Shown here piece by piece: positions 1-64,000 of a stretch of 64,000 nt of DNA (its first letter is position 1; each line of letters starts with the position of its first letter). The notes beneath the pieces were generated by a model, which had not been told where the DNA came from, searched no databases, and was given only the letters and a program-made list of their open reading frames with translations. The stretch covers positions 7,268 to 71,267 of the IMG/VR virus record IMGVR_UViG_3300046810_000322; one strand, written 5' to 3'. The stretch comes from a virus. Both the position numbers and the translations under genes were made by a program.

Positions 1-310
1 CTTCACTCCAGCCCGCTCACTGAACGATCAGTTTGGTGCAGCAAAGCAGCAAAACGATGTCCGAGTCTCCAACCTCAAAGACACGAACGATATCTTGTCC
101 AAGTCGTACGAAACATTGGGCACGATCTCGAATACGTTGTCTGACATCAAAGGGTTGTTGGGTGTCGGAGCCTCAGGTGCCAAGGCTGCTGAAGCCTCTG
201 GTAACAGCAATGCAATACCAACGTCGCAAAGTGCACGCAATGCGGATAAGCGCGTAAAGGATCTTCCTAAGCCACCAATCAGTGTTGCGCGTCCAGCTGC
301 ACCGTACTAA
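1..310 (+). CDS. 3' end of a gene starting before the window (possibly the large tail-associated protein, phiKZ gp181-like by position)
   Basis: Frame open from position 2 (FTPARSLNDQFG...) to TAA at 308-310, followed by a hairpin; identity inferred only from the neighbouring gene. Confidence 0.5.
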   Translation, partial: FTPARSLNDQFGAAKQQNDVRVSNLKDTNDILSKSYETLGTISNTLSDIKGLLGVGASGAKAAEASGNSNAIPTSQSARNADKRVKDLPKPPISVARPAAPY

Positions 311-316
311 GGTGAT

Positions 317-350
317 GGGGTGGGGTAACTCCCACCCCTTGCTTCTTTTC
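317..350 (+). terminator. Intrinsic terminator-like hairpin
   Basis: GGGGTGGG-gtaact-CCCACCCC followed by TTGCTTCTTTTC. Confidence 0.65.
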
Positions 351-369
351 AACCTAAGGATTCTTTTTC

Positions 370-2355
370 ATGGCAACTAAATTAGACTCCCAGTGGATTC
401 GTCGTTCCTTCCTTGTAAAGAAGGACGAACTTGATCCACAGTCGGATGACTTCAAGCGTCGCTTCTATAGTAGCGCTTTGATTGACTATACGGATACCCG
501 CCCAGGCGGCAGTCTGTGTATCAATCCGCCTGCGCAGCGTACGCGGTTCGCCGACATCCGGATCAAGAACGCCCTGACAGGAAGCCTTGGCAAGGGTCGC
601 TGGTACAAAGAGACGATCGACGATAATTCGCAGATCATCCACATGCGGTTCGGGGTCGAGCAACATAACTCCCTGACCAGTTTCTTCACCGGATTTTACA
701 ACAGTGCCGCGAGTCAGATTGCGCGCACTGGTCGCGCTAGCAATAAATTCTTCTACGCACTCGGTAAGGTGGCCGGCTTCGTGGTTCAGCTGGCTTCATG
801 GAAGTTGTTGGCTATCCATTTCTTGGGTGCAGCAATTAACTTCCTGACCAAGGAACCCCACTCCAAGTTTTACTATTCCAAGCCAGCCATGCCGCTGTAT
901 TGGAATGCAGTCACCACCATGGTCAATCACATGGCAGTGAACCGCGGCGTCGTGCCTCGTGTCTTTGGTGGCGCCTCAGCAGTTCTGGAACCAGGTTACA
1001 CTGGCGCCGAAGCTGGTGCTACCATGAACAAGATCATGCCGACGATCTTTACACCGAAAGGTAGTATCGACGTCTATGCGCTCGCCAACCGAGCCAAGCG
1101 TCTGGAACGTCAACGCATGAAGCTGCTGGAAGATCGTCTTGACAAAGCGCAAGAAATGGGTATCACGGATCTCCAGAAGGTTATTCGCGATGTCATGAAC
1201 ACTAAGCTACCGACTGCTACGAGTGCAGAGCCGTCGTTGGAAGGTTACCTTGCTCGCTGGTTTACAGTGGCAGAACCAAAGACAGGAGATGCAGAGAAGA
1301 CCAGTGCCAATGAAACCGTGGAAGACACGTATAAAACAGGCACCGATGGAAAGAAAGGGTATCTCAGTTCGGTACTTGACTTTACCAAGGCAGAGATGGA
1401 TGATGGCGGCGCTTTTGCTTCCTTCCGAGTTAACGCCACGGGTCCTGTGAATAACTCCTTCACGAACTCGGTGGGTGAATCGAACCTGTCGTCCAAGATC
1501 AACGGTATGTCTGCTGATGCACGCAGTAAGAAGTTTGACTTCGCTGGCGGTAATCTGGTGGGCGGTGCTGTTGGTGCAGCATTCGGTGCTGTAACCGATG
1601 CGGTGATGTCGTTCGGTCAAGGTGTGTTGGACTCGGTTCAGATGTCTGGTTTGGCTACACTGGCAGGTTCTGCCTTCGTGGACATTCCTAAGTACTGGCA
1701 AGGTTCGACTGCTAACTTGCCGACATCCACTTACACCATCAACTTGGTGTCGCCATACCACAATCCGATCTCGCAGATCCTGAACATTGACATCCCTCTG
1801 GCGATGTTACTGGCAGGTGTCTTACCCAAGTCAACTGGTGCACAATCGTACACTGGTCCATTCTTGGTCGAGCTGTATGACCGCGGTCGTTGTCAAACCC
1901 GCCTCGGCATGATTGACTCGTTGTCCATCACACGGGGCACCGGTAACGTCGGCTTCAATCAAGACGGTAAGGCGCTGGGCGTTGATGTGTCCTTCACAAT
2001 CGTGGATATGTCGTCTGTGCTGCACATGCCCATTACCGAGAACTTCAGTTTCATTGAAGGTGCTGCTCAGGCAGTGGGTAGTGCTGTGGGTGGTGATGTA
2101 GGTCAGATCGCTGCAATCACATTGACTGGCGGTGCTTTCACGGAAGACACCGTGTTCTCCGACTATCTGGCGGTATTGTCAGGGATGGCGCTGAATGATC
2201 AGATCTACGGTTTCCAGAACCTGAAACTGAACTTGACCCGCAAGATGGCTGCGTTCGAGACTTGGAAGAGTCCTGCACACATGGCCAGCTTCTTGGGTGA
2301 CACCTTCCCGATCCGTGCTCTGAGTATGTTCTATCGTGGTACGGACAAACAGTAA
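370..2355 (+). CDS. Virion structural (tail/baseplate) protein, phiKZ gp182-like
   Basis: 661-aa ORF with AAGGA RBS; size and motifs (TDTxxGGxxxINP, PFLVELYDRGR, IDSLSITRG) recall the conserved jumbo-phage structural protein. Confidence 0.6.
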   Translation: MATKLDSQWIRRSFLVKKDELDPQSDDFKRRFYSSALIDYTDTRPGGSLCINPPAQRTRFADIRIKNALTGSLGKGRWYKETIDDNSQIIHMRFGVEQHNSLTSFFTGFYNSAASQIARTGRASNKFFYALGKVAGFVVQLASWKLLAIHFLGAAINFLTKEPHSKFYYSKPAMPLYWNAVTTMVNHMAVNRGVVPRVFGGASAVLEPGYTGAEAGATMNKIMPTIFTPKGSIDVYALANRAKRLERQRMKLLEDRLDKAQEMGITDLQKVIRDVMNTKLPTATSAEPSLEGYLARWFTVAEPKTGDAEKTSANETVEDTYKTGTDGKKGYLSSVLDFTKAEMDDGGAFASFRVNATGPVNNSFTNSVGESNLSSKINGMSADARSKKFDFAGGNLVGGAVGAAFGAVTDAVMSFGQGVLDSVQMSGLATLAGSAFVDIPKYWQGSTANLPTSTYTINLVSPYHNPISQILNIDIPLAMLLAGVLPKSTGAQSYTGPFLVELYDRGRCQTRLGMIDSLSITRGTGNVGFNQDGKALGVDVSFTIVDMSSVLHMPITENFSFIEGAAQAVGSAVGGDVGQIAAITLTGGAFTEDTVFSDYLAVLSGMALNDQIYGFQNLKLNLTRKMAAFETWKSPAHMASFLGDTFPIRALSMFYRGTDKQ

Positions 2356-2369
2356 CAAAAAAGAAAGAC

Positions 2370-2412
2370 GGCATACACTCCCTCTACCCAAAAGGGTAGA
2401 GGGAGCTATGTC
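2370..2412. terminator. Bidirectional hairpin flanked by GGCATA/TATGTC
   Basis: CTCCCTCTACCC-aaaa-GGGTAGAGGGAG between convergent genes. Confidence 0.75.
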
Positions 2413-2414
2413 GA

Positions 2415-3860
2415 CTATTCGCCGCTATAACCATTACCGCCGTTGATTTCATTGAACGGTTTACCATTGACCATGATGTTCTTTTCACGTGCCCAGATCA
2501 AATACTTCTGGTGGTCTTCTTCTTTCTTCGCTGCCTTGGCCGCATCAATCTCATCTTGCGACGGACCGACAGGCGCTGGCTCTGGCAACGTTGTCACGTT
2601 TGGCATGGTGTCCGTTGTGATGCTGGTGTAGGTCATTGGGAAGTTCTTCTTCAGTTCATCCTCAGGGGAGGATGGCGGAAACATCGTAGCCATGGAGAAG
2701 TACTTCAGATCCGAATTCCCTTCACTGCCAACCGCACCTTGTTGCATCATGCTACAGAAGTTGGAATTCCCTTCACGTGCCAATGAGATGTCCACCACTG
2801 GATAGTCCACCACCTGCGCGCCCGAATCCGGGTCAGTCTTGTAGCGATCGTCCCGCATCCAGCCTTCATCAAGATCGCCGAATGCGCCAGTGACCTCAGT
2901 GAAATCTTGCCGGGTCTGTTGCGCAGGATTACTTGACGTCGATGGTGTAGTCTTGAAGTTAGTTGCTACAGAACTGATGGTGCTCTTGCTAACAGAGGAC
3001 AGCGCTGGCTTGCCTACTACGCTAACGATGTCGCGGATACCGCCAATGTTCCCGCTCTTGGAAGCGAAACTGATCGCAGCTGTCGCAGCTGATGCGAGGA
3101 TGGAACGATCGCCACCAGCTAAGGTGGATACGGACCTAAATGAACCAGGCAATCCTGAACTCATGCCACCCATTGCTAAACCAGAGATCAGACGGGACGT
3201 GCTATCTTTATCAACGATATTGAGCGGATTCGATCCACCAACGACATTGTTGATCAACGATGACATCTGGTACGACTGGGTAATCTGGCTTGGTAAGAGC
3301 TTGCTAGACAGGCCACCCAAACTACCGGTGTTAGCGAACGAGCCAAGGTTCGATGGAATAGGCGAACTGAAGGCGCCAGTCATGGATGCAGGTAGCTTAC
3401 CGTTGCCTAGGATACTTCCCAGAGAGGTCAAACTCCCGGAGTTCAAGCCAGGAATACCCGTCAACGAGCCACCACCAAGACGCGACATCAGACTTGGACC
3501 AGCTACCGCAGCCGCGATCTTCGTCAGACCACCAATGCCACCCACAGCACCTAATGCCGATGTGCCGAGTGCTTTGGCCTTATCCAACAGGCCACCCCCT
3601 GAGCTGGATGCTTTGTCTTTCAGTGTACTGGCACCAGCTAGCAATCCGTTCTGATTGATTGGCAATTTAACTGACATTGCCAACCCACCGCGCAGTTCAT
3701 CGCCCAGACCAGCATTTTCATCAGCGAGGTAATCCGCGTTGATCTTGGGGAGATTATTGATGACGCTGTCATCTTTAACCTCATAGGCGTCGACTGTCGC
3801 CAAGTCCTCGTCTGGTCCACTGAGGAAAGTGGTGTTCGCCAGTGCGCGGTTATTTAACAT
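2415..3860 (-). CDS. Gly/Ser-rich hypothetical protein, probably virion-associated
   Basis: Long ORF; start placed at ATG 3860 (MLNNRAL) because a terminator occupies 3872-3906. Confidence 0.7.
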   Translation of the reverse strand: MLNNRALANTTFLSGPDEDLATVDAYEVKDDSVINNLPKINADYLADENAGLGDELRGGLAMSVKLPINQNGLLAGASTLKDKASSSGGGLLDKAKALGTSALGAVGGIGGLTKIAAAVAGPSLMSRLGGGSLTGIPGLNSGSLTSLGSILGNGKLPASMTGAFSSPIPSNLGSFANTGSLGGLSSKLLPSQITQSYQMSSLINNVVGGSNPLNIVDKDSTSRLISGLAMGGMSSGLPGSFRSVSTLAGGDRSILASAATAAISFASKSGNIGGIRDIVSVVGKPALSSVSKSTISSVATNFKTTPSTSSNPAQQTRQDFTEVTGAFGDLDEGWMRDDRYKTDPDSGAQVVDYPVVDISLAREGNSNFCSMMQQGAVGSEGNSDLKYFSMATMFPPSSPEDELKKNFPMTYTSITTDTMPNVTTLPEPAPVGPSQDEIDAAKAAKKEEDHQKYLIWAREKNIMVNGKPFNEINGGNGYSGE

Positions 3861-3871
3861 GCTGTGCCTTT

Positions 3872-3906
3872 TTGAACAAAAAAAAGAATGCCCCCGAAGG
3901 GGCACT
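3872..3906 (-). terminator. Intrinsic terminator
   Basis: Minus strand GTGCCCC-TTCG-GGGGCAT followed by TCTTTTTTTT. Confidence 0.8.
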
Positions 3907-3919
3907 CAGCCAAAGCTGA

Positions 3920-4498
3920 TTAACGTGCGATCAGTTTAGCGTACTCCTCGTTACTTGGCAGTTCAGGAGTTTCACCTTTCTGCATCAGCGTACGGAGTTC
4001 GGTTAACGAGTTCGTCAGGATCGCGCCTTCCGGTGGCCGGATTGGCACATTGCCAGGACCGAACAAGAAGTATTCATCGAAAGGAGCTTCAGACGCCAGG
4101 AAGAGTGTTGCTATCACAGGATTGTGGTTCAACTTCGCCAGGATAGCTGACATCATGACACGCTCTTCATTTGGGATATCGCGCTCAACCAACTTACCTG
4201 CTTCGAGTTGCTTACGGTAATGCGTCTTCGCTTGCGCGCCCGTCAGCGAACGGAAGGAGTCGTCGCAGCATCCCGTTTTCACATACAGCATGAAACCTTC
4301 GATGCACTTGAAGGGACCGAAGTAGGGGTGTTCGAAACGAGCAACGTAGTAGGTCGAGAGGATGCGGCCGAGTTTATTCCGGCTGCATTTGTAATGGACG
4401 TTGATGTGGCCAACCCCATCAGCTGCGGGATTGGGCAGGGGAGTACTTGGAGTTTCAGTTTTTGTCTTCATCATCGTTGCCAGTGCAAAGCGGTTCAA
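3920..4498 (-). CDS. NADAR (YbiA / T4 gp30.3)-like protein
   Basis: LS..F..F..EGF..K, L.G..A, AILAKLNHNPVIATLFLAS and LTNSLTELRTLM match the NADAR pattern AKF.Q..L..LL.T ... LG.LLM.LR. Confidence 0.55.
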   Translation of the reverse strand: MNRFALATMMKTKTETPSTPLPNPAADGVGHINVHYKCSRNKLGRILSTYYVARFEHPYFGPFKCIEGFMLYVKTGCCDDSFRSLTGAQAKTHYRKQLEAGKLVERDIPNEERVMMSAILAKLNHNPVIATLFLASEAPFDEYFLFGPGNVPIRPPEGAILTNSLTELRTLMQKGETPELPSNEEYAKLIAR

Positions 4499-5037
4499 GG
4501 ACCTATGCCAATGTATTGTTGATTATTATCGTCATCATCATCATCCTCGTCATCGAGGAATGGAATCTGCTCCTGGTCGTCAGGACGTTTTGGCATCGTT
4601 GCGTCGGGGTTGTCCGCCAGCTCTTCATCGAACATCGGGACATCCTTCAGGCCGTCATTCAAATTGACCATCACCCGGTGGGTGGTGATCGTACCGTCAT
4701 GATGACGCGCCTCGAGCGTGATACGGAATTCCAGGAACTGCATGAACCTCATGCACTTGCAGAACACTTTCCAACTCATGGTGGGGTTGGAGAACTCCTT
4801 GTTCAGATTGCCGCGGTTGTTAAACCGTTCTTTTGGATTATCCGGCACATGGTTCTTTGGATCGTTCAGAAAGCGATCCATGAGCATGCTGAAGCGATAG
4901 CCAGAGACCCTGGTGTCTTTCAGGATCACACGCCACAACTTGGAGAGCAAGCCGACGCTCCCATACGTTTTGTGTATTTCTTTGTTCGGATCATCAAGCA
5001 TCCGGGAGATGGGCTTGACTTTTGGTTTCTTGACCAT
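4495..5037 (-). CDS. Conserved hypothetical protein (MSWKVFCK family), acidic C-tail
   Basis: Likely start MVKKPK at 5037; stop overlaps the next start. Confidence 0.7.
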   Translation of the reverse strand: MVKKPKVKPISRMLDDPNKEIHKTYGSVGLLSKLWRVILKDTRVSGYRFSMLMDRFLNDPKNHVPDNPKERFNNRGNLNKEFSNPTMSWKVFCKCMRFMQFLEFRITLEARHHDGTITTHRVMVNLNDGLKDVPMFDEELADNPDATMPKRPDDQEQIPFLDDEDDDDDDNNQQYIGIGP

Positions 5038-5101
5038 GCTGTACCTCAAAAGTAAAATAGAATGCAGCGATATCGCTATCTGCACCAAAGAGATGGAAGG
5101 G

Positions 5102-5635
5102 CTATGCGTGATTCTTAATCGCTGCACTTGTCTCTTCAAGAGAAAGACCTATTTCGATCAATACATGAAACAGGGAATTGAGCATCCGTTGGTTATACGT
5201 CTTGGTGTCGTGCTCGATGTGTTTAGCATCGTCAACCGCCTGACACAACGCAATAACTGCCGCCGAGAGTTCTTGCAGCTTCGCATGAAGCGAATCCAGA
5301 TAAAAGCCATCGGCAGTAATGAAGAACCGATTGAGTGGTTTTTTGATGAGTTTGTAATCGCAACGTGCACTCAACACGTAGCCGCCATGTTCCAAACTGC
5401 TGATATGACTGGCGAGGTCATTGATACATGCTTCGATGTTTTGATGCACTGTAGGTATGGTCCGACCGTGACCGATGCTCTGCTTGTACTCAGTGAACGA
5501 CTTCCAATCAATCGTTTCATACAGCAGACGACAACGATCCATAGGGGTCAATTGTTCAGGGATACTATCTTCCAGCTCGATGCCCTGAAGTTTGGCAAAC
5601 CAATCCTTAGCCCATTGCCAGAGGAAACTAGACAT
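5102..5635 (-). CDS. Hypothetical protein
   Basis: 177-aa ORF with AGGAG RBS, downstream of a promoter-like motif. Confidence 0.7.
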   Translation of the reverse strand: MSSFLWQWAKDWFAKLQGIELEDSIPEQLTPMDRCRLLYETIDWKSFTEYKQSIGHGRTIPTVHQNIEACINDLASHISSLEHGGYVLSARCDYKLIKKPLNRFFITADGFYLDSLHAKLQELSAAVIALCQAVDDAKHIEHDTKTYNQRMLNSLFHVLIEIGLSLEETSAAIKNHA

Positions 5636-5680
5636 TCAACACTCCTTTCAAAGTCATACACGGTAGGTATACTATCTTAA

Positions 5681-5699
5681 TGATATAGTTTTGAGATTT
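5681..5699 (-). promoter_or_regulatory. Putative phage promoter TCA-N3-CTATAT
   Basis: Minus strand AAATCTCAAAACTATATCA; same motif at 41130-41148 and 57128-57146. Confidence 0.55.
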
Positions 5700-5745
5700 A
5701 ATAGCGTAAATCTCGAGGATTCCCCCTTTCTGTTAGGAGTAAGTC

Positions 5746-6261
5746 ATGCAGGACGAAATTGACGAAGAGTATGAAGTAGGCCCTAGCGATAACCCACCTG
5801 CTCCGGCCGCCACGGCAGCGCCTCCTGTTCCAGACGATCTGGCGACGGATATTGATTTCCTGGACTTGGATGCAACGCTGGCGTTCACCCAGAAGAAACG
5901 CGTCAGGGTTATCAACCAGATCAACAAGAACTTGCACCAGATCGAAGATCCAGCCATGATCTCGGCCATGCTCAAGGGCTTGGGTGATATGGATAAAGCT
6001 GTGATCTCCCGCCGCCGGGTTGGTATCGAAGAAGAAGCCAGCAAGACCGCCGATCAACAAGCCCGCAACAGTGCAGAGATTCTGCGTTCTATCAACGCAA
6101 AACTCTTCCAGGTACCAGCAGAGGCCGGATCTGCACCACGTGAAACACCGAAGCTCCCAGACGACATTATTCCAGTCATGGTGCCAGGTGAAACGGATAT
6201 CCAAACGCATCAGTTGTCATACGACGCCTTCGCTAAGGGCATCCAACAAGAACCTGCTTGA
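5746..6261 (+). CDS. Hypothetical protein
   Basis: 171-aa ORF, AGGAG RBS, followed by a hairpin. Confidence 0.75.
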   Translation: MQDEIDEEYEVGPSDNPPAPAATAAPPVPDDLATDIDFLDLDATLAFTQKKRVRVINQINKNLHQIEDPAMISAMLKGLGDMDKAVISRRRVGIEEEASKTADQQARNSAEILRSINAKLFQVPAEAGSAPRETPKLPDDIIPVMVPGETDIQTHQLSYDAFAKGIQQEPA

Positions 6262-6278
6262 ATTGTATCGCCAACGAA

Positions 6279-6326
6279 CCGCTGCTACCCTGCTCTTGCG
6301 AGCGGGTAGCAGTGGGCGTTTATGTC
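6279..6326. terminator. Hairpin plus TATGTC between convergent genes
   Basis: CCGCTGCTACCC...GGGTAGCAGTGG then TTTATGTCG. Confidence 0.65.
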
Positions 6327-6331
6327 GTCAA

Positions 6332-7060
6332 TTAGGTTGGCTTAACAACACTAAAGAGTTCAATTGGCAGTAGCTGAAGAGAAACTCCACCTGATACAGC
6401 TTTTTCGATTGCTTCAAAAGGATTCCATTCAAACTGTGTTTTCAGTTCATTGAGTTGTTCTTCAGTCGGCGTTTGAACATGATAGATAGCAGGGGCGTAC
6501 AAAGTAACCTCGGTCATGGGTTTCTTCATGATCGCTTGCTGTTGCGTCGAAAGCCAGTTCTCGTAGTCATACATCAGCATGCCCGAGTAATTTGACTTGC
6601 AGTGATCCGGGGTTAGCTCCGCATCAGAGAGGTGAGTTGTTTCCACTTTGAATGGTATTCCTACCGTGGTGAACTCTTCCATCTTTAGAGCGATTACCTC
6701 CAACAACTGCGCCGTGTCTTCCTCAGAGAGCGAGTACGGATACGTATTGACAACAATGCGCACACCTTCGTGGAATGGCCTGGTAAGTGCTTGCTTCATC
6801 AGCGAGGTAACGATTTTACGCAGCAATAACAGGACCTCGGTTAAGGTCGAGAGGGCGAGCGTTTCGACATCGCGATTGGCGTACAGGGCGTTATAGGCGT
6901 CCACGTCTACACCTGGGAATTTATCATCCATGCGGTGATGATAGTTGCCCGTTAAAACTTTCAGGACAAGATCGTCTCCACCCAACTTGGCAATGGTACC
7001 GATCCTGGTATCGAGAAGTACGTCTAAAGGAACGTATATCCCGCTGAGTGCTTGACTCAT
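6332..7060 (-). CDS. Conserved jumbo-phage hypothetical protein
   Basis: 242-aa ORF with N-terminal LDVLLDTRIG motif. Confidence 0.75.
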   Translation of the reverse strand: MSQALSGIYVPLDVLLDTRIGTIAKLGGDDLVLKVLTGNYHHRMDDKFPGVDVDAYNALYANRDVETLALSTLTEVLLLLRKIVTSLMKQALTRPFHEGVRIVVNTYPYSLSEEDTAQLLEVIALKMEEFTTVGIPFKVETTHLSDAELTPDHCKSNYSGMLMYDYENWLSTQQQAIMKKPMTEVTLYAPAIYHVQTPTEEQLNELKTQFEWNPFEAIEKAVSGGVSLQLLPIELFSVVKPT

Positions 7061-7102
7061 GGTTTATCGTCTTTCAGGGGTTTGGGAAGACTGCTACTCT
7101 TT

Positions 7103-7654
7103 TTATTTTTTCTCAACCGGTGTTTTCAAGACCGGATGGTCAAGGTCAATGAATGCAAAGATCAGCATTACAATAACCAGCCAGGTATTCGCGACGATGA
7201 TAGCACGCGCCTGACTCGCGTTTGGTAATTCCTCTAAGAAATTGGGTGGCATGCAGACACTGTCGTCAGCAGCAGTTGATTCTTCTGCTGACACAAACAG
7301 TCCGGCGTCCATGTCTTCCGACATGGCGATAGCCAAGTCCAGCAAGATCGCGTTTGCGACACTCCTGCCTTGGCCTCCCGAAATGTTCATGAAGAAAACA
7401 AACCTGGTATTCATGAACCAAGAACGGAGAATTTCATCGTTGAAGATGAATTTGTCCGCCAGTTCAGTGAGCATATCCTTGGTACCCAAGAGATGCGCAT
7501 TCCATTCGCCAAGCAAAACGATCAGCTTGGAGCGAACGTACACAGCATCGTCAGAGGACAAATTCCGCAAGGTCTGCTCCATGGCAGCGATAAATCGGCC
7601 CTTGACAAGATCAACGTCGTAGGCCACTGGAGTAGGTTCGTTCATATCTCTCAC
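7103..7654 (-). CDS. Hypothetical protein
   Basis: 183-aa ORF coupled to the RNAP subunit gene. Confidence 0.7.
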   Translation of the reverse strand: MRDMNEPTPVAYDVDLVKGRFIAAMEQTLRNLSSDDAVYVRSKLIVLLGEWNAHLLGTKDMLTELADKFIFNDEILRSWFMNTRFVFFMNISGGQGRSVANAILLDLAIAMSEDMDAGLFVSAEESTAADDSVCMPPNFLEELPNASQARAIIVANTWLVIVMLIFAFIDLDHPVLKTPVEKK

Positions 7655-8322
7655 AACGTGTTACTGAGGTGCATAGCGTTGAAATACGTCGACAGCGAAC
7701 GCGTCGACTCAACACCACCCGCCAAGTGTTCAATGGATTCCATCGACACCGCGCCAGTCTTATCGATCATGTCGTTCATCGCATCAAATGCCTTCACGTC
7801 ACCGCCCCTGGCTTTCAGGAACTCGGTAATCATTTCAGGCAAATCGAGCGCTGCCAACACTTGGATCTCAGGCGACGAGAGCTTACTGCCTTTAGAGTCA
7901 CCCGAAGGCTGACCAGTGAGTTCGTCTATGGAGCGGTTGTGCTTTGGAATACGTGCTTTCTTATCCACGAGCTGAGCCTGGCGACGATACGGCAGGTCCA
8001 GCACGATATACCTCTTATTCGTCAGATACGCCGGCGTCACACCGTCACGCGGATCGATCAGGATGCGACTGTAAAAGTCGTGCCCCATGTCTTTACCCAT
8101 TGCCAACGCATTTTCAATGGTCAGCGGACTGTCAGACAAGTTCGGTGCGATGATCGGTAAGCGTATCTCACGATTCTTCAGCTTCAAATAGAACGCGTGG
8201 AAAGCCTGGTCGTCCATACCAGCAAACAGATCCTTGTAGATCTGCGTAGTAGGACCACCAGGAGCCATCTGTTCGATGCGCTTAAGAATAACTGCTTCAG
8301 CTGCGGCGCGGTTTCCAGCCAT
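7651..8322 (-). CDS. Virion RNA polymerase beta subunit, C-terminal part (phiKZ gp149-like)
   Basis: RRQAQLVDKK...DELTGQPSGDSKGSKLSSPEIQVLAA resembles RpoB C-terminal [22 protein letters not shown]; start MAGNRA at 8322. Confidence 0.85.
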   Translation of the reverse strand: MAGNRAAAEAVILKRIEQMAPGGPTTQIYKDLFAGMDDQAFHAFYLKLKNREIRLPIIAPNLSDSPLTIENALAMGKDMGHDFYSRILIDPRDGVTPAYLTNKRYIVLDLPYRRQAQLVDKKARIPKHNRSIDELTGQPSGDSKGSKLSSPEIQVLAALDLPEMITEFLKARGGDVKAFDAMNDMIDKTGAVSMESIEHLAGGVESTRSLSTYFNAMHLSNTL

Positions 8323-8824
8323 GGTTGTTTTCCTTCTCATCCTTTTCAATGTGGACAAGAACAACGCGGCAAGGGATTTCAAGTTCTTGCATGCGATTGA
8401 TCATGTCCCGGGTGCCAGATGACACCCCGTCATAGAAAGTGATAAGATAGTTGCCAACCTCGGACATCTCCTCGTTGCGCCAAAAGCCTGCAAGGAGGTT
8501 GTATTGCTTACCGTCGCCACGAGTGCGAACCACGGCACCCTCTACGTCAATTTCATCCCAACGGGGATGGAACTCGACCCAGGAGTAACCGTTCTTCTTG
8601 CACCAACGAATGATTAAGTCGTCAGCGCCACTCTTAGCAGCACCGGTGATGAACACTACTTTCTTCTTGTCTTCTTCCTTGTCCAACGACAAGTCTTTCA
8701 ACAAGCTCCAGATGTGTTCATCAAAGAGGACGACATCTTCAAAGCCGCGACTGCCGGCTACGATGATGCGCCACTCAAAGTCCTTTAGGCAATCTTTTTC
8801 AAGAGGCCCGTTTTGATCGCGCAT
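8297..8824 (-). CDS. SLOG family (DUF2493/YspA-like) protein
   Basis: IIVAGSRGF, ITGAAKSGAD, AGFWRNEEM, FYDGVSSGTRDMI motifs. Confidence 0.8.
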   Translation of the reverse strand: MRDQNGPLEKDCLKDFEWRIIVAGSRGFEDVVLFDEHIWSLLKDLSLDKEEDKKKVVFITGAAKSGADDLIIRWCKKNGYSWVEFHPRWDEIDVEGAVVRTRGDGKQYNLLAGFWRNEEMSEVGNYLITFYDGVSSGTRDMINRMQELEIPCRVVLVHIEKDEKENNHGWKPRRS

Positions 8825-9138
8825 GGGATTACCTCGGAGTCGAAGAGACGGGACCAGTCTTCCAGCGTGCACTGGCCATTCATCAGGCAGCCACGCGCGT
8901 TGCGGGTGCTCAGGATTTCGTCCGTAGTTGGCAACGACAGGAAGATCGATGTCCAGCAACGGTTGATGTGGAAACGTTGAACGTTGACGTCGTCCGTTGC
9001 CAGGGCTTCAGGATTCAAACCCTTCAGCCATTCCTGTGGATTGATGATACCATTCTTCTCCAGCAGATAAATGACGTGATGCGCCAGAGAAAAGGGCTTT
9101 TCTGCTGGAACATCGCTTTCTACAGTATTCGTATCCAT
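8785..9138 (-). CDS. Hypothetical protein
   Basis: 117-aa ORF in a co-oriented run. Confidence 0.65.
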   Translation of the reverse strand: MDTNTVESDVPAEKPFSLAHHVIYLLEKNGIINPQEWLKGLNPEALATDDVNVQRFHINRCWTSIFLSLPTTDEILSTRNARGCLMNGQCTLEDWSRLFDSEVIPCAIKTGLLKKIA

Positions 9139-9195
9139 GGTATTATATTATCTAAATGTTAACGTTTGGAAATGTTTGCCTATTTTCTAAGCAAC

Positions 9196-9567
9196 TTAGG
9201 ACAGAGCAATGTCACGGATCTTCCGTGCTTTCAGCAACTTGCCGCTGGCGCCACGTGGGTAGAACATCACGCGGTCGCGATGATACTCATGCATACCGTA
9301 GGGACCAATGACAGTCACACAAGGTGGGTTAACTTCCTGGAGATCGATCCGCTCAAAGCGACCGTCCTCCATTTCACTTTGCTCACGCATGGTGGTGATC
9401 GAGCCACACGTGTATTGATACGCAGGCTTCCAACCATCTTCCACCCGATGCGTATCAGGCAGGCCAGTGATAACGTGAATGCTGCCTCGCTGCTTATGCT
9501 TCAGCGCCGTACCGATTGGGTACAGCGGTTTGTTGATATCGGCCATCGTTACTCCTTGGCTTTCCAA
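9196..9567 (-). CDS. Hypothetical protein (weak DUF1653-like pattern)
   Basis: LKHKQRGSIHVI...AYQY...MREQSEMEDGRFERI. Confidence 0.55.
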   Translation of the reverse strand: MESQGVTMADINKPLYPIGTALKHKQRGSIHVITGLPDTHRVEDGWKPAYQYTCGSITTMREQSEMEDGRFERIDLQEVNPPCVTVIGPYGMHEYHRDRVMFYPRGASGKLLKARKIRDIALS

Positions 9568-9764
9568 TACAGCTCAACATCACCTTGGTCACGGAAGAAT
9601 GGAGCCGTCTTCAGTGGCAATACTTGTTGCAGCTGGTAAGCAGGTTTGTTATTGTGAGTGCACTCGTTCGGGGTTTTCGTCACCCGATACGTGGCAGGAA
9701 ACTGCTTATGTTCAATTGTTTGCCCTTTGTGGAACAAACAATTGTTGGTGGAACGACTTAGCAT
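9549..9764 (-). CDS. Small hypothetical protein
   Basis: 71-aa ORF with GGAG RBS. Confidence 0.55.
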   Translation of the reverse strand: MLSRSTNNCLFHKGQTIEHKQFPATYRVTKTPNECTHNNKPAYQLQQVLPLKTAPFFRDQGDVELYWKAKE

Positions 9765-9788
9765 TACAAATACTCCAGTTAGGTACGA

Positions 9789-10013
9789 CTAACCGGTGAA
9801 CCAGGCAAACGCCGTTTTGATGATGGACATGGTTACTTCTTTGTAGAACAACCATTTAGGCCAAACAAGGGGCCAGATCAAAAAGTCGATGACTGCCCAG
9901 AACCAGCTTTTATGCATTGACATGCCAATGATGGCAGTCAACGTGCCGAAGATCAAATAGAAAGGACGGAGCAACATGTATATATCCTCATATCGGAGGG
10001 ATTGGTCAGCCAA
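9789..10013 (-). CDS. Small membrane protein
   Basis: 74 aa with two hydrophobic Trp-rich segments; AGGAGG RBS. Confidence 0.6.
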   Translation of the reverse strand: MADQSLRYEDIYMLLRPFYLIFGTLTAIIGMSMHKSWFWAVIDFLIWPLVWPKWLFYKEVTMSIIKTAFAWFTG

Positions 10014-10027
10014 TCCCTCCTTGTAAA

Positions 10028-11581
10028 TTAAGCAGCTTTAGCGAAGCCGTACAGCTCTTTGCCTTCCTTCATGTCGCTCAGCAACGGGCCGTAAGCTACG
10101 GTGTTCAGGATCTTCTCGAACGGCCCCTTGTTGATCTTGGCTGCTGCTTCAGGACCAACCAGCTTGTCGTACCAGTACGGATGGTAACCGCCGTGGTACA
10201 TACGCCACAGGTCGATGGTCGACAGTTCTGGGATTGGACTTTCACCCAAGCACCAGTAACCGCGCGTCTGGAGCAGAACAGTCCAGTCGTAGCCGCGTGC
10301 GGTCAAACCCTTGTGCAGCTCGTCTGGTGCCACGAACCAACCTTCTTCCGTGACCCACGACCAGTGCTCTTCCATCTGCTTCATTTCCATCGTGAAGTTC
10401 AGCGCACGGCAGAACAATGGATCTTCATCGATCTTCGCTCGTACAGTGTTGCGGGTAGCAGTCACACCTGGATACAGATGCATGGCCATGATCGAACCGC
10501 CGCCGCCGGATACTTCCATGCCCCAGCGCTTACGGGAACGCAAGTAGTGGAACTCGCTCAGCTCCGGCAGCACACCAGTCTTTTGCGAGACGAGGATTTC
10601 GTGCAACACACCCGATGGTCCACCTTTACTGCGCAGCTGCTTCAGCTTCGTCAGCTGCAGGTCGGAGTCTTTCGGACGGGCCGTCTTCGGATCGATTGGG
10701 TATTCCGGCTTCAGGTCGTCATCCCAGTACTTGTCCGATTGTTCAATCCACCAGCAATCGTGCGTGGCGAAGGTGAACTTGGAGGTAGCGCCCTTGAGTG
10801 CTTCGCCGGACGGCAGGTTCTTCAGCTGTTGGCGCGGTGGCGCATGTGGCGAGGCGCCGATGTCGGTGTTCTTACCGATCTGGGCGACCAGTACGGTGTA
10901 GTTGTTGGCCTGGATCGTGACGCGTGGCAGTTCGGACAGGAAGTTGGTCTTCACCAAACCTGCACGCATGTTCAGGATGTTCTGCGCGCCAGTGCCCAGT
11001 TCGGTCTTATCGCGAACAGCGTCCATGTCGTCGGTGTCGAAGTCGGTCAACGAATCGACGGCGCAGAATGTTGGAACGAACATCTTGAAGTGCGTCTTGC
11101 CACCACGGTCCATGAACGGCGTGTCGAAGCTGTTCTTGCGGTCCTTACGCTTGCCGTCCAGCCAGTCCTTGATCATGTCGAAGAACTTGTTGCCGCTGTA
11201 CTGAACTTTGTTGGTCAGACTGAATCGACCAGCCGAGAACAGATCACGGTTGCACAGAACCTTGACGGCCATTTGCAGCTCGGTCATGCGTGGTTCGTTC
11301 TTGTTGATTTCGGTATCGTAGAAGATACCGGCGCTTGGCGTTTCGAAGGTCCAGGACGTTACCCGCCCCATGGCGGTGTACATGAACCATTCGGCCAGCG
11401 TCGACTTGCCGACGTTGCCCTTGGCAGCGATCCCCAGAATGTAGGAGAAACCACCAGAGAGAACGTTCTGGCGATGGATGCCTTTGTAATACGTGCCATT
11501 CAGGATATCAAACCCTGCCCCCACTGGAATGGATGGATTGATATACGCTGCTGGCTGAAGGGTACCGGGTAATAAGCTCAC
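10028..11581 (-). CDS. uvsX: UvsX/RecA-like recombinase (phiKZ gp152-like)
   Basis: Walker A AKGNVGKST, YDTE, Walker B AVDSLT. Confidence 0.85.
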   Translation of the reverse strand: MSLLPGTLQPAAYINPSIPVGAGFDILNGTYYKGIHRQNVLSGGFSYILGIAAKGNVGKSTLAEWFMYTAMGRVTSWTFETPSAGIFYDTEINKNEPRMTELQMAVKVLCNRDLFSAGRFSLTNKVQYSGNKFFDMIKDWLDGKRKDRKNSFDTPFMDRGGKTHFKMFVPTFCAVDSLTDFDTDDMDAVRDKTELGTGAQNILNMRAGLVKTNFLSELPRVTIQANNYTVLVAQIGKNTDIGASPHAPPRQQLKNLPSGEALKGATSKFTFATHDCWWIEQSDKYWDDDLKPEYPIDPKTARPKDSDLQLTKLKQLRSKGGPSGVLHEILVSQKTGVLPELSEFHYLRSRKRWGMEVSGGGGSIMAMHLYPGVTATRNTVRAKIDEDPLFCRALNFTMEMKQMEEHWSWVTEEGWFVAPDELHKGLTARGYDWTVLLQTRGYWCLGESPIPELSTIDLWRMYHGGYHPYWYDKLVGPEAAAKINKGPFEKILNTVAYGPLLSDMKEGKELYGFAKAA

Positions 11582-11731
11582 TGCTTGCTCCGTGTTCTAT
11601 TGAATTCAAATGTTTGTTTTACTGCTACATGGCCAGATGATTGCTGGCCTTGGTTTAATTTTATGTAGATAATTCCGTTATGGATAACGGCGACAAGCCT
11701 CCTTGCCAACTTTTGTGAGACGATCATAATC

Positions 11732-12589
11732 ATGCATTCCAAAACCCCACTCCTGACCATTGATCCGCTCCAAGAGATCAACCACCTGCGTAACGTCATC
11801 AGCCAGGAAGCCATCTCCATGGATGGCATCGTGAACTCGTTGCAAAATCTGATTCCGAGCATCCAGAAGCACTTCCATGGTTTCATCCAAGGCTTCGCCA
11901 AGAACGAACCTGCCATCCAGCTGAAGGGCAATGAACGCGACTTCATCAAGCAGTTGGATGGTCGTGTGTACCTGAACCTGGCACCACTGCTGGCATACGT
12001 TCCAGAAGGCATGGAAGGCAGCTACATGGAGTATCTGCTGACACTGAAGGACGCAGTACAGCATTGCCATGACCGCACGCTGAAAACGCTGAACGACTAT
12101 TCCGTTTACCTGGCGCAGATCATTACCAACCGCCAGATGAAGATGACGACCATGCCGCACGAAAGCATGTACGCCAAAATGGAACAAGAGCGTACTCAGC
12201 TGACCGTTCGTCTGGCCAAGCACTTCAAAGCGGGTTCGTCGAAAGCCGAATCAACCTACGGCGAAGTCGTGGCCCGTAATGCGGAATGGGTTGATGTCTT
12301 TCAGCTGGTCAATCAAATCGACCTGATGGCCAACAGCATCCGCCGCGACGATCTGCACAAGAAAGCAGAAGAGTGCAACGCCCAGCTCAACACCATCATC
12401 AAACAGATCCGCAACAACGAGTTCGAAGGCGCCGGTCCTGAAGTGACCAACAACCTGTCGAACGGCGCGTACCAATCTGGCGCTGAACTGGAGCTGTTTG
12501 CAACGGTTTACTTCCGTGTCATCGTGGTCAACCAAGCCATCGCCGACACGATGAAGAAAGTCACCGACATCCTGAAGCAACAAAAGTAA
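11732..12589 (+). CDS. Virion (head) protein, phiKZ gp153-like
   Basis: 285 aa between uvsX and RNase H; N-terminal S-Q-E candidate prohead-protease site. Confidence 0.6.
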   Translation: MHSKTPLLTIDPLQEINHLRNVISQEAISMDGIVNSLQNLIPSIQKHFHGFIQGFAKNEPAIQLKGNERDFIKQLDGRVYLNLAPLLAYVPEGMEGSYMEYLLTLKDAVQHCHDRTLKTLNDYSVYLAQIITNRQMKMTTMPHESMYAKMEQERTQLTVRLAKHFKAGSSKAESTYGEVVARNAEWVDVFQLVNQIDLMANSIRRDDLHKKAEECNAQLNTIIKQIRNNEFEGAGPEVTNNLSNGAYQSGAELELFATVYFRVIVVNQAIADTMKKVTDILKQQK

Positions 12590-12590
12590 G

Positions 12591-12642
12591 GGCATAACCT
12601 CCCATCTATTCCCATTGGCGGGGAATAGATGGGGATTATGAC
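12591..12642. terminator. Bidirectional hairpin flanked by GGCATA/TATGAC
   Basis: CCCATCTATTCCC...GGGAATAGATGGG between convergent genes. Confidence 0.75.
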
Positions 12643-12655
12643 GTCTCGACGGATG

Positions 12656-13057
12656 CTAAGCACCCAACAGCGCAATGCGGTCTTTCAGGATCACCGAGAT
12701 ATCCTTTTCGATCTCTTCGGTGCTTCCGTAGTGCAGCCACTTCGGCATGCTGTTCAGGATGTTGCCAACAATGTGCGTGATGCGGTCGGAAGTGAACGAA
12801 CCTTCCATGACATCTTCTTGGCAGATCTCATACGACGTCTTACCGTTCCAGATCACCTTGGACAGGATAGCTGGAACAGCCAGTGCCGACTCGCCGGATT
12901 CCGATAATGCCAGAACCCGGTTCAGCTTGCTGAAGGTCTCTTGATCATACGTCGTTGCTCCTTTGAGCAGTGCTGCAAAGGACACCAGAAAGACCTGACG
13001 CTTGGTCTTTGTGGGCAGCCGTTTGTTCAGCTGTGAACTGACAAATTGCCTGAGCAT
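12656..13057 (-). CDS. Hypothetical protein
   Basis: 133-aa ORF, GAGGAG RBS. Confidence 0.7.
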   Translation of the reverse strand: MLRQFVSSQLNKRLPTKTKRQVFLVSFAALLKGATTYDQETFSKLNRVLALSESGESALAVPAILSKVIWNGKTSYEICQEDVMEGSFTSDRITHIVGNILNSMPKWLHYGSTEEIEKDISVILKDRIALLGA

Positions 13058-13105
13058 GATAGACTCCTCGAAGACACGGCTTCGTGTCGGTTAGTGCGCT
13101 TGACC

Positions 13106-14617
13106 TTAATTCAAAATCAAACGTAAGTTGCTGTAAGTGCCCGCCCAGATCCCACTTGCGCCCTTCACTTTAATGATGGTCGCGAATCGGAAGGCTTGTG
13201 GCTCTTCCAACCAGGTCACCAAACGAACTTCCGGTTCCATTTCTTCCAGTCGACGTAATGCATTGCGATCCAACAGATCTAAACCGAGCAGTAAATCGAT
13301 GGTCGCTTGACGAATCGTGCCGTCTGGGTGACGGTGATTGACAACGGCCTCCATGTTGGACACCCCGACTTTGAATTCAGGGCGCAACTTGATGAAACGT
13401 TTCTCTTCGCCTTTCTTGTTGGTTTCAACGACAGACTCATAAATTAACGGAGTCAGATCAGTTGTCACCATTTCGGAGTTACCGGCCTCGTAGTCATCGA
13501 GGATTTGCTTCAGCTGACTCAGCTCGTTCACACAACGCTGGATCAACAGCGGTGGGTTGTGTTCGCGGGTCACCAGTTCTTCACGGTTTGTGGTCACTGC
13601 GTCGAGATGGCTGGTCGATTGCGGTGGTTTGTTCAGCGGGATGTGGCCGTACTGACTGATCATGTCATGCACGTCTTTGCGGTAGATGTAATCCAGGCGC
13701 GCAATCATCACCGTGTCATCACCGTCGGCCAAACGACAACTGTGATTACGGACTTCTTCCAGCACCTTCTCTGGCTGTTCCAGACGGATGTAGGCGTATG
13801 CGCCGTTAGCCATGCGCTTGCCAGCCAGATCATCTTCCTTGTCGTGCTCGCCGATGCAGTACTCGCCCGGCGTGTTGTGGTCGAGCACCGTGTTGTAGTA
13901 CATACGGCGATGGCTGATGAAGGGATGCCGTTCGGTATCGTACTTCCAGTAACCTTCCGGTGGTGTCAGGTCGATGGCCTTGGCGTAGATGCCGTTGGTG
14001 GCGTGGCGCATACCAACGAAAGCCAGATCATCCACGATGCCGTTACCGAAGTTCCCTTCGACGTGACCTTCATTCCAGTTGATCGCCATGTCGATGCCCT
14101 TGGCTTTCACTTCGTCGTACAGTTCGATGTATTCCTTCCACATCTCAACGTTAGCCGGTGGCTGACGATCTGCCTTGAGCCAACCATTCTGACGCCACTT
14201 CAGTGCATGGGAGAAGCCGCCCGTGACGTATTTACTGTCGGTCCAGATACGGACACGCTTGATGTCGTGATCCAATGCCACACGGAGGGCTTCTATGGCC
14301 CCGCGCAGCTCACCTTGGTTGTTCGTGCTGCCACGCACAGGGTCTGGCTTCAGACCGCCGTAGCCGTCGACGTAGAACAGCGGCGTGACGAGTGGGGTAT
14401 TTGGTTGTGCGGCTTTGTCCGTCTTAGACATGTAGTCATTCGACGTCAAGACGTAGTCTGGGTTGCCGGTCCCTTTGGTTGGTGGAACATCTTCGTAGAT
14501 GTAACCATGGATGCCCCAGCCAGCGAATCCTGGATTAGGGCGAGCCGAGCCGTCGGAGTGAATCATCAAGCCGATCATTCCGCGTTCTTTTACTTCGGTC
14601 TTCTTCTTTTCAGCCAT
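13106..14617 (-). CDS. rnhA: Ribonuclease HI with C-terminal extension (phiKZ gp155-like)
   Basis: SDGSARPNPG, TNNQGEL, TDSKYV, GHVEGNFGNGIVDDLA catalytic motifs. Confidence 0.9.
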   Translation of the reverse strand: MAEKKKTEVKERGMIGLMIHSDGSARPNPGFAGWGIHGYIYEDVPPTKGTGNPDYVLTSNDYMSKTDKAAQPNTPLVTPLFYVDGYGGLKPDPVRGSTNNQGELRGAIEALRVALDHDIKRVRIWTDSKYVTGGFSHALKWRQNGWLKADRQPPANVEMWKEYIELYDEVKAKGIDMAINWNEGHVEGNFGNGIVDDLAFVGMRHATNGIYAKAIDLTPPEGYWKYDTERHPFISHRRMYYNTVLDHNTPGEYCIGEHDKEDDLAGKRMANGAYAYIRLEQPEKVLEEVRNHSCRLADGDDTVMIARLDYIYRKDVHDMISQYGHIPLNKPPQSTSHLDAVTTNREELVTREHNPPLLIQRCVNELSQLKQILDDYEAGNSEMVTTDLTPLIYESVVETNKKGEEKRFIKLRPEFKVGVSNMEAVVNHRHPDGTIRQATIDLLLGLDLLDRNALRRLEEMEPEVRLVTWLEEPQAFRFATIIKVKGASGIWAGTYSNLRLILN

Positions 14618-14702
14618 TACTTTACCTATCAGGAAAATGTTGAGAGCATACTGGTCTAGAGGATGACGACGCGGGATAAAAAACCACGTTGTCATCCTCG
14701 AC

Positions 14703-15152
14703 TCATTTGCTGATCACATCGCACTTCTCGTAGAAGTTCATTTGGGTCTTGCGGTGTTGCTTGCGGATGTCACTGATGTACGCCCGCAAGTCATCAATGT
14801 GCTTACGTTCGATGGCTTCAATCTCAGCGACGCCATGTGCTGCCTGCAACGCTTTGGAGGGGATCTCCGGTGGACGAGGCATCGCGTAGTACGGCGTTAC
14901 CTCGCACTTGCCTTTCGGCTTACTGGAGACGACAGGTGTTGCTTCTGGAGGGGGAATGCTGGGGATGTTGATTTGGAGCGGCATATGCTCGTCTTCATCA
15001 TCACCGTCATCCTTCTTTGGGGTAGCGTCAGGTTTTGCTTTGGTGATGGTGTACGTATTGAAGCTGTTGTTAAAGCTCCCGCAACTCGATACGCACACTG
15101 CACCAAAAAAGAGCAGGGTTATGTTGGTAAGACCTACGACAAAGCGTTTCAT
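14703..15152 (-). CDS. Lipoprotein, o-spanin-like
   Basis: Signal peptide with lipobox VSSC, Pro-rich region, C-terminal helix with Cys. Confidence 0.55.
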   Translation of the reverse strand: MKRFVVGLTNITLLFFGAVCVSSCGSFNNSFNTYTITKAKPDATPKKDDGDDEDEHMPLQINIPSIPPPEATPVVSSKPKGKCEVTPYYAMPRPPEIPSKALQAAHGVAEIEAIERKHIDDLRAYISDIRKQHRKTQMNFYEKCDVISK

Positions 15153-15175
15153 GCTTGTTTTCCTCATTAGCAAGA

Positions 15176-15619
15176 TTAATGTTCAGCGGCTTCTCTTTGA
15201 CGCATCCGTTCAAACTCAGCCTTGATTTCAGCTGCAGCATCCGGTTCCGGCTTGACCGCGGTATCACTCTTTGCTACGCGTGGCGGTTTGTTCTTCACTT
15301 CAGTAACAACTTCTGAATTGTTATTACCGAGCGGATGCTTGGCTGTGCTCTCTACGCCTTTACCAGCAAGCACGACTTGATACTTCTTTTCCAGTTCTTG
15401 CTTGGCGCGTGAGAGTTCTAAATAGTTAAACGCCATCGAGCCGACCTTGACAACCAAGATCAGGTTAGCGATGAGCGAAGCGGTCACGACAATCCCGAGG
15501 ATAGTTTTGCCGCGGTTTTCCTTGAAAGCTTGCTTCCAGGACTTCTTACCAATGAGCATCTCTTTGATGAATGGCATCAGGTAAGGAATGACTTTGAATA
15601 TGACAACGAAGAAAGACAT
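15176..15619 (-). CDS. Membrane protein, i-spanin-like
   Basis: One TM helix followed by coiled coil, directly upstream of the lipoprotein. Confidence 0.5.
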   Translation of the reverse strand: MSFFVVIFKVIPYLMPFIKEMLIGKKSWKQAFKENRGKTILGIVVTASLIANLILVVKVGSMAFNYLELSRAKQELEKKYQVVLAGKGVESTAKHPLGNNNSEVVTEVKNKPPRVAKSDTAVKPEPDAAAEIKAEFERMRQREAAEH

Positions 15620-15733
15620 CCTTTTATCCTTTAGGTTATTTTATAGACACAGGGCCATTATTCTACCAGTGAACTGGGGGAACCTGGGCCTCTTATTACT
15701 TTTTTCACCACGCCAAGTTGGCAGGAGAATTCG

Positions 15734-17047
15734 ATGTATGCACTGAAAGGCTTTATCTCTAACACCCCCTTCTCCGACAACACCCCTGGTGCGAAGGCGA
15801 AACTGGGTGAGCTGTCGAAGCACAGCCGGACATTCTCGCGTGAGTCGGGCGAGTACAGCGATCAGGACATTGCGCCTAATCTGACCCTCACGACGTTCAT
15901 CTCCAAGAACGGCGATGTATCGGTTGAGATGCCCGCGCTGATCACCAAACAAACGTTGGAGGTGGCCAACTTCATTTATGCTCAGACGCTGGGCGGCCAA
16001 CTGGATATCCTGCCAGCGGTGATGCTGGAAAATCTGCTGACGGACTTCGTTGGCAAAGCAAGCGAGTTCGAGTGCGGTAACATGGTGTCGAATGGCGTAT
16101 ACACGCTGCCTGAATGGGTGTCGTGGAAATGCTTGAACGACCCGGCTCATCCAGACAATTTCCTGAAGGTCTGGTTCGTCGATAACAGCTTCCAGCAGCA
16201 GTACGACGAATACGAAATCTACGTGATCCCGCCGCTGGCGGTCTTGAATAACTTCTTCAAGCCTGGCAGCGAAGTGGAAGCCATGATTGATAACCTGACC
16301 AGTTCCGATACCATGGAACGGATTCAGGCTGCCAAGGCAGGTTATCCAGAAACGGTAGTACGGACCAATACGTACAACTATATCGACCCGCTGAATTCGG
16401 CGCACGTGGTGCCAACCGACTGGAGTGTGTTGATCTACGGCGCCGCTGGCGACAACGTGGACGCGATCAAAGATGCACTGATGGCCTACATCCTGGCTAA
16501 CAGCACGCATACCCGCAATGAATGGACGAAGATCTTCCCGGACATTTTCAAGCGCACGGAATTCATTCTGTTGCCTTTGTGGGATCAGTACGCGATTCCT
16601 AATCGCGAGCTGGCGACTGGCATTTACTCGCCACAGATCCAATTGGCAACAGTAGTTTCCAAAATGAAACAATTCGCCACGCAATACCCAGAGGCTCATA
16701 TTGATTCGCATCTGACGATGATGGGTCATCCATACCGCTCTTTGGCGCTGGTTTCTATCGGCTCTCCGGACAACCGGAATACCCAGTTCAAGCTGTTGGA
16801 TATCTTCCCAGATCTGATCGCAGTCTCGTCAACTTCGGTCGATTTCAACCGCATGAGCCAGATCACTCAGGACTGGGCATCCATGTTGGCCAACATGCTG
16901 GTGACTGCAGAAAGCATGAGCGAGTTCGCCAGCATCCCAAGCGGCATGATGAAGGTGACCCGCGACGGCATCCTGTACCTGACAAAGAGCTACCGCAACA
17001 TCAACTACCTGATGGTGGCGAAATCGAACCTGAATGAGGTTGGCTAA
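15734..17047 (+). CDS. Virion structural protein (phiKZ gp157-like)
   Basis: 437 aa; MYxLKGF...GELS..S.TFSR..G.Y N-terminus recalled from this family. Confidence 0.65.
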   Translation: MYALKGFISNTPFSDNTPGAKAKLGELSKHSRTFSRESGEYSDQDIAPNLTLTTFISKNGDVSVEMPALITKQTLEVANFIYAQTLGGQLDILPAVMLENLLTDFVGKASEFECGNMVSNGVYTLPEWVSWKCLNDPAHPDNFLKVWFVDNSFQQQYDEYEIYVIPPLAVLNNFFKPGSEVEAMIDNLTSSDTMERIQAAKAGYPETVVRTNTYNYIDPLNSAHVVPTDWSVLIYGAAGDNVDAIKDALMAYILANSTHTRNEWTKIFPDIFKRTEFILLPLWDQYAIPNRELATGIYSPQIQLATVVSKMKQFATQYPEAHIDSHLTMMGHPYRSLALVSIGSPDNRNTQFKLLDIFPDLIAVSSTSVDFNRMSQITQDWASMLANMLVTAESMSEFASIPSGMMKVTRDGILYLTKSYRNINYLMVAKSNLNEVG

Positions 17048-17676
17048 TGGCAACAGCTTACCTTCTCCCTAACATCGGGGCGACGGGGGCGATCAAACTG
17101 GCGGCGCCATTTGAAGCAATGTGCGCACCCAACGTCCCTTACCGGGTCAGCGGGCTGCGCACATTCCAAGATGTTGTCGCCGATGGTAAAGATCCCTACC
17201 TCGTCCACTACGAACCATACGGCATTACAGATGCCAAGTACATCCAAGATGCGTCGGATGATGTCTGCATTGTTTCTCTGACGTCACCATCTGGCGACAC
17301 AGTGACGGTGCCGAATAGCTATCTGCTCTCGTTGCCGGTGTCGACTGGCATACCCTACGCTACCATGATGGTCGGTATCAATCTGGGTGCCCTTCCAATG
17401 GACTTGAGTCTGTCGTACTTCATGACCACGGTGAAACAGTTGGCCCATGACTTGCTCGGCATTAACAATGCTGATGTTAAAGCCATCAAGGGTTCGTCCG
17501 AAACGTATGTATCGCTCGCTGACGCTAATTCCATTGAAGCAGCCCGTAAGGTGATCATGGAAACTGTCGTGACGGATGCAGCTAAGCTGCGTGCCTCGGA
17601 AGAAGCACGTGCGGCACTACAGGCCATTAACAGCGACCTGGAAGCATATATCTTAACCCGCCTACCACCTCCGTAG
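17047..17676 (+). CDS. Conserved hypothetical (probable virion) protein
   Basis: 209 aa, TAATG stop/start coupling. Confidence 0.7.
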   Translation: MATAYLLPNIGATGAIKLAAPFEAMCAPNVPYRVSGLRTFQDVVADGKDPYLVHYEPYGITDAKYIQDASDDVCIVSLTSPSGDTVTVPNSYLLSLPVSTGIPYATMMVGINLGALPMDLSLSYFMTTVKQLAHDLLGINNADVKAIKGSSETYVSLADANSIEAARKVIMETVVTDAAKLRASEEARAALQAINSDLEAYILTRLPPP

Positions 17677-17683
17677 AGAAACC

Positions 17684-19120
17684 ATGCAAAGACATTTTCA
17701 ACCGCCCTCTAGTCCGACAGTTACTTTGTCGGTCGAAGAAGAGGCAATTGCCGCCGACGAACAAAACCAGATCGTTGCCGATCTGGCAGAAGTAACACAA
17801 GAAACTGGTCGTGTCTCCGATATGGAAGCCACGATGGCTGATGCCCGCACAGCAGTAATGTCCACTGCCGAAGTTACCCCCGTTGAAGTTCAGCTGGTAG
17901 CAGCTGTCGCCGACATGGCTGTGGCTGGTACGGATGCTAATCCAGATGACGTAATTGTTATCCCAGGAGAAGGTGTCACAACCGAAGGTATCATCTCGGC
18001 AGTCAGCTCACGGCTGGCTAGCTTCTGGAAAACCATCCGTGAATTGATTAGTAAAGCGATGGATTACATCGTCTCTTTCTTCAAGAAAGTGGGTCAGCTG
18101 ATCGGCATTGGCAAACAGAAAGAGAAGAAACTGGAAGAAGCTTTGCAAAAAGAAGCCATGGTGAAGAAAGCGAAGCCGGAAGAATTGGCTGAGTTCAAGA
18201 AGGTACACCATACTCCAACGCCAGTTTCATCGCATCACGCCCCAGCTCACGTTACGGCGCCGACAGTAACGGCTGGTTCGCTTGTTTCATCCCAGCCGGG
18301 TATCGAACAAACCGCCAAACATGCTCCGGTTACTTTCATCGATCTGCATGGCGTTGACATCTCCTATCTCCACCTGCCTGGTAAACCAATCAGCAGCGAG
18401 ACGTTCGAGAAAGATTTTGGTCTGCTCGATACCTTGATTGGTGACGCCATTCATGTGGTGCTCGATAAAAGCACCACCATGGCAAGAAGGATTACCGGAC
18501 AGGCGACGCACATCGCTTCGAATCATGACAATCTGCAGAACATCGCTGATGAAATAGTCAGCAGTTATGCCGAGTATGTTAATTCTATCATGTCATCTCT
18601 GGGCGTTGACTCACAGACGCAGGAGTTTCCCTTTACTCTAGGCGGTATCATGGTTGGCAGCCATCACACCAAAAAAGAGAAGATCGGCGAACACGAAGTT
18701 GGCCCTATCCAGGCTCGTCGTTATTCTCATGGCGCCGAGCCAAGTGGAGCTAACATCAAAGCACTCGACGAAGCACAGTGCAAACGCGTGCTGGCGGTCG
18801 CCCAAGACTGGACGATGTTCCTGGAAGATAAAACAACGGAACGTCGTGTTGACAGACTCAGTGGTGTGGTCGAAGCCATGATGAAAGCAATTGATAAGAT
18901 TGCTACCATGCCTACACCGGAAGGTGTGGACGCGACGGCGTTTGATGAAAACCGTCGCGCGGCAATCAAAGTTGCAAACTGGTTGAGTATGTCGGCCAGC
19001 AGCACAGTGACTAACCTGATGGTCTGGGGGTCGCGTGCGATAGCTGCCGGTGTTGGCTACGCTGTACAGTCGACCGATCTGCGTATCAACAACATCGTCG
19101 AAGAAAAACAAGTGGCATAA
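17684..19120 (+). CDS. Internal head / inner-body protein (phiKZ gp93/gp162 family-like)
   Basis: Acidic propeptide with S-V-E and T-T-E sites followed by an amphipathic W..I...I..A...I..FF helix. Confidence 0.65.
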   Translation: MQRHFQPPSSPTVTLSVEEEAIAADEQNQIVADLAEVTQETGRVSDMEATMADARTAVMSTAEVTPVEVQLVAAVADMAVAGTDANPDDVIVIPGEGVTTEGIISAVSSRLASFWKTIRELISKAMDYIVSFFKKVGQLIGIGKQKEKKLEEALQKEAMVKKAKPEELAEFKKVHHTPTPVSSHHAPAHVTAPTVTAGSLVSSQPGIEQTAKHAPVTFIDLHGVDISYLHLPGKPISSETFEKDFGLLDTLIGDAIHVVLDKSTTMARRITGQATHIASNHDNLQNIADEIVSSYAEYVNSIMSSLGVDSQTQEFPFTLGGIMVGSHHTKKEKIGEHEVGPIQARRYSHGAEPSGANIKALDEAQCKRVLAVAQDWTMFLEDKTTERRVDRLSGVVEAMMKAIDKIATMPTPEGVDATAFDENRRAAIKVANWLSMSASSTVTNLMVWGSRAIAAGVGYAVQSTDLRINNIVEEKQVA

Positions 19121-19122
19121 GC

Positions 19123-19165
19123 GCCATAGCTCCCGCTACCCCTTCGGGTAGCGGGAGTGTATGCC
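19123..19165. terminator. Bidirectional hairpin flanked by GCCATA/TATGCC
   Basis: CTCCCGCTACCC-cttc-GGGTAGCGGGAG. Confidence 0.75.
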
Positions 19166-19166
19166 G

Positions 19167-19508
19167 TTAGTCCGGCTGTGGCAGGTCGTACTTCATCCAT
19201 GCGCGGAACAAGTCCTTGTTCTCCAGGTACAGGATGTCATGGTCGACGAACAGTGTGTGAGTAGCGCGGTCGCCAACCAAGCGCATCTTGCCCAGATCCA
19301 GCTCAGGCATATGCACTTTCATCGGTTCGATCGACATGCCTGGAATGCGGCCGAAGCGATCGCGCCAGTACTTGGCTGTCAGCTCGTCTTTGAACAGCAC
19401 GACAACTTTCTCGCCTTTCGTGGCAGCAGTTGCTGCCTCCAGCATCATGCGGGTGCTGCGGCCGGTCTGACGTTTCAGGTGGTCAGGATCTTTGAATATT
19501 GCGCTCAT
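19167..19508 (-). CDS. Small P-loop-like hypothetical protein
   Basis: RQTGRST, GEKVVV, LFVDH; AGGAG RBS. Confidence 0.6.
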   Translation of the reverse strand: MSAIFKDPDHLKRQTGRSTRMMLEAATAATKGEKVVVLFKDELTAKYWRDRFGRIPGMSIEPMKVHMPELDLGKMRLVGDRATHTLFVDHDILYLENKDLFRAWMKYDLPQPD

Positions 19509-19517
19509 GTTTTCTCC

Positions 19518-22073
19518 TTAGTGAACAATGTGGACGTGCTTGTTGTATTCACGACCTGATGGAATAACGATGTTACGATCGTCAATCACGCAGATCTCTG
19601 AATTAGTAAATGCCGAGTAACTGGCAGCGTAATGTGAAACCATGAACAACTGTGGATGATTACCATTTTCCATCATCCAACGAATTTCTTCCGTGGCAGA
19701 GAAACGGTGCGCATCATCAAAACTCTTACCGAACTCATCTAAGAACAATGGCGTGTCAGCCAAACCCAACTGACGGATAGCAACCATCTTAAATGCCAAG
19801 TCGATCATTTCGACAATGCCTTCGCTGCCCAAGGAAACGTCTGGCACGATATTCGTTTCCCGTTCCACGATCATCTTGAACTTGTAGTCCAACTCAGCAG
19901 ACTGTTCGCCATTCTCCATGTCATAGCCGGTTGGGATAACTTGCAATGGATAAGCCCAGACGCGAGCAATGAAGGTATTCATCTGGCCGACAAAGTTACG
20001 AATGAAACCCAGCAGACCTTCTGCAATCAAACCGTGGGTTGGCGACAAAGCCTTTACCATGGTCTTCGCTGCAATTTCTTGGATCTCGTTCTTAGCTACC
20101 TGTTCTTGTAACTTCCCAACCAACGCTTTCTGCATCTTAACTGAGCGCAGCGATTCTTGTTTCAACGCCAGTGCTTGTTCAACCTGACGGATACAGTGGT
20201 GGATACTCTCACGACGCAGCGCTTCAACATGTTCCCACTGCTGATTCTCAACCATGACAAACAGACGCTTGACTTCCTCACCCAGTTGAATGCCTGTGTT
20301 CAGTTGACGACGGTAGTCGCTGTAGTCAGAGATCGCGCGACTAACTCCGGCCAATGTTGAAGTCAACTGGCCCAGCTTTGTCGTCAGCTCATCCATCTGC
20401 GTCCGCACTTCAACCAGATTGGCATCACCTACTTCGGCAGCTTGTACCCTGAGTTTCAACAACTCGTCGATGCGCTCTTCCATGGTTTGCACTTCCACGG
20501 AGATCATCAGGTCATTCTTTACAGAACGGACCAGGCTGGTTGCTTCCATCGGTGATTCGAATAAGAGTTGCGATTCGAGCAGGTGATCCCACAGCGACTT
20601 CAGAACAGCAACGCTCTTCGTAAAGCTCATGACTTCACGATATTGGTCGAAGTAACCTTCTACGGCTTTGATCTTGGTCATCAAGTCCGTGTGGTTTTCC
20701 AATGCAGCTTTGTGTTCGGTTTGCGCAACTTGGATGTCCTCCAGCAATTTCTGATACTGTTCTTCATTCACACCCAGCACCCAAGTGTGATTACACTGCG
20801 GGCAGGTATGCTTGTCGCGACCGCGATGCTGGTCAGCATGTTCACGCTGTGCAACTAGACGAGAAACCTTCAAACCAGCTTCGTTCACAGCTGCGACTAA
20901 CTTCAGACCTTGTTCTTGCAGCTCTTGATGACGGGCGCGACCGTAACGACGGTCAGAGTTGACTGGCAGGTTACGGATGGCGTCAGTCAAAGGCGTATCA
21001 ATGCTCTCGAGTGCCAGTTCGGCAGCCTTGGCGTCCGTAAAGACTAATCCAACCCGCATGCTGCTTACCTTAGCACTGATCGTCTTTTGCAACGTATCAA
21101 TCTGCACATTCAAACTCTCTACACCTTCTGCTCCGGTTCGAATCAAGATGTCGTGTTGACGCTGCGCTTTGTTGAACTGCTCCGACACGGTAACGAGTAC
21201 AGCTTCCTGACCAGTGACGATATGCTTCAGGCGATCTAACTCTTGGTCGATCTCTTCGACGGACTGGAATGTGGTACGCTTTAGCTGTCCCCAGTCATCC
21301 CGTTCCATTCGGCCGTCAGTGTATGCCAGAGGCACCACAATCTTGTTGCGTAACAACCTGAGAGAAGTATCGTCCAACGCCCGTAGAGCGCGTGAGCGCT
21401 CATTTAAGTGGTGTGCTGAGGATGTACCGAGTGGTGAACGTTCTGCTGTCAGCAAATTCAGCTCTCGCAGCAACTCTTCCACCTCAGTTTCCAGCTTCGC
21501 TTCTTCGGCGTCCGACATGATCTTGGTGGTTTCAGTCACCAAGTTCTTCTTGTTTTCTCTGGCCGCACCAGCCAACCAGTTTGCACGCTCTTTCAGTTTT
21601 TCGAACGCAGACATGGCGAAGGTGTAATCGGTGGTGCACATCCGAGTAAACCATTCACGCCGCTTGGCTGGCGCCATGGCATGGAATTTCTCTTTGCCAC
21701 GCATCAAGTCATGTGTCTGTTGTGTTACCTTGAAATACTTCTCAACCAGTTCTCGCTGCACACGCTCTGTGCCGCCTGGGTTTTGTTCTTCTCCGTCAAT
21801 CTGGAAACTGTGGTGTGCTCCGGAATCGAAGCGACTGGTACAAACATACTGACGGCCATCCATGATGGCTTTAAATACCTTGCTACCACCTTTGACAAAC
21901 GCAGCAGCTTCTGCTGGCCAAGGAGAGAGCTGGGCGATCAATGAGCTTTTGCCACAACCATTTGTTCCCAAGATCAACTGCACCGCCATGGTGGGGGTGA
22001 TTGTGATTTTGCGGATGTTATTTAACAGCATCCGACGAAAACCTTCGAGGGTGCAAGATTCAATTCTGTACAT
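19518..22073 (-). CDS. sbcC: SbcC/Rad50-like ATPase (phiKZ gp165-like)
   Basis: Walker A GTNGCGKSS, coiled coils, CPQC zinc hook, GSEG signature, LFLDE Walker B. Confidence 0.9.
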   Translation of the reverse strand: MYRIESCTLEGFRRMLLNNIRKITITPTMAVQLILGTNGCGKSSLIAQLSPWPAEAAAFVKGGSKVFKAIMDGRQYVCTSRFDSGAHHSFQIDGEEQNPGGTERVQRELVEKYFKVTQQTHDLMRGKEKFHAMAPAKRREWFTRMCTTDYTFAMSAFEKLKERANWLAGAARENKKNLVTETTKIMSDAEEAKLETEVEELLRELNLLTAERSPLGTSSAHHLNERSRALRALDDTSLRLLRNKIVVPLAYTDGRMERDDWGQLKRTTFQSVEEIDQELDRLKHIVTGQEAVLVTVSEQFNKAQRQHDILIRTGAEGVESLNVQIDTLQKTISAKVSSMRVGLVFTDAKAAELALESIDTPLTDAIRNLPVNSDRRYGRARHQELQEQGLKLVAAVNEAGLKVSRLVAQREHADQHRGRDKHTCPQCNHTWVLGVNEEQYQKLLEDIQVAQTEHKAALENHTDLMTKIKAVEGYFDQYREVMSFTKSVAVLKSLWDHLLESQLLFESPMEATSLVRSVKNDLMISVEVQTMEERIDELLKLRVQAAEVGDANLVEVRTQMDELTTKLGQLTSTLAGVSRAISDYSDYRRQLNTGIQLGEEVKRLFVMVENQQWEHVEALRRESIHHCIRQVEQALALKQESLRSVKMQKALVGKLQEQVAKNEIQEIAAKTMVKALSPTHGLIAEGLLGFIRNFVGQMNTFIARVWAYPLQVIPTGYDMENGEQSAELDYKFKMIVERETNIVPDVSLGSEGIVEMIDLAFKMVAIRQLGLADTPLFLDEFGKSFDDAHRFSATEEIRWMMENGNHPQLFMVSHYAASYSAFTNSEICVIDDRNIVIPSGREYNKHVHIVH

Positions 22074-22152
22074 GAGTTCTTTCTTTTATGAGCCTCTTAC
22101 AGAGCATAACTAACTGCCATATTTTTCATTTTATTCAATAGGAGTTCACTTC

Positions 22153-22983
22153 ATGGCGTTCTCTGAGTTAAAGGTATATTCCATCGGCATTGCTGCAGAG
22201 AACTTGAAACTTCTGTCAGCCGATGGGAAATCCCCGAACCGCATTCTCGAAGTCACCCCGATTGAAGACTCGCCTATGTTAGACGGCGAGATCAATTCCG
22301 ATCTGGTCGATGACAAGGTCAAGTACCAAGATGCTAACGGTGGCGCATTCGAAGTCAAGGTGACCACCGCCAATAGCGTGAAAGCTGTTTGGCTGCCTTT
22401 GGGTAGTGCGAACCGCTTCACCGCCCCTAACGTCCGTCGTGGTGAGCGAGTTATGCTCTACCGATATGCAGACGAGGATAAATTCTACTGGACAACATTA
22501 TTCGATGACCTGAAGCTACGTAAGCTTGAGACGGTCATTTATGCGTTTAGTGGGACTCAAGACGAATCCAACCAAACCATAACTCCAGAATCCTACTACT
22601 TCCTGGAGGTTTCTACTCACAAAGGTTTAGTCCATTTCCATACTTCGAAGAAGAATGGCGAGTTCTGCTCCTACGATCTTCAGATCAACCCTAAGGAAGG
22701 GATGATCCGTATTCAGGATGATGTTGGAAACATCTTCATGTTCGACTCGAAAGAGAAACAGATCTCCATGAAGAATGCAGATGACTGCTACTTCGAGATT
22801 AACAAAAAGAACATGACCTTGAGTGTGCCGGAGACTTACACACTCAAGGCCAAGAATGTTGTTGAAGAAGTGGGTGAGAAGATCAATATCAAAGCTGGTA
22901 GCAGCATTATTGAGAAAGCCGGAGGCGCTGTTACTATCGAAGGTGCCAACGTGAGTATCAGTAAAAATGTGGCCTTGACTTAA
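22153..22983 (+). CDS. Baseplate central spike (gp5/VgrG-like; phiKZ gp164-like)
   Basis: OB-fold-like PNVRRGERV, beta-helical C-terminus, PAAR gene immediately downstream. Confidence 0.75.
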   Translation: MAFSELKVYSIGIAAENLKLLSADGKSPNRILEVTPIEDSPMLDGEINSDLVDDKVKYQDANGGAFEVKVTTANSVKAVWLPLGSANRFTAPNVRRGERVMLYRYADEDKFYWTTLFDDLKLRKLETVIYAFSGTQDESNQTITPESYYFLEVSTHKGLVHFHTSKKNGEFCSYDLQINPKEGMIRIQDDVGNIFMFDSKEKQISMKNADDCYFEINKKNMTLSVPETYTLKAKNVVEEVGEKINIKAGSSIIEKAGGAVTIEGANVSISKNVALT

Positions 22984-22992
22984 GGAGGTAGT

Positions 22993-23250
22993 ATGCCAAA
23001 GATTGTACGCCTCAACGACGCCAGTAATCATGGTGGAAAAATGATTCAAGCTACGGGTAACTTCACCGTCGATGGTGTTCAAGCCTGTGTCAATGGTGAC
23101 CAACATAGCTGCCCTATTCCTGGGCACGGTGTAACGTCAGTAACGTCTAGCTCTGCTAACACTGGTTCTGGCAAACCGATTATTCGTGTTGGCGATAAAG
23201 CTGGGTGTGGCGCCGCATTAAGTGCTGGCGGTTCCGCAACAACAACATAA
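22993..23250 (+). CDS. PAAR-repeat spike tip protein
   Basis: IVRLND..HGG, GD.HSCP..GHG, IIRVGD..GCGA. Confidence 0.9.
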   Translation: MPKIVRLNDASNHGGKMIQATGNFTVDGVQACVNGDQHSCPIPGHGVTSVTSSSANTGSGKPIIRVGDKAGCGAALSAGGSATTT

Positions 23251-23291
23251 ACATAACTCCCACTCCCAATCGCGGGAGTGGGAGTTATGCC
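23251..23291. terminator. Bidirectional hairpin flanked by ACATAA/TTATGCC
   Basis: CATAACTCCCACTCCC-aatcgc-GGGAGTGGGAGTTATG. Confidence 0.8.
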
Positions 23292-23293
23292 GT

Positions 23294-24529
23294 TTAAACG
23301 TCAGAACCAATCAGCAGGAAATGCGCATGCTCGTTCTCGTAACCCATCGAAGCCACATGGGAATCCGACACGGATAACTGTTTCAGCGTCGGGACAGAGT
23401 CGTAGTTGTGAACACCCTTCCACGAAGCGCTAATGTTCACGGAGTAACGATCGTGCTCCTTACGTGGCCAGAAGACTTCATGTCGACCACGGCCAACGAT
23501 CAGTGGATAGATCGGTGGTTCAGACGACGTATAGCAGCCAGGGAAAGGCGAAGCACGCAGTTCAATGGCATCAACGAAGATTTCTGGATTATCCAACACC
23601 ACGAAGAAGGTCTGCGACATGGTCAGGTATTTACGCAGCACTGCATCGCTGTACAGATTGTTGATGCTAATCTGCTCATCGTTGGTGGGGGCTGTTTCCA
23701 TACCCAGTACAGACAGGTCCAGTACCTTGTAAGATTCGTAGAAACGATCGACCAAAGGGATCTGACCGAAGTCGATACCAAAAGCCGACTTACTGATACG
23801 GAACAGCGCACGCTTATCCAGCACGTGCAGATAACCACCCAACACCAACATGACCGTCTTGTTCGACAAGTCCACGCCAGTATCCACGTAACAGTTGTTG
23901 CGCAGCAGCTCGCCGTCCTTATGGACGTAGATCATCTCGTCCTTGATCGGAATATAGTTCAGGTCACCCAGTTGCAGGAAGGACAGGATGCCCAACTCAT
24001 TCCGACCCGCATACTCGCAAGTCTTCATGCCATCGACCACGAACAAGCCATCTGTGCTGTAGTCTGTTTGATGGTAGAAGCCGTTGACATTAATCAGACA
24101 ACGGTTATACATCAGCTGGTAGTCCATCCCATCCTTGGTCATCAGCAACCAAGGTTTGTCAGCGACCGTCAGCGAGCTGGAAGCCGAGATAGTGGGGTGG
24201 GTTGGAGTGACGCCGTAGCCAGCCCGGACAGCATCCGAGAAGTTGGCATAACGGGTATTGATGTAAGGAACTTCGGTGGAGGTTGGCAGTGTACGATTAC
24301 CGTTACTCACCAACCAGTCATTGAAGGTTTGTGTGTTACCAGCCAAACTGGAACGCATCTTCTCAATGTCAAGACTGAACTTGCCAGTGAGCGCTGGGTG
24401 CTTCAGTGTGGCAATCACCCGTTTGAAGTTATTGAACAAGTCGTTCAGTGTAACTGATCCAATCTCCATTCCACGCCACCGCCCATTGCCATCGAGCGGT
24501 TTTACAATGGCAGAATCCAGTTGATACAT
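23294..24529 (-). CDS. Virion structural protein (phiKZ gp130-like)
   Basis: 411 aa; CLINVNGFYH and VMLVLGGYLH motifs; divergent from the fibre gene. Confidence 0.6.
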   Translation of the reverse strand: MYQLDSAIVKPLDGNGRWRGMEIGSVTLNDLFNNFKRVIATLKHPALTGKFSLDIEKMRSSLAGNTQTFNDWLVSNGNRTLPTSTEVPYINTRYANFSDAVRAGYGVTPTHPTISASSSLTVADKPWLLMTKDGMDYQLMYNRCLINVNGFYHQTDYSTDGLFVVDGMKTCEYAGRNELGILSFLQLGDLNYIPIKDEMIYVHKDGELLRNNCYVDTGVDLSNKTVMLVLGGYLHVLDKRALFRISKSAFGIDFGQIPLVDRFYESYKVLDLSVLGMETAPTNDEQISINNLYSDAVLRKYLTMSQTFFVVLDNPEIFVDAIELRASPFPGCYTSSEPPIYPLIVGRGRHEVFWPRKEHDRYSVNISASWKGVHNYDSVPTLKQLSVSDSHVASMGYENEHAHFLLIGSDV

Positions 24530-24628
24530 AGGAAAAATCCTTTAGTCTAGTGGGCGATGAGCCGAGATAATATAGTCGCTAGGACACTAACATAACATAT
24601 TTCCCAGACCTTTTTAAGGGTGCTTTTC

Positions 24629-25873
24629 ATGTCGAACGTTCTTACTAGCCCGCAATACCAGTTTGATCCGTCTGGTGTTAACCCAGCGAATCGAATCATT
24701 GGCGAACTGCAGCCTTTGACCGGTATGGGTGATCGGGATTACTACCTCGTTGTCCCTGCAGCCACTCCGTTCTTTGCGGACTCGATCCAGCTCAGTTTCA
24801 AATCCTTGCAAGGGGACATCCGCCTCCTTGTTGAAGGAGTAGATTATTATTTATCTCACTGGTTCATGGGTGCATCCCGTGCAACAGCCCAGCCAGTATA
24901 CGGTTCCATTACCCTGATGAACTCGGAGTTGCGTGGCACCTTGGTGCTTAACAATTACCAAACCATCGGCGGCGACTGGACCGTAGATACCAACACCATC
25001 GCAACGGTGCTGGCAGACCGCATTCATAACCCACGTCGCATCGCGTGGGATCAGGTGGCCGGCTACCCCACTATCTTTCCTCCTGTACCGCACGAGTGGA
25101 ACCTGGTGGACATGGTTGGTCAAAGTCAAATGCTGGCAGCCATTGATCGTATCGTTGACGCGATCCTGACGCAAGCGTCGTCGGCAATGATCGAACACAT
25201 CAACGACATGTCCGGCCAGGCGCACGGCATTACACCAGCCAGCATCGGCGCCGTGTCCTATGCCCAATTAATTGCAGCTGTGAACGATGCGGTTGCTGAT
25301 GCTGGTGGCACGACCGACGGCATCCAAGAAGGCGATAACAACAAGTTCTTTACTGAGGCGCGCGTACTCGCGACTAAGCTGGCTGGCTATGTGGTGAGCA
25401 ACACGGTGGCCAACTTGGCCGATACCGACAGCATCATGGTGGCACTCACCAAGCTGCAAGCGCAGGCTACAGCCAACGCCACTGAGATCGCCAAGAAGCT
25501 CAACACGGTTCGTCCGTATTTCACTGGTCTTGGTTCGCAGAACTTGGTGAAGCTGGTCATGACCACGTCGTTCTCCATCGACATCACCCAAGCAGAAGCT
25601 TTCCAAGTTCGGATTCAAGGTTCTGGTTCGATCGGTTTCAATACCGCGACCCTGGGCGACATGACCGACCGCGTGATTGCTTTCTCGGTGACCACGGTAA
25701 ACGATGGTACAGCTAACGCCTATGCCATTGCGTGGCCGTCGAATGTGAAGTGGGTGGATGGCACGCCACCTCCACGTACCACCGCAGCCAATGCAAAAGA
25801 CTACTGGTACTTCGTCTCGGAAGATGGCGGTGCCACGTACTCCGGTTCCCTGTCGAACGCAAACCCACGTTAA
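24629..25873 (+). CDS. Tail fibre/adaptor protein 1 (phiKZ gp131-family N-terminus)
   Basis: YQFDPSGVNPANRI.GE N-terminus; C-terminal domain shared with 30658-31731. Confidence 0.7.
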   Translation: MSNVLTSPQYQFDPSGVNPANRIIGELQPLTGMGDRDYYLVVPAATPFFADSIQLSFKSLQGDIRLLVEGVDYYLSHWFMGASRATAQPVYGSITLMNSELRGTLVLNNYQTIGGDWTVDTNTIATVLADRIHNPRRIAWDQVAGYPTIFPPVPHEWNLVDMVGQSQMLAAIDRIVDAILTQASSAMIEHINDMSGQAHGITPASIGAVSYAQLIAAVNDAVADAGGTTDGIQEGDNNKFFTEARVLATKLAGYVVSNTVANLADTDSIMVALTKLQAQATANATEIAKKLNTVRPYFTGLGSQNLVKLVMTTSFSIDITQAEAFQVRIQGSGSIGFNTATLGDMTDRVIAFSVTTVNDGTANAYAIAWPSNVKWVDGTPPPRTTAANAKDYWYFVSEDGGATYSGSLSNANPR

Positions 25874-25890
25874 ACAGAAGGTAGGGCAGC

Positions 25891-27711
25891 ATGTCTCGTG
25901 TAACTAAACTTCAGCGCCGAGAGAGAACCAATGCCCGTGCAATCCCAGGAACGTTGACGTTTAACGCTCCCGGGGTCGCTGTGCTCAAGTATGGTAAGTC
26001 ACACATACTGGTCTCTGGTACTGGCGCGCCAGGCGGCGCAGCAACGCCGGGTAATGCAATCTATAACCCGGTTGTTCCTGGCACCGTCTCCGGCACCAAT
26101 CCAAACACCCCAGGCAATGTCAGTGGGTACAACCCTGTCATCCCTGGGAACGCGAATTACAATCCCAGCAATGGCGGTAACGCGAATTACAACCCGGATT
26201 CTGGCGGCAACTATGCCGGAACAAATCCAGGGACGGGCGGTAACGTAGCGGGTTACAACCCCATCACTCCTGGTACCCAGTACACCAACACGGGGACGTA
26301 CACCCCTGGTAATTATGTCCCTGCAAAATACACAGCAGGCACGAGTTATCAAAATCCTGCCACGTTCACTCCGGGTAACTTGGTCCCGGCGTCGTACACT
26401 GCCGGAACGAGCTACCAGAATCCGGCGACGTTTACTCCTGGTAATCCATACACGAACCCATCGACCTATACGCCTGGCAACACCAACGCCGGCTATGACG
26501 ATGAAATGCACACGGGGTATGGTACTCCGTGTCCTGGTGGCTGGAGTTTTGCTGGGTATGACATCAATGAACTTGGTAAGCCGGAGCGGATCTGTGTGAT
26601 CTACTACCCAGGTAACACCAACCCTGGAACTTACACTGCTGGTAACAACGGCACCAACCCAGGCACGACGACTCCAGGTAATGGTGGATCTAACTCTGGC
26701 ACATACACTCCGGCGTATTACAATCCAGGGACCACAACACCTGGCAATGGAGGGTCCAATTCCAGTACGTACACCCCCGCCTACAGTAACCCTGGGTCTT
26801 ATTCACCAGGGTCCACTGGTTACAATCCAGCAACTGGCGGCAACCCCACCTACAATCCACCCGTAGCTGGCAACCCGTATTACAACCCGTATGTCCCAGG
26901 AAACATCTCTGGTTACAACCCAGGTAACCCTGGCAATGTGGCTGGTTACAATCCAGATAACGGGGGTAACGCGACATACAACCCAGTAATACCAGGAACG
27001 GCGAATTATAATTTACCAACCCCGGGAAATGCTGTGTATAACCCGACAGTCCCTGGGAATATCTCCGGTTACAATCCGCCGAGTGGTGGAAATCTGATCG
27101 GATACAACCCAGACTCGCCTGGGAACTATGCTGGTGTGAACCCGCCGGGCGGTCACACGGTGGCAGGATACAACCCACCTACTGGTGGAAATGAAGCCTA
27201 TGCCAATGGTAGTGCAACGATTGTGGTGACAGGTCCTCCGGGTAACGCAGCTGCGTCACCAGAGTACTATACCTACACCACCTCGTCATTGTTTGCGCCC
27301 ACCACAACGTATTACGTGGACAACGCCAATGGCAACACGTACTACGCGCAGTTCAATGCCGACGGCACGAACTACAACCCATCTCAGCCTGGTAGCGCGA
27401 ACTACAATCCGGTAATTCCGGGTGAAGCTTATTACAACCCAGGTAACCCAGGGAATGCTATTTACAGTCCGGCTGTTCCAGGTACTGCGAATTACAATCC
27501 TACGGTTCCGGCAGCTGCAGCGTATAACCCGCCGACAAGCGGCGCGCCATCAGCTCCCTTCACTGTGTTGGGCGTCACGTTCCCAGGTTCGACCTCTGGT
27601 ACACCTGGAAGTTATGTGGCAGATCGTCTGGTCGAAGTACCTTACTCGGCCAACGGCGTAGCAATCCCGGTAGGACCTGGAGCACAAGTTGTTGTGAAAC
27701 AGCAGTTCTAA
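25891..27711 (+). CDS. YNP-repeat Pro/Gly/Asn/Tyr-rich protein A, putative fibre-tip adhesin
   Basis: 606 aa with many 10- and 11-aa YNPxxxGN repeats between short non-repetitive termini homologous to 31747-32673. Confidence 0.8.
   Translation: MSRVTKLQRRERTNARAIPGTLTFNAPGVAVLKYGKSHILVSGTGAPGGAATPGNAIYNPVVPGTVSGTNPNTPGNVSGYNPVIPGNANYNPSNGGNANYNPDSGGNYAGTNPGTGGNVAGYNPITPGTQYTNTGTYTPGNYVPAKYTAGTSYQNPATFTPGNLVPASYTAGTSYQNPATFTPGNPYTNPSTYTPGNTNAGYDDEMHTGYGTPCPGGWSFAGYDINELGKPERICVIYYPGNTNPGTYTAGNNGTNPGTTTPGNGGSNSGTYTPAYYNPGTTTPGNGGSNSSTYTPAYSNPGSYSPGSTGYNPATGGNPTYNPPVAGNPYYNPYVPGNISGYNPGNPGNVAGYNPDNGGNATYNPVIPGTANYNLPTPGNAVYNPTVPGNISGYNPPSGGNLIGYNPDSPGNYAGVNPPGGHTVAGYNPPTGGNEAYANGSATIVVTGPPGNAAASPEYYTYTTSSLFAPTTTYYVDNANGNTYYAQFNADGTNYNPSQPGSANYNPVIPGEAYYNPGNPGNAIYSPAVPGTANYNPTVPAAAAYNPPTSGAPSAPFTVLGVTFPGSTSGTPGSYVADRLVEVPYSANGVAIPVGPGAQVVVKQQF
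26314..26445 (+). repeat. 66-nt (22-aa) tandem duplication in the outbound arm
   Basis: YVPAKYTAGTSYQNPATFTPGN / LVPASYTAGTSYQNPATFTPGN; DNA copies differ mostly at third codon positions. Confidence 0.85.
26656..26787 (+). repeat. 66-nt (22-aa) tandem duplication in the return arm
   Basis: NPGTTTPGNGGSNSGTYTPAYY / NPGTTTPGNGGSNSSTYTPAYS. Confidence 0.85.
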
Positions 27712-27740
27712 TAAAAACTTTTCAACCAAGGAAAACAAGC

Positions 27741-28358
27741 ATGAACCAACCTCCTCGTTATGGTATCCCCCAGCTCGGCTGGCCATTGGTGTCGCACTGT
27801 GAATTCTTCGGCTGGTTTGATGCCAATCAGTGCAAAGACCTGCTGAGTTTGGGAGAACTGCTGGCATTCAAGCCAGGCGCGGTCGGTAACAACATGGTCG
27901 AGTCCGGTGTCCGCGACTCCAACGTGGCATGGATCGACGACAACCCGAACGGTCCGAACCACCAGCTGCGGGTCTGGTTGATCAACCACTTCGCTGCGGC
28001 AATTGGTCGTGTCAATCGTGACCGGTTCCAAGTCGACCTGGATCACTTCCATCCGCCGCAATTCACCAAGTACGATCTGAACCAGCACTACAATTGGCAC
28101 ACTGACGCCGAAGAAGGCAAAGAAGCCGAGACCGTGCGTAAGTTGTCGGCAGTACTGATGCTGACTGGTCCAGAAGAATACGAAGGTGGCGAGCTGGAGC
28201 TGAACATCAACGGCAATCCGGAAAAGACGCTGAAGCTGAAGCCGCCTGCAGGTACGATCGTGTTCTTCAATGCAGCGATGCCGCATCGCGTCCTGCCAGT
28301 TACTGAAGGTACGCGTGCTTCGATCGTCGTCTGGGCCGAAGGTCCGAAGAACCGTTAA
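27741..28358 (+). CDS. 2OG-Fe(II) oxygenase (prolyl-hydroxylase/PKHD-type)
   Basis: YNWHTD (HxD), RKLSAVLML, EYEGGEL, PHRVLPVTEGTR (distal His and 2OG-binding Arg). Confidence 0.92.
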   Translation: MNQPPRYGIPQLGWPLVSHCEFFGWFDANQCKDLLSLGELLAFKPGAVGNNMVESGVRDSNVAWIDDNPNGPNHQLRVWLINHFAAAIGRVNRDRFQVDLDHFHPPQFTKYDLNQHYNWHTDAEEGKEAETVRKLSAVLMLTGPEEYEGGELELNINGNPEKTLKLKPPAGTIVFFNAAMPHRVLPVTEGTRASIVVWAEGPKNR

Positions 28359-28369
28359 GGGAGCGTTTC

Positions 28370-29296
28370 ATGTTTGTGTTTGATAAATTAGCTCAATTTT
28401 TATTGACCGAAGAACGCATGGGTCGAATGGGCTTGCGGCATGAAACGCAAGAAGATCTCGATGCACTGCTGCCAGTCATCGAGTTCCTGTGCGAACCGCA
28501 GCATCGTCTGGTCATGCGTGAACCGGAACCAGCGATGAAGAACATCGCTGACTGGTGGAAGAAGATCCCAGCGAATCTGCCGAACGAACCTCGTACTCCA
28601 CGCGACCACTTCGGCATGCCGGTCATGACTGCCAAGAAGTGCATCCCACTGCTAGACGGCATGGCTTTGGGTTACACCATGGTCACCGCTGTTGACATCC
28701 ATGTGCGTACTGACCGTGATGGTAAGTTCATGGACATCAAGTGCGGTCCGACCTGGAACGGGGCATCGACCCATGACATCATCCAGCTGGGTGAACGAAC
28801 CTCGCCGACCTATCCGGGTCCTGCGATTAAGTTCCATAACCCGTGGGTGATCAAGACCCGACCTGGTTACTCGACGCTGTTTGTGCCGCCGCTGAACCAT
28901 GTGGAAGAGAAACGCTTCCAGTGCTTGGCTGCTGTGGTCGATACCGACACTTACCCGAAGCAGGTGAACTTCCCTGCTATCTGGTTTGCTAAAGGTCACG
29001 ACGGTCTGATACCGGCAGGTACTCCACTGGTCACCGCCATTCCATTCAAACGGAGTGATGTGCCTAAGGAGCTGCTGATCCGTACCATGCATGAGCGCGA
29101 GCGTCAGCACATCGCCATGTTGGAACGTGTACAGGGAGCGCGCTCCCATGTATACACGGACGAGCTGCGGGAAGACCGTAAGAAGTTCGCAGAGGCGAAA
29201 TGTCCTATGGGTCACCATGACACCACAGCGCTGCCCGCCAACGAACCCATCACCATCGGCACCTCTGGCGTCTTGGAAATCAAAGACCTCACGTAA
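28370..29296 (+). CDS. DUF6065-like (dUTPase-like beta fold) protein 1
   Basis: KKCIPLLD..GY, KFHNPWVIKTRPGYSTLFVPP, VVDTDTY..VNFP, IPAGTPL..IPFKR; family name from recall. Confidence 0.6.
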   Translation: MFVFDKLAQFLLTEERMGRMGLRHETQEDLDALLPVIEFLCEPQHRLVMREPEPAMKNIADWWKKIPANLPNEPRTPRDHFGMPVMTAKKCIPLLDGMALGYTMVTAVDIHVRTDRDGKFMDIKCGPTWNGASTHDIIQLGERTSPTYPGPAIKFHNPWVIKTRPGYSTLFVPPLNHVEEKRFQCLAAVVDTDTYPKQVNFPAIWFAKGHDGLIPAGTPLVTAIPFKRSDVPKELLIRTMHERERQHIAMLERVQGARSHVYTDELREDRKKFAEAKCPMGHHDTTALPANEPITIGTSGVLEIKDLT

Positions 29297-29310
29297 CAGG
29301 AAGAGAAAAG

Positions 29311-37568: not shown

Positions 37569-37898
37569 TTAATCGCCAGTGACGACATCACCCTTGGGCG
37601 AAGCGTAGTGGCCTTGGATGTATTGCTTGTCGTAGTAACCGTGTAAGCAGGCGTGAACATCAGTCGGGGTATCAATTACCCAGACGATCGAACCGTCCTG
37701 GAACTGATACAGCGTGAAGTCACAGACGCTGACATCGTAGCCGCCTGGTACTTCGACGTCTGCCAACAGAGCGTCGGTAACTTCAGACGGACCGCTGAAA
37801 CTCAGCAACAACATAGCGCCGAATTTCATAGCGTCGAGTTGATTACCTTTGTGCATTCCTGGCACCATCGCCATGAAGTCTTGTGCTTGCGTAGCCAT
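37569..37898 (-). CDS. Hypothetical protein
   Basis: Start MATQAQ with AAGGA RBS. Confidence 0.65.
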   Translation of the reverse strand: MATQAQDFMAMVPGMHKGNQLDAMKFGAMLLLSFSGPSEVTDALLADVEVPGGYDVSVCDFTLYQFQDGSIVWVIDTPTDVHACLHGYYDKQYIQGHYASPKGDVVTGD

Positions 37899-37909
37899 GC
37901 TTATTCCTT

Positions 37910-38260
37910 TTAGAAAATGTGGTACCAACGTTTGATGGCCAGGTTAACCTGGAATTCGTCCATGTCCAGCTTCTCGGCAATTTCCCAGTCAGCCAGTTCT
38001 GGATGGCTCGAACCCATCTTAGCGCAGATCTCGCTGCGACGAAAGCGAATGCCGGCAACAACCGCATCCATCAACCAGCCACGGATCTCAGCCTTCTTGG
38101 CTTCTTCCTCGGCGTTGCGGTGTTTGACATAGGTGTCAGCCATGCCAGCAGCCAACACGCCACAGGTAGCAACACCTGCAGCCATGACAGCTAACATCAA
38201 ACCAGCGCCCAGAGTTGCACCAGCATCAACTACTTCTTCGTTATTAGTAAACTGATTCAT
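37910..38260 (-). CDS. Hypothetical membrane protein
   Basis: Start MNQFTNN with AAGGA RBS; one TM segment. Confidence 0.65.
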   Translation of the reverse strand: MNQFTNNEEVVDAGATLGAGLMLAVMAAGVATCGVLAAGMADTYVKHRNAEEEAKKAEIRGWLMDAVVAGIRFRRSEICAKMGSSHPELADWEIAEKLDMDEFQVNLAIKRWYHIF

Positions 38261-38342
38261 GATATTTCCTTCTCGATGAAAATAATAAATGAGGGCATAA
38301 AAAGACATACTGGAGAAGGCTTCTGCCCTCCCCAGTAGGCCC

Positions 38343-38585
38343 TTAAGCCAGACTTGCGATGCGTGCCGATACGATGGCACTCATGACAACATACGCGCGG
38401 TAAGCATCGTTACGTGCTTGGTCACGCATGGCTTCTGCCACGCTGACCAGTTCGTGGGTGTCGCCCCACAGACGTTTTACATGGTTGACGTTGTCTTGCG
38501 CAAAACGTGCCTTCGTTATTAACACTTCAACGTGGCCCATCTCTGCGGTGACGGTATGGTTACTTGGTTGGCTCAGACTGCACAT
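38343..38585 (-). CDS. Hypothetical protein
   Basis: 80 aa, AAGGA RBS, flanked by hairpins. Confidence 0.6.
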   Translation of the reverse strand: MCSLSQPSNHTVTAEMGHVEVLITKARFAQDNVNHVKRLWGDTHELVSVAEAMRDQARNDAYRAYVVMSAIVSARIASLA

Positions 38586-38607
38586 GGAACATTCCTTTAA
38601 TGGTTAC

Positions 38608-38638
38608 GGCATAGGGAGCGGACCTCGGTCCGCTCCCA
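38608..38638 (-). terminator. Hairpin followed by TATGCCG on the minus strand
   Basis: GGGAGCGGAC-ctcg-GTCCGCTCCC with GGCATA on its left. Confidence 0.7.
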
Positions 38639-38645
38639 GTGTCAA

Positions 38646-40622
38646 TTATGCTGCGGTGTCAACTGGTTCTTGGTAGATACCAGCATTTTTCAAACCAACG
38701 GCGAGTTGGTTGGCTTCGTCAGCGGAGAACTGCGTGTCGCCGATCGAGAAGGCGACCTTCAGGAACTTCGACTGACGAACATTGGTCGTCGATGCCTCAG
38801 GGTGGCCGAAACCATTGTCGAACAGTTCAGCTGCCAGTTCCTTAGCGTCAGCCATGGAATACTCCACGCCCTTGATGAAGACGGGGATGTGCAGCAGCGC
38901 CACTGGTTGAGCTTTTGGAGCAGAGTCAGTTTTCTGGTTTGCCACGGGTTCATCCTTTTGTTCGAGGTCGATGGTTTGTTGCACGGGTTCTGCTGGAGCA
39001 GCTTTCTTTTGTGCAGCTTTGATGGTAGCGATTTCGTCAGACACCGCTTGGCGAGCGCGTTCGGTTGCAGCAGCGCGTTCGTCAGCCGCTGCCTTGTCAG
39101 CGTCGACCTTCTCGTTCCACTTGGCGAAGTCGGTAGCACTAGCGTCGACAGCTACTGGCATCGGAACTTCAGCCCGCAGCGTATAGACATACTCGCGGGT
39201 CTTGTTGTTCTTGTTCAGCTCGCGGTCGAACCAGGTCTTTTCGCCCATCCTGGCCAGCACCGAGATCCTGGCTTTGATGCTGCTAGGATTGAACGGGAAG
39301 TCCTGCATCAGCAGAACCACTTCGCCGGAAGTGTACTGCTGGCGATCGCTCATGATCTTCCAGATGGCGATGTCCAGCGTATCGCCAGGAACAACTGGAG
39401 GATGACCGGCTGCTACCACCACTGCTTCCGTAACCACAACTTCTTCAGCGGCCGGCTCGTTGCCATTGGTGGGCGCCAGTTCCTGATGCAGCGCGCCATT
39501 GGGGCTTTGGGTATCGCCCCGCAGTTGACCACTTTCTTGGTAGTAGTGGTGACGCCCGTTTTTGCCACTTGGCGCCGTAGCCGTCAGCGTAACTGGTGCG
39601 CTAACTGGCCGGGTGACACGGATGCCGTCAGGGGACAGTTTGGTCTTGAGCACTTCAGGATCGGTCGGGATGACTTCCGGCATCTTGATATGCTTTTTCA
39701 TCGTGTACACGCTGTCGAGAATACCGCTGCCGTGGAAGTCGAACCATTTCAGGTTAACCTTGGCACGCACGAAGCTGTCCTTGGCTACTTCACGGTTGAT
39801 ACCATAGGCGCCGAGGATGTCCAGGATCTGGTTCTGGGTGCGGCCTTTACGGTCGCTGACGACTTTCCACAGGCACACCATCATGCCTTGGGTTAAGTCA
39901 AGAACACCGGATGGGTCCATGCCTTGCAGGGCGGACATTGGTGCACGTGGTTTGCCAATTTGTTTTTGTTGATTAGGGGATGGCATGGTGCTACCTTTCT
40001 TGAGGGTGTAAATGTTTTCGCCGGACTTGCTGTCCGGGATGGTGGTGACGAAGCCGTTGGTCAGCATGATGCGCAGCATCTGCTCGACTTCGTCGTCTTC
40101 GATCGATGCGATGTTCTTCAGCACTTTGATTACATCAACCGTAGTACGGCCTTTGTAATCAGTCATGACTTTCCAAACACTTGCCAATGCGTCGTCGGCT
40201 TCCGTAATACCGAAGTTGACCTTCGGTTCTTCGACAACGACTGGATCGTCCTGTACCGGCAATTCAGGACGCTTGACATCGCGAATCAGCGTGTAAGTCA
40301 AGTTACTGCGACGACCCGTGCGGTTGAACCACGACTTCGCCATCAAGGTATCCAGACGCTTATCGGCAACACCGCGGTTATAACCACGGCTACCGAGAGT
40401 ATCCAGAATCTCTTTGGCATCGCGTTTCTTGAAATCGGACATCAGATCCCAGATGCCAATGTCAATCTTTTTAGGATCGATTGCATCAATGCCGGCTACA
40501 CGAGTTGGACTTGCCATTACACGCACTCCTTTACTAAGTTGTACTTCATTGAACATCCTCTTATTGATTTTTGATGCTTGAGTTGTGAGACCCAAGTGAT
40601 GATGAAAGTAAATAGATTTCAA
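38646..40622 (-). CDS. Protein with four tandem winged-helix-like repeats
   Basis: Four copies of (I/V/L)W...(S/T)D...F...YT(L/M)....(M/R)P; exact start uncertain. Confidence 0.75.
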   Translation of the reverse strand: MKSIYFHHHLGLTTQASKINKRMFNEVQLSKGVRVMASPTRVAGIDAIDPKKIDIGIWDLMSDFKKRDAKEILDTLGSRGYNRGVADKRLDTLMAKSWFNRTGRRSNLTYTLIRDVKRPELPVQDDPVVVEEPKVNFGITEADDALASVWKVMTDYKGRTTVDVIKVLKNIASIEDDEVEQMLRIMLTNGFVTTIPDSKSGENIYTLKKGSTMPSPNQQKQIGKPRAPMSALQGMDPSGVLDLTQGMMVCLWKVVSDRKGRTQNQILDILGAYGINREVAKDSFVRAKVNLKWFDFHGSGILDSVYTMKKHIKMPEVIPTDPEVLKTKLSPDGIRVTRPVSAPVTLTATAPSGKNGRHHYYQESGQLRGDTQSPNGALHQELAPTNGNEPAAEEVVVTEAVVVAAGHPPVVPGDTLDIAIWKIMSDRQQYTSGEVVLLMQDFPFNPSSIKARISVLARMGEKTWFDRELNKNNKTREYVYTLRAEVPMPVAVDASATDFAKWNEKVDADKAAADERAAATERARQAVSDEIATIKAAQKKAAPAEPVQQTIDLEQKDEPVANQKTDSAPKAQPVALLHIPVFIKGVEYSMADAKELAAELFDNGFGHPEASTTNVRQSKFLKVAFSIGDTQFSADEANQLAVGLKNAGIYQEPVDTAA

Positions 40623-40682
40623 ATCTACTTAGATGCAAATGCATCGATAAGGGCCGCTGAGGACCCTTGCCGCTACACTCGC

Positions 40683-41066
40683 TTACAGGTAAGTGACGTC
40701 GGTGATTGGCGTCATTTTCCAACCGTCCATCCAATTAGCCGGATCGTTGTATGCCGCGATTGCTGCTTCCAGCGTACGGTATGTCTTCAGTTCGATTACG
40801 CCGCCAACTGAGGTACTGCACAAATGCGCAACGCCGTCTTCGTCAACGTACATGCGGTTCAGACAGAAGTAAGTCGTCTGTTCTTCGCTCAGAAGGAATA
40901 CAGTGTGATTGCCGAAGCGTGCAATTGCATATGGCTTACGGAGGCGATCAACCGCTTCCTTCTGACCGGCGCGATGGTCGTCTTCTACCAGTCCGTCATT
41001 GGCTTTGATAGCAGCCAAGACAGAGTCGAAGTCAGTTGCTTTGATACCAGGGTTGCGTGTGTTCAT
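40683..41066 (-). CDS. Hypothetical protein, first gene of the early/accessory block
   Basis: Start MNTRNPG with AAGGA RBS, below the promoter motif. Confidence 0.7.
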   Translation of the reverse strand: MNTRNPGIKATDFDSVLAAIKANDGLVEDDHRAGQKEAVDRLRKPYAIARFGNHTVFLLSEEQTTYFCLNRMYVDEDGVAHLCSTSVGGVIELKTYRTLEAAIAAYNDPANWMDGWKMTPITDVTYL

Positions 41067-41129
41067 GGTGGTTCCTTGTAGTTGATTATTGTAACGAAAT
41101 GAAAGCATCTCCATTCCAATTCACAGCAG

Positions 41130-41148
41130 TTATATAGACCTGAGATTT
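41130..41148 (-). promoter_or_regulatory. Putative phage promoter TCA-N3-CTATAT
   Basis: Minus strand AAATCTCAGGTCTATATAA, just downstream of a terminator-like hairpin. Confidence 0.6.
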
Positions 41149-41165
41149 TCTATTGCAATATAGTC

Positions 41166-41206
41166 GGCATATAGCCCCGCACCCCTTACGAGATGCGGGG
41201 CTATGC
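41166..41206 (-). terminator. Hairpin flanked by GGCATA/TATGC
   Basis: ATAGCCCCGCA...TGCGGGGCTAT at the end of a minus-strand operon. Confidence 0.7.
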
Positions 41207-41207
41207 T

Positions 41208-41831
41208 TTAGGTCATCCAGGACAACCATGCTGGAAGACGAGACTTGGTGCCTCCCGTGGTCTTTTCTTTCTCGCGCTGTTCCTTGTGCTTCTCCGTTTG
41301 GTCGATATGGTAGTCAACCAAATTAACGAAGCATTCTTCAAAGTCAACAGCGAAAACCTTACGACCATCGTAGTCGTGCCAGTAGTGTACGATCTGACCG
41401 ATCTTACCGCCAGGGGCAGGGTCGAGGTCGATCACCAAGTAATCGCCGCTTGGGTTAGCAAAGATAGGAATCCATTTCGGGTTCCACCATACACTCTTCA
41501 CACCCTTGTCACCGACACCTTTATAACCTGGTTCGTCTTCGAGATCGCCGTTCAAAGTCTCCCAGGCGTCAATCACTTCAGTAATCGACATGGGTTCCCA
41601 AGGACCGAACTCGAAGTTGGCTACCGGTTTAACACGATAGCTGTCTGCACCATTGTGCATCTTCAACCACTCCACGTACGAAATGGGAAGACGGTGAGGC
41701 GAAGGTAACTTCTTCTCCAGCACTTGGATGTCCTTCATCGTGGCCGGCGGATTGAGCGCTTCCAGATCGCGCGCATTGTTTGCCTTGTAATACGCTTCAA
41801 TCTTGGCAAAGGCTTCGCGGATCTTGCTCAT
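41208..41831 (-). CDS. SMI1/KNR4 (SUKH) family protein
   Basis: LNPPAT..I..LEK..LP.SY..WLK.HNG and WIPI....GDY..IDLDP..GG..GQIV. Confidence 0.88.
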   Translation of the reverse strand: MSKIREAFAKIEAYYKANNARDLEALNPPATMKDIQVLEKKLPSPHRLPISYVEWLKMHNGADSYRVKPVANFEFGPWEPMSITEVIDAWETLNGDLEDEPGYKGVGDKGVKSVWWNPKWIPIFANPSGDYLVIDLDPAPGGKIGQIVHYWHDYDGRKVFAVDFEECFVNLVDYHIDQTEKHKEQREKEKTTGGTKSRLPAWLSWMT

Positions 41832-42517
41832 TTTTCCACCACGTCAGGATAAACCACTTCGATATAAGGATTGGGAAGACTCAGGAACTTCTTCATCTCC
41901 GCAATCACCGCCTGCTGTTGTTCAGATGGATTCTCGACCTTGCTGTTGAACACATCCTCGAAACCTTCCGGCATGTCAGGCAAAGACGTGTCCGCCGTCG
42001 GTACTTCCAGGTCGATCTTGGCCCAGCCATGATACTTGGTCGAGTACATCGACTCGCCTGGTTGCACGAACATGTCCACTTCCCACTTCAACCCGTCCGC
42101 TGTTGGGAAGGTGTAGCGGTGTTTGATCATGCCCGATTCCGCCATGATGCGGAAGGCTTTCAGTCCATCTTCCGACGACTCAATCGGGATCTCCAACGAA
42201 GAACCATCTTGGCGCTTCAGCTTGGTGGTCATCACGTATTGCGTTTCAGTCGACGTGTTATCGAACTGCCCGCCGACAATCATCTTGCGGATAGTCTTCC
42301 TGACGCGATTAGAGCCACTACCAGCGTTTTTATCGGTCTTGTCCTGCCACAGACCCCACTGCTCTTGGATCTCGATGCTGAGGGCCTTTAAAAGCGTTTC
42401 TGGGCCTGCTACACGAGCATAAAACATGTGCTCAATCTCGTGCGAGACTTTACCGTCGGTGGCTTCCGCTTCAGTCGCTAGACCGCCAGCGAATGCGTTG
42501 GAACGGAAATTACGCAT
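41828..42517 (-). CDS. CYTH (triphosphate tunnel) domain protein
   Basis: EIE motif, RVRK, TTK, K.RY.F...WEVD.F, IDLEV. Confidence 0.75.
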   Translation of the reverse strand: MRNFRSNAFAGGLATEAEATDGKVSHEIEHMFYARVAGPETLLKALSIEIQEQWGLWQDKTDKNAGSGSNRVRKTIRKMIVGGQFDNTSTETQYVMTTKLKRQDGSSLEIPIESSEDGLKAFRIMAESGMIKHRYTFPTADGLKWEVDMFVQPGESMYSTKYHGWAKIDLEVPTADTSLPDMPEGFEDVFNSKVENPSEQQQAVIAEMKKFLSLPNPYIEVVYPDVVEK

Positions 42518-42525
42518 AACAGCTC

Positions 42526-43086
42526 CTATTTAGAAGTAGGTGGGAACAAGATTTTGATCAGTTCGATGGCCGTTTCCATGAACGTCTTGATCAGAGCGTT
42601 GTCCGGCATGGAGTGGTTGTGCACCATGATTGCCACCATCGCGCCGACGAGAATGAACATGAGCGCCAGCGTGGAATAGACAACCGTCTTCAGCAACCAG
42701 AAGCGGCGCTGGCGTTCTTCCTTCGCCACTTGCGCGTCGTAAGGTGTTGGCTTTTTGTCCTTCTCTTCTTCGTCCTCATCTTCCTTGTCTTCTTCACCGT
42801 CTTCACGCTTGACATCGCCTTGCGCGGACATGGGGAAGTGGGACAGGTAATGATTGAGCAACCGCAGTTGCTCGGAAGCTGGCAGGTACGTGATGTACCG
42901 TTTGAAATCGGAACCGTAGGTCTCGCCGGTGGCCACGTAAAGATCGGTGCGTTGAATCGCGCCGTTACCCAGGGCTATTGAGTTGTACTGCTTGACCAAC
43001 TCAGCGACGGCGTCGGAGTCGTTGATCTGGCCAGCCAGATGTTGGTCATCACGGATCTTACGCAACACATGTTCAACTACACGCAT
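42526..43086 (-). CDS. Membrane protein (holin candidate)
   Basis: C-terminal TM segment(s), next to a spanin-like pair. Confidence 0.55.
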   Translation of the reverse strand: MRVVEHVLRKIRDDQHLAGQINDSDAVAELVKQYNSIALGNGAIQRTDLYVATGETYGSDFKRYITYLPASEQLRLLNHYLSHFPMSAQGDVKREDGEEDKEDEDEEEKDKKPTPYDAQVAKEERQRRFWLLKTVVYSTLALMFILVGAMVAIMVHNHSMPDNALIKTFMETAIELIKILFPPTSK

Positions 43087-43088
43087 GA

Positions 43089-43460
43089 CTATTTACCTTT
43101 TTTCGCTTCGATGGCTTCGATCTCTTTCTTGGCCTTCGCTTTCAGGTCACGCACACCTTTCATGCGGGAACTGCAATTGGTGAGATGCCTGGTCTGGGAG
43201 GTGCCCCATGCCAGAGCTTTGCGCTCACGTTCTTCAACGGTTTGCAACGCCGCAGTTAGTTGGGCGACGTCATCCGTTCCTTTCGGTACAACACGGGACA
43301 TGTAGTCCGCTTTTGCTGGCGGTGGCTCGCTGTCGCAGTTGACGATCTGGCTGTCTTCTGGTGCGACCAGCACATGCTTGGTGTCTACCACCACTGGCAC
43401 CGTAGCACCACAGGCGGACAGGAAGATCGGGAAGGCGATCGACAGAATAACTTTACGCAT
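43089..43460 (-). CDS. o-spanin-like lipoprotein
   Basis: Lipobox LSAC, Pro-rich segment, C-terminal helix with Cys; overlaps upstream gene. Confidence 0.7.
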   Translation of the reverse strand: MRKVILSIAFPIFLSACGATVPVVVDTKHVLVAPEDSQIVNCDSEPPPAKADYMSRVVPKGTDDVAQLTAALQTVEERERKALAWGTSQTRHLTNCSSRMKGVRDLKAKAKKEIEAIEAKKGK

Positions 43461-43911
43461 GGCTGGCTCCTTTAACAGGTTCTGGTTTGCATTCGGTCGC
43501 GTCAGGATTCCCGACGCAGTAAACGTCCCAGGCCGAAGTAATGCGCGACTGACTCAGTTCTTCCGCTTTAGCAATGGTGTTATCCACCGTTGGCGGAAGA
43601 ACATTGTAAACTTGTTCGATCGCCCGTTCACGTTTGTCCTGACGGGCAATGATCTGGCTTTCCTTTTTGGTCGTGACTTTAATGTCAGCCGCCACAGCAG
43701 TGCCGACATCTTCTTTCACTTTCTCCAAAGCCACAGCAACTTGGATGGTGTCATCCTGGCGTTGTACTTGAACTTCTTTGACCACCACGTCCTTTTGCAG
43801 GCCGGTGATTTCTTTCGAGTCGCTGTTGAACTTCCAGACTGCGCCAATGGCGAGTGCCGCAAGAACAACGAACAACCAAGCCGATGGGCTGAGTGCTTTC
43901 AGGAAAGCCAT
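43453..43911 (-). CDS. i-spanin-like protein
   Basis: N-terminal TM, coiled coil, C-terminal Cys pair. Confidence 0.65.
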   Translation of the reverse strand: MAFLKALSPSAWLFVVLAALAIGAVWKFNSDSKEITGLQKDVVVKEVQVQRQDDTIQVAVALEKVKEDVGTAVAADIKVTTKKESQIIARQDKRERAIEQVYNVLPPTVDNTIAKAEELSQSRITSAWDVYCVGNPDATECKPEPVKGASHA

Positions 43912-43915
43912 GATG

Positions 43916-44485
43916 TTACCTCATTTGTTTTAGACGAGCATAAGCGATTGCCAAGCCATCAATGGCATGTTCCGACAAACCGCTAAGAGGAGTGGAAGTT
44001 GGTACTTTGAATTCATCAAGCTTACTGATGGCTTCCAGCACCGAGACTTTATTACTGCCACCCTTTGCACCAACAGCGTTCTTCACGACCGAAGCCTCGA
44101 TCAGTTTAAACGGCATAAAGCGATTGTACTCCAGTACCGCTTGCCGAATCGCATTAATCGACATCAGCAACGGACCGTAAGCACCAGGGCGTCCACGGTT
44201 AAAGTACGCGTCCTCGCAAGCAAATGCAGAAGGACGCACAAGCTGTAACCGTCGAATCAGTTCTTTCTTGTGGGCTTCCGTCCGAGCAAAGGTATGCCCA
44301 TGGGTATCCACCAACATATCGTCATCGTGCATCAACTTCGTCGCCACAATGGTGTACGCTTCAAAAGAGCGGATGCGATATGTCAACATATCAACATGCA
44401 GGACACCCAGACCCAGGTTGTGTGTCCCTGGGTCTGAGGCTGCGATCGTGAATGTTGGCCGGCTGTTCTCGGGAACATGCAACAT
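43916..44485 (-). CDS. ruvC: RuvC-like Holliday junction resolvase
   Basis: SDPGTHNLG, ACEDAY, VKNAVG..G..K, EHAIDGLAIA. Confidence 0.85.
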   Translation of the reverse strand: MLHVPENSRPTFTIAASDPGTHNLGLGVLHVDMLTYRIRSFEAYTIVATKLMHDDDMLVDTHGHTFARTEAHKKELIRRLQLVRPSAFACEDAYFNRGRPGAYGPLLMSINAIRQAVLEYNRFMPFKLIEASVVKNAVGAKGGSNKVSVLEAISKLDEFKVPTSTPLSGLSEHAIDGLAIAYARLKQMR

Positions 44486-44503
44486 GATTTCGTTCTTTAC
44501 AGG

Positions 44504-45388
44504 TTAAACCCCGACAAGATTGGGGGAGCCGTTAACAACCGTGACGTTTGTCTTGAACAACGGTTCGGTAGCGCCGATGTCCATGCTGAAGGTAGTGCCG
44601 TCCGAGTTAAACTGGAGTGGCGCACCGACGTTGACCAGGTCGTTGACTTGGACAGCAATCGCTTCGAGCATGTTGAAGGCGGAACCGCCCGGGTCGGTGA
44701 TCTGAACTTGCTTGTCGATGCCGGAGCACAGAGCCAGTTCGGAGATGATCGCCGCATTCGGGTTGTTGTAGATGATGTTGAACACGTTCATCAGCTCTTC
44801 AACATCGTTCGTGTCAAGGATGACATTGATCGGTGCGGAAGCGCTGACGTACGTGCCGTCGGCGGTGATGACGCCAGGGTTGCTAACAGCGGGTGGTGTA
44901 GGGTGCAGTACCGATGAGTCGGGGACGTACGGTACGGTGTTCTTCACACCATTGACCACCGTGGTATAAAACATACCAGCCTGGATGTTGGTCTTGTCGA
45001 TGCGCTTCAGGTAGTACGCGATATACGGTACGCTGTTGCGGGTTTCGATGCGACGCAACGCATACTTGGCACGATCGGCGGGAGCCAGATCATTGCCCAG
45101 CGGACGAAGGATCAGCGGGATGGGGCGGTAAGGCGCTGCCGAGGTAGCTTGGAAGATCTTTGGCGACATCACCAAAGCGCCATCGCCACTCATGTCAATG
45201 TCCAAACCGCCGTTACCCAGACTGAGGTAACCCAGCTTCGGATACACACCGGCGTCAGGGATTTGACCTGCTTGAACGCCCAGCAGCTCATTCAGCGTCG
45301 TATTCGCCGCCAGTACAAACGGAATGCCCAAATGCGCGCATGTCTGCAAATACATTCCATACACGGTCCGGGTGGTTTTTTCAGCCAT
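44504..45388 (-). CDS. Virion structural protein (phiKZ gp139-like)
   Basis: NTTLNE, Y..GNGG, IP.ILRP..NDL, YYLKR, ISELALCSGID motifs. Confidence 0.7.
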   Translation of the reverse strand: MAEKTTRTVYGMYLQTCAHLGIPFVLAANTTLNELLGVQAGQIPDAGVYPKLGYLSLGNGGLDIDMSGDGALVMSPKIFQATSAAPYRPIPLILRPLGNDLAPADRAKYALRRIETRNSVPYIAYYLKRIDKTNIQAGMFYTTVVNGVKNTVPYVPDSSVLHPTPPAVSNPGVITADGTYVSASAPINVILDTNDVEELMNVFNIIYNNPNAAIISELALCSGIDKQVQITDPGGSAFNMLEAIAVQVNDLVNVGAPLQFNSDGTTFSMDIGATEPLFKTNVTVVNGSPNLVGV

Positions 45389-45968
45389 TATTAGCCTCGT
45401 TAATTTCAGATTGATTGATCATGGCTGCCTTCTTAGCTGCCTTTGTCGCTTTTACCTTCGCCGCAATTTTCGCTTTAGTTTCATCGCTGTGCTTGAAATC
45501 TTTTCTAGCCTCAACAACCTTAGCGATATGCTCTGCAGACTTTGGCTTGCCTTTGAGGCTGTCGGAAATAGCCCTAGCGTGTTCTTCGGAATGAGAACGG
45601 CCTTTTCTTACATCGCTCATCTTTCTTTTGGTTTCTTCACTGAGAGGAGTGCCGGCACGAGATTTGTTGATATCTCCTACTCTCGCAATTCCCAATGCGT
45701 TTACCATTTTTGGATTATTACGATGTTGATCAAGAAGCAGTTGTTCTAAATCATAAGCCCGTTCCCGGTTACCAGAAGGAATCTTTGCAATGGAAATACC
45801 TTTATCGCAGTTGTATGCTTCCTGGAACTCTTTTGAGTGATGCAATCCAGATTTAAGGGTAGATCGATGTGCTGATTCGCGTGCCGCCAAGTCGCCACTA
45901 CTGCCGACATAGAAGAGACCGGTAGCTTCATGAGTGATCACATAGGCACCGGGTAACTTTTCTGCCAC
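45381..45968 (-). mobile_element. Free-standing GIY-YIG homing endonuclease with NUMOD3 repeats
   Basis: GAYVI...YVGSS.DL..R...H; repeated (H/L)S(E/D)E.K.K(I/M) motifs; appears AT-richer than flanks. Confidence 0.85.
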
Positions 45969-46031
45969 GATGTGTTTCCTTCAAATTGTTTTAGAAAAGA
46001 ATAGAATGCGTGAACATCCTTCGCCAGATGA

Positions 46032-48410
46032 TTAGTTTTGCTGAGGATACGTTTTGCCCAGCAGTGTCTTACGGATGCTGGTTACCAACGGTTCAGCACG
46101 ATCGCCCAAGTCAAATGGCAACAGTTCTGTAATGATAACTACTTGATCCAGCGGGATCAAACCAGAAGGCACGGCAGGTTTCTCGCCCGTCGTATAGTAA
46201 TCAACAATGCTGGCCAGTTGCTCTGGAGTCAAGTCCAGGAAGTACTCAATCCCGATGAATGGCACCCAGCCACGAGGAATCGGACGGGTTGGCTCTGGGC
46301 TAGAGATTGTCAGGCGAGAGATCTGCGAGACAATGTTGAACGTAGTCGGATGGGTCCGCATGTCGCCGTTCAACCCGATGTTCACATCCGAGCGATGTTT
46401 GCCATACACTTTAATGTTCGGATCAATTGCCGGACAGTTCAGTGCAATCGGAATATACTGCGCAGCTGATTGCGAGATGCGATCAACGCCAACAACAGCG
46501 TCAGGGTTCTGTGGGTTGGAGCGTAAGCTACCATTCACATCACCTAAGCGTATCCCAGGCCAATCAGTTTTCCGGATCGACGAATCGTTGATCTCAGCAA
46601 TCACCTGAATACCGTACGATGACAACTGGGTGAACATGCTCACCATGGAACGTTGCAGTTCCTTGATCGACTGGGTTGGATTCAGCGTCGTGCCGGTGGC
46701 TTGGCCAACGATGTCGGTATACAACAGCTCAAAGTCGTTCCGGTTAAAGTTCGACAGATCAATGTTGCGCTCCGACAGCCACGAGTCGTAAATCGTTCCT
46801 TGTGGTTCCAGTTCCAGGATGTGGTCGCTGTAGATCCGCGTCACCATGGCTTGTACCATACCGCGGCGTTCGTAGTGCTCTTGCGAGGCAATCAAACGAC
46901 GTTGCATCTGGACTGCAGCATCAATCTCAGCACCCAGTGTATAGAACGCATCAATCGACAACAAATCGTTAATCTCAGGCTGCAGAGACAAAGCAGTCGC
47001 AGCAACATCGCGGGTCAGCAAGCGATGGTCAACGATGGAGTAGATGTCATCCACCGAAGGAGCGAACGGATCGTCCGGTGTTGGTAAGCGCTGTACTCGG
47101 CTAGCATACGCCAATGGCACCGTTTCCAACGTGAACCCAATCGACTTGGCGAAAGCATACATTGACAACACAAACGCTTCCTTAGCCGTCAGTGGAATCT
47201 TCTCCCCGGTTTGCGGGTTGTTGATATTGATGTAGGCAATGTACAGGTCGACACTACTTAAGTAGAGCCAGTGATTAAACAGGATCTCACTCAAGATCCA
47301 TGGCGAACTATTACTTTCGTCCACCATGGAGGATTCCAAGGCCTTCGTCGCTACCACGTTCGATGGCGAGTTCTCCATCAGCGTGCGGATCTCTGCGATG
47401 GTCTCGGTTAAATTCTCACCATTATTAATAGCGAGGGGTTCTTCCTTGACCAGCATCATGTCCAACGAGATGCGGTTGTCTTCTGGCAGCACAATCCCTA
47501 GGTTCAACTGCCGTTTCCGGAAGATGACTTCAGGGTACAGATTCTCCGCTTGCTTCGAGACATCGTGCTTCATGGTGTACTCCGCCAGCGGAATATACCG
47601 TTCGGTCATGATATGCTCGGTCAACGTCTCGAACGTGCTATTACGTCCAGCATGCCGTTCGATGTAAGCAATGTTGCGGTAAAAGTACAGCGCTTGCTTC
47701 TTGGTCAGCGTGTCGATGTACGCATCCAGGTAGCCATGGCTGCCCAGATATTGGCTGATGTGGAAGCTGTGGGCTTCGTTGGTGTTACACAGTTCTGTGC
47801 GTGCCGTCAAGATAGCTTGCACCAACAACAGATGCATCTGCCCCAGCATCGTTGCACCGTAGAGTTCGTCGGTATAATCGAAGCCAGGAATATACCAACG
47901 CGCTTTGTAGTGATCGATCCAGCTTTGCAGACGATCGATCAGCGAGTATTCGTTCTCCTCCACCAAGCCTGGTGGGTAAGACAGAATCGCGCCATCGGGC
48001 GCTTTAATCGCTTGTTCAATGTCGACTGGATACAGAATACCCAGGATCAGTTCTTCTTGGTCCGGATACTTTGCCACCAGCTCAGTGTACTGTCGAGTGC
48101 CGTACTGATAGGCACGGGCAGTCGCTCGGTGAATTCGTAGGTTTTCCTTGGTAAATAAAATCTCACCCAGCGTATCCATTGAGACGACCGTCATCACTCG
48201 GTCGATTCTATGGTATTCTCCCGCAAGATTAAGATAATATTTCCAAGTCGATGGATCGGGATCGACAGGGGCAAAATAACCACTGGCGCCAGATTCCTCC
48301 GCGATCACCCACTCGTTAAGAGCTTGCGCTGAGTAAGACGATTTGATGACGATCGTCTCAGCCAGCTGCAGGGTTTTATTGATATAAATCTGATAGTTAT
48401 TTGAACTCAC
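46032..48410 (-). CDS. Virion structural/baseplate protein (phiKZ gp128-like)
   Basis: 792 aa; WKYYLNLAGEYH, EAHSFHI..YL.SH, QLSSY.IQ; divergent from the portal. Confidence 0.7.
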   Translation of the reverse strand: MSSNNYQIYINKTLQLAETIVIKSSYSAQALNEWVIAEESGASGYFAPVDPDPSTWKYYLNLAGEYHRIDRVMTVVSMDTLGEILFTKENLRIHRATARAYQYGTRQYTELVAKYPDQEELILGILYPVDIEQAIKAPDGAILSYPPGLVEENEYSLIDRLQSWIDHYKARWYIPGFDYTDELYGATMLGQMHLLLVQAILTARTELCNTNEAHSFHISQYLGSHGYLDAYIDTLTKKQALYFYRNIAYIERHAGRNSTFETLTEHIMTERYIPLAEYTMKHDVSKQAENLYPEVIFRKRQLNLGIVLPEDNRISLDMMLVKEEPLAINNGENLTETIAEIRTLMENSPSNVVATKALESSMVDESNSSPWILSEILFNHWLYLSSVDLYIAYININNPQTGEKIPLTAKEAFVLSMYAFAKSIGFTLETVPLAYASRVQRLPTPDDPFAPSVDDIYSIVDHRLLTRDVAATALSLQPEINDLLSIDAFYTLGAEIDAAVQMQRRLIASQEHYERRGMVQAMVTRIYSDHILELEPQGTIYDSWLSERNIDLSNFNRNDFELLYTDIVGQATGTTLNPTQSIKELQRSMVSMFTQLSSYGIQVIAEINDSSIRKTDWPGIRLGDVNGSLRSNPQNPDAVVGVDRISQSAAQYIPIALNCPAIDPNIKVYGKHRSDVNIGLNGDMRTHPTTFNIVSQISRLTISSPEPTRPIPRGWVPFIGIEYFLDLTPEQLASIVDYYTTGEKPAVPSGLIPLDQVVIITELLPFDLGDRAEPLVTSIRKTLLGKTYPQQN

Positions 48411-48445
48411 GACTATCCCTAATGTAGAAACTAAAAGAGGTTAGT

Positions 48446-51352
48446 ATGCCACCAAACCAACCAGACAGCGGAGTGCGTCTGATCGATTCGATCAATAGCG
48501 GTTCCCGGATTCCTGCGAGTCGTCTCGTACGAGACAATCCGAAGGCGGCCGCTATGATGAGTAAGCTGACCGTTAATCACCGCACGCCGATCCAAGGCGA
48601 CATCATGCAGCAGCAGGGTGCTGGCATCAATGCGGCTGGTTTGCGTGCGGTTGCGCACGATGGCATGCAGAACGTCAATGACGCAGAAACTGTCCGTCAA
48701 CTGCTGTCCGACACCGACCTCGCGGAACAGATTCTGACTTCAGTCATTCTGTCGCCGCAAGACATGATGGGTGTGAAAACCAGCTACGTCGCTGAACTAA
48801 CCCACTGGAATATTCCCCATGAAACAAAAGCGTCCCTGACCAATAGCGTCCGGGAATATTTCGAAGAAGTCTATAAAATAAAGCCACGGCTGTCGTCCAT
48901 GCTCGGCGACATCCTGTTCAAACGCGGTTGCTGGCCAGCAGCAGTACTCCCAGAGAATGCTATTGATGACATGATCCATGGCAATGGTAGCATCTCCATG
49001 GAATCGTTTAAAGGCATTCTCAAGCCAAACGGTCACATGGAGTCGCTTGGTATCCTGGGACCGGTCGATGCCGAGATGCCGAAAGAGATTGTCCAAACCG
49101 GCTACCGCAGCAGCATCGGTTTGGCGCTCGAACACCTGATGACCCATCAGCCAAACAAGAGTTGGCGGAATGACATCGCCATCCCATATGAACACGATAA
49201 GAAAGTCGTCGAGTTCAATACGGGCATTACGGTGACAGACAATCTGGACATCTTGAAGATGCCCAACGTCCACACCAAACTGCGCGCACAAAAGACGCGT
49301 GACATCATCGGTCGTGCGTCATCACTGTCTGCTGAGTCGATCGCTGCCCGGGTTGGTACTGCTGCTCAACCTTACGTTAACATTCGTCCCCAAGCGATTG
49401 TCAGCCAGGTGTTCCACAAGGGCCGGCAACAACAAACGCTGATCCGTGAGATCAAGACGCAAGATAAACTCAAGCGTCGTTCGATTGGCATGCCGCTGGA
49501 AATCCACTTCCCTTCGGAATCGGTGATCCCAGTCCACGTACCAAACCAACCGTCCAAACAGATCGGCTACTTCGTGTTGCTCGATCCGGAAGGCAATCCA
49601 ATCAACCGCGGCCAGGGCATCAATCACTACCGTGAACTGGGCATGAGTTTGCAGAACAATAGTTTTGCTTCCTCCATGATCCAGCGCGCTGGTCTGGCCA
49701 TGAGTGACAACTCGGACTACCTGACGCGCAGCAATTCGTACGCCACCATGGGCCAGATGTACGGCCAGATGTTGGAACGTGACCTGATGCAGCGCCTGCG
49801 TAATGGTCTGGTGGGTGGCAACGTTTCGATCGCTGGCAACGACGAAGTGTACCGTCTGATGCTGTCGCGTTCGCTGGCTAACCAGCAAACCCAGATCCTG
49901 TACGTGCCGTCGGAATACATGACGTACATCGCATTCGACTACCATACCAATGGCACTGGTAAGTCGTTGCTGGACAACACCAAGATCATCGACAGTATGC
50001 AAGCCATGCTAATGGTGGGTACGGTGATGGGTGCCCTGCGCAACTCTGTAGGTCGCACCCACGTCGATCTGCAGCTCGATCCAGATACACCGGACCCATG
50101 GAAAGCCATCGAGACCACGATGGGCGAAATCATGCGCATCAATGGCAATGGTTTCCCGCTGGGCACGATTGATCCACTGGACATCAAGGATGGTCTGCTG
50201 CGCAGTCAATTCGAGTTCAGCTTCTCGGGTCACCCCAAGTTGCCGGACATGAAGGTGGACTTCACCGAGAAGAACACCAACTACCAGCCGCCTGATCCGA
50301 AGCTGTCAGAAGACTTGCGCAAGCGCCGTCTGATGGCGTTCTATCTGACCCCAGAGCAAGTCGATGCTGCCTCCGGCGCTGACTTCGCTACTTCCGTGTC
50401 GAACAATTCGACGTTGCTGTCGAAACGTGCGATGGTGCTGCAAGTGGCATTCACGGAACAGGTCTCGCAACACTTGCGTAAGCACGCTATTAATAGTGCC
50501 GATCTGATCGACGAGTTGGTCGACATTATCAATGGCTCCTACGAGGACATCCTCAAAGAGTTCAAAGAAGATGAAGAGATCGAGATGTTCGATGGTACCA
50601 AGGTGACGAAAGAAGAATTGAAAGACGATCCGTTGGTCAAAGGCCAGTTCATCCGTGAATTGATCGAAGACTTCATCGGCGGCTTCTCGATGACGCTGCC
50701 AGAACCTGATACCACCAAGCTGGGTAATCTGGAAGAACTGTATAAGAAACAGAGCGACCTGATTGACGAAGCGCTGAAGGCGTGGGTATCGCAAGACATG
50801 ATGGACCCAGCAATTGTGGGCGAAGAACTGTCGAGCCATATCTCCGTGATCTTCCAGCAACTGAAGTCGTACATGCTGCGTAACTGGCAGATCAAACATG
50901 GTCTGCTGCCAGAACTGAACCAACTGACTTCGCGTGACGAAGATGGTGAGGTGGAACTGGACGTCTCCGAAATCATCTCGACACACAACGCATCGATGAT
51001 GGAAATCTTCACCAACCTGTTGTCTGCTAACAAGAAGGTGAAAGAGAAGAGTGCAAAAGCGCTGGAGAAAGCTGGAGTGCAAGACTCTGCGGCTTCCTAC
51101 GGCGGTGACGACACTGGTGGCGGTTACGGCAACGATGGCGGTGACGGTATGGGTGGTGATTTGGATTTGGGTATGCCTAACATGGACCTGGATGACGCAG
51201 CCGCTGGCGGTGATCCAGCTAACCCTGAGGCAGAACCAGAAGCAGATCCCGAGAATCCTGACGCTGAACCAGCAGAAGGTAGTGAAACACCGGCGAACCC
51301 TGAAGAAGGTAAAGAGCCTGATGGCTCGGCACCTACGGAAGAGAACACCTAA
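48446..51352 (+). CDS. Portal protein (phiKZ gp129-like)
   Basis: 968 aa; PSESVIPVHVP..P...GYFVLLD..GNP, GTGKSLL; acidic disordered C-tail. Confidence 0.75.
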   Translation: MPPNQPDSGVRLIDSINSGSRIPASRLVRDNPKAAAMMSKLTVNHRTPIQGDIMQQQGAGINAAGLRAVAHDGMQNVNDAETVRQLLSDTDLAEQILTSVILSPQDMMGVKTSYVAELTHWNIPHETKASLTNSVREYFEEVYKIKPRLSSMLGDILFKRGCWPAAVLPENAIDDMIHGNGSISMESFKGILKPNGHMESLGILGPVDAEMPKEIVQTGYRSSIGLALEHLMTHQPNKSWRNDIAIPYEHDKKVVEFNTGITVTDNLDILKMPNVHTKLRAQKTRDIIGRASSLSAESIAARVGTAAQPYVNIRPQAIVSQVFHKGRQQQTLIREIKTQDKLKRRSIGMPLEIHFPSESVIPVHVPNQPSKQIGYFVLLDPEGNPINRGQGINHYRELGMSLQNNSFASSMIQRAGLAMSDNSDYLTRSNSYATMGQMYGQMLERDLMQRLRNGLVGGNVSIAGNDEVYRLMLSRSLANQQTQILYVPSEYMTYIAFDYHTNGTGKSLLDNTKIIDSMQAMLMVGTVMGALRNSVGRTHVDLQLDPDTPDPWKAIETTMGEIMRINGNGFPLGTIDPLDIKDGLLRSQFEFSFSGHPKLPDMKVDFTEKNTNYQPPDPKLSEDLRKRRLMAFYLTPEQVDAASGADFATSVSNNSTLLSKRAMVLQVAFTEQVSQHLRKHAINSADLIDELVDIINGSYEDILKEFKEDEEIEMFDGTKVTKEELKDDPLVKGQFIRELIEDFIGGFSMTLPEPDTTKLGNLEELYKKQSDLIDEALKAWVSQDMMDPAIVGEELSSHISVIFQQLKSYMLRNWQIKHGLLPELNQLTSRDEDGEVELDVSEIISTHNASMMEIFTNLLSANKKVKEKSAKALEKAGVQDSAASYGGDDTGGGYGNDGGDGMGGDLDLGMPNMDLDDAAAGGDPANPEAEPEADPENPDAEPAEGSETPANPEEGKEPDGSAPTEENT

Positions 51353-51363
51353 AAAAGAAAGAC

Positions 51364-51409
51364 AGCATAGTCAGCCCTCTCCCACCAATGGTGGGAGAGG
51401 GCGTATGCC
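51364..51409. terminator. Bidirectional hairpin flanked by AGCATA/TATGCC
   Basis: GCCCTCTCCCACC-aat-GGTGGGAGAGGGC. Confidence 0.8.
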
Positions 51410-51410
51410 G

Positions 51411-51668
51411 TCAATGGGTTGAACGGTGTCCTGCGATGTATGAATCTACAGGCGCAGCTGGGTTAGTCTTGAACAAACCAGACATGTTGTCGGTGACGTT
51501 GTAGACTTCGCCATCAACGTAATTGATGTGTTCGTTGTCAGCAATGACTACCACAGCGTGAACACCTAGACGAATAAACTCAGACGCTATGGCTTTAACG
51601 ATCTTCGATTCTTCTTCAGGTGTTCGTGCCGAGACGCGGATACGAAAGTCCAGCTTATCAGTCATCAT
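51411..51668 (-). CDS. Hypothetical protein
   Basis: 85 aa, AGGAG RBS. Confidence 0.65.
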   Translation of the reverse strand: MMTDKLDFRIRVSARTPEEESKIVKAIASEFIRLGVHAVVVIADNEHINYVDGEVYNVTDNMSGLFKTNPAAPVDSYIAGHRSTH

Positions 51669-52008
51669 CGTCTCCTACCCAGGCTTCAATGATAACCGGT
51701 TCCACAGTACAGCCGATTTCTTCTTCTCGGTTGAACTGGGTGTGCAGAATGTTGAGCATGGCATGCGGCGATTGCACCGTAATGCTGTTGATCGAGTTGA
51801 GGATGTCTGGCGGATAATGACCACCCACAAACATGGGTTCGCCGGTCTCTGGGTTAAATCCCGTAGCCGATCCGTACTCTTGTTGCATAACACGCTCAAT
51901 CGTCAAAGCAATAAACGCAGCGCCTTGATCAACCAGTTTCCGATTCTTGTCGGAGTCTTGCGCAATGATTACTTGGATTTTAACTTCAGCATCCATTTTG
52001 GCATCCAA
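51658..52008 (-). CDS. Hypothetical protein
   Basis: 116-aa ORF overlapping the next gene. Confidence 0.6.
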   Translation of the reverse strand: MDAKMDAEVKIQVIIAQDSDKNRKLVDQGAAFIALTIERVMQQEYGSATGFNPETGEPMFVGGHYPPDILNSINSITVQSPHAMLNILHTQFNREEEIGCTVEPVIIEAWVGDDDD

Positions 52009-52112
52009 TCAAAAAAAGATCAGGGAGGAAACAAGCCACGCTTTCGCGCAGCCTGTTATCGCAACCCTGATTAAAGATACCACCACTAAAAACTTTTACG
52101 TCTGTTACTTAC

Positions 52113-54005
52113 TTACTTGACCAGGCTGACCAGGTAGCCACCGTCAACCAGATTGGCTTCGGTGAGTTCCAGGATGCGGCCGTCTTTGGTCACGACCAGT
52201 TGGCGAGCAACCAGTTGGCCGTTGTTGTCCGACGAGAACACGGAGCATGCCAGTTCGTACAGTGCCGGTGTATGCGCTTTGGTCAGCATGTTGCCGACCT
52301 TGGACATACCAGCAACCTGCAGATCGTGCGACAGGATGTTCAGCATCGAGAAGCGCACGGTGGAGCCGAAGAACGTGAACTCCGGCGTATCGTCACGGCC
52401 TTCCCAGCTTTGGGTCAGCAGGTTCGATACCATCAGGTCGTGGATGTGCTTGCCGGAGTCCTGGCTCATGTCCGGCGTGCCGAACAGCGCTTTGATGCGC
52501 GTTGCCTGGTCTTTCAGGAAAGCACGCTGCATCTTGTCGCTGTAGTTGGTTTTCAGCAGACCGAGCAGTTGGTCCAAGTCGTTGGCGAAGTCGTCCACCG
52601 TAATTTCCGATGGCAGGATCGACAGGTTCTTGTGCAGGATCGAGTTCATCAGATCCGTCAAGCGCAGGGCGATTTCCGACAGCAGTTCCGGCGACGCCGA
52701 CGAGCCGTTGGCTTTCAGCTCTTCACGCAGTGCGATAAACGTGCTGGCATTAGCCAGCTTGTTCACCAGCGTGTACTCGCTCTTGGTGCCGATGATCGGC
52801 GAGTACACTTGCGCGTAGGCCTGGAAGACCATTGGCACGTTTTCCTTGTCCACGGCAGCCAGCATCTCGGTGCGCACATCCTGCACCGCGCCTTCCAAGG
52901 TGTTAGCGATCAGAACCGCAGGCAGCGCCATGTGATGTTCCAGGCGTTTGCCGTCATTGTCCACGGCGTTTTCTTCTTCCTTGGCATCGCGCACACCCTG
53001 GGTGACTTCAGCCATCAGTTCGCTGTTGTCACGGATGATGTCCATGCCGCCTTGTGGCAGGCCGAACAGGGTGGAGATGTTGTGGCGGTCGAAGTCGATC
53101 ATGTTCAGGTCGGTTTTGATGGGGAATGGAATGGTCTTGCCGTCTTCAATCTTGTACGCCATCTTGATTACGACAGGATTGTAAGCCATCGGGTAGTGCA
53201 TCTTTTCCGAGGGATTCCATTTAACGCTGTCGACGTCGACGATAGCGCCGGATTGATTTACTGGCATCGCAGTTGCTCCTTTGGTTTGGGTTGGGACCGG
53301 CTGAGCCATCGGCGCCGGCTGATGATGCACCGGCGCCGCAGCGACCGCCGCTGTGTTACCGTAATCGCGACCGCCGCCAGGACGGCTACCACCAACTGGC
53401 GCACCATAGCCGCCGTTGCTTGCCGCTGCAACTGGCGCTGGTTGGTATGCGTTACCGGCTGGCGTTGGGTAACGGTTGGCCGCCATGTTCGCGCCAGGCA
53501 CAACCGCTGCACGGTTGGGTTGATCGCCCCCACGGAACTGCATGATCATGGTTACTTCGCGTTCGAACTTCTGGATGGTCTGCTCGATGCCGTAGCGATC
53601 GTTGGGATCAACGAACTGCCACAGACCCGGGAACAACTTCAGTTCGAACATGGTACGCAGGTTCAGATATACCGGCACCAGCTGGATGAAGACCTGGTTA
53701 GGGTCGATCTGCTGCGGGTGCATATTGGACGTCTGAACTGCGATGAAGTCAGCGCAATTCGCCACCTCACGGTCGAAGTCCTGGTTACGCCAGGCGTTGT
53801 CGATCATGTGGTTGTAGAAATGCATCGAGATCGGCCCTTGTGCTTCACGGGTGATCATGTCCATCATGAGACCCGTCATGTAGCGCACGTAAGGTGCAAT
53901 CCATTCAGCCATCGGACGCACATTTGGTACATGCGGCGGGTTGTTTGGATCGTAGGACTGCAGCTGGTACATTGGCTGGTCTGTCGAATATTGTTGATTA
54001 TGCAT
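52113..54005 (-). CDS. Conserved hypothetical protein with low-complexity linker
   Basis: 630 aa, strong codon bias, GAGGA RBS. Confidence 0.8.
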   Translation of the reverse strand: MHNQQYSTDQPMYQLQSYDPNNPPHVPNVRPMAEWIAPYVRYMTGLMMDMITREAQGPISMHFYNHMIDNAWRNQDFDREVANCADFIAVQTSNMHPQQIDPNQVFIQLVPVYLNLRTMFELKLFPGLWQFVDPNDRYGIEQTIQKFEREVTMIMQFRGGDQPNRAAVVPGANMAANRYPTPAGNAYQPAPVAAASNGGYGAPVGGSRPGGGRDYGNTAAVAAAPVHHQPAPMAQPVPTQTKGATAMPVNQSGAIVDVDSVKWNPSEKMHYPMAYNPVVIKMAYKIEDGKTIPFPIKTDLNMIDFDRHNISTLFGLPQGGMDIIRDNSELMAEVTQGVRDAKEEENAVDNDGKRLEHHMALPAVLIANTLEGAVQDVRTEMLAAVDKENVPMVFQAYAQVYSPIIGTKSEYTLVNKLANASTFIALREELKANGSSASPELLSEIALRLTDLMNSILHKNLSILPSEITVDDFANDLDQLLGLLKTNYSDKMQRAFLKDQATRIKALFGTPDMSQDSGKHIHDLMVSNLLTQSWEGRDDTPEFTFFGSTVRFSMLNILSHDLQVAGMSKVGNMLTKAHTPALYELACSVFSSDNNGQLVARQLVVTKDGRILELTEANLVDGGYLVSLVK

Positions 54006-54041
54006 AGCTACTGTTTTCCTCTTTTAGTGTTGTGGTGGTTA

Positions 54042-54164
54042 TTATTTTTTGCAGAACATGCCGCGGATACGTGCGGCGAACATCTTAGTTTGGATGATGA
54101 AGCGCTGCCAGCGAGTGCGTGTCTCGCGCACACCGATCCTGTTGGTATGTTGTTGATTATTCAT
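54042..54164 (-). CDS. 40-aa basic peptide (not in ORF track)
   Basis: AGGAG RBS then MNNQQHTNRIGVRETRTRWQRFIIQTKMFAARIRGMFCKK-stop. Confidence 0.5.
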   Translation of the reverse strand: MNNQQHTNRIGVRETRTRWQRFIIQTKMFAARIRGMFCKK

Positions 54165-54185
54165 GGCAGTGCTCCTTTGGTTCAA

Positions 54186-55862
54186 TTACCTTTCAATGAG
54201 CGCTTGCGCATGATCAAACGTATCACTGAAATTGGGGTTACGGAGAATCACATTGTCCAGCGTCAAGCCAACAAACGGATTGATGCGGAAATGTCCCGAT
54301 GGTTGAGACTTAGGAAGATTGGCATACCCGCCGACTTCGACGACGGAGATGTGCAATTGGTTTATCGGGTCGCGCAACTGTAACCCGCCTTTCTTCCGGC
54401 TCATCTTGTTGGTGTGCTGCTGCGGCACCAACAAGGTCGTGATCTTCATCACTTTGTTGTCACCCGGGTAGCTGTTAGCCGACACAGCACCAGAGGACTT
54501 GTAGATATGGAAGATCGCCCCCGTCCGGATATGGTTACCGAATACGTGGTTGATCTTGTCTGGAGTCAACGATTGTTCCTCGCAGAGCTTGAGCATACGG
54601 AAGCCCAATTCCATGATGGCCTTGCTGATATCGAACAGAACGAAGTACAACACGTTCAGTTCTTTATCGTACATCGAGGACAGCTTCTTCCGGTTGGCCA
54701 GCAGCATTGGATCGAAATCCTCCACCATACGTGCGAACAGCTGATACACGTTGTTGACCTGGTAGCCAATGTTCTCGAGCTGCTCGCGCACGATAGGATC
54801 GATGTACTCGTCCAACGAACGCATGTGGCTTTCCATTTCCTTGAGCACCTTGCCAACACCAGAGCTTGGCGCCACCAGATGGCCGAGGATCAGAATCCAC
54901 AGTCGCTTCTCATCGGTCAACTTCACTGCGTCCTGGTTGATGACGTAGTTCGACAGATGGTTCACGCGTTCCGGGAAGCGGTCAGCGATGTAGAAGAATG
55001 CACCGATCAGGTTGTGCGTCATCGCATTCATCTGATCTTTCGGCACCGCAATACGGATGTTGGTTGGCCGGTAGTTGTCGTTGTTACGACCTGCCGGTGC
55101 GCCGTTGTCCGAGTTACGGGTAGTGCGTGCGATGAACCACTGATCAGGTGGATACTTCTCGCGGGTGATGTTCTCGGCGTCGCCGACCACCACATCGCAC
55201 TTGGCAAACTCCTGGAACGTCTTGATGATGCCGTACTTGCAGAACAAGTAATGCGCCAACGTCGATTCAGCAGTGACGTTGTCCGGATCAGTCTTATCCC
55301 GGACCACTTTCTTCTGGTGGATCTTCGACCACACGACGTGTGCAAAGGTCTCGCTATCATCCAGGATAAAGTGTTGCGAGATACGATTGATGTTGAAGCG
55401 GGTCTTGATCAATCGTACAAAGATGGTCTTGCGCATCACCGAGATCACACGGTCCGCCAACACAGGAGAGATTGTGTAGCGCGAATCGCTGATGGTGATG
55501 AAGCCACCGTCAGAGACGAACGGCAGATACAAGTACCGCGGCCGCAGTTTAACACCGTTGTATTCGAATTCATAACGCATCATGTACACGTCGGAACGTG
55601 CGATGTCGTACGAAGAACGCTGGCTGGTTTTAGTTGCTTTTTGGTTGTGCCGTTTGGTCGCTTCGATGTACTCTTCCCGTGGCGAGCAGCGGACGCCACG
55701 GATGAATTTCAGACCCGGTGGAAAGGTTTCGGTGATCGACCGGAACAACATATCCACGTAACGCTCTGCCTTCGGTATCTCAGAGACCGCGAAACCATCC
55801 GCAATCTTCTTATTGAACTTTGGCATGTCTTCTTTGATAAATGCCCGCAATGCTGGGTCCAT
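54186..55862 (-). CDS. Non-virion RNA polymerase beta subunit, N-terminal part (phiKZ gp123-like)
   Basis: LYLPFVSDGGFITISDSRYTISPVLADR resembles RpoB region A; position near the capsid gene. Confidence 0.8.
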   Translation of the reverse strand: MDPALRAFIKEDMPKFNKKIADGFAVSEIPKAERYVDMLFRSITETFPPGLKFIRGVRCSPREEYIEATKRHNQKATKTSQRSSYDIARSDVYMMRYEFEYNGVKLRPRYLYLPFVSDGGFITISDSRYTISPVLADRVISVMRKTIFVRLIKTRFNINRISQHFILDDSETFAHVVWSKIHQKKVVRDKTDPDNVTAESTLAHYLFCKYGIIKTFQEFAKCDVVVGDAENITREKYPPDQWFIARTTRNSDNGAPAGRNNDNYRPTNIRIAVPKDQMNAMTHNLIGAFFYIADRFPERVNHLSNYVINQDAVKLTDEKRLWILILGHLVAPSSGVGKVLKEMESHMRSLDEYIDPIVREQLENIGYQVNNVYQLFARMVEDFDPMLLANRKKLSSMYDKELNVLYFVLFDISKAIMELGFRMLKLCEEQSLTPDKINHVFGNHIRTGAIFHIYKSSGAVSANSYPGDNKVMKITTLLVPQQHTNKMSRKKGGLQLRDPINQLHISVVEVGGYANLPKSQPSGHFRINPFVGLTLDNVILRNPNFSDTFDHAQALIER

Positions 55863-55883
55863 ATTTCCCTCTCCTTTTATCTA

Positions 55884-57071
55884 CTACCGAACTCCATTTG
55901 TTCTGAACGCTTTGTACGCCATCAGAATCGTTCCGATCCCTGCGAGGATGGTAGGCAGGAACTTGATAAACTCTGACGTGTCCTTACGATCATGCGACTT
56001 TCTTTCGTATGCATCCTTCATCTTCAGCTTCTCCAATTCGAGTAAACTCTCTTGGCGTTGCTTCAATTCTTCCATCGAGCGTTGTAACAACAACCGCTCA
56101 AACTCCACTTCCTTCAGCCGACGGTTATTCTCTTCCAGTTCTGTTTCATACTTGAGTTTGTCACGCTGGAAGTTCTGGCGTTCTATCAGCATGCTGTGCT
56201 CAAGTGTTGCAATCTCACGTTTCCGTGTGGCAGCAACATCACCAAAGCTCGACGCCTGTTCGAAGGTCTGGTAGATACCCAGTTGCTTCTCTACATCCTC
56301 AAACGGGTAGAACGTTGTTGATACTTCGTCAGGATTGATCTTTCCGTTTGTCGGCTTGCTAGATACAATATACAGACCGTCCGGTCTATTTTTATCCGTC
56401 CTTGCTACAATTTTGTAAACTTGGTTGCAGATAGGCAAGTAACGGTCGCCATACTTTCCTAGGTTGTCAATAATTTCTACCCAGAAAATGAATCCGTGCT
56501 TTGCCTTGATTGCTTCTGCTGCTTGTTCTGCTTCCAATTCCCGCCCCGCGTAGCTGTGTGGGTGGGGGATTTGGTATGGCTCATCGCCGAACTTGAACAA
56601 CGTATCCAACTCGTCATGGTAGAACATACCGTTGGTTGATGCCAAGTCCCTTTCGGTGAACATATATTCAATTGTGCAGCGAATCTCTCGCTCGCGTCCA
56701 AACGTGTACACGTTATCGTACACCTTCAGATATGCTTCCCGGAATTGTGCCAATGCTCCCGGAACATTCTCTTCCAAATTCTTGAAGTACACCCGAGCAG
56801 CCTCAACACAGGTTGCCCCAACAATCAGTTCATGTTGCACCAAGAACTGTTGATCATGCGATCGCGCTGTCCGCACTGGCACAGCTGGGAAACTCATCTC
56901 CAAACCAGAACGCAATTTCGCACGCACTGGCTGCGTCATGTTGTTAACGTAGCGTGTGTTGATGCGGAAATGAGAAATACCGCCTGGCTCAGTTTCATCT
57001 GCTTTAATGCTAGGCAGTCGCACTTTGCCATAATGGGTTAAGGTTTCCTGTTTCATGATTGCTCTTCTCAT
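55884..57071 (-). CDS. Conserved hypothetical protein with C-terminal coiled coil and TM (phiKZ gp122-like)
   Basis: 395 aa between capsid and nvRNAP genes. Confidence 0.7.
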   Translation of the reverse strand: MRRAIMKQETLTHYGKVRLPSIKADETEPGGISHFRINTRYVNNMTQPVRAKLRSGLEMSFPAVPVRTARSHDQQFLVQHELIVGATCVEAARVYFKNLEENVPGALAQFREAYLKVYDNVYTFGREREIRCTIEYMFTERDLASTNGMFYHDELDTLFKFGDEPYQIPHPHSYAGRELEAEQAAEAIKAKHGFIFWVEIIDNLGKYGDRYLPICNQVYKIVARTDKNRPDGLYIVSSKPTNGKINPDEVSTTFYPFEDVEKQLGIYQTFEQASSFGDVAATRKREIATLEHSMLIERQNFQRDKLKYETELEENNRRLKEVEFERLLLQRSMEELKQRQESLLELEKLKMKDAYERKSHDRKDTSEFIKFLPTILAGIGTILMAYKAFRTNGVR

Positions 57072-57127
57072 CTCTAATTGTTAGTTTGCATAATGAGGAC
57101 AACACACCCATTACCTTGACATGAGAG

Positions 57128-64000: not shown

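What the first reader, a model, noticed from the sequence alone, without database searches (positions are those of the whole stretch)
26062..27522. Mirror-complementary 11/10-residue repeat grammar suggests a two-armed antiparallel hairpin protein
Seen in protein A: outbound repeats have lengths 11,11,10,10,11,11 (aa 58-121). After an inner segment with a Cys214/Cys235 tip (TPCPGGW...RICVIYY), the return repeats are 10,10,11,11,10,10 (aa 311-372), so on fold-back each 11-mer faces a 10-mer. A second arm has four 11-mers out (aa 383-426), a beta-rich tip, then 10-mers back (aa 495-544). Inference: the chain folds like an RNA multi-branch structure, with two long stalks and two different tip domains, while the N- and C-termini form one base domain.
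Basis: partly seen in the sequence, partly recalled or inferred. Interest (0 to 1): 0.85.

Follow-up and report, generated by a model that had tools for sequence, protein, structure and literature searches.

The report
Phage fibre-tip protein with mirror-paired repeats
This gene from an uncultured jumbo phage encodes a tail-fibre-associated protein whose repeats obey a pairing rule (an 11-residue unit on the way out faces a 10-residue unit on the way back), which points to a previously undescribed fold-back stalk that presents variable tips, probably for host recognition.

Summary

In protein A alone the pairing rule is weak evidence: 10 of 12 facing pairs fit, p about 0.035. Across about 100 metagenomic homologs it is strong:
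- In 44 one-tip relatives, 186 of 201 antiparallel facing pairs are 10 against 11, and 0 of 5000 shuffles reach this.
- Unit counts out and back correlate (r = 0.93).
- In 16 of 20 independent close pairs, both strands changed length in the same direction.

AlphaFold2 on a 245-aa homolog places the N- and C-terminal segments in one confident beta-sandwich. It cannot model the stalk, where pLDDT is below 50.

The gene always follows a tail-fibre gene. In 15 of 18 contigs found by motif alone it is followed by a prolyl-hydroxylase-like 2OG oxygenase and usually two DUF6065 genes.

The family has no Pfam or PHROG model and no relative in 50,697 cultured phage records.

Best reading: a new fold-back, multi-armed receptor-binding protein. 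The stalk structure and the function are still inferred.

The parts
25891..27711 (+). Protein A, 606 aa (P0001): the whole gene of the fold-back repeat protein
   Evidence: ORF and translation. SD-like GAAGGTAGG upstream. N- and C-domain HMMs built from the family match it at 6.8e-19 and 2.5e-18.
25891..26046 (+). N-terminal base segment (aa 1-52), conserved in the family (RRERTN..TFNAPG..YGK..VSG.G)
   Evidence: Alignment A1. HMM hit. The matching segment of homolog P0064 is modelled at pLDDT 90+.
26047..26298 (+). Arm 1, outbound run of eight units (aa 53-136), lengths 10,11,11,10,10,11,11,10
   Evidence: Viterbi parse. The same 01100110 pattern is kept in four orthologs of 754-971 aa.
26299..26472 (+). 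Arm 1, outbound inner repeats (aa 137-194): 22-, 22- and 12-residue PGN-started units
   Evidence: Read from the sequence. In ortholog L006 the outbound unit and gap pattern (12)0(12)0(2)0 is mirrored on the return.
26473..26607 (+). Tip 1 (aa 195-239) with C214 and C235 (CPGGW...RIC)
   Evidence: These are the only two Cys of the protein. The same CPxGW...C module sits at tips of the orthologs and of P0004, P0006, P0057 and P0058.
26608..26805 (+). Arm 1, return inner repeats (aa 240-305): 12+10, 22 and 22 residues
   Evidence: Read from the sequence.
26806..27051 (+). Arm 1, return run of eight units (aa 306-387), lengths 10,10,10,11,11,10,10,10
   Evidence: Viterbi parse. 6 of 8 facing pairs are 10 against 11 and the two end pairs are 10-10.
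27052..27183 (+). Arm 2, outbound run of four 11-mers (aa 388-431)
   Evidence: Viterbi parse.
27184..27387 (+). Tip 2 (aa 432-499), aromatic-rich and without Cys
   Evidence: Gap of 68 aa in the parse. Three strands appear in a low-confidence single-sequence model.
27388..27537 (+). Arm 2, return run of five 10-mers (aa 500-549)
   Evidence: Viterbi parse.
27538..27708 (+). C-terminal base segment (aa 550-606), conserved in the family (VLGV.FPG...GAQVVVKQQF)
   Evidence: Alignment A1. HMM hit. The matching segment of P0064 is modelled at pLDDT 88-97.
24620..25873 (+). Fibre gene A (417 aa), directly upstream
   Evidence: PHROG tail / tail fibre / virion structural hits, 1.5e-42 and others. 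The N-terminal half occurs in 274 cultured jumbo-phage records. Its C-terminal domain precedes 19 of 20 family genes that have upstream context.
27741..28358 (+). 2OG-Fe(II) oxygenase (205 aa), prolyl-hydroxylase-like, directly downstream
   Evidence: PF13640 at 1.3e-18. PDB sequence hits to PKHD-type hydroxylases, PPHD and the PBCV-1 prolyl 4-hydroxylase. H120-x-D122, H182 and R192-x-S194 are present.
28370..29296 (+). DUF6065 protein 1 (308 aa), conserved cassette member of unknown function
   Evidence: PF19541 at 1.1e-4, below its cut-off; phrog_7084 at 5.7e-43. Synteny.
29311..30096 (+). DUF6065-like protein 2 (261 aa), paralog of protein 1
   Evidence: phrog_7084 at 1.6e-23. Synteny.
30093..30545 (+). 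Small conserved ORF (150 aa), possibly a tail assembly chaperone
   Evidence: PF16778 at 9.7e-5, 22.6 bits against a cut-off of 26.6. Conserved in the cassette.
30607..31731 (+). Fibre gene B (374 aa), paralog of fibre A
   Evidence: PHROG hits. Its C-domain is 41% identical to that of fibre A.
31747..32673 (+). Protein B (308 aa), a one-armed paralog of protein A: 0111110 / tip 53 / 0000000
   Evidence: Own-genome search. Parse and HMM hits.

Best explanation
Protein A belongs to an undescribed family of tail-fibre-tip proteins known so far only from uncultured phages.

Architecture. The first ~50 and last ~57 residues come together as one beta-sandwich base. Between them the chain makes excursions, or arms. 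Each arm runs out as a string of 10- or 11-residue units (PGNAxYNPxx, or [PG]GNhAG[YT]NPxx), turns in a variable tip domain, and runs back antiparallel beside the outbound string, so that an 11-mer lies against a 10-mer. Protein A has two arms. Arm 1 is long and ends in a two-cysteine CPxGW knob. Arm 2 is shorter and ends in an aromatic-rich tip.

Proposed function (inferred). The base docks on the C-terminal domain of the fibre encoded just upstream, and the tips bind the host surface. Gain, loss or exchange of whole arms would then be a way of changing host range.

Proposed maturation (more speculative). The conserved downstream genes (a prolyl-hydroxylase-like 2OG oxygenase, two DUF6065 proteins and a small chaperone-like protein) are proposed to help fold or modify the Pro/Asn/Gly-rich stalk.

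Shown here: the repeat grammar, its conservation, the coupled length changes and the synteny.

Modelled only in a homolog: the base sandwich.

Inferred: the physical hairpin, attachment to the fibre, receptor binding and hydroxylation.
For: Grammar:
- In 44 one-tip homologs, 186 of 201 antiparallel facing pairs are complementary. Shuffling unit order within the return run gives a mean of 160.8, sd 4.0, maximum 174, and 0 of 5000 shuffles reach 186. Swapping partners between proteins gives 0.69 complementary against the observed 0.925.
- In the 15 proteins with mixed runs, antiparallel pairing fits 80 of 89 pairs and parallel pairing 51 of 90.
- Out and back unit counts correlate at r = 0.93 and are equal in 30 of 44 proteins.
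- In 20 independent closest pairs the two strands changed length in the same direction in 16, opposite in 1, and one strand only in 3; r = 0.79. Example: L039 (7 units out, 7 back) against its 91% identical relative P0086 (3 and 3). P0055 (6 and 6) has the same architecture.
- Both orientations exist. The outbound run is mostly 11-mers in 37 of the 44 proteins and mostly 10-mers in 6.
- Stalks range from 2 to about 14 units per strand.

Residue level: in 12 homogeneous arms (63 pairs), summed mutual information between facing units is 14.51 for antiparallel order and 13.22 for parallel order. Random partners within a protein give 12.51 +/- 0.41, and 0 of 500 reach the antiparallel value.

Orthologs: four proteins of 754-971 aa from related contigs keep arm 1's 01100110 pattern and the CPxGW tip, but differ in the number of arms.

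Base domain:
- The AF2 model of P0064, made with a 58-sequence alignment, has pLDDT around 90+ over residues ~21-50 and ~185-245.
- Single-domain sandwiches of 94-105 residues align over 75-82 model residues across 17..245 with the stalk trimmed. That is more residues than either segment holds alone.
- The core of the first outbound unit (NFAGN) and of the last return unit (ANYN) are modelled as strands.

Context:
- 19 of 20 family genes with upstream sequence follow a gene carrying the fibre C-terminal domain.
- 15 of 18 contigs found by the repeat motif alone have the 2OG oxygenase directly after the family gene, usually followed by two DUF6065 genes. L001, found through the protein itself, has the same order.
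- The window carries the fibre-plus-family-gene pair twice.

Precedent: the T4 gp37 D10 domain is built from residues 811-881 and 1010-1026, which flank the needle (PMC6957217, passage read).
Against: - No structure supports the stalk. AF2 gives pLDDT below 50 there, both for protein A without an alignment (mean 32.4) and for P0064 with an alignment.
- In protein A alone the grammar is weak (p about 0.035), and arm 1 is palindromic.
- A flexible nested-pairing search that allows free bulges does not separate real proteins from shuffled ones. For protein A, 158 of 300 shuffles reach the observed score.
- Mutual information does not fix the register. Shifted registers score as high, though with fewer pairs. 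A base-to-tip gradient in unit sequence could also give the antiparallel excess.
- 15 of the 201 pairs break the rule: 12 are 10-10 and 3 are 11-11.
- Homologs are related, so counts are not independent events. The paired-comparison test reduces this problem but does not remove it.
- There are no proteomic or genetic data. No cultured phage carries the family, so virion location and receptor binding rest on gene order alone.
- Three contigs show no oxygenase next to the family gene within the DNA seen, and neither does protein B.
- DUF6065 has no known fold or function.
Confidence: 0.6

Rival explanations
1. The same grammar arises from pairing between chains. The protein would be a homotrimer (or other oligomer) like most fibres, and the outbound run of one chain lies against the return run of a neighbour. 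The stalk is then a six-stranded needle rather than a monomeric hairpin.
For: Most phage receptor-binding proteins are trimers (stated in PMC12032242, passage read). The T4 gp37 needle is a trimer whose chains interact with one another (PMC6957217). A two-stranded stalk of up to 14 units seems unlikely to be stable alone (inference). The base model gives weak matches to C1q/TNF-type trimeric jelly rolls, Z 4.3-4.5, within the range the tool calls common.
Against: Nothing here tells inter-chain from intra-chain pairing. The gene lies where monomeric gp38 adhesins lie in T-even phages (for gp38; for position). Tips as short as 3-9 residues (P0086, P0055, P0064) fit a simple hairpin turn well.
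Confidence: 0.25
2. There is no fold-back pairing. The 11-mer and 10-mer runs are two separate repeat domains, for example tight parallel solenoids or polyproline-like rods, placed before and after a central domain. The similar numbers would reflect a loose constraint on size.
For: Runs are often homogeneous (111111 ... 000000), and a simple 'two repeat types' model explains these as well: parallel pairing still scores 154 of 200. AF2 does not pair the runs with any confidence.
Against: Mixed runs favour the mirror order, 80 of 89 against 51 of 90; examples are P0089 0011/0011 and P0076 1000010/10111?0. Length changes are coupled in close relatives. Both orientations occur. Spacers are mirror-arranged as well, as in L005 arm 2: 11111(25)00(9)00(9)00(9)00(9)0 / tip / 0(9)00(9)00(9)00(9)00(25)000000. 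The base model brings the two chain ends together, so the runs start and end side by side.
Confidence: 0.08
3. The repeat region is an intrinsically disordered, low-complexity spacer, and the regularities come from recombination between repeats rather than from structure.
For: pLDDT is below 50 throughout the stalk. The composition is extreme: G 95, P 85, N 82, T 71 and Y 59 of 606 residues.
Against: Unequal crossing-over acts on one run at a time and cannot by itself keep two different repeat types, hundreds of bases apart, equal in number and mirror-ordered. The DNA repeats are only 60-83% identical, so the units are old and maintained. Key positions are almost invariant: N at unit position 7 or 8 in 96% of units and G at position 2 in 85-89%.
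Confidence: 0.07
4. The fold-back architecture is right but the role is not receptor binding. The protein could be a fibre assembly factor or scaffold, as T4 gp38 is for gp37, or a decoration or whisker protein.
For: In T4 the gene after gp37 is a chaperone, not an adhesin (PMC6957217 introduction). The cassette holds a chaperone-like ORF. In other phages DUF6065 genes lie next to fibre genes, including one with HxH repeats.
Against: Chaperones are usually small and conserved. This family instead varies in the number of arms and in tip type between close orthologs, and it carries Cys-bridged knobs at the most exposed point. That is the pattern expected of a host-range determinant (inference).
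Confidence: 0.15

Closest known systems
T4 gp37 distal tip (collar D10 plus needle D11)
   Same: A base domain is made from chain segments that lie before and after a long excursion, and the receptor-binding end sits at the turn. D10 is residues 811-881 plus 1010-1026 (PMC6957217, passage read). Both belong to a phage fibre module.
   Different: gp37 is part of the fibre protein itself. Its needle is held by seven iron ions bound to His residues of the trimer. Protein A is a separate gene and has only 3 His in 606 residues, with no HxH repeats. It uses 10/11-residue PGN..YNP units, can carry two or three arms, and shows no sequence match to any solved chain.
gp38 adhesins of T2/S16-type Straboviridae
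   Same: Both are separate genes right after the distal fibre gene. Both have conserved ends and a conserved Gly-rich repeated scaffold that presents variable segments for host recognition (PMC12032242, passages read; PMC3157838, abstract seen in the search listing).
   Different: gp38 is compact: five glycine-rich motifs form a three-layer polyglycine-II sandwich with four-residue loops. Here the scaffold is an elongated stalk of 2 to about 14 unit pairs with a length-complementarity rule, whole domains at the tips, and a base made from both termini. There is no PHROG or Pfam hit.
Glycine-rich domain proteins of phages (Pfam PF21722)
   Same: These are only weak leads. A protein-language-model neighbour cluster carries PF21722 in 47% of its members, at score 0.79. 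Many weak BFVD rows for the base model are named 'Glycine-rich domain-containing protein', at E 0.45-3. The likeness of the N-terminal motif is also something I recall, not a result from any call.
   Different: None of the 58 family members scanned matches PF21722 at E up to 1. The repeats here have period 10/11 and are rich in Pro, Asn and Tyr; they are not poly-Gly.
Collagen with prolyl 4-hydroxylase (including viral and bacterial P4H)
   Same: A Pro/Gly-rich repeat protein is encoded beside a P4H-like 2OG oxygenase. X-Pro-Gly occurs 39 times in protein A. That collagen P4H acts on X-Pro-Gly is established knowledge that I recall; it comes from no call.
   Different: The repeat period is 10/11 rather than 3, so the stalk is not a collagen triple helix. 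No hydroxylation has been shown, and the best PDB sequence hits of the enzyme are PKHD-type hydroxylases of uncertain substrate.

Membership tests
gp38 adhesin (T2/S16 type) | Sequence membership: conserved N-terminal attachment domain and five GRMs recognised by family models | tested here: not met
   No PHROG or Pfam family matches protein A. No PDB chain matches at E up to 10.
gp38 adhesin (T2/S16 type) | Gene placed directly after the distal tail-fibre gene | tested here: met
   Protein A starts 17 nt after a gene with tail-fibre PHROG hits. 19 of 20 family genes with upstream context do the same.
gp38 adhesin (T2/S16 type) | Monomer bound to the tip of the trimeric fibre | not testable with these tools
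   The oligomeric state cannot be derived from sequence.
T4 gp37-type fold-back needle | Base (collar) domain formed by segments before and after the excursion | tested here: met
   Met in a model of a homolog only. In P0064 the N and C segments have pLDDT around 90+, and together they align to single-domain sandwiches: 75-82 residues aligned, Z 5.1-5.3.
T4 gp37-type fold-back needle | Repeated HxH motifs that bind iron along the needle | tested here: not met
   Protein A has 3 His in 606 residues, and the unit consensus contains none.
T4 gp37-type fold-back needle | Outbound and return strands in contact along the needle | tested here: inconclusive
   The sequence grammar supports it, but the stalk is not modelled with confidence.
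Pfam PF21722 Gly_rich_2 | Match to the family HMM | tested here: not met
   0 of 58 members match at E up to 1. There are only weak leads.
Collagen-like triple helix | Gly at every third residue over long runs | tested here: not met
   The unit period is 10 or 11. Gly is conserved at unit position 2, and also at position 6 of 11-mers.
Parallel beta-solenoid | Successive coils of constant length stacked in one direction, with no need for a matching return run | tested here: inconclusive
   No structure is available. The mirror order and coupled indels are not expected for a solenoid but do not exclude one within each run.
2OG-Fe(II) oxygenase, prolyl-hydroxylase-like (the neighbouring gene at 27741..28358) | PF13640 match, plus HxD...H iron triad and RxS 2-oxoglutarate site | tested here: met
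   PF13640 at 1.3e-18, 68.2 bits against a cut-off of 27. H120-T-D122, H182 and R192-A-S194 are present. PDB hits are 3dkq at 6.3e-10, 4iw3 at 2e-4 and 5c5t at 3.3e-4.

The most novel reading that the evidence does not exclude
The family would be a new class of protein architecture. Two antiparallel strings of short units would recognise each other by a length code (11 against 10), much as bases pair in an RNA stem. Self-complementary arms could then be inserted, deleted or nested anywhere in a strand without disturbing the rest, which would give phages a modular way to build multi-tipped receptor-binding proteins. Folding of this stalk would depend on a dedicated, co-inherited maturation cassette (a prolyl-hydroxylase-like oxygenase plus DUF6065 proteins). 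That would make it the first phage fibre known to need enzymatic hydroxylation, and it would give the widespread phage PHROG-61 oxygenases a substrate.
Probability: 0.3. Interest if true: 0.9.

Novelty: new variant of a known kind. Interest (0 to 1): 0.77.

Why it matters
Receptor-binding proteins decide which bacteria a phage can infect, and they are the parts most often re-engineered. This family is invisible to Pfam, PHROGs and cultured-phage databases, and it follows a simple, checkable building rule.

If the rule reflects a real two-stranded stalk, three things follow:
- It would be a new way of making a rigid, length-adjustable spacer from short repeats.
- It would be a natural example of modular insertion of 'hairpin' arms in a protein.
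- It would be a hard test case for structure predictors, which currently fail on it.

The tight linkage to a prolyl-hydroxylase-like enzyme also offers a testable substrate for the many phage 2OG oxygenases of unknown role. A 2026 paper notes these as structurally close to human EGLN3 and widespread in phages of marine bacteria (PMC12774648, passages read).

Tried and rejected
- AlphaFold2 of protein A without an alignment gave mean pLDDT 32.4 and was unusable.
- Complex prediction with three copies of homolog P0064 and alignment A1 returned 'no answer' (score 0.02). It counts neither for nor against a trimer.
- Foldseek of the P0064 model found no match at E up to 0.001, either against PDB or against BFVD.
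- VIA-align gave only generic beta-sandwich matches, best Z 6.4, which is within the range the tool calls common. I therefore name no fold family.
- A nested-pairing (Nussinov-type) search with free bulges on protein A, four orthologs, P0002 and protein B did not beat shuffles; for example 158 of 300 shuffles reached protein A's score. I dropped it as uninformative.
- Mutual information between facing units could not fix the register, because shifted registers scored as high with fewer pairs.
- TRF found no tandem array in the DNA.
- Megablast of the region found nothing in 50,697 phage records. tblastn of protein A, its C-terminal 73 aa, P0017 and P0053 also found nothing. BLAST's low-complexity filter was on, so weak relatives could be missed.
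- The search for related loci with P0053, P0017 and protein B found no relatives in IMG/VR.
- The repeat-motif DNA pattern hit 31 stretches in GTDB genomes. None encodes the N or C domain, so these are chance matches.
- DUF6065: no PDB sequence match with a single protein or with a 16-sequence profile, no paper holds the term, and the Atlas gave only 'DUF6065' and 'Gp43 family' cluster names.
- I first took the phage for a T4-like cyanophage and rejected that. The virion protein at 15734..17047 is closest to jumbo phages of Burkholderia and Ralstonia, 46.6% identity at best.
- Literature searches found no description of these repeats or of this architecture. This covers only the held open-access library. 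Supplements were not consulted because they are closed.
- Rows left out of the 44-protein test were proteins with no tip or more than one tip of 20 aa or more, or with fewer than 2 units on a side. That removes 71 of the 115, including protein A itself, fragments, and unrelated low-scoring hits with no units (P0090, P0105, P0108, P0110, P0113-P0115).
Full report
**What is there.** The finding's span (26062..27522) is residues 58-544 of a 606-aa ORF at 25891..27711 on the + strand. A Shine-Dalgarno-like GAAGGTAGG precedes the start. The protein is 43% Gly, Pro and Asn: G 95, P 85, N 82, plus T 71 and Y 59. It has no Pfam or PHROG match and no sequence match to any solved chain at E up to 10.

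**Check of the observation.**
- 11, 11, 10, 10, 11, 11 over residues 59-123.
- 10, 10, 11, 11, 10, 10 over residues 312-374.
- Four 11-mers over residues 384-428.
- Five 10-mers over residues 496-546.

C214 and C235 are the only cysteines.

I derived two unit profiles from 115 family proteins and parsed every protein by dynamic programming. The 10-mer consensus is P-G-N-A-N-Y-N-P-x-x. The 11-mer consensus is [G/P]-G-N-h-A-G-[Y/T]-N-P-x-x, that is, the 10-mer plus a Gly. Asn at position 7 or 8 is present in 96% of units.

With 0 for a 10-mer and 1 for an 11-mer, protein A parses as follows:
- a base segment;
- 01100110;
- 22-, 22- and 12-residue PGN units;
- a 45-residue tip with the two Cys;
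- 12+10-, 22- and 22-residue units;
- 00011000;
- 1111;
- a 68-residue tip;
- 00000;
- a base segment.

Ungapped antiparallel pairing gives 10 complementary pairs of 12 in protein A. Label shuffles reach this 3549 times in 100000. Arm 1 is also palindromic, so on its own protein A is only suggestive.

The DNA repeats are 60-83% identical and there are no inverted DNA repeats. TRF finds nothing. The pattern is therefore not a DNA-level artefact.

**The family.** A word-indexed search found 51 relatives. An exhaustive HMMER search of 1.84 billion cluster representatives found 80, of which 46 have E up to 1e-10. All are metagenomic, and where a source names them they are called 'hypothetical protein'. 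They share the first ~50 and last ~57 residues, and between these they show the same plan. Examples:

| Protein | Pattern |
|---|---|
| P0053 | 111111 (55) 00000 |
| P0055 | 000000 (9) 111111 |
| P0089 | 0011 (78) 0011 |
| P0076 | 1000010 (67) 10111?0 |
| P0005 | 10101111110 (58) 1000000?010 |
| L029 | 1111111111110 (56) 0000000000000 |
| L005, arm 2 | 11111(25)00(9)00(9)00(9)00(9)0 (56) 0(9)00(9)00(9)00(9)00(25)000000 |

**Statistics.**
- The test set is 44 proteins with exactly one tip of 20 aa or more and at least two units on each side. The other 71 of the 115 were left out; they have several tips or none, are fragments, or are unrelated weak hits.
- Out and back unit counts correlate at r = 0.93. 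They are equal in 30 proteins, differ by one in 10 and by more in 4.
- Antiparallel, base-anchored pairing gives 186 of 201 complementary pairs. Tip-anchored pairing gives 182 of 206 and parallel pairing 154 of 200.
- Shuffling unit order within the return run gives 160.8 +/- 4.0 with a maximum of 174, and 0 of 5000 shuffles reach 186. Swapping partners between proteins gives 0.69 against the observed 0.925.
- In the 15 proteins where both runs are mixed, antiparallel pairing fits 80 of 89 pairs and parallel pairing 51 of 90.
- The 15 exceptions are 12 pairs of 10-10 and 3 of 11-11.
- The outbound run is mostly 11-mers in 37 of the 44 proteins and mostly 10-mers in 6. The rule is therefore about facing units, not about position in the chain.
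- To limit the effect of relatedness I took the closest non-overlapping pairs of proteins, with at least 55% identity over their end domains, that differ in run length. In 20 such pairs both strands changed in the same direction in 16, in opposite directions in 1, and only one strand changed in 3; r = 0.79.
- Independently of lengths, in 12 homogeneous arms (63 pairs) the summed mutual information between facing units is 14.51 in antiparallel order and 13.22 in parallel order. Random partners within a protein give 12.51 +/- 0.41, and 0 of 500 reach the antiparallel value.

Two tests were uninformative. A nested-pairing search with free bulges did not beat shuffles. Mutual information did not fix the register.

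**Structure prediction.** Protein A alone gave mean pLDDT 32.4. For the second job I used the short homolog P0064 (245 aa, pattern 111110 (8) 100000) with a 58-sequence alignment.
- Mean pLDDT is 67.0 and 74 residues are at 90 or more. These cover the N segment (about 21-50) and the C segment (about 185-245). The stalk (64-174) is below 50.
- With the stalk trimmed, single-domain beta-sandwiches of 94-105 residues align over 75-82 model residues spanning 17..245 (1nlq_A, 7vrr_A; Z 5.1-5.3). The best row is a CUB-type domain of CD109 at Z 6.4. Because the C segment holds about 71 residues, both segments must contribute to one domain.
- These Z values are in the range the tool calls common. I therefore claim only 'one beta-sandwich made from both ends', not a fold family.
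- Foldseek found nothing at E up to 0.001 in PDB or BFVD.
- In the model the core of the first outbound unit (NFAGN) and of the last return unit (ANYN) are strands.

The extra Gly of the 11-mer could be a bulge opposite the 10-mer. That is an inference only.

**Genomic setting.** The window lies in a 71-kb virus record estimated to be 26% complete.
- Its structural proteins are closest to jumbo phages of Burkholderia and Ralstonia, 46.6% identity at best.
- Directly upstream of protein A is a 417-aa gene with tail, tail-fibre and virion-structural PHROG hits. Its N-terminal half occurs in 274 cultured jumbo-phage records, while its C-terminal half does not.
- Downstream follow a 2OG-Fe(II) oxygenase, two DUF6065-type paralogs, and a 150-aa ORF with a sub-threshold tail-assembly-chaperone match.
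- The oxygenase matches PF13640 at 1.3e-18. It has the H120-x-D122, H182 and R192-x-S194 motifs. Its PDB sequence hits are PKHD-type hydroxylases, Pseudomonas PPHD and the PBCV-1 prolyl 4-hydroxylase.
- After the small ORF come a second fibre gene and a one-armed paralog, protein B, at 31747..32673.

**Synteny elsewhere.** L001, found through protein A itself and only 30% identical, has the same order: fibre C-domain gene, family gene, oxygenase, two DUF6065 genes, small ORF.

A scan of IMG/VR with a DNA pattern for the unit PGNANYNP is blind to the neighbouring genes. It hit 18 contigs, and all 18 encode a family member.
- In 15 of the 18 the oxygenase directly follows a family gene, usually with both DUF6065 genes. 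In 3 it does not within the DNA seen.
- L026, L029 and L038 look near-identical, so the independent count may be 13 of 16.
- Of 20 family genes with upstream sequence, 19 follow a gene with the fibre C-terminal domain. The remaining one follows another family gene.

Four orthologs of protein A (754-971 aa) keep arm 1's 01100110 pattern and the CPxGW...C tip but have other arms.
- In L007 an extra arm (five 11-mers, a tip, five 10-mers) sits inside the return strand of arm 1.
- In L005 the second arm repeats the Cys knob.

No relative was found in 50,697 cultured phage records. None was found among the 31 motif hits in GTDB genomes either.

**Interpretation.** The simplest account of equal and co-varying run lengths, mirror order, mirror spacers and chain ends that meet in one domain is a fold-back stalk. 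In it the outbound and return strings lie antiparallel and an 11-mer faces a 10-mer.

Whether the partner string belongs to the same chain or to a neighbour in an oligomer cannot be told from these data. The trimer job gave no answer and is not evidence either way.

I infer that the protein sits on the fibre encoded upstream and presents its tips to the host. The grounds are:
- its position after a fibre gene;
- the variable number of arms and type of tip;
- cysteine pairs at the tips.

The nearest precedents are two:
- the T4 gp37 tip, whose collar is built from residues before and after the needle (PMC6957217, passages read);
- gp38 adhesins, which have a conserved Gly-rich scaffold with variable loops and are encoded after gp37 (PMC12032242, passages read).

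Protein A is a member of neither. It has no HxH iron sites, no polyglycine sandwich motifs and no sequence similarity to either.

The conserved oxygenase suggests hydroxylation of the stalk. Protein A has 39 Pro-Gly and 35 Asn-Pro dipeptides. This is a hypothesis at about one in three.

DUF6065 genes also lie near fibre genes in haloarchaeal viruses and in cyanophage-like contigs. One of those lies beside a fibre with HxH repeats. This fits a general role in fibre assembly, but the function is unknown.

**Limits.**
- The stalk has not been modelled.
- The homologs are related to one another.
- The unit parse is mine.
- No experiment or cultured phage anchors the function.
- Literature searches for the motif and for the architecture found nothing relevant in the held library.

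**Verdict.** I file it as a new variant of a known kind, a phage fibre-tip protein with a fold-back stalk. There is a fair chance that the stalk is a new architecture.

Noticed in passing
window 24620..32673: The pair 'fibre gene followed by a fold-back repeat gene' occurs twice: 24620..25873 with 25891..27711, and 30607..31731 with 31747..32673. The two pairs are separated by the oxygenase, two DUF6065 genes and the chaperone-like ORF. The same eight-gene layout is seen in contig L005/L021.
   Followed up: yes
window 27741..28358: This is a prolyl-hydroxylase-like 2OG-Fe(II) oxygenase (PHROG 61) with an intact HxD...H and RxS. It is syntenic with the repeat protein in 15 of 18 motif-found contigs. 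It may give phage PHROG-61 oxygenases a candidate substrate.
   Followed up: partly
window 28370..30096; L019 (Halophage HF1); L010-L018: By tblastn, DUF6065/phrog_7084 homologs occur in 62 cultured records. These are haloarchaeal tailed viruses (Halorubrum 35, Haloarcula 11) and cyanophages, not jumbo phages. In HF1 the gene lies beside the baseplate and virion-protein block. This is an unusual distribution across domains for a fibre-linked gene of unknown function.
   Followed up: partly
L011 514..1560: In cyanophage-like contigs the DUF6065 homolog lies downstream of a 349-aa fibre-like protein full of HxH repeats (GDHSHSF, GAHSHSG, GNHSHNF and others). This is the motif type that binds iron in the T4 gp37 needle. 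A gene with 26-28% Gly follows about 1.3 kb further on.
   Followed up: no
L034 1972..3636 (-): Two family genes lie in tandem (269 and 285 aa; 1110/0000 and 111110/00000) after a single 917-aa fibre gene, with no oxygenase in the 1.9 kb downstream.
   Followed up: no
L007 2384..5296 / L030, L033: This ortholog of protein A has an extra self-complementary arm (five 11-mers, an 85-aa tip, five 10-mers) inserted within the return strand of arm 1. That gives a nested, three-tipped layout.
   Followed up: partly
family-wide: Within 11-mers, units look as if they are either 'Y-A-G-T' or '[IVL]-[AS]-G-Y', that is, one aromatic residue per unit placed at position 4 or at position 7. 10-mers carry Tyr/Phe at position 6 in 93%. 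This suggests an aromatic ladder along the stalk. The either/or pattern was judged by eye from the sequences and was not tested.
   Followed up: no
window 33366..34091: This is a 241-aa ORF with a hydrophobic N-terminus and a PHROG endolysin match (phrog_669, 2.4e-12), just downstream of the fibre cluster.
   Followed up: no
window 23294..24529 (-) and 23408..24457 (+): Long ORFs overlap on opposite strands here and at several other places in the window, for example 10028..11581 (-) with 10181..11572 (+). Only the minus-strand ORF here has a PHROG match (phrog_3337, 4.7e-96), so the plus-strand one is probably a shadow ORF.
   Followed up: no
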